DNA of 64,000 nt from Takakia lepidozioides (lineage: Eukaryota > Plantae > Bryophyta): assembly GCA_030704615.1 (NCBI GenBank), contig CM060732.1, positions 39,680,001 through 39,744,000 of the forward strand, read 5' to 3'. Below the pieces are notes generated by a model. That model did not search any database. It saw only the letters and a program-made list of their open reading frames with translations, and was not told where the DNA came from. This document shows positions 1 through 64,000 of this stretch, one piece after another (the first letter of the stretch is position 1; the number at the start of each line of letters is the position of its first letter). Both the position numbers and the translations under genes were made by a program.

Positions 1-1261
1 AGGTTAAGTTGAAGAATTGTGTTGTCTTGACTTTTGGACTCCCAGCTGTCTACCGCAGATCCTATTGACACAGAGCAGATTCTGCTCCGGCCCCCGCCGT
101 TCCGTCGATGACAGCGTATCATCACGTATGAAGTGCTGAATTCTTTGGAGTCAAGCTCTGAGATGCTTACGTTTACATGCTTTAGCCCAGCATCCAGAGT
201 GGACTGCTTCAAAACTGACCTATGCTGCACTCTATTTCCTTACTTTGCTCAGAATTTTTCTGTATGGTAAAAAGTTGCTCTGTTCGCCTGTTTGTTTGGG
301 TTGGGATGCTTGCGATCATGTTGAGATCATGGGGATGAAGACTAGCCTGACAAGATGCTTATTTGAACCTTGCAGAATGGTGGAATTACTGAGTGCTTTT
401 CACAAGCAATGCAAGGAAATTCAACTTTTTCGAAAGGGTACTTTGTTATCAAATTAGTGTTCGTTTGCAGCTCAGAAGTTTACTTGTTCATGTGCCAAGA
501 GTACTGAGTTTCCAGTGTCTATCCCACAGCAATGACAGAAGGGTCAGAAGTCTCAAATTTTAGCTTCAACAGATTCCCTTGTCTTCTCAGAGTATCAAAC
601 TGTATTGTAGTCAGGTGTTTTGAATGGACCACAGAACGTGGAGGAGACGGCACATGACACCACGTGCAAGGCTTGTTTTTCTATTCCCTGTTTTCTGTGG
701 GGAGTAATTGAGCGTGTAAACTTGGGGTGCCTTATCTCACTCTCATGTCACAATTATGAAGTTGCGTTCTTCTCAAGTCCGTGTGTGTTTGCGAGGGAGA
801 GAGAGAGCTCGGATCGATGTCTTCTGGAGGTTATGCTGATGAGAATCAGTTAGTGAAGTTGCCGAAGGGGATATGGAAACTTGTAACCGATCACAACACA
901 GTAGTGACATCCACTGCTATGTAAACTTCACTTGATATTTTCTGAAGAAATAGCCACACTTGGACTGTTGTTATGTGCTCATCATGGTAGAGCCTCCACA
1001 GCTTAGAAACGTCAAAAGCCACCTGTGAGAGTTGTTATCTGGTCAGGTTTCTCTTTGGGTGAAGTTTTAATTGTACTTAACTAATAATCGTCTTGTCACA
1101 AACGGATCATACAGACCCCTGCGGTGGACTAGAGATCAGAGTTCCATATCAATGTGGTGGCATGGTAGTTACGTTGTAGTCAATTGGCCCATTAGTTTCG
1201 GTCTAGGTAAGGTACGCAGTGACACAGGTCTGTATCAAACTAGCAACCAGGACGATGACTA

Positions 1262-2433
1262 ATGTTGCAGAACGAAGTATCAACCATGCTGCCGTTGGAG
1301 GTCTACCTTGTTGAATAGATTTAGAACATAGAGGGTACCGTGTGGCCTCATACTGGTATTGAGAAGGAGAACATAGGAAGGAGGGTTTTGCATTGAAATG
1401 TGCCATTTGCATTGTGAGCCTTATTTCCCGTTCGTACATGTGCATCAGTACAGTGATGGTCTCTTTGGCCAAAATTCTTCCCTCGGTCAGTGCAGGATCA
1501 TGAAAGCAGCAGGTCGTAGCAATGTGTCTGAGTTTGCTTTGCAATACTTAGATCCAATAGTGATCAGGTTTCTGCAGTTCCAGAACATAGCAACCAAGGC
1601 AGTGAACAACGGTCTCTTGTGCTTGGATGGGCCTTCTCCAACCTTCATACACTTGTAAAGTGGCTCTGAAAAGGGAAAATGGCCTGCGCATTGCTGCAAT
1701 GTCATAAGTGTTTCCAGAACCCACATCTTATTAAGGTGCTGATTTTGTTCCACTTGACGCACTCGGTGTAGGCAATGGTGATTTTTGTAGCTACAGGTTT
1801 CTATGCATCTGAGCGGATCCTTGATTTCCTTCCTGACATTTGTTATGCCCCTGTAGTGCAACACGCCAACAGGGTGATGACCTCTTGCATCCCTATGGAA
1901 TTCCTCTCGACCTCTGTTGAGGATTTGGATGTATCAATATGCTGTACATATCTCGACTACTGAAAGCTGTGGCTTGGATTTGAAGTTCTCCATGTGTGAG
2001 TCTGTAATTCTTGCTAGGAAGTTCCACCTGTCACACCCCTTCTTGAAGGCCATGGGACAAAATTTGCATTTGGACTTCAGTGTCTACTTCTGCATCTGTG
2101 GAGATATTTCATGTTCGGATGTGTAGGGTTCGTGGAACAACCCAGCCTTGGGCAAGGAGATCTTCCTACAATGCTAGTATCATGGTTGCATCAGAAGTCC
2201 TGGTCAATCTCCTACAGGATGTATCTGATTTCTACAGGGAGGAATTCGCTACAAAATTGCAGAGTAGTGGTTGTCAAATAGCAAGAATGTAACATGCTGT
2301 TCATGGTCCCCCAAAGGCGATGGTGCACATCCAGGATTGGCCTTGTAGACAGGAGAATCTCATGAGCGATACTTTCTTCCTTGAGAGATGAGTATCCTGC
2401 AAGCCACTTAGTGCGAGAAAACTTTCCAACCAT
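1262..2433 (-). pseudogene. Unidentified degenerate coding-like relic
   Basis: Overlapping minus-strand ORF fragments (2212-2433, 1487-1864, 1203-1544) with protein-like composition that seem to chain by frameshifts; no family recognised. Confidence 0.25.
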
Positions 2434-2886
2434 CTCTTCTTCCCGGAGTGACGTCTGTAAATCGGTAGGGAAGATCCTCTGAGCAGATAACTAACTCCAC
2501 CGATTACTCATGAGCCGTTACGGCGTTGAAGAATGCGTCTGGAAAAGATGCTCTAGTGAAACACATGCTCAATGATCTGCAGATAATGACGACACAGATG
2601 AAGTGCTGGGAAGTGAAGTGGTGAGGTAACGAGATGCAGCCTCTCCTTTTGCTGCGGGCTTGTGGCGTCTGGCGACTGGACAGAATGGAAGAGAGAGAGA
2701 GAGAAATTGATATGTCTCGGGGGAAGATGAGGAAAGAGACTTATGGAATGGAGCAGCAATCATGGTTCTCACCTCTGCGTGATCCTTGAAGCTGGATGAT
2801 CTTTTCCAACATTGTTGCAGTCCTCGGGGTTCGAAGTGCACGGACCCAGAAGTATCTACTGCTTTTCTCCTCACTGAATCCTGAGG

Positions 2887-5800
2887 ATGGCAGCGTGTTC
2901 CGGCGTTATCCTGAGCGTGCATGCAGACTCCTTACCCAATGCCCTGTGTTCGCGTTTCGGTCATGCGAGACGCCTCAGATCATGCAGCAGATTAAGGGGC
3001 TGGGCTGTGAAGCTGAAATCAGCCTCCCCGTTCGCAATGCGCCAAGATCGGAGTCCCTTGCAAGTGGTGGCTATGGCGCCTCCGAAACCTTCAGGGGTGC
3101 AACTGAAATTAGGTAGTAACACGAAACACTTTGCGGTTTCGATTCTTGGAGCCCTGTGTTTGTATGCCCCGGCTTGTAATTGCATAATCCACCGTAGTCT
3201 GGCTAAGAAGCAAGAAAACCACACAGGATAGTCAGACAAGGGCTGTAATTTGTATATCTGGCACGTAGGCCAACGCTGGAGCATGGAACAGCGCTGGCAG
3301 GAGTTCTTTAAAGATCCGTCACAATGGTGGGACTACAGCGTTCACAAGGTGAGCTGTCTTCATCTAGTATGTGAAGGAGTCTGAGGGAGCTTGGATGACT
3401 CTGGTATTTTAAAATTGTGGATTGGATTGCACCCCTAGTTGGTGAGGGAAGGTATGATCTCGGTTTGTTCTGCAAAAACTGCTCTTACTGTCAGTATAGT
3501 ATGTTCCTCATTCTAAGCAGGGCATGAAAGTAGGTTCCGAACTTCTTTCCCTGGGTTTGTTCAGAAGGTTGATGGCTGTGGCTTGGTTAAACTGTGGCTG
3601 CTCAGCTGGTCCCTGGTGGTTTTCACAGACCAATCCAAAATCTCCGGACTACAGACATAAGCAGAGCAGACAAGAGGTCCTGTGGATTGAGGGTTGGTTC
3701 CATCCTCCTTGGGTGAAAGAAAAGCTAACTGCCATGGCACAAGGTCGAGCTGTGAAGATATCAGAGTGCGGTTCTGATTCTGGTGTGCATGATGGAGCTC
3801 CTTCAAAATTTGGAGATGATAGTGAGTATGACTCGCAGTGAGCCTAATTTGAGGGTAGCCTTTTCATGAGAAGCTTGTCTAGCCTCCGTAAGGGTTTATA
3901 CTTGTTTGTATTTTCCTCTCGTGTAACGTCAAATAGCCCTGTGTGACTTGCATGAATGTTTGTGAAAACTGCACTAGCACTGTTCCATAAAGGAACGTGT
4001 TGAAGTGTTGATGCTGTTGGAGTTGCAGGCACGAAGGTCAACCATGGAGCATGGAACAGCGCTGGCATGAATTTTTTAAAGATTCCTCAGGATGGTGGGA
4101 CAACCGCAATGGCAAGGTGTGGCTTTCTTCATGTATGATGTGAAGAAGTTTGTCATTCCTGCAGAAGTGGCTCTTCCTGTCAGAATCATAAGTTGTCCTC
4201 CAAAGCAAGCCATGTAAATACAGTGTCAAGGATTTTCCTATTTACAAGGTACTTGGGAGGGTTGGATTGGTCTTAGGAGCTTGTGTTTAAAACTATAGCT
4301 GTTCAGCTGCACTGTGGTATGTTTTACAGACCAATCCAAGATCACCGGACTATAGACATAAGCAGCAGACACATGAGGTCCTTTGGATTGAGGGTTGGTT
4401 GAATCCTCCTCAGGTGAAAGTAAAACTAGCTGCTTTCATGACACAAGGTCGAGGACTACGTGGTGAGGATACCTCCTTCTTCAACACATTTAGTCTTGTT
4501 CTGTCCTCCTATCAGATTCATTCAAAAATGGAAAACAGAGATGAGGAGAAGCTTTGGAAGGAGTATTTTTTGAAGCCCAGTCAATGGTGGGACAATGGAG
4601 GCAGAAAGGTGAATGTCTGTCATTTACAGAAGGAAGCAGACAACATTTGCATTGAAAAGCTCCCTTGCAAATTGTCATACTCCCTCTGCTCCCAACACAT
4701 CTTTTAAGTTTTGTGAGCAATTCAACTTAGTAACTAGTGTGTGGTAAATAGGTTTGGGGTTTTTGCTAGATACATTTTAGGTCTCAGCTTCTAGCAGCAA
4801 GGGAAGGATCTGTACAGTACTGTTGCCAAGGCAGGGATAGCTGAAGGAGGCGGGAATGAATTGTGGGTCCAGATCCATCCGAAAGGGCCAGATTTCAAGC
4901 ACAAGAGTACGGATGAGCCACTGTGGATTGATATCTACAAGAAACCTGCATGCATAGATGGTCAACTGGAAGCAACAGTGGCAGCACAGTTAATAAAATC
5001 AGGCAACTCCACCTTGACCACCTCTTCAGAAAGAGGACGAAGACAGGGAGGCCACAAGATCTCTTCTGGCACCTGTGGGCATGTGAGGACACTATGCGAG
5101 GCAGGACAACTGAAAGAGGCTCTGTGCAGTTTGAACCAAGGAGGCATTTCAGCAGATTCCACTACTTATGTCTGTCTTTTAAATAAGTGCATCAAGATGA
5201 AAGGCCTAGCAGTAGGAAAGCAGGTGCATGCCCACATTATCCAAAGTGGATTCAAGCCAAACATGTTTCTGTACAACACCCTTGTCAACATGTATGTCAA
5301 ATGTGGGAGCATAATGGATGCACGCCAAGTGTTCGACAAAATGCCTGAACGAGGTTTGATCACGTGGAACACATTGATGGCAGGATATGCCAAGCATGGG
5401 TGTGGTAGGAATGCCTTGGAGACATATGAGCAAATGATACAAGAAGGGGTGATGCCCAACCAGGTCACATTCATTTGCGTTCTCAAGGCGTGTGCCTGCC
5501 TGGCAGCCCTGGAAAAGGCCAAAGAGATCCATGCTGACATCATGAAAGCTGGAATTGTACCAAATATGAACCTGAGTACTACCCTTGTGGACATTTATGC
5601 CAAATGCGGGAGCATTGAAGACGCAAAAGGAGTGTTTGACAATATGGCTGAACGAGATGTGGTATCATGGAGTGCGATGATAGCAGGATATGCCCAGCAT
5701 GGATGCGGGATGGAGGCGTTGGAGATGTATGAGCAAATGATGCACGAAGGTGTGACACCCAACCAGGTCACATTCCTTTGCATTCTAAAAGCGTGTGCCA

Positions 5801-7746
5801 GCCTGGCAGCCCTGGCCAAGGGCAAAGCCGTCCATGCTGATATCATGAAAGCTGGAATAGTGTCGAATATTTTCTTAGACAATACCCTTGTGGATATGTA
5901 TGCCAAATGTGGGAGCATCAAGGATGCAAAGGGAGTGTTCAACAACATGGCTGAACGAGATGTGGTGTCATGGAGTGTGATGATCACAGGATATGTCCAG
6001 CATGGGTGCGGGATGGAGGCATTGGAGACCTATGAGCAAATGATGCGAGAAAGGGTGAAGCCGGACCAGGTCACATTTGTTTGTGTTTGCAATGCATGTG
6101 CGAGCTTGGCAGCCCTAGAAAAGGGCAAAGAGGTCCATTCTGACATCATGAAAGCTGGAATTGACCCAGATGTCATTCTGAACAATACCCTGGTGGACAT
6201 GTATGCCAAATGCGGGAGCATCAAGGATGCAAAGGGAGTGTTCGACAATATGGCTGAACGAGATGTGGTGTCCTGGAGTGCTATGATTGGAGGATATTCC
6301 CAGCACGGGTGTGGGATGGAGGCTTTGAGGACCTACGAGAAAATGATCCGGGAAGGGGTGAAGCCAGACCAGGTCACTTTCCTTTGCATTTGCAATGCCT
6401 GTGCAGGCGTGGCAGACCTGGAAAAGGGCAGAGTGGTTCATGCTGACATCATAAAAGCTGGAATTGTACCAGATGTCATTCTGAACAACACCCTTGTGGA
6501 CATGTATGCCAAATGCGGGAGCCTCAAGGATGCAAAGGGGCTGTTCGACAATATGGCAGAACGAAATGTGGTGTCATGGAATGCGATGATCACAGGATAT
6601 GCCCAGCATGGATGCGGAATGGATGCTTTGGAGACCTATGAGCAAATGATCCGGGAAGGGGTGAAGCCAGACCAGGTCACTTTCCTTTGCGTTTGCAATG
6701 CGTGTGCAGGGAGGGCAGCCCTGGAAAAGGGCAGAGGGGTCCATGCTGATATCGTGAAAGCTGGAATTGTACCAGATGTCATTCTGAACAACACCCTCGT
6801 GGACATGTACGCCAAATGTGGGAGCATTGAGGATGCACAGGGAGTGTTCAACAAAATGGCTGAACGAAATGTAGTGTCATGGAACACAATGATAGGAGGA
6901 TATGCCCAGCATGGATGCGGAATGGAGGGTTTGGAGACCTATGAGCAAATGATGGGCGAAGAGGTGAAGCCAGATCAGGTCACCTTCATTTGCGTTTGCA
7001 ATGCATGTGCGTGCCTGGCGGCCCTGGAAAAGGGCAGAGAGGTCCATGCTGACATCATGAAAGCTGGAATTGTACCAGATGTCATTCTTAACAATACCCT
7101 TGTGGACATGTATGCCAAATGTGGGAGCATTGATGATGCCAAGGGAGTGTTCAACAGTATGGCTGAACGAAATGTGGTGTCATGGAATGCCATGATTGCA
7201 GGATATGCCCAGCATGGTGGTCATAAGGACGCTATGCAACTATTTGAAGGAATGCAAAAGGAAGGCTTGAAGCCGAATGATATCACTTTTATATGTGTTC
7301 TCCAAGCATGTAGTCATGGGGGTCTAGTGGATGAAGGGAGATACTACTTTGATTCCCTGCATCGAGATCATGGCCTGACTCCTACAATGGAGCACTTTGG
7401 CTGCATGGTGGACCTCCTTGGCCGTGCAGGGCGATTAGATGAGGCTGAGGACTTCATCAACAAAATGCCGGTCCAACCAGATGCTGTGGTATGGAAGGCC
7501 TTGCTAGGTGCCTGCAGAAATTATGGGAATGTGGAGGTGGCAGAACGTGTGGCCAAATCTATTCTCAAGTGGGATCAACAGGACACCACAACTTATGAAT
7601 TGCTATCAATTATCTATGCTGCAGCTGGCAGGTGGGACGATACTGCAAAGGTGAGGAAAATGATGCAATTCAGAGGTGTCAGGAAGCAGCCAGGTCGCTG
7701 CTCCATTGACTTTGGTAAACGGGTCCACATATTTGGTGGTAGATGA
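2887..7746 (+). CDS. Plastid-targeted PLS-class PPR protein (E+/truncated DYW) with three N-terminal OSB-type PDF motifs; exons ~2887-3112, 3269-3348, 3629-3837, 4029-4116, 4330-4608, 4873-7746
   Basis: All joins are GT..AG and frame-compatible (phases 1,0,2,0,0; the third intron has an alternative phase-1 solution 3822-4036). Exon 1 MAACSGVILS...SPLQVVAMAPP is Ser/Arg/Ala-rich with a VVA-MA cleavage-like site. Three copies of W.EFF.DPS.WWD....K|.NP.SPD(Y/F)(R/K)HK....(V/P)LWI. Then L,S,(P-L-S)x6,P2,L2,S2,E1,E2 and a PG box before the stop. Confidence 0.85.
5350..7170 (+). repeat. Six highly similar 303-bp P-L-S PPR triplets
   Basis: 101-aa units ([14 protein letters not shown] / QVTF.C.CNACA / [16 protein letters not shown]) recur at about a 303-nt period. 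Confidence 0.9.
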
Positions 7747-8170
7747 CAACTTCTATCCACAAATTAGGAAATCCATGCTGAGCTGAGAAGATTGTCTGGG
7801 CACATGAAGGAGGTGGGGTATGTGCCTGACACACTTTTTTTTTGCATGATGTGGAGGAGGAGCAAAAGAAATTTCTCTTTGCCACCACATTCCCGCTCAA
7901 ACTGGGCGTGGGGTCAATGGCCACAAGGCTACGGCAAACAACGTCTTATGAGTACAATCTTTGCCACCACAGCAAGGTGGCCATTGCTTTTGGGCGGATG
8001 AGTACGGCACCAGGGACACCTATTTTGATTCATCAAGAACCTTTGAATGTGTGGTGACTGGCACACGGCCACCAAGTTCACCTCAAAGATTGTTCGGCGA
8101 GCAATTGTTGAACAGGATACCAGCCGCTTTCACCACTTTGAAGATGGGTTTGTTCTTGTGGGTATAGTGA
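7747..8170 (+). pseudogene. Disrupted DYW cytidine-deaminase domain of the + PPR gene
   Basis: Aligns to the paralog's DYW (GYVPDT, HDVEEEQK, HHS.K.AI.FG, CGD.H...[16 protein letters not shown]) but has several 1-nt frameshifts, an 82-bp insertion, HSEKLA changed to HSKVA (catalytic Glu lost) and no terminal DYW. Confidence 0.9.
7876..7971. mobile_element. 68-bp insertion (7890-7957) flanked by a 14-bp direct repeat (putative TSD)
   Basis: TCTTTGCCACCACA at 7876-7889 and 7958-7971; the paralog has one copy of the site and no insert. Confidence 0.7.
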
Positions 8171-9585
8171 ATTGATGTTGTGAGTGGCTTGCTTCATTTA
8201 TTAAAAGCATCCAGCTGCTTGGTTCATTCGCCAATGCCCTGGGAATGTCGACTATGACATACTGTTAAAGGCATTTCCTCCTCCCTGGCATAACAACGCA
8301 ACACGAGCTGATTATGGAGTCTACCCACCAGGAGGTGGAAACTAAACCCCGAGATTGCGCTTTGCACCCACATGATCAAAAGCCATCTGATTACAGGCAT
8401 CAGATCATGCTAGGAACTAAAATGTGTGTGCCTGCATTGCTGCTTGAGCTCCCAATTTGACCACAGATATGACACATGGCTCTCATTGGATCACATAATT
8501 GTATCTCATACAAGAGAAAGAAAGATACTGCAAACATTTTCCTTACCAACAGGAAGCTGGGCAGAGTCTCCTTTGTGGGAATGATCTTCACTCTACCTGG
8601 GAAAGGTATTTGTTATATGATCTGTAGTCATGCTTGGTTGGGTAGTTGTGCCTGGCCTGTGCATAACCAGGGTGATCCTGGGCGGAACACATCCCACCCT
8701 TAGAGTTGAGCATCACACCAAATCACAAGGCAAAGTGGTTCATGTCGTGACAATGTACATTGTCACAGCCAAAGGAGGAGGAGTCTACATCTCCCTCTCA
8801 TTATTCACACATCAATTAGTTTGGTGTAATTGTATTAATATTAATTGAACCAACATGATGGATCAAGAGATTCACCCAAAAGTTTTTGGGTCCAAATTTG
8901 AGATATTGGACAGTTACTGGAAGCAAGAGATTTAGAAAGATTTGCTTTACGTGTTGTGGATATTGGATATTTAGGAGATCTTGCCGCTTGTTTGAGATTA
9001 GTACCTCAAGTACTTATTGAGAACACTGGGAATCATGCCAGCAATTGACACCTGCTTCGGGACACTTGCAGTATCGTCGATTGTTGCATGAAACTATGTA
9101 CAATTGTGCATACTGGACAATTGTTTCATACATGCACCCAAATCTGGTCTCGAACTGTAGACAATTGGACTGTCCCCCAAACTTGAACTCCAACATGCAC
9201 AAACCAATGTTATATTGTGAGGGAGTCATGCACATCCAATTCATGCTGCATCAATCAAGAACAGAAAACCCAAATACCCTTACGATCACTATGTGAAGTT
9301 TCAAGCCACCATGGGATTGGATCTGGGTGGTCTACCACCCACACCAGATTAGCATAGCACTCTGATTTCCTTCCACTATCACCAGAGTCAGTCGAAATCC
9401 CCCCTTTACTCATTACCTGCTCCAGTCAACTGCAAGTATGGGCTGACTTCCCACCTATGCTGGGTGGACCCCACTACCATTTCCTGTAGTGCCCTCAACA
9501 GTACATGATGGTCAATATTCTCTGGAAATGGTGGATGAACTGAAGAGCTACACAGATCAATGAATGAAGCAAGACACTCGCATCT

Positions 9586-9873
9586 TTCCAGAAAAAAATG
9601 GTTCACCAGTAATCCCAGCAAGAACAAACCCCATCTTCAAAGTGGTGAAACCGGTTAGCATCACGTAGAACAATTGCGCGGCCAACAATCTTTGAGATGA
9701 ACTTGGTGGAGGTGTGGCAGTCACCACAATGTTCCAGAAAAAATTGTTTCACCAGTAATCCCCGCAAGAACAAACCCCATCTTCAAAGTGGTGAAAGCGG
9801 TTAGCATCCCGTACAACAATTGCGCGGCCAACAATCTTTGAGATGAACTTGGTGGAGGTGTGGCAGTCACCAC
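9586..9873 (-). repeat. ~146-bp tandem duplication of the DYW C-terminus and stop codon
   Basis: 9586-9728 is a near-identical copy of 9732-9873; the distal copy reads [41 protein letters not shown], out of frame and 20 nt past the stop. Confidence 0.9.
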
Positions 9874-12800
9874 ACACCCGAAGATTCTTGATGAGCCGGA
9901 GAGTCCTCCTAGGGGCCGTGCTGATCAGCCCAAAACCAATGGCCAGCTTCTCACTGTGGTGGCAAAGAGAAAATTCCTTTTGCTCCTCCCCCACATCATG
10001 CAATACAAAGCGTGTGTCAGGCACATACCCTGCCTCCTTCATCTGTCCAGACAATCTTCTCAGCTCAACATGGATTTCCTTAATTTTGGGATGCAATTTG
10101 TCATCTACAACGAAGGTGTGCACCCTGTTGCCAACCTCAATGCAGCAGTGACCTGGCTCCTTTCTAGCCCCTCTGACCTTCATCATTTTCCTCACCTTTG
10201 CACTATCATCCCACCTGCCAGCTGCGGCATAGATGTTTGATAGCAACACATAAGTCGCAGCATCCTGTTCATCCCACTTGAGAATAGATGTTGCTGCACG
10301 TTCAGCCATCTCCACATTGCCATGGATTCTGCAGGCACCAAGCAAGGCCTTCCACACCACAGCATCTGGTTTGATTGGCATTTTATTAATGAGGTCCTCT
10401 GCCTCATCCAATTGCCCTGCACGTCCAAGAAGGTCCACAATGCAGCCAAAGTGCTTTACTGTCGGAGTGACACCATGATCTTGACTCAGGGAATCAAAGT
10501 AGCGTCTTCCTTCATCCAGTAGGCCAACATGGCTGCACGCAGAGAGAATACATATAAAGGTGATACTGTCCGGCTTCAAGCCTTCCATTTGCATTCGTTC
10601 AAATAGTTGCAGGGCCTCCCTATGACAACCATGCTGGGCATATCCTGCGATCATCACGTTCCATGACACCACATCTCGTTCAGCCATACTATCGAACACT
10701 CCCTTCGCATCTTCAATGCTCCCACATTTGGCATACATGTCCACCAGGGCAGTGTTCAGAATGACATCTGGAACAATTCCAGCTTTGACGATGTCACCAT
10801 GGACCTCTTTGGCCTTATCCAGAGCTGCCATGCCTGCACACGCACTGCAAACACAAACAAACGTGATGTGGTCTGGCTTCACCCCTTCCTGCATCATTTG
10901 CTCATAGGTCTCCAAAGCCTCCATCCCGCGCCCCTGCTGTGCATATCCTGTGATCATCACGCTCCACGACACCACATCTTGTTCAGCCATATTGTCAAAC
11001 ACTCCCTTCGCATCTTCAATGCTCCCACATTTGGCATACATGTCCACCAGGGTATTATTCAAACTAACATCTGGTACAATTCCAGCTTTGACGATGTCAC
11101 CATGGACCTCTTTGGCCTTTTCCAGGGCTGCCAGGCTCGCACACGCATTGCAAATGCAAACGAACGTGACCTGGTTGGGCTTCACCCCTTCCTGCATCAT
11201 TTGCTCATAGGTCTCCAAAGCCTCCATCCCACACCCATGCTGGGCATATCCTGCAATCATTGCGTTCCACGACACCACATCTCGTTCAACCATATTGTCG
11301 AACACTCCCATCGCATCTTCGATGCTCCCACATTTGGCATACATGCTCATCAGAGCAGTGCTCAGAACGACATCTGGTACAATTCCAGCTTTGACAATGT
11401 CACCATGGACCTCTTTGGCCTTATCCAGCGCTGCCAGGCTTGCACACGCATTGCAAATGCAAACAAACGTGATGTGGTCGGGCTTCACCCCTTCCCCCAT
11501 CATTTGCTCATAGGTCTCCAAAGCCTCCATCCCGCACCCCTGCTGTGCATATCCTGCAATCATCGCGCTCCATGACACCACATCTCGTTCAGACATATTG
11601 TCAAACACTCCCTTTGCATCCTTGATGCTCCCACATTGGGCATACATGTTCATCAGAGCAGTGTTCAGAACAACATCTGGTACAATTCCAGCTTTGATGA
11701 TGTCACCATGGACCTCTTTGGCCTTCTCTGGTGCTGCCAAACTCGCACACGCATTGCAAACGGAAATAAATGTGATGTGGCTGGGCTTCACTCCTTCCCG
11801 CATCATTTGCTCATAGGTTTCCAAAGCCTCCATCCCACGCCCCTGCTGTGCATATCCTGCGATCATCGCGTTCCACGACACCACATCTCGTTCCGCCATA
11901 CTGTCGACGAACACTCCCTTTGCATCTTCAATGCTCCGGCATTTGGCATACATGTCCACCAGGGCAGTGTTCAGAATGACATCTGGTACAATTCCAGCTT
12001 TGACGATGTCACCATGGACCTCTTTGGCCTTTTCCAGGACTGCCAGGCTCGCACACGCATTGCAAATGCAAACAAATGTGATGCGGTTGGGCTTCACCCC
12101 TTCCCGCATCATTTGCTCATAGGTCTCCAAAGCCTCCATCCCGCACCCCTGCTGTGCATATCCTGTGATCATCGCGTTCCACGACACTACATTTCGTTCA
12201 GCCATATTGTCGAACACTCCCTTTGCATCTTCAATGCTCCGGCATTTGGCATACATGTCCACCAGGGCAGTGTTCAGAATGACATCTGGTACAATTCCAG
12301 CTTTGATGATGTCACCATGGATCTCTTTGGCCTTTTCCAGGGCTGCCAGGCTCGCACACGCATTGCAAACGGAAACAAACGTGATGTGGTTGGGCTTCAC
12401 CCCTTCCCGCATCATTTGCTCATATGTCTCCAAAGCACTACTACCACACCCATGCTTGGTAAATCCTGCCATCATTATGTTCCAAGTGATCAAACCTCGT
12501 TGAGGCATTCTGTCGAACACTTGGTGAGCATCCACGATGCTCCCACATTTAACATACATGTTGACAAGGGTATTTTGTAGAAAAACGTTTGGCTTGAATC
12601 CACTGTGGATAATGTGGGCGTGCACCTGCTTTCCAGCTTCCAGGCCTTTCAACTTGATGCACTTATGCAAGAGACAGACATAAGTATCTGAATCTGCTGA
12701 AATGCCTACTTGGTTTAAAGTCTGTAGAGCCTCTTTCAGTCGCCCTGCCTCACATAGCATCCTCACATGCCCAGAAGTGCGAGAAGAGGCATTGTGGACT

Positions 12801-12973
12801 CCCTCTCTTGGTCCTCTTTTGGAAGCTGTGGTCATGGTCGAGGTGCCTGATTTGATCAACTGTGCTGCTGCCGCTGCTGCTTCCAGTTGACCATCTACCC
12901 ATGCAGGTTTCTTGTAGCTATCGCCCCACAGGAAATCATAGGTAATCTTGTGCTTGAAATCTCTTGGATGAAT
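9749..12973 (-). CDS. PLS-class DYW PPR protein (DYW:PG type), C-to-U organellar RNA editing factor; main exon
   Basis: Uninterrupted frame: degenerate PDF half (IHPR--DFKHK...LW), L,S,(PLS)x6,P2,L2,S2,E1,E2, PG box, [25 protein letters not shown]. Acceptor gtccag at 12974 is shared with the paralog; first in-frame ATG is at 12835. Confidence 0.95.
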
Positions 12974-13231
12974 CTGGACCCGCACTCTATCCCTGCTCCT
13001 TCAGCTATCCCTGCCTCTGCACAAATCATGCATGCATCCTTGCCTTGCTGCTAGCAGCTGACAATGACAGCCTAGATTTGTTCTATCAAGCACCCCAACC
13101 CTACTTATCACATACTAGTTCCTATGCTGAATTGCTCCCAAGAGTTAAAAAATGTGCTGGGCAGAGAGAGGATGACAATTTCCAACAAAGCTTTTGCTGT
13201 CTGCTTCTCTTTGTATCTAACAGGCATTCAC

Positions 13232-14205
13232 CTTTTTGCCTCGGTAGTCCCACCATTGACCGGGATCGGAAAAATATTCATTCCAAAGCTTCTCCTCGTC
13301 TCTGCTATCTATTTTTGGATACTTTCCTGTTGGCACATTGGCGGTAACATGTCAAAATCACTCCAAACCCCCATAGATCTACCCGACGAGCTTACCCGCA
13401 GATTTCAACATGAAAAATCAGGGACGACTATGATAAGAGGGCAAAACAGGCTGAAATAGGTTCAGGAAAGGTGGCCTCACCACATTGTCCTCGACCTTGT
13501 GTCATGATCCATGAAAGATTCAACCGACCATCAACCCAAAAGGACCTCTTATGTGTGCTGCTTGTGTGTGTAGTTAGGTGATCTCGGATTGGTATGTGAG
13601 AACCACCACGGTGCAGCTGAGCAGCCATAGATTGAAACACGGCCCCCTAAAACCAAGCTGACCCTCCCAAGTACCTTGTACACCCCAGGAAAAATACCAA
13701 ATCATGATACTAACAGGAAGAGCCCACATTTGCAGGATGGACAATTTTCTTCGCATCTTCTTCGCATCGTACATTAAGAAAGCCACACCTTGCGATTGCG
13801 GTTGTCCCCTCATTGTGAAGGATCTTTAAAAATCTCATGTCAGCGCTGCTCCATGCTTCACGGTAGACCTTGGTGCCCGAAAACCCGACAGCATCAATAT
13901 TTCGACAAGTTCCTTTACGGAGGGGTGCTAATGAGCTTTCAACAACATTCATGCAGGTCACTTTGGGCTCCATTGGACTCTACACAACGAGGAGCATGCG
14001 AACATGTCCAAAACTTCCACGGATGCTAAACCAGCTTATGTCTGTAGCGTCTGGAGATCTTGGAGTGGTATGAAAGCCTGCGCACATGGGCCCTTCGATC
14101 AGCCGTGACCACACACAGGGCCCTGATCCGCTTGGGTGAACGCTGCAGGATTTTTTCACCTTGCGCTGCGGTCGAAGAGCTCTTTCTCTCTTGCTCCACG
14201 GCAGG
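13232..14205 (-). pseudogene. Upstream PDF-motif exons of the - PPR gene, mostly decayed
   Basis: 13232-13326 is an open exon (DEEKLWNEYFSDPGQWWDYRGKK|gt). 13481-13593 has acceptor AG changed to AT plus TAA and a frameshift. 13789-13868 has three TGG-to-TGA stops. ~14034-14200 holds remnants (TTPRSPD..YRHK) of the first PDF. Confidence 0.75.
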
Positions 14206-14629
14206 ACCCACAAAGCAGCTCCCGTCCAGAAAGTGAATCGCGTGTTGATCGGAGGCCTCATTCTGTCATGGATGCTTGACGTTAGCTGCCCAGCATTTAG
14301 ATCCCAACAGGGCTCAGCCTCAACATTTTTGAAGTTGGTGAACAAAGGGGATAATGTTCTTGATGTTAGTAAGATGATGTAATGATGATGTGTCTGTAGG
14401 ATGGACACTTCAGCTCTATTCCTTCTCCCTATTTTCGACTTTGTCAGGAAGTACTCCTACCTAGTCTTGATTCCTCTTCCCTGTTTTCTGTAATGTTGGT
14501 TCTGAGTGGTACCTCTGTAATCTGCCTTATGGCTCTCTCTAAGGTTATTTTTTCTTTCCCTCTTCTTCAATAAAATTTTCAGGGCTACAATCCCCCTGTT
14601 ATATATTTTAAAAAAACAATTAAAAAAAT

Positions 14630-17391
14630 GATGTAACCCTGTAAGACTTTACTTGCAACATGTACAATGGGGTGGGGGTTGGGTGGGGGTTGGGGTGGGG
14701 GGGGGGGGGAAAGGAACAAGAAACAAGAGAAGAAACAAAAAGCTATAATAAGCTACTCAACCAAAGAAGAAAATAAAGCTATAATATGCTATTCAACCAA
14801 CAAAAGCAATACCGTCCATGGACAACAGATTAGGCGATAATTATTTCAAAATAAAAGTGCCTAACGAATTCTGTGAATTTTTCAGATTTAAACCTAATTT
14901 CGGGAAATTATGGGTCCAAAGTGCCTAATGCCCAAAATTTCCACAAAAAACTTGCAAGCCTTTCTCATGTTGTTTGTAATAACAAAAATCAATACAAATA
15001 TATGCGTGCGGAAATAACTTCCTACAAATCGCAATCTATTTGCGAGAGCTCCATGTAACTTCGAAAGGCCCTTGCATGGACTCGACAATGTCATCATACT
15101 CATCATCCTCGCTAATCATCATCATCTCTCCATCTACTTCCTCCACCACATTGAGATCGAGGATATCCTCATTTTCAATGTGCAGATTTGCAAGACATCT
15201 TTAGGGCATTTTTAGGGTTTGAAGGAAATGAAAGGTAGCTGGAGCTTGGAAGGGCCCGCATTGGGTGTCTATTTTTGTAATTTTTTTCTTAAGAAAATAG
15301 ATGTTTTCTCTTATCATGTGCCTAATTCTAAAAAATTGTAGCATGCAATGCCTAATTTGAGAATATGTTTTAATTTTTTGATTGATTGATTTTGGATTTA
15401 GGCGCAAAAATGCCTAGACTGTTGTCAAGGTACGATAGTAAGCTACTCAACTAGAACGACCCTCCCAGCCAACAACTCGGAAGAGATCAAGCAAGGAGAT
15501 AAGCAAAGTGTCAGGCATAGGCGAAAGATGAGATGACGGAGCTAGCCACATCAGCCCGATGCAAAATAGATATGGCTTGTGCTCTCTGCAAAGCAACTGA
15601 AACACGTTGTCGATAGTAGGCAACAAGGATGGAGGCATGCGGGATGCCAATGGACCCGCTCTTGGCTGCATGATGTGTACATGTCCGCAGGAAATCGTCA
15701 AAGTGCCTACGCAATGAGCCAAATATCTCGACCGCCAGCGGAATAAATCTGTCAGTGGGGTGACGATCGATGTAGTCGCGCTCCTTGGCCTAAGCTGCTA
15801 CAGTGGCTGTCGTGCCTAGTGTGGTAGCCGCGCGAGATAGCAGATCCACTCGAGTAGGGTCGGCGAGAACGACATCCGCTACGGTACGCAAACCATCTCT
15901 AGAGATGATGATGTCAACACAACGGCGTGTAGAATGGAACGTGAGCGTGGGTTGTAGATGAGGTTGCTCACGCAGTACATGATACCCTGCCTCCCGAGCA
16001 ATAGATGTCACCGCATCGCAAACCACATCATAAGACGCAGTGCGCTCGTCATCACATGGGCAGCGGAGGGCGGATGGCAAGGTCATCGATGGGCTGACGA
16101 CAGACGCACCACTGAAGACCCAATGACGAAGGATGAGGCAAACCGAGTCGAAGGCGGAGTGCAGTTTTGAAAATAGGGGATGAGAGGCAAAAATGTGTGA
16201 TGGTGGGTTGTATTGCCAACCATGCCCCTGCTCCGGGTTTTGCATATGATAGATTAGAAGTCGAGCCTGATGCAACTCAGAAGCAACACTTGAGAGCATG
16301 CAGGAAAAGGAATGACGATGCACGCGCTTGGAAATGGACTCATGAAGATGGTCGAGGCCTTGAGCAACCAGCTGCTCAAATGGTGGTAGACATGCTCACG
16401 CTGGTGCCGGAAGAAGATCTCGTGCAGAGCGGAGATGTTGCTGGAAGGGTAAAATGCCACTGTCGACATGCGCAACGGCGTCCATAAGGATGGAACGATG
16501 GTCACAGAGAAATCGTGAAGCAAGGGCTGGCACAGCCAACGCCCAATTGCCGAGGAAGGCTGACGGGGCTGTAGTCACAATGGACAAAAGACCCACACCA
16601 CCGGAAGAGATGGGCAGGGTGGCTTGCTGTCGTGGCAAAAGTCCCTGAGCACCCTCCAGAGCTCATGGTGATCCTAACAATCTCCCGAAAATAGTCATCA
16701 TGGTAGTATCAAACCCAGATAAGAGGTGTAGGAAATCTGGGCTGGGTGGAACAGTGCGCAAGAGATATGAGGGATGCTGAAGGAAACATTTGGTCAAGAT
16801 TCCATATGCTACCTGCACATCTCTTAGCCTAGGAAGGAGATCGGCGTGAGTGGCATCCTGGTGGAGTGCATCTTCCAAGAAAGACGTTGTGAACTGGGTG
16901 GCCAAAAGGGACTCCCAAGATTCTGATGCCATTGGGCGGAGCAATGAAGTGAGCAGGGGGGACAAAATCTGCAGGGAGACCGGACGGAGACTTGCACACC
17001 GCGCATTTGCGAGGTTGCACTGAAAGGCCCACGGCACAGAGTTGGGTGACAAAATGATGGTAAACTAGAAGGATTTGTGAGGCAGGCCTACGATGTGCGT
17101 GTCGTTTGCCACCAACGGAAAAAGACAAGATGAGTGTACTTGCGCAGAAGGGTGCGGACGTGAGCCATGGCAAACAAAGGTCCTCCTAAAGGGTCGCCTT
17201 GGCGGGTCCCAACCTCGGACTGAATGATGGAGCACTCACCTAGGCGAGAATGATGACTGTAGTAGAGGGGAGTTGTGGATGCATAGAATAATCGAACAAA
17301 CGGAATGAGCTGGTGGAAGTCTCCCCCAGCTGAACAGAGCTCCTGAAAGATAACCGCCCATGACACAGTATTGAAAGCATTGGTGACGTCG
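14630..17391 (-). mobile_element. 5'-truncated CRE-like non-LTR retrotransposon (RT + Zn-knuckle remnant + restriction-like endonuclease), degenerate
   Basis: Minus-strand motifs DVTNAFNTVS, GTRQGDPLGGPLF, GIRILGVPFG, LPISSGGVGL, then RRCVDIIISRDGLRTVADV..ADP and FIPLAVEIFG (RLE); no APE; many frameshifts. The 3' boundary is approximate. Confidence 0.8.
14811..15436. mobile_element. Non-autonomous DNA transposon remnant (hAT-like) inserted in the CRE 3' region
   Basis: Imperfect 25-bp terminal inverted repeats (ACCGTCCATGGACAACAGATTAGGC vs revcomp ATCGTACCTTGACAACAGTCTAGGC, 19/25), internal GCCTAA/TTAGGC motifs and an acidic coding remnant on the minus strand; no clear TSD. Confidence 0.45.
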
Positions 17392-17459
17392 AGGGTTGCT
17401 TTCTAGTGAGAATATCCCGGTTAGTGTATCAGAAAGTGGATCTATTGTCTTCAAGCTAA

Positions 17460-17462
<3 letters not shown>

Positions 17463-17540
<78 letters not shown>
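17463..17540. repeat. (GA)39 microsatellite
   Basis: Direct read. Confidence 0.99.
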
Positions 17541-17544
<4 letters not shown>

Positions 17545-17968
17545 CCGTTATTATGTTCAAAAGGTGAGAGACAATTTTTTCCTTGACTGACACTATACAT
17601 ATCCATGAAATGTTCAGCGAGAATGTTATGGATACAGTCATCCATTTTGCAGCTGTGGCTTAGAGAGAGTATGGCTTAGCCCTTTTGGTGAGTTTATCAG
17701 TTCTGTATCATCCTAGTATGTTCGCTAGTCCTTGCCATAGTTCCATTCTATCACTCTGCTAAGCATATGGGTTTGTCACAGGAGATTGGAATGTTGACCT
17801 CTCTGGTTTGGCATTGCACAGCACTAATCCTTGAAATGAGATACATGACAACTAATCATGATGCATCAGTGGTCCCTCATCACTAGTGTCTGCCCAAAAT
17901 TAATCTAATATAGATTTAGTTCGGCATAAGTAGAAATTTCTTACAGAGTCGTTGAGGTTGTAAGCTTG

Positions 17969-19059
17969 TGTTAGAGGACTGTAGGGGACTTAGACACTTA
18001 TACGGGATCTGTAGGGTACCCTTAATTTTTGCACAGACTGAGACAAACAGGAACCTTAGGGGTGACAGCAGCGCACTGTAGAGGGGGGTTACATAGCCCA
18101 CACAGCCGACACAGCAGTCACAGCCCACACAGCCCACACAGCCAACACAGCCCGTCACAGTCGTCACAACCCACACAGCCACACAGCCCGTCACAGTCGT
18201 CACAGCCCACACAGCCGACACAGCCGTCACAGCCCACACAGCCACACACAGCCCGTCACAGTCGTCACAGCCCACACAGCCAACACAGCCCGTCACAGTC
18301 GTCACAGCCCACACAGCCCACACAGCCCGTCACAGTCGTCACAGCAGACACAGCCCACACAGCCCAGTCACAGCCCGGCACAGCCACACAGCCAGTCACA
18401 ACCGACACAGCCAAACACAGCCAGTCACCGCTTGACACAGCTGTCACGATAATAGGAACGAAGAGTAGGACAGGGAACGACTGTGGGGAACAACACCAGT
18501 GAAGGGAACATGTTAGTTCACATACGACGGTTAGAGAGGGAAACGGTTAGAACCGCGGATAGGAGGATAAAGGGAAGAACGGGGAATAGGAAGAGATCAT
18601 TATTCGGGGAGGACTTCGGAGACAGGCGGGAGCGGAGATCGGAGAGCACGATGAAGGAGAAAAGAGGATTAGTAGATGCTTGTCATATGCAAAGCTAGAG
18701 TGATATTGTAGAGCAGATAGAGACATAATGGCTTCGGCCTGATACCTGATAAATCATAATCTGATACTTATACGATACAATCACACTGTGTAGAGAGATC
18801 TGAGTGAAGCTGTGGATTGAATGGAGGAGTTAAGGAAACCGATAAATTGATGAAGCAAACTGATACTTAATTATCAATGGTAAGGTAGCTAAGATGAATG
18901 CGGAAAAGGAAACAAATAGGAAACACCCCCATGATACACTAGCTGTAGGTCATGACTGATTGTTCTGCGCGGGCTGAGTACTTAGAGATTTCCAACTCTT
19001 CTATCTTGGAGTTTCCGCCTCGGATAGCGAAGGGATGGGTGAGTAAAAGCCGCGCGACA
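17969..19059 (+). repeat. 5' LTR of copy 1 with internal (CACAGC/GTCACAG)-based tandem array ~18090-18450
   Basis: Begins TGTTAGAGG, ends CGCGACA immediately before the PBS; homologous to 25078-26176 and 37436-38459 (revcomp). Confidence 0.93.
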
Positions 19060-19061
19060 TT

Positions 19062-19079
19062 TGGCGACCATACTGGGGA
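19062..19079 (+). promoter_or_regulatory. Primer binding site (probably tRNA-Arg)
   Basis: TGGCGACCATACTGGGGA 2 nt after the LTR, identical in all three copies; complementary to a ...GGTCG-CCA tRNA 3' end. The tRNA identity is inferred from memory of plant tRNA-Arg(UCG). Confidence 0.75.
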
Positions 19080-22000
19080 CCTGGGACATGAACAACCAGA
19101 TGTGACAGGCATCTGGTGGGATCATGGTGGTTGGACCATTAAAGAATTTGAAGTGAATCAAATTCCCTGTGGAACGAAGGAGAAAGATTGTCCAAACAAT
19201 TCTTTCAAAGGTTCTTGGAATTGCCAGACGGATGTAAAGAAAATATTCTTAAACGAGTGCATGATGCTGATCCAGAATGGGGTCTGGAGAAGGAGTGATA
19301 AAGATTTATCAGGTAGCCTGTAGAGGAAGAGCACGTTGGTTACCAACATTAGTTTATGTGATAGCGTTGCTATCCATTAAACGAGTAGAGTTTGAAGGTT
19401 GGAAGAAAGAAAGGTGAATGTTTATACTCATATGCATGAAGAGCTTGTACTGGTAAAGAATTGGATTCCAAAGGATATTTTGTGGATCAAACTCACACCA
19501 AGAACAGCTTTTCAGACTTGTTTGCCATATGGTTATATGGTAACGGAGACTTCAAGTATAGCCAAGGGTGCATTGAAGCTTGAAAGAATCCAGGCATATA
19601 CGAGCATATACGAGAGATATAGAGAGAGAGTTTTGGTTATTGCCACATTAAAAGAAATGAAAGACATGGGACATGAGTGATGAAAGAGAAGCTAGACGAC
19701 AAAGATATTCATCAAAAAGAGAAAGCTATCTGAAAGCTAATTATCCATATCTTTGGGAGAGAGGAATAGACATAGGGGAATCATCTGGACCTCTCACACC
19801 ATCAAGATCAAAAAGTGCATCACCTATACCGGAAGAACTAGAGTTGGATGCCACTCCTTCTGTTTCTTTGCAAGAAAGATTAAGGGAATTGGTACAGGAA
19901 GAAGATCAATCACGAGGTGAAAGATCTGAGGTACATCCTTGGATAAAAGACTTGACAGAAATCTTTGATAAGAGTTGGCATGGAACACCAAAAGCAGGAA
20001 CTCCAGTTTCTGAAGCAGAAGATGAAGAAGGAGATGAGGATGTGGCAGAGCCAACGGAGAGTACAGACTCTCCAACACCATTACAGTTGAGTTACATGAG
20101 TGAAGAAGAAACCCAAGGGCAGAACTTGGAGGATGAAAACAGAGAGAAGAAATTGAAGAGGAAGAATATGAAGAAGTAGACCCAACAGCTGAGGTTGAGA
20201 CTACAACCAGGACATCCCAACCCGTTGGACCTGGATCAAGTGGAGCACTTGGATCACAGGCCAACGAAGGTGTCGGCTCAGGGGGATCAGGCGGGCTGCC
20301 TGGATCTGGCTCTGGGGGGACAGGGAGTGTGGGAAGTAGTGCAACTGAAGCTGGGAATACTGTGAATATCGTGGGGCCAGAAGCAGGGAGTGCTCAAGGG
20401 CCACCACTGGTGGAAGATCCACCACAAAACAACAGGTCCAGAAGGACCAGCACCAGCAAGGGTGCCAGCACCTGTCAGTGGGCAGAAGGTAGGGCACAGA
20501 TGGCGTTACAACCAACACGGGCAAAACCACCCTTTCCAATATATTCAGGAAAAGGGGATCCCGATGTACACATTAGCCAATTTGAGCACATGTGTATAGT
20601 GAACAATGAGAATGGCGATGATGCCAAGATGAGACTGTTTCCTTGTTCACTTATCAAGAAAGCAAGTGAATGGTATGCAAGATTCCCTGATAATCATTTC
20701 CTAACCTGGAATGGCTTGAATACAGCATTTCGAAATAGGTTCAGGACAAGTAAAACTGAGGATGAAGTGTATGGAAGTTTACAACAGCTGAAGCAGAAGA
20801 AGCATGAAACTGTTGAAGAGTATATGGAGAAGATGGAATGATGATGAAAAAGCTGGCTGCAGTACCAGCACCCGGTTTACAGAAGACTTGGTTTGTGAGT
20901 GGACTAAGACCAGAGTTGCAGAAGAAAGTGGATATGTTACCCCATAATACAGTGGAGGAGGCATTTGAAACTGCAAACAGAATTGAGCAATTGGGAATGC
21001 TCAGGAGAGAAAAAAAGGAAGATGAGGACTCTGAAGATGAGTCAGATGAAGAAGAAGAGCAAGAACTAAAAAGAAGAGTAAGAGAAAGGAAAAGTTGAAG
21101 AAGGATAACTATGAGAAAAGATTGGAAGAAATCTTGAAGAAGTATGCCACAGAGGCTGCAACACATTGGAGGAAGGGTGTATGGTGTGCAAAGTGCCAGA
21201 ATGAAGGCCATACCACTACAGAATGCCACATGAAGGAGAAACACTGTACTATCTGTAAAATGGATAACCATTCTACTGAGAATTGTTACTACAACAGAAG
21301 GACAGCTGCAAGAGAACCTAGGCAAGTGAGGGTGCATCAGGTGCAGCCCCAGCCAAGAAGAAGCAATGATCAGGACCACTATGGTAGGTCTGGTGGCTAT
21401 AACAATGGCATGGAAGGGAGAGGTAATTCAAGAGGGAATTACCAAGGAAATTCCAGAGGCAACTATCAGGGTAATCCAAGGGGGAATTACCAGCCGGGAA
21501 TCAGGATTATAGAAATAATCCAAGACCAGACCAAGGGCGAGGACCCAATGGTGAAGAGCTATGTTACTATTGTAATCAGCCAGGACATCGCAAGGCAGCC
21601 TGTTCATTCTGGATAAGACACCAGAATGAGATGAGAGCTCCTGTGAAATGAGGGCCCAGTGGTGGCAGCTCACATGGTTAGGCCATGTGTTGTACCAGAA
21701 GTAAGTACAATGATAGTAACAAGAAGTAAAGCCAAACTAATACCTCCAGTAGAAGAGGAAGAAGATGAGACTGGAAGTGGCAATGATATGCCTGAAGATG
21801 AAGAGACTTGGAAGGATGAGAAGGAACTGCACAAGGAAGTGGCAGATACTATAAGGGAAATGCAAAAGAGTACGGATATTCCTGTGGCAGATTCCTCTGA
21901 TTCGGATGGAGAAAAAAGGGGAGTGAGGAAGAAAGGAAAAAAGAAGATGCAGACATGCAAAGTAATGAAGAGACTTTGGCTGAAGTAATATGTCAGACCA

Positions 22001-24577
22001 AAGCAGAAATTACCATTGGACAGCTATTAGCTGTGGCACCTTATTGTAGGCACAGGCTGTATCAGGCAATCAATCGAATTGCCCAAGAGACAGGAAACAC
22101 AGACCTGAACAGCAAGGTGACCAGTTATAATGTGAAGCCGGAAGGGCGAGAACCAGTCATGGACTTTGATGATTCTATGCCAGTAATCCAATTGAGAATT
22201 GGAAGCACAGAACTAACTGATGTACTGATAGATGGTGGTTCTGGAGTAAATATCATGACAGACCAATTAAGGAAGAAGCTTGGTCTAAGTAACATGAAAC
22301 CAGCCCCATTTACAGTAACAATGGCAGATCAAAGAAGTGTACAGCCATTGGGATTAATAAGAGGAGTTAAGATACAGATACAGAAAATGATCTTTATGAT
22401 CACAGTAACTGTATTAAAAATGGATGAAGTCATGGAGGCTTACTCCTTATTATTGGGACGTCCGTGGCTGAAACAGGCAGGGTATTCCATGACTGGAATT
22501 CTCAGTTACTAACTGTGCATAATGGGATGCACGAGATACAAATTACCACAAAGAAATCTAGTAGATTACCTGCTACAAGAAGACCTCGAGGAGTCAGAGA
22601 GTATGACTGGAAGGGAGGACTGGATGAGGAGCAGGAAGCTACCCTATTTGCTGCACACCCAGAATGGGAGCAGGTTGCAGAGATGCGGCTGGAAAGCCTA
22701 AGTTGTTTGAGAGGTATCTGCTGTGGTGTAGTGACAGCAACACCCAACTGAAGAAGAAACCAGCATTTACCCATCACATTTCTATGAAGAAAGAGAAGGA
22801 GAAATAGAAATCCTAGAAGAACCAGCCACTGTGAGCTTACAGGATGAAGTGGTGACCGGTTGGACAATCACAGCTGATGAGCAGGTGAGAGAAGTAAATG
22901 TGGGAACTCAGAGAACCGAGGATGGTGAAAGTAGGAGCTGATTTGGAGCCGGAATTCTTCGAAGAAGCAAAAAGCTTGTTCATCAAATACAGAGATGTAT
23001 TTGCTTGGAGCTATGAGGATCTAAAAGGGATACCACCTGAAGTCTGTCAGCATAAAATTGAACTGGAACCAGGGTCAGTACCAATCAAGCAGGCGAGGTA
23101 TAGAATGATCCCAACTACGCACAGAAGGTTGGAGAAAGAGATAAAGAAGTTGGCTGAGGCTAAGTTTATATACCCAATAGAGTATACAACTTGGTTGTCA
23201 CCCATTGTTATAGTTCCCAAGAAGAATGGCAAACTAAGAGTATGTGTGAACTATAAGAAGCTGAATGCTTGTACGAAGAAAGATCCTTTCCCTTTGCCAT
23301 TCACAGAAGCAGTATTAGACACTGTGGCAGGCCATGAGATGTACTCATTCATGGATGGCTTCAGTGGTTATAATCAAGTGCAAGTGGCAGAAGAAGACCA
23401 AGGGAAAACAGCTTTCATCACAGACTGGGGGGCTTATGCATACAAAGTCATGCCCTTTGGCTTTGTAATGCACCAGCGACCTTTCAGAGAGTGATAAGTG
23501 AATCTTTTCAAGAGTATCTGGATGATTTCATGCAGGTGTTTTTGGATGATTTCAGTGTGTACAGCTCTAAGAATGAGCACTTGCATAAATTGGAGTTATG
23601 CCTGGCCAGATGCAGGATGAGAGGTCTGGGCTTGAACCCAGAGAAGTGTACTTTCTGTGTGAACTCAGGGGTGCTTCTGGGACACATTGTGTGTAAGAAG
23701 GGACTCCTTGTGGATCCCAGGAAGACAGAGTCCATTAAAGCCTCTCCACCACCAGTGAATGTTAAGAGTTTAAGGAGATTCCTTGGGCAAACCAGTTATT
23801 ACAGAAGATTTGTCAAAAGGTATGCACAAATAGCAGCACCATTGAGCAAGCTTCTGAAGAAAGATGCAGTGTTTGCATGGACAGCTGAATGTCAACAGGC
23901 GTTTGAGGAACTTACACTGTCAGTAACAACTACACCTGTGCTGATTAACCCTCACTGGCATGTAGTATTTCATGTTCACTGCGATGCATCAGGAGAAGCG
24001 TTGGGAGCGGTGTTAGCCCAGAATGTTACAGGGAATATAGATTCACCTGTGTACTATGCTAGCTGTTGATGAACAGTGCTGAGAGGAACTATAGCACAAC
24101 GGAAAGAGAAGCATTGGCAATGATCTATGCAGTGAAGAAATTCAGGCATTACCTATTGGGAAGAAAGTTTATGTTTTATGTGGATCACCAGGCTCTGATA
24201 TATCTGGTGAACAAACCTTTGATAAGTGGAAGGATAGCGAGGTGGTTAATAATCTTGCATGAGTTTGAGTTCGAGGTTATTACAAGCCTGGCCGTTTGCA
24301 TCTTGTGGCAGATCATTTGTCACGACTAACAACAGGAGAGGCCGCCACAGGAGTGGACGATCAGTTACCTGATGCGAGTTTATTTGTAATGGAGGTGCAA
24401 GGAAGTGCAGATGAATGGTTAGATTGGCAGTGGCAATCAGATACTACCTTGTTCATGGTCAGTGCCCACCTAGTTATGGTAAGGAGGCAGAGGAAGAGAA
24501 TTGCTATCAAAGCTTTACCTTATTACTATCGGTAGGAAGCAGAAGTATAAGTTAGGACCTGATGGAGTACTAAAAAC

Positions 24578-25077
24578 NNNNNNNNNNNNNNNNNNNNNNN
24601 NNNNNNNNNNNNNNNNNNNNNNNNNNNNNNNNNNNNNNNNNNNNNNNNNNNNNNNNNNNNNNNNNNNNNNNNNNNNNNNNNNNNNNNNNNNNNNNNNNNN
24701 NNNNNNNNNNNNNNNNNNNNNNNNNNNNNNNNNNNNNNNNNNNNNNNNNNNNNNNNNNNNNNNNNNNNNNNNNNNNNNNNNNNNNNNNNNNNNNNNNNNN
24801 NNNNNNNNNNNNNNNNNNNNNNNNNNNNNNNNNNNNNNNNNNNNNNNNNNNNNNNNNNNNNNNNNNNNNNNNNNNNNNNNNNNNNNNNNNNNNNNNNNNN
24901 NNNNNNNNNNNNNNNNNNNNNNNNNNNNNNNNNNNNNNNNNNNNNNNNNNNNNNNNNNNNNNNNNNNNNNNNNNNNNNNNNNNNNNNNNNNNNNNNNNNN
25001 NNNNNNNNNNNNNNNNNNNNNNNNNNNNNNNNNNNNNNNNNNNNNNNNNNNNNNNNNNNNNNNNNNNNNNNNNNNNN
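24578..25077. other. Assembly gap (500 N)
   Basis: Direct read; the round size suggests a scaffolding placeholder. Confidence 1.
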
Positions 25078-26212
25078 GTCGCGCGGCTTTTACTCACCCA
25101 TCCCTTCGCTATCCGAGGCGGAAACTCCAAGATAGAAGAGTTGGAAATCTCTAAGTACTCAGCCCGCGCAGAACAATCAGTCATGACCTACAGCTAGTGT
25201 ATCATGGGGGTGTTTCCTATTTGTTTCCCTTTCCGCATTCATCTTAGCTACCTTACCATTGATAATTAAGTATCAGTTTGCTTCATCAATCTATCGGTTT
25301 CCTTCACTCATCCATTCATCCACAGCTTCACTCAGATCTCTCTACACAGTGTGATTGTATCGTATAAGTATCAGATTATGATTTATCAGGTATCAGGCCG
25401 AAGCCATTATGTCTCTAATCTGCTCTCCAATATCACTACAGCTTTGCATATAACAAGCATCTACTAATCATCTTTCTCCTTCATCGTGCTCTCCATCTCT
25501 TGCTTCCGATCTCCGCTCCAGCCTGACTAGAAGTCCTCCTCCGAATGATGTCTTCAATTCCCCCGTTTTCCCCCTTTATTTCCTATCCGCGGTTCTAACC
25601 GTTTCCTCACTAACCGTGTCTGTGAACTAACATGTTCCCTTCGCAGGTGTTGTTCCCCACAGTCGTTCCCTGTCCTACTCTTCGTTCCCTATGATCGTGA
25701 CAGCTGTGTCAAGCTGTGACTGGCTGTGTGAAACTGTGACGGCTGTGACTGTGCGACTGTGTTTGGCTGTGTCGGGCTGTGACTGGCTGTGTGGCTGTGC
25801 TGGCTGTGTCGGCTGTGTCGGCTGTGTCTGCTGTGACGCTGTGACGGGCTGTGTTGGCTGTGACGACTGTGACTGGCTGTGTGGCTGTGGGGCTGTGTCG
25901 GCTGTCTGTGACTGTGACGGGCTGTGTTGGCTGTGTGGCTGTGACGACTGTGACGGGCTGTGTTGGCTGTGACGACTGTGACTGGCTGTGTGGCTGTGCC
26001 GGGCTGTGTCGGCTGTGTCGGCTGTGTCTGCTGTGACGACTGTGACGGGCTGTGTAACCCCCTCTACAGTGCGCTGCTGTCACCCCTAAGGCTCCTGTTG
26101 GTCTCAGTCTGTGCAAAAATTAAGGGTACCCTACAGATCCCGTATAAGTGTCTAAGTCCCCTACAGTCCTCTAACATTACCCCTTCCCCCTCAAAAAGCC
26201 GTGTCCTCACGG

Positions 26213-29200
26213 TTTACTGTTTCCGAGTAGCAAACCTTTGTGAGTGAGCACCTTGTTGACGTTGAGAGTTTCGTGGCGGGCTGTGTGTACGAGCCCGAGG
26301 TCTGTCTCTGGTTGACGGAGATGGTTGATCACTACCTGGATAAGTGAGGCCCTCTGGAGGCTGATATCGAGGTAATCTTTCCGGCATAGGAGATCCCCTT
26401 TGTTTCTTCTTCTCTCCATCTGAATTGCATAGTCTTCTCCCATGTCAAAAGAATTCGTGAAGAAACAGTTGTATCAGAATCCTCATCGCCTCTCAGGTGT
26501 TTTAATTTTCGAACTTTTTGTGGAATCATCTGGGGCATACAATGCTGTCCTACCATGTCTGGAAGTTTGTATTTTACAACTGGTGTAACCGCTGAACAGC
26601 AAAATTGGTGTAGACACTGAGCTCCTTGTCTGTCCAGATGAGTGGGGTACCAATTACTGGTGCAGCGTGCAAGTATTTCCATGCCACATGTCCCTTATAG
26701 AAAATGTCATCAAGTCCGAATTTCTGTGTTGACAATGGTTGCAGGCTGCTTGAAACCATGAACGAATTTGAGAATCCTTTTGCATCATAACTTTTGGTCA
26801 TATAGGTACATATGAGGTGGCACCGAAGGTAATACCCAATGATCTCCACTGGAATAACTTTGAAAGCGTGTTGCATCTTTTGTTGCTCAATGTGGTAACG
26901 TACCAGAAAACAAGCAGCGTAGTATAACCCGCACCCCATGACAATACTTGCTATCTCCTTGGTCTTGGTATAAATGAGTCCATGTACAACCTGGAAAGCA
27001 ATCAATTCCCTCAACATGGTACCTGCCTCGTGCCAGTATTGTGCAAAGTGATGATCTTCAATATGTCGATTGTTTGGAAGAACTTTAGTCCTAGTTGCCA
27101 CTGGCAGCCAAATACGCATGATTTGGTAGTAATGTGCGAATGACTGCGGAGGACTAAATTCTTTCCAAGCCAAATCCAACATGATGGGAATTTGGTTGAA
27201 GGGCATAATCATAGCCCTACTGTACTCCCTGGCAGCTGGAGTTTTAGGTGGGTTAAAAGCGGCATTGCCCCATACCTCCGGCTGTGGTGTGGGTTTGTAG
27301 TAACCACAGGTTCAGCTACTGGTACATGACCTGTTGTGGTGGTGGTGGTACTGGCTCCTGTATCATTGGCATCTCCTGCACCTCCTGTGAAGACTGAAAA
27401 GCCAAAGTTCTGGCTTGTAAATAAGAAGCCATTAGCTGTTCCTGAGGGATATAGACTCTTTGGTCGATGTTTGAAGTGAGGTCTTCCACTTGAGTCTGGA
27501 GTCCGTCTACATCCTCTTGTAACTCTGCTATCCTACTATAGACATTGTCTATAGTAGTTGTGGCAATGTTCTGCACCTGCAGTCTGAGCTCATTCATCTC
27601 GCTTTGGGTGAGCTTCCGTGGTGCTTTGCCCTCTACTGGCCCTTGTGCTAACCAGACCTGCATAAGGCTGTTATCCACCAAGTTGCTTGTGGTTCCCCTG
27701 AGAGTTTGCTCCTCTCTTAGCTTGTACAATTCCAACTGCTGTTGTAAAGCCTCCATGCGCTTCGCCTGAGGTTCAACCAATTGCGCATAGGCAGCAAGTA
27801 GATTATTGGCTTCCTTCCAAGCCTTGTTATTGACCGACCGCGATTTCATTTCTATTGGCCATGATGGTTTGTTGCAACTCCACGATGTGCTTCTCTTGAT
27901 CAGCTTCAATCTGCCTGTATTGCTTGAAAGTATCTTCATTGCGACAGATTGTATTCTTCATATCGACAATGAGCTTCATTTGCTCAACATTCTCTTCTTC
28001 TGCCTTCGTACATTTTTCCGCTTGACTGTTTATTTCTTTTGTTGATTGGTCAAGCATAGTTGTAAATGTAGCACATTGTATCGCCATCCTGTTATGCACT
28101 GTCTGCAACTCCGTATGTAGTGCATTCAGTTCTTGCAACTTGCTTTCATGCTGCACCTGCATTTGGTATAGCTGTTGCTTATGTGCTTCGTGCAACTGGT
28201 CTTGCGCGAGGCCTGCCTCAATCAATTGTTGCTTGGCCAATTGCAAAGCCATTTCTGTATTTCCCAAGTCCTGCTTCATCTTGAGAGTGACCTCTTCATC
28301 GACCTTGTTTGCACACTCAGTGGCAAGTCGAGCCTCAAACTCCTTCCTGAGTTCCTCTTTCAAGGCTGTCAATTGGGTAATTGGAACATGGGATTTGACA
28401 TAAGTCCCCAACAAATTAAGTGTCCTGCCTATGGAACTCATCAGCATTGCCTGTTGAGGGTCATCATGAGGTTGCTGCTGTTCCTCCGATCTTCAACAGT
28501 GTGATGTCTCACTAACCATTCAGGCCATTGTCCCACCGGATTTTCTTCCTGAACTACTTCATCTATCACCGGTGCTACAGTGTCATGACCTTCCGCCTGT
28601 GGTACCTCCGACACAGGTGTGTGTGTACCCTCAGGATTCCCTTGGGCAACTGTTGCACCTCTGGGATTTCTGTCTCCTTGACCAGACCAGAATATTCATA
28701 GAGAAGGTCCCCCTTCTCTATTTCTGCCACTATCTGTTCTGTAGTTGGAATATCTAACCCTTCACTTTCCAAATCAATTATTCTGGTTGAGCTGCATGGA
28801 TAACTTGTGACCTTGTGACAAGTCGTTCAAGTGGCTGTGATGGTTGTGATGCAGAAGTAACTTCCTCCTCCCTCTCTGAAGGTCCTGCTTCCAGTAATAA
28901 CATTCTTTTGCTGCTGTGCCCCTTCCTGGTCATGAGCTTGGGAAACATTATCATGCGGAATCCGTGAAGCCAGTGGATCCGCCACTACAGTCTTTCCCCT
29001 TCTCTGCCTCTTAGTCTCGGGTTGTGCTGCTAGTCCACCCTCACTGTGTGAAGAGCCTTGCTCTTCCATTGCAGTTGTTTCTGGCTCAAACACTCCCATT
29101 TCCTTCCTTTCTTGTGCATTAAGTATGCCAGAATTAAGGATTATTTGAGCAATGATTGGGCCAGACACAGACACTATGATAGGAGACTTTGCGGTAGTAC

Positions 29201-30378
29201 CTTGTAATCTTTTCATCTCCTCTACCAGTGCGTTGTACATTATGTCCGCCCATTGTACCTCTTGTCCCTTCAGGCCTTTGAGTATTTCCTCTGTGAAGGA
29301 TCTGCTCAAATATTGTTGGTTCTGTTTCAGGGCAATCAGAACGTTCAATACCTGGCCTATCTCTTTTAACCCTGGGTACACAGCTTTGGTACAAGCATAA
29401 CCCTGAGTTTTAAAGAAACTCCCTTCTTGGAATAAGTCCCCTATTTGCAGTCTTGCCCTGTGTTCCCCCACATGCACATGACCTGCTGGCAATCGAAACA
29501 ATTGCTGGAGGTATAGGGGAGTAATCATTAATTCAACTCCCTTCACCGTTGTTGTTCCTGTCCTTGGCTCAAAGTTCTGCAAAAATTGTAACATGTACTG
29601 TCTATGGTGTAGTGTCCAATCTAGGCTTTGCAATCCTTCCAATCTCAGCTCCTCCAGTATCTTTATCGCCTGTGGGGTAGCCATCGTTTGTTTCTGCAGA
29701 ATTGTGGTGCTCTTCACCCTGATTTCCTCCATTCCTCTCACTCTCTTCATCTTAGACTCACAGAACTGCTTTGGCTGTAACAACTGCAGGAATGCCTGTA
29801 GTGCACAAAGCATAAACGTATGGTTGCCGCAGAAAGCTATGGGTAATCTCTTGTAAGCCTGCGGGGCTTGCAAGCATTGCTCAAGAGAAAAGCTCTGCTC
29901 TGTCGTTTCGTGTCTATGCCACTGCGTAAGTAATATTGCGAGCGTATAGTCTGTTAGTTCCTCCATAGTTTCCAAGTTATAGCATTTATGGCCTGTCCTG
30001 TCGAGACGCCCGTTACTCAGAACGACGCCGCCTCTTGCGCTCAATTTCCCCATTTTCTTGATCATTTCTCTGGTTTTCTATTGGCTGTATCCGCTGTGAC
30101 TGGATTTTAACTTTTATCTTCTTTAGTGGACTTTCCCTGTTGGATAGTCCACTAGGATCACACATGCGACATGAATTCGGCTTTTCTGTACTTGCCGTTC
30201 GTTCCGTTTCCCTTTTTCCGTATTCATTAATGGGCCCGCCTTTCATCCTTTTGACGGCCGTTCTTGTCCTCTTTCTTTTTGACACCTGTCCTTGCACTTC
30301 ATTCTCTGCTGTGTGTCGCACCCTGACCTCCACGTGTCTATTTTTAAAGTAATTTCCGTTTCTTCTTCCTTCAGCCAT
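26213..30378 (-). pseudogene. Extra 3' ORF (env position) of copy 2, >1200 codons, frameshifted
   Basis: ORF fragments 30013-30378, 28827-30065, 27827-28447, 27316-27939, 26574-27212 and 26207-26443 are collinear with copy 3 fragments; ends just before the PPT. Confidence 0.8.
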
Positions 30379-30436
30379 TTTCCTGAAGTTTTTATGTGTC
30401 CACTTGTCACTGATTCTATGGATCGTGTAACTTTAG

Positions 30437-30710
30437 TAGGCTGTGTTGAGCTGTGACAGGCTGTGTCATACTGTGTTACGCTGTGATAGGCTGTGATGTA
30501 CTGTGGTAAGCTGTGATAGGCTGTGACACGCTGTGGTAGGTTGTGATAGGCTGTGTTGCACCTTGCTGGGCTGTGATAGGCTGTGTGCGCCTTGCTGGGC
30601 TGTGATAGGCTGTGTCACGTCGTGATGGGCTGTGATAGGCTGTGTTGCGCCTTGATGGGCTGTGATAGGCTGTGTTGCGCCTTGATGGGCTGTGATAGGC
30701 TGTGTCACGT
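30437..30710. repeat. 30-bp tandem array between pol and the 3' ORF (copy 2)
   Basis: Unit ~GGGCTGTGATAGGCTGTGTTGCGCCTTGAT repeated about 8 times; a shorter version is at 53327-53430 in copy 3. Confidence 0.9.
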
Positions 30711-30799
30711 TTGTTTTGCCCACCCTGGTCATATATGCTGGGCCTAGCGACAAGTGTTCCATACTCCGTTCGTAACACTGGTGCAGCCCGTGACTGCTG

Positions 30800-33700
30800 T
30801 TGCGGCTTCAACATGCAATCATGCTGCAAGGGTTTGTCATGGATACAACTGTACCCCTTCAACTTATTTGCATTACTCTTCCCAGCATTTCTTTGTTAAT
30901 GGTTTGTAACATGGCGGTGTTGTTATCATACATCTTTGTATGACATAAGGTCCTTTCCATGGTGATTTAAGCTTAGAAGCTTGAATCTTTCCTTTCTTCT
31001 GCAACCATAGAACCAAATCCCCCGTCTTAAAAGTCTTTAACTTGCCTTCATCAAACTGTTCCTTTCGCTTCATCTGAATTCTTGTCATATTATCAGCTGC
31101 ATCAGCACGTACTTCTTCCACATGGTATAATTCATGTTTCCTGACCTTGATGGAGTCTTGCAATTCCATTCTTTTCCCCACTCCGTTCTCATGGTAGGTA
31201 ACAGAATTCCACTGGAAGTAAGGCTTCCATACCATAAACTAATTGGAATGGTGTATACTTAGTGGTGACTTTATATGAAGTCCTGTATGACCACAAAGCT
31301 GTCAGCAGCTTTGTATCCCAATCCGTTCTGTTTGCATTGACTATCTTAGCCAAGATAGTACATAGTATTTTGTTGGTAGCCTCTGCCTGCCCATTACCCT
31401 GTGGGTAATATGTTGTACTCTTTCTATGCACAATCATAAACTCTTTAGTCAACAACTCAATGGTCTCATTCATGAAGTGACTTCCTTGATCACTGATAAA
31501 TTCTAAGGGACATCCAAATCGTGTAAGTATGTTCTCGTACAGGAACCTTGCTGTGGACTTGGCTGTGTTGTCCCTCAAAGCTTTAGCTTCCACCCATTTG
31601 TAGTATAATCAGTGGCTGTAATTATGTACCTGTTTCGTGTATTCTTGGATGGTGGGTTAATTGGTCCAACAAAGTCTAGTCCCCATTTCTGAAATGGTTC
31701 CGTAGGCATTGTAGGATGCAAAGCCATCCTTCCAGTTCTCTGCAAAGGTCCTAACCTCTGACATTCATCACACTTCTGACAATACTCGTGTACATCTTTG
31801 AACAAAGTAGGCCACCAGTATCCTGCGAGTAGTATCTTTCTACTGGTAGTCTCTTCTCCAAAATGACCTCCAGCCACTCCTTTATGAACTTCCGCCAAAA
31901 CTTTATTTACTTCATGGTGGTACAAGCATCGTTTTAGTACTCCATCTGGTCCTAACTTATACATTCTACTTCCTACCATAGTATAAGGTAAAGCTTTGAT
32001 AGCGATTCTCTTCCTCTGCTCCTTACCATAACTAGGTGGGCACTGACCATGAGCAAGGTAGTATCTGATTGGCCACTGCCAATCTAACCATTCATCTGCA
32101 CTTCCTTGCACCTCCATTACAAATAAACTCGCATCAGGTAACTGATCGTCCACTTCTGTGGCGGCCTCTCCTGTTGTTAGTCGTGACAAATGATCTGCCA
32201 CAAGATGCAAACGGCCAGGCTTGTAAATAACCTCGAACTCAAACTCATGCAAGATTATTAACCACCTCGCTATCCTTCCACTTATCAAAGGTTTGTTCAC
32301 CAGATATATCAAAGCCTGGTGATCCACATAAAACATAAACTTCTTGCCCAACAGGTAATGCCTGAATTTCTTCACTGCATAGATCATTGCCAATGCTTCT
32401 CTTTCAGTTGTGCTATAGTTCCTTCAGCACTGTTCATCAACCTGCTAGCATAGTACACAGGTGAATCTATATTTCCTGTAACATTTTGGGCTAACACCGC
32501 TCCCAACGCTTCTCCTGATGCATCGCAGTGAACATGAAATACTACATGCCAGTGAGGGTTAATCAGCACAGGTGTAGTTGTTACTGACAGTGTAAGTTCC
32601 TCAAACGCCTGTTGACATTCAGCTGTCCAGGCAAACACTGCATCTTTTCTTCAGAAGCTTGCTCAATGGTGCTGCTATTTGTGCATACCTTTTGACAAAT
32701 CTTCTGTAATAACTGGTTTGCCCAAGGAATCTCCTTAAACTCTTAACATTCACTGGTGGTGGAGAGACTTTAATGGACTCTGTCTTCCTGGGATCCACAA
32801 GAAGTCCCTTCTTACACACAATGTGTCCCAGAAGCACCCCTGAGTTCACACAAAAGTACACTTCTCTGGATTCAAGCCCAGACCTCTCATCCTGCATCTG
32901 GCCAGGCATAACTCCAATTTATGCAAGTGCTCATTCTTAGAGCTGTACACACTGAAATCATCCAAAAACACCTGCATGAAATCATCCAGATACTCATGAA
33001 AAGATTCACTTATCACTCTCTGAAAGGTCGCTGGTGCATTACAAAGTCCAAAGGGCATGACTTTGTATGCATAAGCCCCCAGTCTGTGATGAAAGCTGTT
33101 TTCTTGGTCTTCTTCTGCCACTTGCACTTGATTATAACCACTGAAGCCATCCATGAATGAGTACATCTCATGGCCTGCCACAGTGTCTAATACTGCTTCT
33201 GTGAACGGCAAAGGGAAAGGATCTTTCTTCGTACAAGCATTCAGCTTCTTATAGTTCACACATACTCTTAGTTTGCCATTCTTCTTGGGAACTATAACAA
33301 TGGGTGACAACCAAGTTGTATACTCTATTGGGTATATAAACTTAGCCTCAGCCAACTTCTTTATCTCTTCTCCAACCTTCTGTGTAGTTGGGATTCATTC
33401 TATACCTCGCCTGCTTGATTGGTACTGACCCTGGTTCCAGTTCAATCTTATGCTGACAGACTTCAGGTGGTATCCCTTTTAGATCCTCATAGCTCCAAGC
33501 AAATACATCTCTGTATTTGATGAACAAGCTTTTAGCTTCTTCGAAGAATTCCGGCTCCAAATCAGCTCCTACTTTCACCATCCTCGGTTCCTCTTTAGTT
33601 CCCACATTTACTTCTCTCACCTGCTCATCAGCTGTGATTGTCCAACCAGTCACCACTTCATCCTGTAAGCTCACAGTGGCTGGTTCTTCTAGGATTTCTA

Positions 33701-36700
33701 TGCTCCTTCTCTTTCTTCATAGAAATGTGATGGGTAAATGCTGGTTTTCTTCGTTGGTGTTACTGTCACTACACCACAGCAAATACCTCTCAAACAACTT
33801 AGGCTTTCCAGCCGCATCTCTGCAACCTGCTCCCACTCTGGGTGTGCAGCAAATAGGGTAGCTTCCTGCTCCTCATCCAGTCCTCCTCTCCAGTCATACT
33901 CTCTGACTCCCCGAGGTCTTCTTGTAGCAGGTAATCTACTAGATTTCTTTGTGGTAATTTGTATCTCGTGTATCCCATTATGCACAGTTAGTAACTGAGA
34001 ATTCCAGTCATGGAATACCCTGGCCTGTTTCAGCCACGGACGTCCCAATAATAAGGAGTAAGCCTCCATGACTTCATCCATTTTTAATACAGTTACTGTG
34101 ATCATAAAGATCATTTTCTGTATCTGTATCTTAACTCCTCTTATTAATCCCAATGGCTGTACACTTCTTTGATCTGCCATTGTTACTGTAAATGGGGCTG
34201 GTTTCATGTTATTAGACCAAGCTTCTTCCTTAATTGGTCTGTCATGATATTTACTCCAGAACCACCATCTATCAGTACATCAGTTAGTTCTGTGCTTCCA
34301 ATTCTCAATTGGATTACTAGCATAGAATCATCAAAGTCCATGACTGGTTCTCGCCCTTCCGGCTTCACATTATAACTGGTCACCTTGCTGTTCAGGTCTG
34401 TGTTTCTGTCCTTGGGCAATTCGATTGATTGCTTGATACAGCCTGTGCCTACAATAAGGTGCCACAGCTAATAGCTGTCCAATGGTAATTTCTGCTTTGG
34501 TCTGACATATTACTTCAGCCAAAGTCTCTTCATTACTTTGCATGTCTGCATCTTCTTTTTTCCTTTCTTCCTCACTCCCTTCTTTTTCTCCATCCGAATC
34601 AGAGGAATCTGCCACAGGAATATCCGTACTCTTTTGCATTTCCCTTATAGTATCTGCCACTTCCTTGTGCAGTTCCTTCTCATCTTTCCAAGTCTCTTCA
34701 TCTTCAGGCATATCATTGCCGCTTCCATTCTCATCTTCTTCCTCTTCTACTGGAGGTATTAGTTTGGCTTTACTTCTTGTTACTATCATTGTACTTACTT
34801 CTGGTACAACACATGGCCTAACCATGTGAGCTGCCACCACTGGGCCCTCATTCACAGGAGCTCTCATCTCATTTTGGTGTCTTATCCAGAATGAACAGGC
34901 TGCCTTGCGATGTCCTGGCTGATTACAATAGTAACATAGCTCTTCACCATTGGGTCCTCGCCCTTGGTCTGTTCTTGGATTATTTCTATAATCCTGATTC
35001 CCGGGCTGGTAATTCCCCCTTGGGTTACCCTGATAGTTGCCTCTGGAATTTCCTTGGTAATTCCCTCTTGAATTACCTCTCCCTTCCATGCCATTGTTAT
35101 AACCACCAGACCTACCATAGTGGTCCTGATCATTGTTTCTTCTTGGCTGGGGCTGCACCTGATGCACCCTTACTTGCCTAGGTTCTCTTGCAGTTGTCCT
35201 TCTGTTGTAGTAACAATTCTCAGTAGAATGGTTAGCCATTTTACAGATAGTACAGTGTTTCTCCTTCATGTGGCATTCTGTGGTGGTATGGCCTTCATTC
35301 TGGCACTTTGCACACCATACACCCTTCCTCCAATGTGTTGCAGCCTCTGTGGCATACTTCTTCAAGATTTCTTCCAATTTTTTTCATAGTTATCCCTCTT
35401 CAACTTCTCCTTTCTCTTACTCTTTCTTTTTAGTTCTTGCTCTTCTTCTTCATCTGACTCATCCTCAGAGTCCTCATCTTCTTTTTTCTCTCTCCTGAGC
35501 ATTCCCAATTGCTCAATTCTGTTCGCAGTTTCAAATGCCTCCTCCACTGTATTATGGGGTAACATATCCACTTTCTTTTGCAACTCTGGTCTTAGTCCAT
35601 CACAAACCAAGTCTTCTGTAAACCGGGCGCTGGTACTGCAGCCAGCTTTTTCATCATCAATTCCATCTTCTCCATATACTCTTCAACAGTTTCATGCTTC
35701 TTCTGCTTCAGCTGTTGTAAACTTCCATACACTTCATCCTCAGTTTTACTTGTCCTGAACCTATTTTGAAATGCTGTATTCAAGCCATTCCAGGTTAGGA
35801 AATGATTATCAGGGAATCTTGCATACCATTCACTTGCTTTCTTGATAAGTGAACAAGGAAACAGTCTCATCTTGGCATCATCGCCATTCTCATTGTTCAC
35901 TATACACATGTGCTCAAATTGGCTAATGTGTACATCGGGATCCCCTTTTCCTGAATATATTGGAAAGGGTGGTTTTGCCCGTGTTGGTTGTAACGCCATC
36001 TGTGGCCCTACCTTCTGCCCACTGACAGGTGCTGGCACCCTTGCTGGTGCTGGTCCTTCTGGACCTGTTGTTTTGTGGTGGATCTTCCACCAAGTGGTGG
36101 CCCTTGAGCACTCCTTGCTTCTGGCCCCACGATATTCACAGTATTCCCAGCTTCAGTTGCACTACTTCCCACACTCCCTGTCCCCCAGAGCCAGATCCAG
36201 GCAGCCCGCCTGATCCCCCTGAGCCGACACCTTCGTTGGCCTGCGATCCAAGTGCTCCACTTGATCCAGGTCCAACGGGTTGGGATGTCCTGGTTGTAGT
36301 CTCAACCTCAGCTGTTGGGTCTACTTCTTCATATTCTTCCTCTTCCAATTTCTTCTCTCTGTTTTCATCCTCCAAGTTCTGCCCTTGGGTTTCTTCTTCA
36401 CTCATGTAACTCAACTGTAATGGTGTTGGAGAGTTTGAACTCTCCGTTGGCTCTGCCACATCCTCTTCTCCTTCTTCACCCTCTGCTTCAGAAACTGGAG
36501 TTCCTGCTTTTGGTGTTCCATGCCAACTCTTATCAAAGATTTCTGTCAAATCTTTTATCCAAGGATGTACCTCAGATCTTTCACCTCGTGATTGATCTTC
36601 TTTCTGTACCAATTCCTTAATCTTTCTTGCAAAGAAACAGAAGGAGTGGCATCCAACTCTAGTTCTTCCGGTATAGGTGATGCACTCTTTGATCTTGATG

Positions 36701-36826
36701 GTGTGAGAGGTCCAGATGATTCCCCTATGTCTATTCCTCTCTCCCAAAGATATGGATAATTAGCTTTCAGATAGCTTTCTCTTTTGCTGAATATCTCTGT
36801 CGTCTAGCTTCTCTTTCATCACTCAT
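30800..36826 (-). pseudogene. gag-pol of copy 2 (frameshifted in this assembly)
   Basis: Gag capsid (PPFPIYSGKGDPDVHI), CCHC x3, protease, RT, RNase H and integrase motifs in successive ORF fragments. Confidence 0.93.
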
Positions 36827-36847
36827 GTCCCATGTCTTTCATTTCTT

Positions 36848-37543
36848 TTAATGTGGCAATAACCAAAACTCTCTTCTGTAATATCTCTCGTATATGCCTG
36901 GGTTTCTTTCAAGCTTCAATGCACCCTTGGCTATACTTGAAGTCTCCGTTCCCATATAACCATATGGCAAACAAGTCTGAAAAGCTGTTCTTGGTGTGAG
37001 TTTGATCCACAAAATATCCTTTGGAATCCAATTCTTTACCAATACAAGCTCTTCATGCATATGAGTATAAACATTCACCTTTCTTTCTTCCCAGCCTTCA
37101 AACTCTACTCGTTTAATGGATAGCAACGCTATCACATAAACCAATGTTGGTAACCAACGTGCTCTTCCTCTACAGGCTACCTGATAAATCTTTATCACTC
37201 CTTTCTCCAGACCCCATTCTGGATCAGCATCATGCACTCGTTTAAGAATATTTTCTTTACAACCGTCTGGCAATTCCAAGAACCTTTGAAAGAATTGTTT
37301 GGACAATCTTTCGTCCTTCGTTCCACAGGGAATTTGATTTATTTCAAATTCTTTAATGGTCCAACCACCATGATCCCACCAGATGCCTGTCACATCTGGT
37401 TGTTCATGTCCCAGCTCCCCAGTATGGTCGCCAAATGTCGCGCGGCTTTTACTCACCCATCCCTTCGCTATCCGAGGCGGAAACTCCAAGATAGAAGAGT
37501 TGGAAATCTCTAAGTACTCAGCCCGCGCAGAACAATCAGTCAT
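36848..37543 (-). CDS. Extra 5' ORF (ORF0, 231 aa, unknown function) of the LTR element
   Basis: Open ATG-to-stop frame that starts inside the LTR and crosses the PBS; homologues at 18952-19650 and 46498-47193. Confidence 0.65.
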   Translation of the reverse strand: MTDCSARAEYLEISNSSILEFPPRIAKGWVSKSRATFGDHTGELGHEQPDVTGIWWDHGGWTIKEFEINQIPCGTKDERLSKQFFQRFLELPDGCKENILKRVHDADPEWGLEKGVIKIYQVACRGRARWLPTLVYVIALLSIKRVEFEGWEERKVNVYTHMHEELVLVKNWIPKDILWIKLTPRTAFQTCLPYGYMGTETSSIAKGALKLERNPGIYERYYRREFWLLPH

Positions 37544-39239
37544 GACCTACAGCTAGTGTATCATGGGGGTGTTTCCTATTTGTTTCCCTTTCCGCATTCA
37601 TCTTAGCTACCTTACCATTGATAATTAAGTATCAGTTTGCTTCATCAATCTATCGGTTTCCTTCACTCATCCATTCAATCCACAGCTTCACTCAGATCTC
37701 TCTACACAGTGTGATTGTATCGTATAAGTATCAGATTATGATTTATCAGGTATCAGGCCGAAGCCATTATGTCTCTAATCTGCTCTCCAATATCACTACA
37801 GCTTTGCATATAACAAGCATCTACTAATCCTCTTTTCTCCTTCATCGTGCTCTCCATCTCTTGCTTCCGATCTCCGCTCCAACCTGACTAAGAAGTCCTC
37901 CTCCGAATGATGTCATTCAATTCCCCGTTTTCCCCCCTTTATCTTCCTCTCCGCGGTTCTAACCGTTTCCCTCACTAACCGTGTCTGTGAACTAACATGT
38001 TCCCTTTGCAGGTGTTGTTCCCCACAGTCGTTCCCTGTCCTACTCTTCGTTCCCTATGATCGTGACCGCTGTGTCAAGCTGTGACTGGCTGTGTGAAACT
38101 GTGACGGGCTGTGACTGGCTGTGCGACTGTGTTTGGCTGTGTCGGGCTGTGACTGGCTGTGTCGGCTGTGTCGGCTGTATCTGCTGTGACGACTGTGACG
38201 GGCTGTGTCGGCTGTGTCGGCTGTGACGACTGTGACGGGCTGTGTTGGCTGTGACGACTGTGACTGGCTGTGTGGCTGTGTCGGGATGTGTCGGCTGTGT
38301 CGGCTGTGTCTGCTGTGACGACTGTGACGGGCTGTGTAACCCCCCTCTACAGTGCGCTGCTGTCACCCCTAAGGCTCCTGTTGGTCTCAGTCTGTGCAAA
38401 AATTAAGGGTACCCTACAGATCCCGTATAAGTGTCTAAGTCCCCTACAGTCCTCTAACAACCAACATGATGGTTGTGGCACCACCAACATGCCCACACAG
38501 CATGCAATGCAAACCTGCAGGTACCACTGCAAGGTTGGGGATCTATCCTCCCATCCACATGTGGAACTAGGTGACATGACGCACAATTGCGCACATGGTC
38601 TTATCAATATTGACGCTTTGAACTTAAAAACAGCAATGTTGTTTAGCAACGTTGGCTTGGTATTTAATACTAGTGCATATACCAGTCCTCCACCTATATA
38701 CCAGACCGACATTGGTCACTTCGTAGAGGTCCGACAACATTGCTAAATGTATGTTGACAATATTAATTTTGTGTGCCAAAGAGTTACCGACAGCTAGGTA
38801 TTAATAATCAATTATAAGAACAACAATGTAATATTTTAATAAACTGAAATTTAAAGTGTATGTGCAGTCTGCTTACTAAGTGTCCAATTCAATGAGATTT
38901 CAATTAAATGATCAAACTTGTCAATATTGACGCTTTGACTCGAACTATAACATCAATCATGTTACAAACATCATGATATCTCAATTGTATCATGAACCCC
39001 CTTAACAATTAAATTGACTACAATTATTATGTCATCCAATTTATATAATGATAATCTATAGATGCATGTTGAATGTAATTTATAGATGTATGTTGGATGT
39101 AATTCATTGCAACCTCGTGTTGACCTATGACCTTCTATATAAAGATATATGAGGACTTTTGTGTGGGGCCAAATGGCACAACTACATTGCATTGATTGTG
39201 ACAGCTACAAGATATTCACTTTGAAAAGTTAGCTTTAAC

Positions 39240-42130
39240 TAGGGTAGCATGTACCGTTGCCCCATGTATCCTAGTGTCATCTAAGCCCAAGTGCAATTTC
39301 CTATGTATCCCAGTGCGTCTCCTATGTCGAGGCCCAAGTGGGTACTTGTAGGGTTGAGTGGACAAAAAAACGACAGATGTTGCAATCCATGGAAGTCCAT
39401 GACCAAAATTAAAATTGACGATATTTCCCCAAATAATTCAAATGATGATAGACAATGGTATATTCAACAGTTTTGATAAAGGGTCTTACCCCAAACATCA
39501 AAAATAATTTTTACTATAAATTTTAGTCTTTATTTTGAATAAAATTTGATACATCAAAAATTAGAATTTACATCGATTTGTCTATATACAACCAAGCCAT
39601 TGTACATTATATTTTGCATCCTTTGTAGTAAAATATGACACCTCAAAATCAAAATATATCATGGACTTGGCAAAATAAACCACATTTTTGGGACATATAT
39701 TAGTCCATAGGAGCCAAATGGAGGGATTTTGCCACTTCAAATCCATATCTACGATGTGGACCAAAATGACCACCTTATGTCTAAATTTCAATGGAATTGA
39801 CCAATGGCACATGGGACTTCTTGAGTCCATCGTAATTCCATTCACTGCGGAAACAAGTCCATTGTATGGTCTTCAAAAGTCCATAACTTTGTCATTTCTT
39901 ATCAAATTCATGATTGGAGAGTTGTTATGGGTGCGTATTGAAGCTAGGAATCCCATAACATATATATTTGTTGGTTTTTGATGACACCATCAATTGCAGT
40001 CATCTTAAACTGTGCCGATAACGTCCATTTTGGACCAGTCATTCCTGCATTCACCCAAACTTGTGACCTCCAGTGTAGTTTGTGTCATTGGCCCAAGCGT
40101 CCAGTGTCATCAGTATACGAAGAAAGCCAGTATGTTTGTTTTGTTTTGTTTGTTTGTAGCGTCGTTGAGATCTCCTAAACCGTAGGGCCCCAACGTTGGT
40201 GCTTGGTACCGTTGGAAAGCCCTCGATCAGGAGGGGTGCACTGGCTTGGTCTCATGATTTTTGGACCCGCAGTGTGGGAGATATGGAATTTTGAGTACTT
40301 TCGGTTGTTGAAAATTCACAAAAAATAGCAAAGTGGGCTTTGGGATTGCACTTGGACTTAGGTGACATTGGACAGTGGAGGTCGCACTTGGGCCTCTACA
40401 TAAGAGACGCACATAGATACATAGGAGATTGCACTTGGGCTTAGATGAAACTTGGGACACTTGGGCCAACGGCACAGGCTACCCCAGAGGTCGCACAGGG
40501 ACCTCAACATGAGAGACACACTTGGATATATAGGAGATTGCGGCTTAAATGACACTGGACACTTGGGCCAACGGCACAGGCTATCCTAGTCTATCTCTAA
40601 GTGTGGTCCCCTATGTATCCAGAGATCCCACTCTTTGGGAGATCTAGGGTAGCCTGTGCCATTGGCCCATGTGTGAAGAATTGAAATATAAGCCCAAGTG
40701 CAATCTCCTATGTATCCAAGTGCATCTCCCATGTAGAGGCCCACGTGCCACCTCCAGAGTCCAATTTCACCTAAGTCCAAGTGCAATCCCAAAGCCCAAT
40801 TTGCTATTTTTGCAATCTCCCCTATCGAGGCTTAATCTATTGATATATCCACTTTGCTATTTTTTTGCAGCAATCAAAAGTACTTGAAATTCCAAATCTA
40901 CCACATGAAGGGCTAATCATTGCTCCAGGAAAGTCCACTTTGCTATTTTTCCCGAATTTCCAACGGTCAAAAGTACTTGGAATCCGGCATCTCCCACACC
41001 GCTAGTCCAAAAATTATGAGACTAAGCCGGTGCACCCCTCCTCATCGAGGGCTTTCCAACGGCACCAAGCTCCGGGGCTGGGGCCCCGCGGTTTGGGAGA
41101 TCTTACCGATGCTACAAACAAACAAAACAAGTGCAATCCCAAAGCCCACTTTGCTATTTCTGCAATCTCCCCTGTTGAGGCTTAATCTATTGGTATATCC
41201 ACTTTGCTATTTTTTTGCAGCGACCAAAAGTACTTGAAATTCCAAATCTGCCACATGAAGGGCCAATCATTGCTCTAGGAAAGTACACTTTGCTATTTTT
41301 CCCGAATTTCCAACGGCCAAAAGTACTTGGAATTCGACATTTCCCACACCGCTGGTCCAAAAATTATGAGACTAAGCTGGTGCACCCCTCCTCATTGAGG
41401 GCTTTCCAACGGCACCCAGCACCGGGGCTAGGGCTGGGGCCCACGGTTTGGGAGATCTCACCGACGCTACAAACAAGCAAAACAAAACAAAACAAAACAA
41501 ACGTCTCGCTTCATATATTGACTAGGGTAGCCTATGCCATTGACCCAAGTGTCCAATGACATCTAAGTCCAAGTGCATCAATATATAAAGCAAGCCATAT
41601 CTAATCAATTCTTTTTCCACAGAGCCTACGACCAGATTTGAACCGGAGACCTTTCCCTTGATATCTCTCCCGTCAAGGCTCCAACCATTGTCCCAGGAAT
41701 GCACACTTTGCCATTTTTGCTATATTTTTGTGAATTTCCAGCAACCAAAAGTACTTGGAATTCCACATCTCCCACACAGCAGGTCCAAAAATCATGAGAC
41801 CAAGCCTGTGCACCCCTCCTCGTTGAGAGCTTTCCAACGGTACCAAGCACGAGCATTGGGGCCCCGCGGTTTGGGACATCTCAACGCAATAAAACAAAAC
41901 AAAACAAAACAAAACAAACAAACAAACAAACGTCTCGATTCATAGATTGATGTAGATGAAACATATTTATGTTTGTTTACCAATGGCACCAAGCACCGGG
42001 GCTAGCCCCGCGGTTTGGGAGATCTCACCGACGCTACAAACAAGCAAAACAAAACAAACCAAAACAAACGTCTCACTTCATATATTGATTTAGATGAAAC
42101 AATACAATAATTTATGTTTGTTTTACCAAT
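39240..42130. repeat. Cluster of nested non-autonomous repeats (direct and inverted subunits)
   Basis: End motif CTAGGGTAGCCTGTGCC(A/G)TTGGCCCA at 39239(+), 40589(-), 40644(+), 41522(+). Module CACCCCTCCTC..GAGGGCTTTCCAACGG.ACCAAGC..GGGCCCCGCGGTTTGGGAGATCT-(AAAAC)n at ~40130-40330(-), 41030, 41380, 41810, 41990. Confidence 0.75.
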
Positions 42131-42526
42131 TTTTTGTTTTTAGACATGGCTCGTCTATTATAATAATTATGATACCAAAATTTCAGAGGATTGTGATCAC
42201 ACGTTAGGTATTTAGGCATGGTTAATTCAAATAGTATTTATCTATTTTTAGTTAAGCCTATTTACACTTATTTTTGGGTGTTAAATTGGACTTCATTTGG
42301 TCCCATGTGTCATCTCAGCGTTGAATCTTAGTTGTGACATGGGCAACCTTGAATCTCCATGCAGTGGGTGGAGAAGACTCATGATCATAGTTGAGCTTCC
42401 ATAGCACAAGCTCTTAAAAGAGAGCTGTGTGGTGAGGATTAATAATTGATTGATTCTTCTAACATGAAGAGTACATATGAGAGCTTGAGAGCATATTACA
42501 ACTCGAGTACTTAGGTGCCCCACAAC

Positions 42527-43537
42527 ATGATGGTTGCAACTTTGTTTTGTCTGGTCATATTTCTGACACCAATATTATTATTGAATGACGTATCTGCTTA
42601 CTGTGTGTATAACGATGCCTCATTTGATATCGTCGTCGACCAGGTACTCATGAATTAGTAGTTACGATTCACGAAACCTACATGAAAGTGCATTGATCAG
42701 TTGCAAAGTAATTGAAATTATTCTAAAGTGTATAGAAATAGTTATCAAAACAAGTCCACTTCACATTGACCATTTTTCTCAACGGAAAGGACCTTAAAAA
42801 CACACTCACGACTTCCATAACTTTCTGAAATTCCTCTTCATAGTCTAACAATTCCTTGAAAAAACTTCAAGTCTCTATGTTTGTCATGGTCTTGATACCA
42901 ATTAGATTGAAAGGGATGTTTGCTTATATATCCTATACAAAAATCAACAATAGTCTATAGGTTATCATGAGCTACAAGAACTTTTTCAACTTTTAGATTA
43001 ATAGGAAGTGAACATAAGACTGGTTTTGATCACGGTTTGGGATCTATCAGTAGGATTGTTTTGAAACGCAATCAGATCAAAGCTCGAAATTACTCATTAA
43101 CATATATTTTCAACTTCGGAGGATTAAAAATATAATAATATTGCATTTTATTGCTTCAATATAAATTATATTGATATTGCATGTTATCATATAATATTCA
43201 CATACTCATCTGCACAATGTGTCTACAGCAACCAGAGTCACAGAGGTCTTTCAAATCAGTTGTAGCTGCGGGTACCTCTCAATGCTGCAATTGGAGTAAT
43301 TATGATTGTACTTACGCGCATGGCGATCAATGCGGAACAACTTCACTTGCCGTCTATGAGAATAAATTCGATTTTAACCCAGAGGTTTATGTGAACGTTA
43401 TCAACGGGGGCATACTATACTACAATGGTAAAGATGTTCCGGTTTCATGCTGGGAAGGACCATGCCAAGGTCCAAACATCAATTGGGACGGAAGTACAGG
43501 CCCTCCTTCTGATATTTGCCCTAACGGCATTGACTAA
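42527..43537 (+). CDS. Small secreted cysteine-rich protein, 141 aa, two exons (42527-42643, 43229-43537)
   Basis: acaacATG start; hydrophobic signal peptide MMVATLFCLVIFLTPILLLNDVSA|YCVYN; CAG|GTAC donor and CTACAG| acceptor, both phase 0; 8 Cys in the mature part; AATAAG/ATTAAA downstream. Confidence 0.85.
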
Positions 43538-46500
43538 AATGTGACAATATTGTTTCAGTTGGCATTCATCTATATTATGAAGGAAAACTAGTACACAAAT
43601 AGTGTGTATGATATTAAATAAGTTGCATATTGGATATGCATTGATATTTTTAGAGTTTTTAGAGCATGTTTTTCATGGCTAAGGATGCTAGTAAGAGACC
43701 TAAAATTGAACACAAAAGATAGAATAAGTTGCTGTGATAATCAAGAAAGTTTTCCATTTTTCTAGTTGAAGAATGACAGCTTGCAGTATTGTAATATGAG
43801 CCAATTTTTTATTGAAAAATTAATGTTTGAGGGGAATTTTTGACTTACTGATTATAACTCCAATTTATGGATTCAAAGTGTTCAAACTAAGCATCCAGTC
43901 CATCCGATAAGTATACATGGAAATATAATGCTTGAAAGAAGAATATTGGCATCAACTGAAGGTATTGGGTACTGTGCAATGGATTTCATCATTCATGTCA
44001 CAATCAATATATGAAGCAAGGTAGTTTGTTGGCTCTCTTGTAGAGAGAGACTATGCAACTTGTTCAAGTCAACGGAGAAAATGTGGTCAGAGGACCTTAG
44101 ACAGTTTCAACTTTCAAGGCTCCGATTGGGGTGTTGTGTTGAGTCATGATGCGCCCCTTACTCTCACCTTAGCATAGCTACGGCGTGAGCCCAGCCCCGT
44201 AAGCTTGGGAGCTGAGCTCACGCTTAAGCCTGGAAGTGTGAGTGCAGCGAAAGGTTGTGGAGAAGTAGGCCCTATAGGCGAGGATGGCAGATAGAGGGCC
44301 AATTACCATGGAAAACTGTGGTGTAAATCTTGGTGGATTCTTTTTTTGCCTATGGTTTGAAATTTTGTTTAAGTCCTGTGATGAATCTTGTTCCCATTCC
44401 TTAATGAATGTCGTGATACATTCATCGTGGAAGCCCTGGAATCTAGGGCGATTTTGCGCAGCAGGTTTTGGTTTTGCATTACGAGCGGAGTATGGAAAGA
44501 GAGCTCTCTACTGGCATACAACAGCATCAAGGCTTGATACGAGCAAATGTGCTCTGCTGCAACGGCAGATAGTGTTTATGTTAGTTTCAGCTGAGTTATG
44601 AGGCATCCATAGTCTTTAATTCGTAGCATCAGCCTTTGGGTCATTTGGGCTGTATCATTGGCAGAATGGAGATTCTGTTGTGATGAAGGAATTCTTCATG
44701 AGCTATAGCTCAGGAAACCAGCCTATAGGCTGCGTTTGGTGCTTTATAGTTGAGAGTTTTTTTGGTGTGGTATCTGTTTTTGTTTTCCTAAACATTTGGT
44801 AACTGCTTGTAGCTGAGGGGGCGTGCTAGATTGTGAGCACAAATAACTGTGAGCAGGATTCTGCTCACAATTCTCGGCCTATTACCGTGGACCTGTACCT
44901 GCTGGAAGCCCTATTACCATGGGCTTCAAGCGTCGAAAATGGAGCATTTTTTTTTAAGAGTGAGCCTGTGGGTTAGCAACAACATTGTGGAGTGGTTGAT
45001 TGATGTTTGAGTGTGTTTTGAAAAGGAGCTGGATAAAGGAGAGTGGATGAATGATGGATGAATGTGTGATGAAAAGAGATGGATAAAAAAAAAGTGGATG
45101 AATGAAAACGACGAATCCAGTCCGGGGACTGCTAAAGGAAGACCGAAAACACATCTTCAAACATGCAAAGGAGGAAAACTGGTGCTTCATAAATGTCTGT
45201 CTTGAAACACACGAGTCATTCCGAAAAGGCATTTCCACCGCTATCCGATTTTGTGCCCAAAACTGATGTAGAACTGTCTATAAAGATACTAGCCCTGCTC
45301 TGCATAAAACCACCTCTGTCACGGACCACAGGGGGAGATAAGATAAGACTAAATTCCATCGCTGCAGCATCTGCTTAAGATGGCAACCAAAAATCTTGGG
45401 GAGGACTTGGGAAGAAGCTTGGGTTGGCAAAGAAATGGAGAAACCATTGTGTCCTTGGACTCCTGCAAAGATATCCCAACTGATTAACGCCAGATTGTAA
45501 TTCGAGTTTTTTTTGGAGGAAATGCACAAAAAACCAACACAGAAGGACGCAAGGTTGTGTCATAGACTAGCCGAACATGCATTTACTCACATGTGAAATC
45601 GGAATCCACCTCCAGAGCTTCCGGCTCTTGCAAATCTGGCTCAACCACAATCTTGTCAGTCTGGGTCGAATGGGACTGTTAGAGGGCTGTCTGGGACTTA
45701 GACAATTTTACGGGTTCTGTGGGGTACCCTTAATTTTTGCGTAGACTTACGGATGGTAGACTTAGACCAACAAAGGCCTTAGGGGTGGAAGACAGACTTA
45801 CACACTCAGTCACAGTCAGACACAACCTTACACAGCCCGACACAGCCTTACACAGTTAGTCACAGTCTATCACAACTCGACACAGCTTCGCACAGCCAGT
45901 CACAGCCCGACACAGCACGACACAGCCCGACACAGCTAGTCACAGCTCGGCACAGTCACAGCCCGACACAGCTTGGCACAACCCGTCACAGTGTACGTAG
46001 GGAACGGTCATCATTGGCAGGGAACGACATCTGCGGAAGGAACGTGCTTACTTCTTGGGTGACAGTTAGTTAGTAAGGCGGTTAGAACAGCTTGCAGGTA
46101 GATTAGGCAGAGTAGCAACTTGGAGAGGGACTTCGGGCATCAGGACTTGGTCATCGGGAAGAGGAGGACGATCCGGGAGCTGGGGGAATGAAAAGCACAG
46201 TGAAGGAGGAGACACAAACGGATGATGCTTAATCCATGCAAGCTGTAGAGATATATTGTAGAGCAGACTAGGAACACTCGGCCTGATACTTGATAGATCT
46301 TAATCTGATATATTCCATACTCACACTGTGTAGAGAGACCTGAGTGAAGCTGTGGAATGAATGGATGAGTGATTGGGAACCTAGAAGATTGCTGAAGCAA
46401 TCTGATGCATAAATATAAATAGTAAGGTAATTTGCTGACATGAAGGCAACAAAGAATACAAACAAGAAACACTTCCATGATACACTAGTTGTAGGTCATG

Positions 46501-47213
46501 ACTGATTGTTCTGAGCGGGCTGAGTGCTTAGAGATATCCAACTCTTCTATCTTGGAGTTCCCACCACGGATAGCAAAGGGATGGGTGAGTAAAAGCCGCT
46601 CGACATTTGGCGACCATACTGGGGAACTGGGTCAGGAACAACCAGATGTGACAGGCATCTGGTGGGATCATGGTGGTTGGAGAATTAAAGAATTTGATGT
46701 GAATCAAATTCCCTGTGGAACTGAGAAAGAAAGGTTGTCCAAGCAATTCTTTTAGAGATTCTTGGAATTGCCAGACGGTTGCACAGAAAACATTCTTAAG
46801 AGAGTGCATGATGCAGATCCTGAGTGGGGTCCGGAGAAAGGAGTGATAAAGATTTATCAAGTGGCCTGTAGAGGGAGAGCAAGTTGGTTACCAACGCTGG
46901 TTTATGTGATAGCGTTGATATCCATAAAACGAGTGGAGTTTGAAGGCTGGGAGGAACGGAAAGTGAATGTTTACACTCATATGCATGAAGAGTTGGTACT
47001 GGTAAAGAATTGGATTCCTAAGGATATCCTATGGATCAAACTGACACCAAGAACAGATTTTCAGACGTGCTTACTATATGGTTATATGGTAACAAAGACT
47101 TCTAGTATAGCCAAAGGTGCATTGAAGCTTGAAAGAAACCCAGGCATATACGAGAGATACTATAGAAGAGAGTTTTGGTTATTGCCTCATTGAAGATATG
47201 AAAGACATGGGAC

Positions 47214-50200
47214 ATGAGTGATGAAAAAGAAGCTAGACTTCACAGATATTCAGCAAAAATAGAGAGTTATTTGAAAGCTAATTATCCATATCTTTGGGAG
47301 AGAGGAATAGACATAGGAGAATCATCTGGACCTCTCACACCATTAAGATCAAAGAGTACATCACCCATACCGGAGGAACCAGAGTTGGATGCCACTCCTT
47401 CCTATTCTTTACAAGAAAGACTAAAGGAATTGGTACATGAAGAAGATCAACCACAAGGAGAGAGATCTGAGGTACATCCCTGGATTAAAGATTTGACAGA
47501 AATCTTTGATCAAAGTTGGCATGGGACACCAAGGGCAGGAACTCGAGTTTCTGAATCACAATAAGAAGAAGAAGAAGAGGAAGATGTGGCAGAACCAACA
47601 GAGAGTTCAGACTCTCCCACACCACTCCAGTTGAGTTACATGAGTGAGGAAGAAGAAATCCAATAGAAGAACTTGGAAGATGAAAACAGAGAGAAGAAAT
47701 TGGAAGATGAAGAGTATGAAGGAGTAGACCCAACAGTTGAGGTTGAGACTACAACCAGGACATCCCAACCCATTGGACCTGGATCAAGTGGAGCACTTGG
47801 ATCACAGGCCAACGAAGGTGTCGGCTCAGGGGGATCAGGCGAGAAGCTTGGATCTGGCTCTGGGGGGACAGGGAGTGTGGGAAGTAGTGCAGCTGGAGCT
47901 GGGAATACTATGAGTATAGAAGGGCCAGTAGCAGGGAGTGCTCAGGGGCCAGCACCTGGTGGAAGATCCACCACTACAACCACAGGTCCTCAAGGACCAG
48001 CACCTGTCAATGGGCAGGGTGTAGGGCCACAGATGGCGGTACCTCCAACACGGACAAAACCACCTTTCCAATATATGCAGGGAGAGAGGATCCTGATGTA
48101 CACATTAGCCAATTTGAGCACATGTGTATTGTGAACAATGAGAATGGCGATGATGCCAATATGAGACTGTTTCCTTGTTCACTTATCAAGAAAGCAAGTG
48201 AATGGTATGCAAGATTCCCTGACAATCATTTCCTAACCTGGGATGGCCTTAGTACAGCATTCCGAAATAGGTTCAGGACAAGCAAAACTGAGGATGAAGT
48301 GTATGGAAGTTTACAATAGTTGAAGCAAAAGAAGCATGAAACTGTTGAAGAGTACATGGAAAGGATGGAATTGATGATGAAAAAGTTGGCTGCTGTACCA
48401 GCACCAGGGTTACAGAAGACTTGGTTTGTGAGTGGATTAAGACCTGAATTACAAAAGAAAGTGGATATGCTACCCCATAATACAGTGGAAGAGACATTTG
48501 AAACAGCCAACAAAATTGAGCAATTGGGGATGCTCATAAGAGAGAAAAGGGATGATGAGGACTCTGGAGATGAGTCAGATGAGGAAGAAGAGCAAGAGTT
48601 CAAAAGGAAGAGTAAAAATAAAATAAAAAATTGAAGAGGGAAAACTATGAGAAAAGACTGGAGGAGATTTTGAAGAAGTATGCCACAGAGGCTGCAACAC
48701 ATTGGAGGAATGGTGTTTGGTGTGCAAAATGCCAGAACGAAGGCCATATCACAGCTGAATGCCACATGAAGGAGAAACATTGTACTATCTATTAAATGGA
48801 TAATCATTCTACTGAGAATTGTTACTACAACAGAAGGACAACTGCAAGAGAACCTAGGCAAGTGAGGGTGCATCAAGTGCAGCCCCAGCCAAGAAGAAAC
48901 AATGACCAGGACCACTATGGAAGGCTTGGTGGTTATAACAATGGTATGGCAGGAAGAGGTAATCCAATAGGGAATTACCAAGGCAATCTCAAAGGCAACT
49001 ACCAAGGTAACCCAAGAGGGAATTACCAGCCAGGGAATCAGGATTATAGAAATAATCCCAGAGCAGACCAAGGGCGAGGACCCAAATGGTGAAGAACTGT
49101 GTTACTATTGTAATCAGGCGGATCGCAGGGCGGCCTGTCCATTCTGGATCAGACACCAGAATGAGATGAGAGCTCCTATGAATGAGGGCCCCGTGGTGGC
49201 AGCTCACATGGTTAGGCCATGTTTTGTACCAGAAGTGAGTACAACGATAGTAACCAGAAGCAAAACTAAACTAATACCTCCAATGGATGAGGAAGAAGAT
49301 GATCATGAGGATGGCAGTGATGTGCCTGAAGATGATGAGGCTTGGAGAGATGAGAAGGAACTACAGAAGGAAGTGGCTGACACCATAAGGGAAATGCAGA
49401 AGAATACTGATATCCCTATGGCAGATACTTCTGACTCTGATAGAGAAGATGGAGAGGGTGAAGATGAAGTGAAGAAAGAAGTTGCACAAGTGCAGAGTAA
49501 TGAAGGGACTTTGGCTGAAGTAATATACCAGACTAAAGCTGAGATTACCATTGGACAGTTATTGGCTGTGGCACCTCATTGTAGGCACAGGCTGTACCAA
49601 GCAATTAATCAGATTGCTCATGTGACAGAGAACATAGACCTGAACAACAAGGTGACAAGCTATAATGTGAAGCCAGAAGGGCAAGAAACAGTCATGGACT
49701 TTGATGATTCTATGCCAGTAATCCAATTGAGAATTGGAAGCACAAACCTGACTGATGTACTGATAAATGGAGGCTCAGGAATGAATATTATGACGGACCA
49801 ATTAAGGCAGAAGCTTGGTCTGAGTAGTATGAAACCAGCTCCATTTACAGTAACAATGGCAGATCAAAGGAGTGTACAACCATTAGGCTTGATAAGAGGA
49901 GTTAAGATACAGATCCAGAAGATGATCTTTGAGATCACAGTGACTATGTTGAAAATGGATGATGTTATGGAAGCTTACTCCTTATTGCTGGGTCGACCAT
50001 GGCTGAAACAGGCCAGGGTATTCCATGACTGGAATTCCCAGTTACTTACTGTGCATGATGGGAAGCACAAGATACAGGTCACCACTAAGAAATCTAGTAG
50101 GCTACCTGCTACCAGAAGACCTCGTGGAGTCAGAGAGTATGACTGGAGGGGAGGACTCGATGAGGAGCAGGAAGCTACCCTGTTTGCTGCGCACCCAGAG

Positions 50201-53200
50201 TGGGAGCAGGTTGCAGAAATGCAACTGGGAGGCCTGAGTTGTTTTAAAGGTATGTGCTGTGGTGCAGTAACAACAACACCAATTGAGGGGGAAACAAGTA
50301 GTTACCCACCACATTTCTATGAGGAAAGAGAGGGAGAAATGGAAATCCTAGAAGAACCAGCCACTGTGAGTTTACAGGATAAAGTAGTGGCTGGATGGAC
50401 AATCACAGCTGAAGAGGAGGTGAGAGATGTGAATGTGGGAACTGAAGAGGAACCAAGAATGGTGAAAGTAGGGGCTGACTTGGAGCCAGAATTCTTTGAG
50501 GACGCTAAGAGCCTGTTTATCAAATACAAAGATGTATTTGCATGGAGTTATGAGGATCTGAAAGGGATACCACCTGAGATTTGTCAGCATAAGATTGAAC
50601 TGGAACTAGGGTCAGTGCCAATCAAACAGGCAAGGTACATGATGAATCCCAACTATGCACAGAAGGTTGGGGAAGAGATCAAGAAGTTGGCTGAGGCTAA
50701 GTTCATATACCCAATAGAGTATACAACTTGGTTGTCACCCATTGTGATAGTTCCCAAGAAGAATGGTAAACTGAGAGTTTGTGTGAACTATAAGAAGTTG
50801 AATGCTTGTCCAAAGAGAGATCCATTTCCTTTGCCATTCACAGAAGCGGTACTGGACAATGTGGCAGGCCATGAGATGTACTCATTCATGGATGGCTTTA
50901 GTGGATATAACCAAGTACAAGTGGCGGAAGAAGACCAGGGAAAGACAACTTTTATCACAGACTGGGGTGCATATGCATACAAGGTCATGCCATTTGGACT
51001 TTGTAATGCACCAGCAACTTTTCAGAGAGTGATAAGTGAATCCTTCCATGAGTATCTGGATGATTTCATGCACGTGTTCTTAGATGACTTCAGTGTGTAC
51101 AACTCTAAGAATGAGCACCTGCAGAAGTTGGAATTATGTTTGGCCAGATGCAGGATGAGAGGTCTTGGTCTGAATCCAGAAAAGTGTATTTTCTGTGTGA
51201 ATTCAGAGAAACTTCTGGGACACATTGTGTGTAAGAGGGGACTGCTTGTGGATCCCAGAAAGACAGAGGCCATTAAAGCATCACCACCACCAAGAAATGC
51301 TAAAAGTCTATGGAGATTCCTTGGACAAACCAGTTACTACAGAAGATTTGTTAGACGGTATGCACATATGGCAGCACCTTTGAGCAAACTTCTGAAGAAG
51401 GATGCAGTGTTTACATGGACAGCTGAATGTCAACAGGCTTTTGAGGCACTTACATTGTCAGTAACAACTACACCTGTGCTGATTAATCTACACTGGCATG
51501 TAGTATTTCATATACACTGTGATGCCTCAAGAGAAGCGTTGGGAGCAGTGTTAGCCCAAAATATCACAGGAAACATAGATTCACCTGTGTACTATGCTAG
51601 CAGATTATTGAACAGTGCTGAAAAGAACTATAGCACCACTGAAAGAGAAGCATTGGCAATGATTTATGCAGTCAAGAAATTCAGGCATTACCTATTGGGA
51701 AGGAAGTTTATGTTTTATGTGGATCATCAGGCTTTGATTTATCTGGTGAACAAGCCTTTGATAAGTGGCAGGATAGCAAGATGGTTAATAATCTTGCACG
51801 AGTTTGAATTCGAAGTGGTTTACAAGCCTGGTCGTTTGCATCTTGTGGCAGATCACTTGTCACGCCTATCAACAGGAGAGCCCGCCAAGGGAGTAGACGA
51901 CCAACTACCTGATGCGAGTCTATTTGCAGTGGAGGTGCAAGGAAGTACAGATGATTGGTTAGATTGGCAGTGGCCAATCAGATACTACCTTACTCATGGT
52001 CAGTGCCCACCCAGTTATGGGAAGGAACATAGGAAGATAATAGCTATCGAGGCTTTACCCTACACTATGATAGGTGGCAGATTGTATAAGCTAGGACCTG
52101 ATGGAGTTCTTAAACAATGCTTGTACCACCATGAAGTAAATAAAGTTTTGGAAGAAGTTCATAAATGAATAGCTGGAGGTCATTTTGGAGAGGAGACTAC
52201 GAGCAGAAAAATACTACTTCCAGGTTACTGGTGGCCTACTCTGTTCAAAGATGTGCACAAGTATTGCAAGAGTTGTGATGAGTGTTAGAGGCTAGGACCT
52301 TTGCAAAGATATGGAAAGATGGTTTTTCAGAAATGGGGACTAGACTTTGTTGGACCAATAAACCCACCAGCCAGAAATACACAAAACAAAGTATATAATC
52401 ACAGCCACTGATTATACTACAAAGTGGGTGGAAGCTAAAGCTCTGAGGGACAGCACAGCTAAGTCTATAGCGAGGTTTCTGTATGAGAACATACTTACAA
52501 GATTTGGCTATCCCCTGGAATTTATCAGTGACCAGGGAAGTCACTTCATTAATGAGACCATAGAACTATTGACTAAAGAGTTTATGATTGTGCACAAGAA
52601 GAATACAACCTATTACCCACAGGGCAATGGGCAGGTAGAGGCCACCAACAAAATACTATGCACTATTTTAGCTAAAATAGTCAATGCAAACAGAACAGAT
52701 TGGGATACAAAGCTGCTGACAGCTTTGTGGTCATACATGACTTCATATAAAGTCACCACTAAGTATACATCATTCCAATTAGTTTATGGTATGGAAGCTT
52801 TACTTCCAGTGGAATTCTTGTTACCTACCATGAGAACTGAATGAGGAAAGAGAATGGAATTGGAGGATTCAATTAAAATCAGGAAACATGAATTATATCA
52901 CGTGGAAAAAGTACGTGCGGATGCAGCAGATAACATGACCAGAATTTAGATAAAGAGGAAGGATCAATTTGATGAAGGTAAATTGAAAACTTTTAAGACG
53001 GGCGATTTGGTACTGTGGTTGTAGAAGAAGGGAAAGATCAAAGCTTTTAAGCTTAAGTCACCATGGAAAGGACCTTATGTCATACAGTATATGTATGATA
53101 ACAACACAGCCATGTTACAAACCATTAACAAAGAGATGCTTGGAAGAGCGAATGCCAATAAGTTGAAGGGATATAGTGGTATCCATGATAAACCATTGCA

Positions 53201-53210
53201 GTATGATTAA
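47214..53210 (+). pseudogene. gag-pol of copy 3 with nonsense mutations
   Basis: Same domains as copies 1 and 2; in-frame stops (e.g. 48317, 52166); protease D changed to N (VLINGGSG). Confidence 0.93.
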
Positions 53211-53489
53211 CATCTTGGAACACAGATGCTATCACGGGCTGCACCGGTGATACCAACGGAGCATGAAGCACTTGTCGTAAAGCCGAATGTGTATGGCCTG
53301 AGTGGAGAACACGGGTGTTCACACTGATATCACAGCCCATCACAACATCACACAACCTGTCACAGCCTATCACAACATCACACAGCCTATCACAGTTTGA
53401 CACAGCCTGTCACAGCCCAACACAGCCTACGTGGGTTGCACAGTCCATAGGGTCAGTGACAAGTGGATGCGGGTTAACGTCAGAAAAAT

Positions 53490-56400
53490 GGCCGGCAAGT
53501 GGAAGGATAGTTTGGAAGTCAAACACGGAGAATGTGCCACGCGGACAGGGGAAGACGGGAGCATGTTTAAAATCAAACACGTGGCCACTAGGGCGAAGCA
53601 CACCGCGGTGCATATATTGCAAAAGTGGGTGTCATCATGCAAGAGGACAAACTGGGCCGTCAAAGTACCTACCCGGTACATCAGCTAAAACTAATTGTGG
53701 GCCCATTAATGCATTCAGGGCAAAGGTAACGGAACCCTTTACGTGTACAGCAAAGGGGAACCTTTGCCACATGTGTTGTCCTAGTGGACATTCCAAGTGG
53801 GAATGTCCACTGAGGGGAGTAAAATTAAGAAGTTACCCAAGGGGGCAACAGCCAATCAGGAGCGAGAATTTCGTGCAGGTGGTTCCCTCCAAGAAACAAG
53901 AACAAGAAATTAGAAGAGTTATGAGCGGAAGAATCGGGGTGGCTCCGAATAACCAGCGTCTCGACGGGAGGGGCAATCAAAGCTATAGCTTTGTAGCTAT
54001 GGCGGATATTACGGACTACACATTAGCTTTACTTCTCACGCAGTGGCACAAGGACGGGCGGGTTGAAAGGACATTTTCTCTCACTCAGTATTTGCAAGCC
54101 CCACAGGCTTACACGCACTTACCCATTCCTTTCCGTGCCAACCATACTTTTATGCTCTACGCCCTGCAAGCTTTCCTAAAGCTATTTCAGACAAGGCCAT
54201 CTTGTTTGCCTGGGATGAAGAGAATTAGGGGAATGGAGGATATCAGGGTGAAGAGCACCACAATTCTACAGAAGCAAACAATTTGCTACACCACAGGCAG
54301 TGCAGCTGCTGAAGGAGTTGCGATTGGAAGGGCTGCTTCGCAAGGAATGGTCCTTGCATCATCGGAAGTATATGATTCAATTTGTTCAGAACTTTGAGCC
54401 TCGGACAGGAGTTACACAGGTGAGGGGAGTAGACATAGAGATTACTCCCCAGTACTTGCAGCAACTGTTTGAATTGCCATCTGGGCATGTAAATGTGGAT
54501 GAACACATGGCAAGATTGCAAATGGTCAATTTGGTCCAAGAAGCGAGTTTCTTTAAAACTCAAGGATACACTTGCACCAAGGCCGAGTACCCAGGGTTAA
54601 GGGAAGTTGGCCAAATACTGAATGTTTTGTTTGTCATGAAACAGAACCAACAGTACCTTAGCAGATCATTCACGAAGGAAATACTGAAAGCCTTGAGGGG
54701 AGAGAATGTGGCTTGGGCGCAATTGATGTACAATGGTCTGGTGGAAGAGATGAAGCGGTTACAGGGCATTGTTGCTAAGTCTCCGATCATTGTGTCTGGC
54801 CCAGTGATTGCGCAAATTATCCTTGATTCTTGTATACTAGATGCGCGAGAACGCAAGGAGATGGGAGTGTTTGAAACAGCCACAACTGCAATTGAGGAGC
54901 AGGGCTCGTCACATGGTGAAGGAGGATTGGAGGGGCAACACCAGTCCAAGAAACAGAAGCGGGATACGACTGTGGCAGATCCACTATCTTCAAGGAAACC
55001 ACAAGATGATGTTTCCATAGCACTTGTGCAGAATGAGGAGGAGCAGCACAGGGGGCTGTTATTGCTGGAAGCACGGCCTTTGGAGAGGGAGGAAGAAGTC
55101 ACCTCAATACCACAGCCACCACAGCCAGTTGACTCAATTGTTCCGGGGGACACTCAGTTAGTCCATGTTGTTACACCAGAGCCTATTGTGGTGGAAGGGG
55201 AAGGGTTGGACATTCCCACGACAGAGCAGGTAGTTGCAGAAATTGAGAAGGGTGACATTCTCTATGAAAACTTTGGCTTGGTCAGGGAACCAGTGGTACC
55301 CAAGATGCAGAGTTTGTCCAAGCAAGCCCCTGCTGTGCATGTGATACCCGAACCTGTGGCGGAGGTTCCAGGAGTAGACTGTCAGGGCACTGCAGCACCT
55401 ACGGCGGATCAGGTGGCTCAGGAGCAGGATCTTATGGGATCATGGCCTGATTGGTTCGTGAAACATCAAACTGTGGAAGATCAAGGAGAACAGCAGCAAG
55501 TTCACCATGAAGACCCATAGCAGGCCATGCTATGAGTTCCATAAGCAGGACACTCAATTTGTTGGGCACTTATGTGAAATCCCATGTTCCATCCACACAA
55601 TTGGCAGCTTTGAGGGAGGAACTCAAGCAGGAGTTTGAGGCTAGAATCGCCACGGAGTGTGCAAACAAGGTGGATGTGGAGGCCAACCTCAAGTTGCAGA
55701 AAGAGTTGGAGGACACGAAGGCTACTCTGCAGCTAGCAAAGGGGAATCTGATTGAAGCAGGTCTGGAGCAGGGGAAGTTGCATGAAGCACACAAGCAACA
55801 GCTATACCAATTGCAGGTGAAGCATGAGGGCAAATTGCAGGAAGTGAACGTGCTCCATACAAAGTTGGAGGCAGTTCATCGGAAAATGACCATCCAATGT
55901 GCCACACTAACAACTGCTCTGGACCAAACTGCATTAGAAGTTAATAGACAAGCAGAGAGGTGTATGATGGCAGAGGGTGAGACAATAGAGCAAGGGAAAC
56001 TCATTGCTGATTTGAAGGCTACAATCTGTCGCAATGAGAATACTTTCCAATAGTACAGTCAGGTTGAGGCTGAGAAGGAAAGGTATATCCTGGAGTTGCA
56101 GCAAACACTCATGGTCCATAAGAATGAACTCTCTATGGCTAACAAGGCTTGGAAGGAAGCCAACAATCTGTCTGCTGTCTATGCGGCCCTGGTTGAACCT
56201 CATGCGAAGCGCATGGAGGCTTTACAGTAGCAGTTAGATGTGTATAGACTCAAGGAGGAGCAGGCTCTCAGGGGTGCACACAGGACTTGGTGGATAATCA
56301 TCTTATGCAAGTATGGTTAACACAAGGGCCGGTGGAAGGGAAGGCACCAAGGAAGCTCACCCAGGGGGAGATGAATGATCTCAGGTTGCAGGTACAGAAC

Positions 56401-57778
56401 ATTGCCACAATTACTATAGACAATGTCTATAGTAGGATAGTGGAGTTACATGATGATGTAGAAGGGCTGCAGACTCAAGTGGATGACTTGAGTTCCAACA
56501 TTGACAAAAGGTTCTTTGTTCCTGAGGAGCAGTTGATGGCTACTTATTTGCATGCCAAGACTCTGATTTTTCAGTCTTCATCACAGGAGGTGCAAGAGTT
56601 GCCAGCAGTAGGAGGGACAATGGTGGCAATATCACAGCCCCCACAGCAGGTGGCTGTGCAGGTGACTGACACTGTTGATACCATGCTGAAGCCACAGTCT
56701 GAGGTTTGGGGGGATGTTGTTTTTAACCCACCAAGGACTCCTGCTGCACTGGAGTACAATCGGGCTATGATTATGCCTTTCAACCAAATTCCCATTGTGA
56801 TGGATTTTGGCTTGGAAGGAATTCAGTCCTCCACAGTCTTTGGCACATTATTACCAGATCATGTGCATTTGGTTGCCGGTGGCAACTCGGACTAAGGTTC
56901 TTCCGAACAATCGACCCATTGAGGATCATCATTTTGCAAGGTACTGGTCTGAGGCAGGCACCATGCTGAAGGAATTAATTGCCTTCCAGGTTGTTCATGG
57001 GTACATCTACACCAAGACCAATGAGGTATCTAGTTTGGTCATGGGCTGTGGATTGTACTATGCTGCTTATTTCCTTGCACGTTATCACATTAGGCAGCAG
57101 AAGATGCAGTCAAGATTTCTGAGTTATTCCAGTGGAGATCATTGGGTCTTACCTTCAGTTCCACCCCATATGTATCTGTATGATGCGAAAGTCATGATGC
57201 AGAAGGATTCCCAGCTTTGTTCATGGTTTAATTTGGCTTGGAACAACTTGGCCAAAGAAAAATTGGGCCCTGACGATATTTTTTATAAGGGACATGAAGC
57301 CTGGAAATACTTACACTGTTCCAAAGTCGTTGGCACACCTCTCACCTATACGGCCAAGGAGTTCACGGAGTTCACTCATTTTGCTTGCAAGAGATTAAAG
57401 CAAGTAGTACAGTTCAAGCTTCCGGTCATGGTGGGCCAACACTGTATGCCACGCAGGATTCTTGAGGAGCCACTTAAAGTTCGGCCACCGAAACACCTCA
57501 GGGGGGAAGATGATTATGATACTACTGGTTCTACGGAGGAACCTTTTGACATGGCGGAGGACTATGCACTACAGATGGCAGAGAAGAAATGGCGGGGATC
57601 TCCTATGCCTGAGAGGTTACCTCGTTATCAACCACAGGAGGGTCAAACATTTCCATTTGGTGCTCAATCGCCTCCATCAGCCAGTGACAGGGCTCGGGCT
57701 CGCACACAGAGCCCTCCAAATGACTCTCACCGTCAAAAGGGTGCTCGCTCACAAATGTTTGCTGATCCTAAACAGTAA
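53490..57778 (+). pseudogene. Extra 3' ORF of copy 3
   Basis: Fragments 53315-54397 (CHMCCPSGHSKWEC knuckle), 54300-55520, 55532-56053 (coiled coil), 56287-56895, 56807-57778. Confidence 0.8.
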
Positions 57779-59156
57779 ACCATGAGGACACGACTTTTTG
57801 AGAGGGGGAGGGGTAAATGCTAGAGGGCTATCTGGGACTTAGACATGTTTACGGGTTCTGTGGGGTACCCTTAATTTTTGCGTAGACTTACGGATGGTAG
57901 ACTTAGACCAACAAAGGCTTTAGGGGTGGAAGACAGACTTACACACTCAGTCACAGTCAGACACAACCTTACACAGCCCGACACAGCCTTACACAGTTAG
58001 TCACAGTCTATCACAACTCGACACAGCTTCGCACAGCCAGTCACAGCCCGACACAGCCCGACACAGCTAGTCACAGCTCGGCACAGTCACAGCCCGACAC
58101 AGCTTGGCACAACCCGTCACAGCGTACGTAGGGAACGGTTATCATTGGCAGGGAACGACATCTGCAGAAGGAACCTGCTTACTTCTTGGGTGACGGTTAG
58201 TTAGTTAGGCGATTAAAACAGCTTGCAGGTAGATTAGGCAGAGTAGCAACTTGGAGAGGGACTTCGGGCATCAGGACTTGGTCATCGGGAAGAGGAGGAG
58301 GCTTCGGCCTGATACTTGATAGATCTTAATCTGATATATTCCATACTCACACTGTGTAGAGAGACCTGAGTGAAGCTGTGGAATGAATGGATGAGTGATT
58401 GAGAACCTGGAAGATTGCTGAAGCAATCTAATGCATAAATATAAACAGTAAGGTAATTTGCTGACATGAAGGCAAGAAAGAATACAAACATGAAACACTT
58501 CCATGATACACTAGTTGTAGGTCATGACTGATTGTTCTGAGCGGGCTTAGTGCTTAGAGATATCCAACTCTTCTATCTTGGAGTTCCCACCACGGATAGC
58601 AAAGGGATGGGTGAGTAAAAGCCGCTCGATAGGGACGATCCCTCGGATAGTGGAGCGATTACCCGAGAGAAGAGCTGCTTGTCGCCCTCCATCCCTAAAA
58701 AAATGCCTGCCTGCATGGAAGGAAGCCCCTGCAGGAGAGAAATTCCATACACCGAATGATAAGCGATGCCATGTGACAAGATCCAAACTGTATGTGGAAA
58801 CTAGAAAGTGCTTAGATACGAACTTGTACCCATGGAGAGGTCAAAATTTGGATGAAAATAGAATGGATGAATGTAAAATGTCGATTCCAATCCGCTTATC
58901 GCGTAAGCAAGGTAAAAAGCTTGAAGAGGGAAGAAGTTGCTTTGGAGGAGAGAGGGGGCGATGCTGCTTTCCGTGTACGATGACCAATAGGTTTCGTCTG
59001 CAGCAATCTCACAAGAGGATTCCTTCTCGGTCGCACCCCTTTCTGTGACCTTCCTATGTTGCATCTTGTGTTCCATCTCTACTGAGTGAATTTGCTCGAC
59101 CACATCGCAAAGAGTCATTGCAATGGTATGTCTGAATGGCTACATGTCTGGGTCTG

Positions 59157-60842
59157 GATTAAGATGGCGTTGACGCCAGCTTAATCTCCACCCCTCTAAG
59201 CTTAAGAAAATTGAAAAACAGAAAAGAAGCAACCACTCAAGTCCTACCGTCTGTTTGTGTATCTGTATGTGTGTTTGTCTGTTTGTGCACATGTCTGTCT
59301 GTCTACCTGTCTATCTGGGTCTGGATTAAGATGGCGTTGACGCCATCTTAATCTCCACCCCTCTAAGCAGAAGAATATTGGAAAAATTCAAGGGTCATAA
59401 AGAAGCTCAACGGAAATTGTATGTGTTGTTGAGTTTAAATAAGTGTATTTTAATTTGGCAGAAGCTTAATTCCAGCCCAGAAGAGCATCCAGATTAAGGT
59501 GTCAGTAAAATTTATTAAAAAAACAGTTTTTTTTTTAGTTTTTAGTTTTTTTCCCCCTTCCGAATGTGCTAGATTAAGGTCGTTGACGACACCTTAATCT
59601 GAGGTAAAATAGTTTTCTTATAATCTCACAAATTCAACGGTAAAAAATCCTTCGATTTACTATGTTGTGGATGATGCAGATAGGGATGGATCGAAAGGTT
59701 CATTTACCTGGATGATTTAGGGTAGGTAGATATGACCTCATGAATAAAGCTATATACTCATTCAGGATGGGCCCACCCAAAAGGTGCTCGTCGCTAAGGA
59801 TTAATTCCAGCCCAGAAGACCAACCAGATTAAGGTGGCGTCAACGCCACCTTAACCCCGAGCTATTTTTTGGTTGACCCACCCTTATGGACAATGGTGTA
59901 ACTTCTTACCCCCAATGAATCATGGGGATGAACCTTATACTTATGTGCATATCTACTAGATCCATGTCTTGTCAAAAATATAGGCAAATTGACCGTTGCA
60001 TTCCAGAGATTATAACAAACTAATATGCCCCAATTTATAAATATATTAAAAAATTACATGGAAAAATTTGTTTGACCACAAGATTGAAGTATCGAGTTAA
60101 ATCTTTTTAGACAAAGGCCCTCCAAAATCTGATTATATGGCACCTAAACTACTGCCTCCCCAAAAAATCAGACCAAAATTCCAAAAATTCAGATAGGCTG
60201 CTTTGTATGTGAAATCGGGGGGTATCTTGTTTTGGCTTCTTTCCCAAGTACACCCATGAGGTGACATTTGTTTTCCAATTCCTTTGGTAAATAAGTGCAC
60301 AGTAACATTTCATGGTGCCTTGTCCAAATTTTTTGGCATTATGATGAATTTTCAGCCCTAGATGTTATCTTGAAGATTGCCCATTTGGCTGCCACATAGG
60401 CATGTCAATGGTGCTCTAACACTGGAATTCCTGAAACCCTGGCACTTTGCAAAATTCTAGGGAACAGAGCTTTTATGATTTTTTGGCGTTGTAAATTCCC
60501 ACATGTGCTCCTCTCTGACATCTACAATTCGTCTTCAAGGTTCACTTCCATCCACTATCATCCCTAGGAACTGAAGCGTGGCAAGTAATCTGACGCGACC
60601 CGATTCGGGTCGCGTCGTCCTTTAGGGGTTAATCTGGCACATTCCGAAGGGGGAAAAAAATAAAAAATAAAAAATAAAAAATCCCCCAAATGTTCCAGAT
60701 TAATTCCCAGCCCTTATTGGAACATGACAATTCACCCCAAAAACAATAAAAACAATAAAAACTAAATAAAAGCCTTGGCGAGCAGCTGTGTTCGTAGATG
60801 GAAACAGGCTCGGCATTAAAGTGGCGTCAACGCCACCTTAAT
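59157..60842. repeat. Dispersed ~30-bp palindromes GATTAAG(A/G)TGGCGT.(G/A)ACGCCA.CTTAATC, probably hAT subterminal repeats
   Basis: Copies at 59157-59186, 59324-59353, 59572-59599, 59827-59854 (continued at 60633) and 60815-60842, downstream of the hAT ORF. Confidence 0.75.
59855..60628. mobile_element. piggyBac-like MITE (degenerate) in a TTAA site
   Basis: TTAA at 59851-59854 and 60629-60632, CCC...GGG termini; excision restores a complete palindrome copy; ends are homologous to the 60866-62009 element in opposite orientation. Confidence 0.65.
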
Positions 60843-60865
60843 TCCCAGCCCCTGTTGGAACTTAA

Positions 60866-62009
60866 CCCTTCAAGGACGAGGCGACCCGTATCGGGTCGGG
60901 TCGAAATTTCGATTGGATGATAAATGTGCAGATCATGTTGGATGAAAACGATTCCTGAACGAAAAGTGTAGCCCATAAATATTTACGGCCCCATGTGTTG
61001 ATCGCACCCTAAAAAATCTAATCCCCGGCCGTCAGGATTTTTTGGAATCTGGAGGGGTACCCAAAATCCTGTGGTTTTGGGCCCGTCAGCAGGTTGACTG
61101 GCAGACGTGGCAGGCAGGATTGGGGGGGGGGGGCGTTTGCCGGCATGGGGTGACAGCGGGGGGCTGCATGTCCGCCCGTGCGGACAGCGGCGGACCCCCG
61201 GCACGCGCGAAACGCCAGGCACGTGGCCCAATCAGGTGGCAGGTGGCGGGAGATTCTCACCCGCGTAGGGTTTAGGTGCGTGGCCCAATCAGGTGGCCGT
61301 TGGCAGGTCATGGAGGGAGAGCGCTGAAACGCAGGGTGGAGGGCCCCCTGACTTCCTTGGTTTGTGATGACGTGGCCGGATTTTTTTGGCCGGAAATGTC
61401 CACCGGCTCCGGCAATTCTTGGCCGGAGCTGGGATTCAAGTAGGGATTCGGTTATTTGGCAATCTTTGCCAACAAACAGCTTAGAATGTGGAATTTTTTT
61501 TCCAGGGTACTCGGTAGGTAGGCAAACAACAACATGACGAGAGGAATTTGGATTCCCTCACAAATTGCCCCACATTTGGGGGGATGTGTTTTTCCCATGA
61601 GAGAAATTGGCATTTTGACCCCCCTGTTTTCCCATACAAAGCAACCATTATGCATTTTTGGAATTTGGCTCTGGAATTTTGGGAGGCTTTGCTGTGGGTG
61701 CCATATAATCTGAATCTGGGTAGGCTGTATCAATGAAAAATAAAAAGGTTGGCAATCTGCTTGGTCAAACCAAATTTTCATGTTGAAAATATATCCAACA
61801 AAAAAAAAAGCCTAGAATTTTTGTTATAATCTTCCACTTTAGACGGTCAATTCTCCTGAAATTTTTACTTCAGGTGCATGAAGTAGGTAGGATGACTTTG
61901 GAACGGTTCATCCCCTCGGATGTTTGTCCAATTGGAGATACACCCTCATCCGTGAGGGTATGTCTGGTTTTAGACGGGGCCCACCAAAAACAGGCTCGTC
62001 CTTGAAGGG
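60866..62009. mobile_element. piggyBac-like non-autonomous element
   Basis: Perfect 15-bp TIR CCCTTCAAGGACGAG / CTCGTCCTTGAAGGG flanked by TTAA on both sides (60862-60865, 62010-62013); no transposase inside. Confidence 0.8.
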
Positions 62010-62885
62010 TTAATTCCAACCCTTGAAGGGTTAATTCCAACCGAGAAGAGCAGGTCCTCCCAAAATTCGGTCATAAAAAATGGTTTGACCAAGCTTTGAA
62101 TCTACCTTCTAGATTTTTTTTTTGTGAATGCTCATCACAGTCAACACCCTTGCCACCTAGGTGACCTTGTCACCAAATTTCAGAAGCAAATTTGAAATTT
62201 ATGAGGGGCTCATATGTATGTGAAATTGGGGGATAAAAATGACATCCAGGTACACTGGATTAGGAAAGAGACGCTGAAATTTGCATCAAAACTGGAATTC
62301 TGAACGGTCATTCAGTGCCATGTCGGATTCCTCACTGACCTGCAAAATTTCAAAACATTCCACAAATGCAGTAGGTCCTGATTTTGGAAACAACATTTTT
62401 TGAGTCACATTGCACGTGGGCAGCGTCCGGGAAATATTTTGAGTTGAACCAGCCAGTGGCCGCTCATTTTCAGCACCAACCGGCTAAGTGGGTTGGGGGG
62501 TCGGCTGCTGCCCCTTGGTGGTAACTTCAGGCGGTCAATTTCCTACATATTGTTTTACAACCGGTAATATTCCTTCTTCTTTTTTGTGTGTTCGGCTATA
62601 AATCCGGCCATTGTACATATCAACCGGTTCATTTCCTGCAAATGAAAAATAAATTCAGCTGCATACAAATTCAACAAATGAACAACAATAAATAATCACA
62701 ACCAATTTTAAGCAATTCAAACAAGTGCAGAAAATTATCCTTGGCAGGAGTTGAACCTGTCAATGCCCTCCACCAGTTGGAGGCCAAGGATCGAACCCTT
62801 CTAAAATGCAAGGACCTCAACCAAAAATTGAAGGGCCTTGAATTTTAGAAGCGTTACCTATCTAAACAAACAAACAAACATAAAT

Positions 62886-64000
62886 TCAAAACTGCAAATC
62901 ATCATTGGTACCTTCTGCATATGATGGCCCACCTTCTGGTTGTCCAGCTAAATATAGCTCAGGATGAGAGAACAAATGTCTGAAGTTTGTGGAGTTCTTC
63001 CACAAAGATATGGCCTCAATCAAAACAGGTTGACATACCTGCACACTTGGCCCTTCCAAAGCAACACGAAGCACACTTTCCAAGTTCTTTGTTTTCAACT
63101 TGTTTCGAAATTTAGTTTTGATTGAGTTTTGAACTGAGAATGCCCTCTCACATGTGGCAGTGCTTACACATTGAACTTGAGCAATTTCAGAAAGCACAAG
63201 CAAGTTTTCATACTTCATCGTTAGAGAAGGGTTCCAAGTCACCATGCCCCAAAGATCCTTGAAAGTTTTCTCCATCCACTCGGTACTTGCCTATAGTTTG
63301 AAAGCAAAGAACTCTCGTTTCACCGCTGCTATGTCAATAAGGGCAGGCAATGTCCTTCCTGCAATCTGTCTCTCGACACCATAGTACGCACATAATATTT
63401 CCAACTCTACTACACCCCAACTTGCTAACCCCACTTGCCTAGTTGGTAGGTTACATGGACTCAATATTTTGAATGCACTTACAACTCCGTTGTCCTCAAA
63501 TCTGGCATCCAAAGCATTGCAAATAGCCTCTGCATAAAGCTTTTGGAAGGTAAGTGCTGCCTCCAAATCACCCCCCATCCTCTCTCGTGTCATTTGTACA
63601 CCATGAAATTTGGATCCCCTAATCTCAGAGGCTAGCCGCCTCAAATACCCACCAGGAGGACCAAACTCTGGGATGATGTGATAACCCGTTTCCTCATTGA
63701 AGGTGGATTGGTTCAAATCCGTGCTATCCTCAATGAAAAACATTCGTATTTGTGCAATCTCTGTCTTAACTATCGACCCAATGCTGGTTACATCCACAAA
63801 CTTCCATTGGAACACACGTGAGAGTAGAGATAGACCGTGCAACATATCAGCCAAAAAATACAAGACATAAATCATTTTGAATGACCTTAGCTTGTTATAC
63901 AAAAGAGGGGCTGATCCATCATCATTGGCAGCCGGCACATCTCTAAAATACGTGAGAACACTCTCAAGACTATCACAAAGCGATGTCACGACCTGCCACC
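62886..64000 (-). mobile_element. hAT-superfamily transposase (ZNF862-like), 3' part, one in-frame TAG at 63291-63293
   Basis: C-terminal hAT dimerisation motif VSTATCERAFSVQNSIKTKFRNKL...LRVALEGP; upstream FLADMLHGLSLLSRVFQ and LDARF; continues off the window. Confidence 0.88.

Follow-up and report, generated by a model that had tools for sequence, protein, structure and literature searches.

PPR proteins of the PLS class with E and DYW domains, such as Physcomitrium PPR56 and Arabidopsis OTP86, are organellar C-to-U RNA editors. The E+ architecture of PPR editing factors has been described, and E-type factors can receive the DYW domain in trans (PMC5295000, PMC7611903). Mosses and lycophytes are without the non-PPR cofactors that seed plants use in editing, and a simpler complex with a single PPR-DYW protein has been suggested for them (PMC5295000). 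The PDF motif has been described as well (PMC6963530). In our literature search, no paper combined 'DYW' with 'PDF motif' or described a PDF-PPR-DYW architecture. Duplication-degeneration-complementation (DDC) is a route to subfunctionalised duplicate genes.

The window, a 64,000-nucleotide stretch of the moss Takakia lepidozioides, contains two PPR genes in an inverted tail-to-tail duplication (3871-8165 on the + strand against 14037-9614 on the - strand, ~83% nucleotide identity over 3.4 kb). The Pfam search of the open reading frames flanking the pair (15790-17173 and others) matched no family. Both genes share the PLS triplets and the E1/E2 motifs with the PPR-E-DYW editors. The - gene additionally shares a DYW domain with HxE, CxDCH, and the terminal DYW. 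Unlike these editors, the window genes have N-terminal OSB-type PDF motifs on small split exons, and their triplets are highly alike (83-89% at the nucleotide level). Their PG box is also atypical, with PGHCCIE in the - gene and PGRCSID in the + gene against the reference PG-x-S/T-W-I-E, whose S/T-W is present in 110/116 relatives. Each protein has 23 PPR-like motifs, which confirms the equal repeat number given in the initial annotation, and the two align colinearly with three in-frame gaps only. That annotation had also proposed complementary decay in the inverted pair, and our lesion maps agree: the + copy lost the DYW domain and the - copy lost PDF modules.

We think it probable that the two genes are old inverted paralogues (~17% nucleotide divergence) of a PLS-class PPR RNA-editing factor, that their PPR-E RNA readers were both kept under purifying selection while the specificity diverged, and that each copy independently shed a different accessory module. 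The ancestor would have begun with a leader and three OSB-type PDF motifs, followed by a PLS array with E1/E2 and a DYW cytidine deaminase.

The + gene consists of six exons with GT-AG at all borders and consistent phases, coding for 1243 codons in total. Its parts are as follows.

2887..3112, + strand: exon 1, the ATG and a basic, Ser/Arg-rich, acid-poor leader of 75 amino acids, with a GT donor after 3112
3269..3348, + strand: exon 2, first half of PDF1 (W..FF..P.QWWD), with AG/GT borders and consistent phase
3629..3821, + strand: exon 3, second half of PDF1 (NPKSPDYRHK..LWIEGW) and a linker
4037..4116, + strand: exon 4, first half of PDF2
4330..4608, + strand: exon 5, a single exon with the second half of PDF2, a linker, and the first half of PDF3
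4873..7746, + strand: exon 6, second half of PDF3, a linker, 23 PPR-like motifs in PLS triplets, E1/E2, and the PG box, with the stop codon at 7744-7746
7747..8165, + strand: dead DYW remnant with at least six 1-bp indels, an insertion, a Glu codon deletion, a stop, and a Cys>Trp change

The leader contains 12 Arg or Lys residues, 2 Asp, and no Glu, and it is a candidate organelle transit peptide. The OSB-type PDF motif is about 50 residues long, with W..FF..P.QWWD, 11 residues, and P-D-F/Y-K/R-H-K followed by LW. An intron splits every PDF motif of the + gene, and after splicing all three conform to this signature. The spacing between WWD and DF/DY is 11 residues in all three spliced motifs, the same as in 121/128 motifs of the relatives. 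The likeness of exon 3 to the related protein P0100 extends past the PDF motif. Exon 5 matches P0100 (BLASTP E = 1e-15) and the OSB3 protein P0205 (BLASTP E = 2e-4, four repeat matches), and the PDF region of P0100 itself matches P0205 (HMMER E = 1.8e-18). Exon 6 is recognised by Pfam PPR_2 (E = 1e-128) and E_motif (E = 1.3e-14). The word search with its N-terminal 110 residues, in a protein collection without the window's own proteins, returned nothing at E <= 0.001 and thus neither an orthologue for polarising changes nor a transcript-derived protein. This linker is lineage-specific. The PDF exons and the PPR array of the + copy are thus clean, as initially proposed, with three conforming PDF motifs, GT-AG borders, and an open exon 6.

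The + gene shares with the OSB proteins both the PDF signature and its one-to-three-fold repetition. Unlike OSB proteins, the window proteins are without an OB-fold and carry the PDF motifs at the N-terminus, ahead of the PPR array; the exon-by-exon Pfam scan of + exons 1-5 found no domain and so no OB-fold. The + protein shares a module with the OSB proteins and is no member of them.

The DYW region of the + copy is decayed. The 1-bp indels lie near 7731, 7765, 7834, 7871, 8022, and 8145. Between 7890 and 7968 there is a net insertion of 79 bp, in which 82 bp were inserted, with a 13-bp direct duplication, and 3 bp were deleted. This deletion removes the catalytic Glu codon (HHS-KV versus HHSEKL). 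A TGA stop stands at the LRV position, TGC>TGG turns CGDCH into CGDWH, and the DYW end is missing. The Pfam DYW score of the remnant is 14.8 bits, below the 24-bit cut-off, and its indel density of 26/kb is near that of the introns. The frameshifts, the insertion, and the missing catalytic Glu had all been reported, with the correction that the Glu codon is deleted. Homopolymer sequencing errors in the assembly cannot explain the lesions of the pair because most of them are substitutions or large indels.

The + reading frame stops 12 residues past the PG box, and PLS-E1-E2 with a truncated DYW is the E+ form. A similar arrangement is seen in seed-plant E and E+ factors that use a DYW in trans (CRR4 with DYW1, E+ factors with DYW2): behind PLS-E1-E2 the + protein retains the initial strands of the deaminase fold without the catalytic part, in agreement with the E+ architecture of PMC7611903 and PMC5295000. 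Unlike in those factors, the truncation of the + protein is recent and lineage-specific, its remnant is still visible, and the plant is seed-free. The + copy would have lost its deaminase early in the history of the pair and would now encode an E+-like leader-3xPDF-PLS-E protein. We infer the function of either protein, together with any DYW acting in trans and the targeting. If the + protein still supports editing, the DYW would have to come from another protein, as for the E-type factors of seed plants; otherwise the + protein would be an RNA binder.

The - gene shows the opposite condition. Its parts, in the direction of reading, are as follows.

14034..14078, - strand: remnant of the second half of PDF1 (PDF1b), with an AG>AT acceptor, a 2-bp insertion, and the remainder deleted
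13789..13863, - strand: dead first half of PDF2, with three TGG>TGA changes (Trp to stop)
13478..13593, - strand: dead second half of PDF2, whose acceptor is changed (AG>AT) and which has a TAA stop, one inserted base pair, and ~17-21 bp deleted
13232..13321, - strand: first half of PDF3 (PDF3a), open, with the donor kept and a good match to the family consensus
12880..12973, - strand: second half of PDF3 (PDF3b), with a 6-bp in-frame deletion (IHPR--DFKHK)
12985-9749, - strand: long open reading frame of 1078 codons, with the aberrant second half of PDF3, a linker, 23 PPR-like motifs, E1/E2, and DYW
9752..10030, - strand: intact DYW deaminase domain (PF14432, 142 bits, E = 5e-42, residues 986-1078)
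9603..9737, - strand: second copy, in tandem, of the final 126 bp of the DYW coding end, after the stop codon, with 96.8% nucleotide identity

PDF2 of the - gene carries four stops in all, an AG>AT acceptor, and a frameshift. The PDF1b remnant is significant, with a local alignment score against PDF1b and PDF2b of the + copy that was reached by 0/500 shuffles. A candidate remnant of PDF1a in the - copy was rejected, its score being at chance level (reached by 30 to 60 of 500 shuffles). The reported stops and dead acceptors in PDF1 and PDF2 hold for PDF2 and, as to the acceptor, for PDF1b, and not for PDF1a. The reported loss of 'GP' from PDF3 corresponds to the 6-bp in-frame deletion in PDF3b; the PDF3a half is open and consensus-like, with no indels in its 90 bp and no in-frame ATG upstream within the exon. 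PDF3b is without the Pro found in 127/128 motifs of the relatives, and the spacing is 9 residues instead of 11. None of the PDF motifs of the - gene conforms to the OSB-type signature. No homologue of the + leader exon was found on the - side by blastn or tblastn.

The - exon homologous to + exon 6 begins at 12973 behind a kept AG acceptor. It is recognised by Pfam PPR_2 (E = 3e-130) and E_motif (E = 2e-19), and the DYW domain carries HSE, CGDCH, and the terminal GDYW, with its 142 bits standing against the 24-bit cut-off. The PPR-DYW frame of ~3.2 kb is thus intact as claimed, with 1078 open codons and the full DYW signature. The tandem duplicate behind it has its own stop codon. The first in-frame ATG of the - gene is at codon 51, with none earlier. 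This internal ATG at 12835, a derived one, is a candidate start; another is the ATG at 13411, where a GT donor after 13396 allows a possible in-frame splice to the open PDF3a exon from 13326. The - copy has kept the deaminase, but PDF1, PDF2, and its original first exon are lost, and its remaining PDF3 deviates from two features that are nearly invariant among the relatives.

Both long frames are kept by selection. Over ~2.9 kb they differ by no frameshift and by three in-frame indels only, while the introns have 30-42 indel events per kb. In neutral simulations the probability of no stop was <= 0.003, and 30-50 frameshifts were expected per frame. For the PPR array, the pairwise dN/dS between the copies is 0.29, and for E1/E2 it is 0.21. 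However, the constraint is weaker than 0.29 suggests because dS (0.43) exceeds the intron divergence K (0.19-0.27), and dN/K, when introns are taken as neutral, is ~0.5-0.6. The PLS triplets are also homogenised within the - gene (88.8% identity within the gene versus 84.0% between positional counterparts), so that codons compared by position are not orthologous in the strict sense. The frames could also stay open partly through gene conversion from other members of the family. In the relative-rate comparison of the P2-E2 region, the + copy has 16 and the - copy 9 unique changes, a difference that is not significant (p = 0.23). These data support decay limited to one module per copy with both long frames under constraint.

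The predicted recognition code has diverged between the copies. The specificity motifs of the P and S types differ at 11/15, and 14/30 code residues differ against a background of 24% (binomial P = 0.006). The copies are therefore predicted to bind different RNAs, and the two proteins may read different organellar RNA sites. Like the members of a DDC pair, both copies are constrained, and a different module has degenerated in each. Unlike in DDC, the core RNA specificity, as given by the predicted code, has diverged, so that the copies do not jointly rebuild the ancestral function, and in the family either loss often occurs alone. The initial suggestion of domain-level subfunctionalisation of one ancestral function is thus not supported, given the predicted code.

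We collected 113 PDF-bearing PPR relatives from the proteomes of lycophytes, mosses, and liverworts. On the family tree the window genes form a sister pair (99% SH-aLRT) outside a clade of 67 Diphasiastrum proteins. P0100, with three PDF motifs and an intact DYW, is in the sister clade. Together with the PDF1b and PDF2 remnants of the - copy and the DYW remnant of the + copy, it bears out the proposed ancestor with 3xPDF-PLS-E-DYW. Across the tree, which has 96 rows, the DYW state has changed 17 times or more. An intact DYW signature (HxE..CxDCH) is present in 47/113 relatives.

This tally of relatives bears on the second suggestion of the initial annotation, that a PDF tether for single-stranded DNA and an active cytidine deaminase are selected against on one polypeptide because together they could damage organelle DNA, so that one module was purged from each copy. 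The window pair fits the pattern expected from such antagonism, and DYW is present in 2/19 multi-PDF relatives versus 45/94 single-PDF relatives (Fisher p = 0.002). However, the 47 relatives keep both modules on one polypeptide, which in spirit is the counter-evidence that the initial annotation itself had named, and P0100 joins three PDF motifs with DYW. The DYW-less multi-PDF proteins are mostly from one clade, several with a similar C-terminal end. The scarcity of DYW among multi-PDF relatives may thus reflect one expanded clade because there are only 5 phylogenetically independent contrasts (sign test p ~0.5). We regard this antagonism as extremely unlikely. An obligate pair, in which the + protein (PDF motifs and reader) and the - protein (reader and deaminase) cooperate, for example with the - DYW acting in trans at the + site, would also explain why the complementary losses preserve both genes. 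In its favour, the structural losses complement each other, constraint acts on both long frames, and the + protein ends just past the PG box like the E+ factors with DYW donors (PMC7611903, PMC5295000). A common site is not predicted, however, from codes that differ at most of their P and S motifs. DYW donors known to act in trans are short proteins, unlike the full 23-motif reader encoded by the - gene, and this gene is without an identifiable leader. DYW-less PDF-PPR proteins are common in Diphasiastrum, so DYW loss needs no such particular partner, and we judge the cooperating pair to be very unlikely.

The - gene may be dead now: neither a first exon nor a leader is recognisable, and codon 51 is preceded by no in-frame ATG. 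A broader version is that one or both genes, especially the - gene, are recent pseudogenes whose frames are open from too little time or from gene conversion by other PPR genes; the - first exon would then perhaps have been lost when the region upstream of 14.2 kb was rearranged or took up a repeat. The absence of an exon 1 homologue anywhere on the - side, the late first ATG, the aberrant PDF3 and PG box, and the homogenised triplets, which show conversion-like processes at work, are all consistent with it. On the other hand, the decay of PDF2 in the - gene ran at intron-like rates, yet the 3.2 kb downstream stayed without stops or frameshifts; protection of the frame therefore outlasted the death of the front modules by a long time. 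The two candidate in-frame starts (12835, and 13411 spliced to 13326) and the similar rates of the copies in P2-E2 also speak against recent pseudogenes, and we consider this explanation somewhat unlikely. With two constrained readers of diverged specificity and independent module losses as the preferred reading, the complementarity most probably arose by chance from two types of module loss that are both common in this large birth-and-death family.

The pair is a clean natural experiment, in which one duplication was followed by near-neutral decay of DYW in one copy and of the PDF modules in the other while the arrays stayed open. Its added value is evolutionary detail rather than a new kind of system. 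It indicates that neither the PDF modules nor a DYW in cis is indispensable for the retention of family members, that DYW-less E+-like factors arise outside seed plants, and that the ancestral form had three PDF motifs plus DYW. It also argues against the idea that a single-strand tether and a deaminase cannot share one protein. A wider generalisation, which we hold to be unlikely, is that lycophyte-grade multi-PDF PPR-DYW editors repeatedly shed the deaminase and persist under selection as PDF-PLS-E+ proteins, with the window pair as a young and legible case. If this were true, DYW would have to be provided in trans outside seed plants, or these proteins would have a role that depends on PDF motifs and is not editing; PDF dosage and a deaminase in cis would then be truly antagonistic or redundant in function.

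Two convergent (tail-to-tail) paralogues lie within 2887-14205; the DNA is nuclear and comes from a seed-free land plant. The + stretch 3871-8165 aligns with 14037-9614 on the - strand, with ~83% nucleotide identity across a 3.4-kb core. In a tree of the P2-E2 region, the non-repetitive part, the two genes are sisters (99% SH-aLRT) that adjoin a 67-protein Diphasiastrum clade, and moss and liverwort proteins are more distant. Their top PPR matches are Diphasiastrum complanatum proteins (54-57% identity). P0062, a 1011-aa PPR-DYW protein with 45% identity to the - protein, carries the NCBI label Balamuthia mandrillaris, an amoeba. The initial annotation described reciprocal decay of the pair from a 3xPDF-PLS-E-DYW ancestor, and the decay was confirmed and the ancestor is supported: the + DYW is dead, and in the - gene PDF2 is dead, PDF1b is a remnant and PDF3b is aberrant.

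Features of the two genes (a and b, first and second halves of a PDF motif)
2887-3112, +, exon 1: 75-aa leader, basic, Ser/Arg-rich, without Glu
3269-3348, +, exon 2: PDF1 first half
3629-3821, +, exon 3: PDF1 second half and linker
4037-4116, +, exon 4: PDF2 first half
4330-4608, +, exon 5: PDF2 second half, linker, PDF3 first half
4873-7746, +, exon 6: PDF3 second half, linker, 23 PPR-like motifs (PLS triplets), E1/E2, PG box, stop
7747-8165, +: dead DYW remnant downstream of the stop
Start of long exon, -, PDF3b: 6-bp in-frame deletion; near-invariant Pro gone, spacing 9
13321-13232, -, PDF3a: open, donor kept, near family consensus
13593-13478, -, PDF2b: acceptor AG>AT, TAA stop, 1-bp insertion, a deletion
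13863-13789, -, PDF2a: Trp to TGA at three codons
14078-14034, -, PDF1b: significant remnant (0/500 shuffles), acceptor AG>AT as in PDF2b, 2-bp insertion

The six exons of the + gene have canonical GT-AG borders and consistent phases throughout and encode 1243 codons. In every PDF motif an intron separates the WWD half from the PDF/Y-K/R-HK half. All three spliced motifs show the 11-residue spacing found in 121/128 motifs of relatives and the Pro found in 127/128, which supports the splice junctions. In searches run on single exons, exon 5 matches the PDF region of P0100, a Diphasiastrum protein, at E = 1e-15, and several repeats of an OSB3 protein more weakly (E = 2e-4). The PDF motif has been described in OSB proteins and is reported to be sufficient for ssDNA binding in AtOSB1 (PMC6963530).

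The + DYW remnant contains six or more 1-bp indels, a TGA stop, an altered CxDCH (Cys>Trp) and an insertion of 82 bp bounded by a direct duplication of 13 bp; the catalytic Glu codon and the DYW end are missing. The insertion (7887-7968, +) consists of ~69 bp plus the 13-bp duplication of the target (CTTTGCCACCACA), which resembles a target-site duplication or the trace of replication slippage. The + protein resembles the E+ factors that take DYW in trans (PMC5295000, PMC7611903), and we infer that it might do the same.

The intact PPR-DYW frame claimed for the - gene was confirmed: 12985-9749 holds 1078 open codons (PLS-E1-E2-DYW), and its DYW has a Pfam E value of 5e-42 with HSE, CGDCH and GDYW all present. 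The PG box is atypical in both copies, PGRCS at 7690-7720 (+) and PGHCC at 10090-10120 (-), whereas PG-x-S/T-W is the form in 110/116 relatives. Loss of the Trp therefore probably predates the duplication or followed it soon, and this casts doubt on the catalytic competence of even the - DYW. Directly after the - stop, a tandem repeat (9603-9737, -) copies the final 126 bp that encode the DYW, from CGDCH through DYW and the stop; at 96.8% identity between copies, it is far younger than the gene duplication. The + gene has this segment once, with a 3' flank that matches the - flank beyond the second repeat.

The proposed lesions in PDF1 and PDF2 of the - gene stand for PDF2a, PDF2b and PDF1b (stops, AG>AT acceptors), but not for PDF1a, whose candidate remnant upstream of PDF1b was not significant. 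In PDF2a, three of four Trp codons became TGA by the same G>A change and the fourth became GGG. The acceptor change CAG/ACC to CAT/ACC is common to both surviving b exons (13594-13595, 14071-14072 region); this could be coincidence or PDF1b/PDF2b conversion after the first mutation. No - homologue of the + leader exon was found. The - gene has two candidate in-frame starts, a derived ATG at 12835 and an ATG at 13411, which precedes a strong donor that could be joined in frame to the PDF3a exon. Upstream, 15790-24100 is strongly skewed in AT and GC, and both its strands hold many ORFs of 150-210 aa; three of these, all within 15790-17173, had no Pfam match. This stretch is possibly what is left of a repeat element that displaced the original 5' end of the - gene. 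A 500-N assembly gap occupies 24578-25077. The - gene could still work, or could be dead by now.

Decay is module-specific, and the cores of both genes are under selection. When the copies are compared, introns have accumulated 30-42 indel events per kb and the + DYW remnant 26, against only three indels, all in frame, in the 2.9-kb exon-6 alignment. Neutral simulation predicted 6-10 stops (P(no stop) at most 0.003 for each frame, even with each lineage diverged by 5%) and 30-50 frameshifts. The array has a pairwise dN/dS of 0.29 and E1/E2 one of 0.21; dS (0.43) exceeds intron K (0.19-0.27), and the ratio is ~0.5-0.6 if introns serve as the neutral reference. Within the - gene (10600-12600) the 303-bp triplets share 85-92% identity, and within the + gene (5270-7220) 77-88%. 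Similarity within a gene equals or exceeds that between positional counterparts (88.8% within the - gene vs 84.0%), and gene-specific residues, such as LNTAL vs LNNTL, repeat in every triplet. This points to concerted evolution (homogenisation) or independent amplification. One-to-one orthology of the repeats thus does not follow from their equal number.

Strict subfunctionalisation, one proposed explanation, is not supported by the RNA recognition code, read from the 5th and last residues of P and S motifs. The code differs in 11/15 P/S motifs, and 14/30 code residues differ, where the background is 24% (binomial P = 0.006). S motifs of the + gene mostly read N-D or N-N, those of the - gene T-D or T-N. 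The predicted RNA targets therefore differ, at odds with the partition of one ancestral job. The other explanation, mutual exclusion of PDF motifs and an active deaminase, was examined among relatives. A search with the P0100 three-PDF region gave 190 proteins, of which the best 120 were tallied; seven of these 120 lacked a PDF signature by regex and do not appear in the table.

PDF motifs and DYW state in the best 120 of 190 proteins
1 PDF motif: intact HxE..CxDCH 45; no DYW signature 49
2 PDF motifs: intact 1; no DYW signature 12
3 PDF motifs: intact 1 (P0100); no DYW signature 5

PDF motifs and an apparently active DYW occur together in 47/113 PDF-bearing proteins of lycophyte, moss and liverwort proteomes among these best 120, which contradicts exclusion. 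Multi-PDF proteins in this set are depleted in DYW by raw counts (Fisher p = 0.002), with only five independent contrasts (sign test ~0.5); the depletion largely reflects one clade, several members of which have a similar C-terminal end. The tally is noisy because the proteins are annotated gene models, with missed N-terminal exons and truncated ends. Random annotation truncation would scatter the ends, and five PDF-bearing, DYW-less D. complanatum proteins (P0013, P0023, P0032, P0126, P0132) share a near-identical end point in the E2/PG region, with alike residues ...QLD, which suggests an established truncated subfamily. The DYW state changes 17 times or more on the tree, so the domain is often lost or truncated. 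The reciprocal pattern is real, and its best reading is two independent module losses, each of a common kind, in diverging paralogues.
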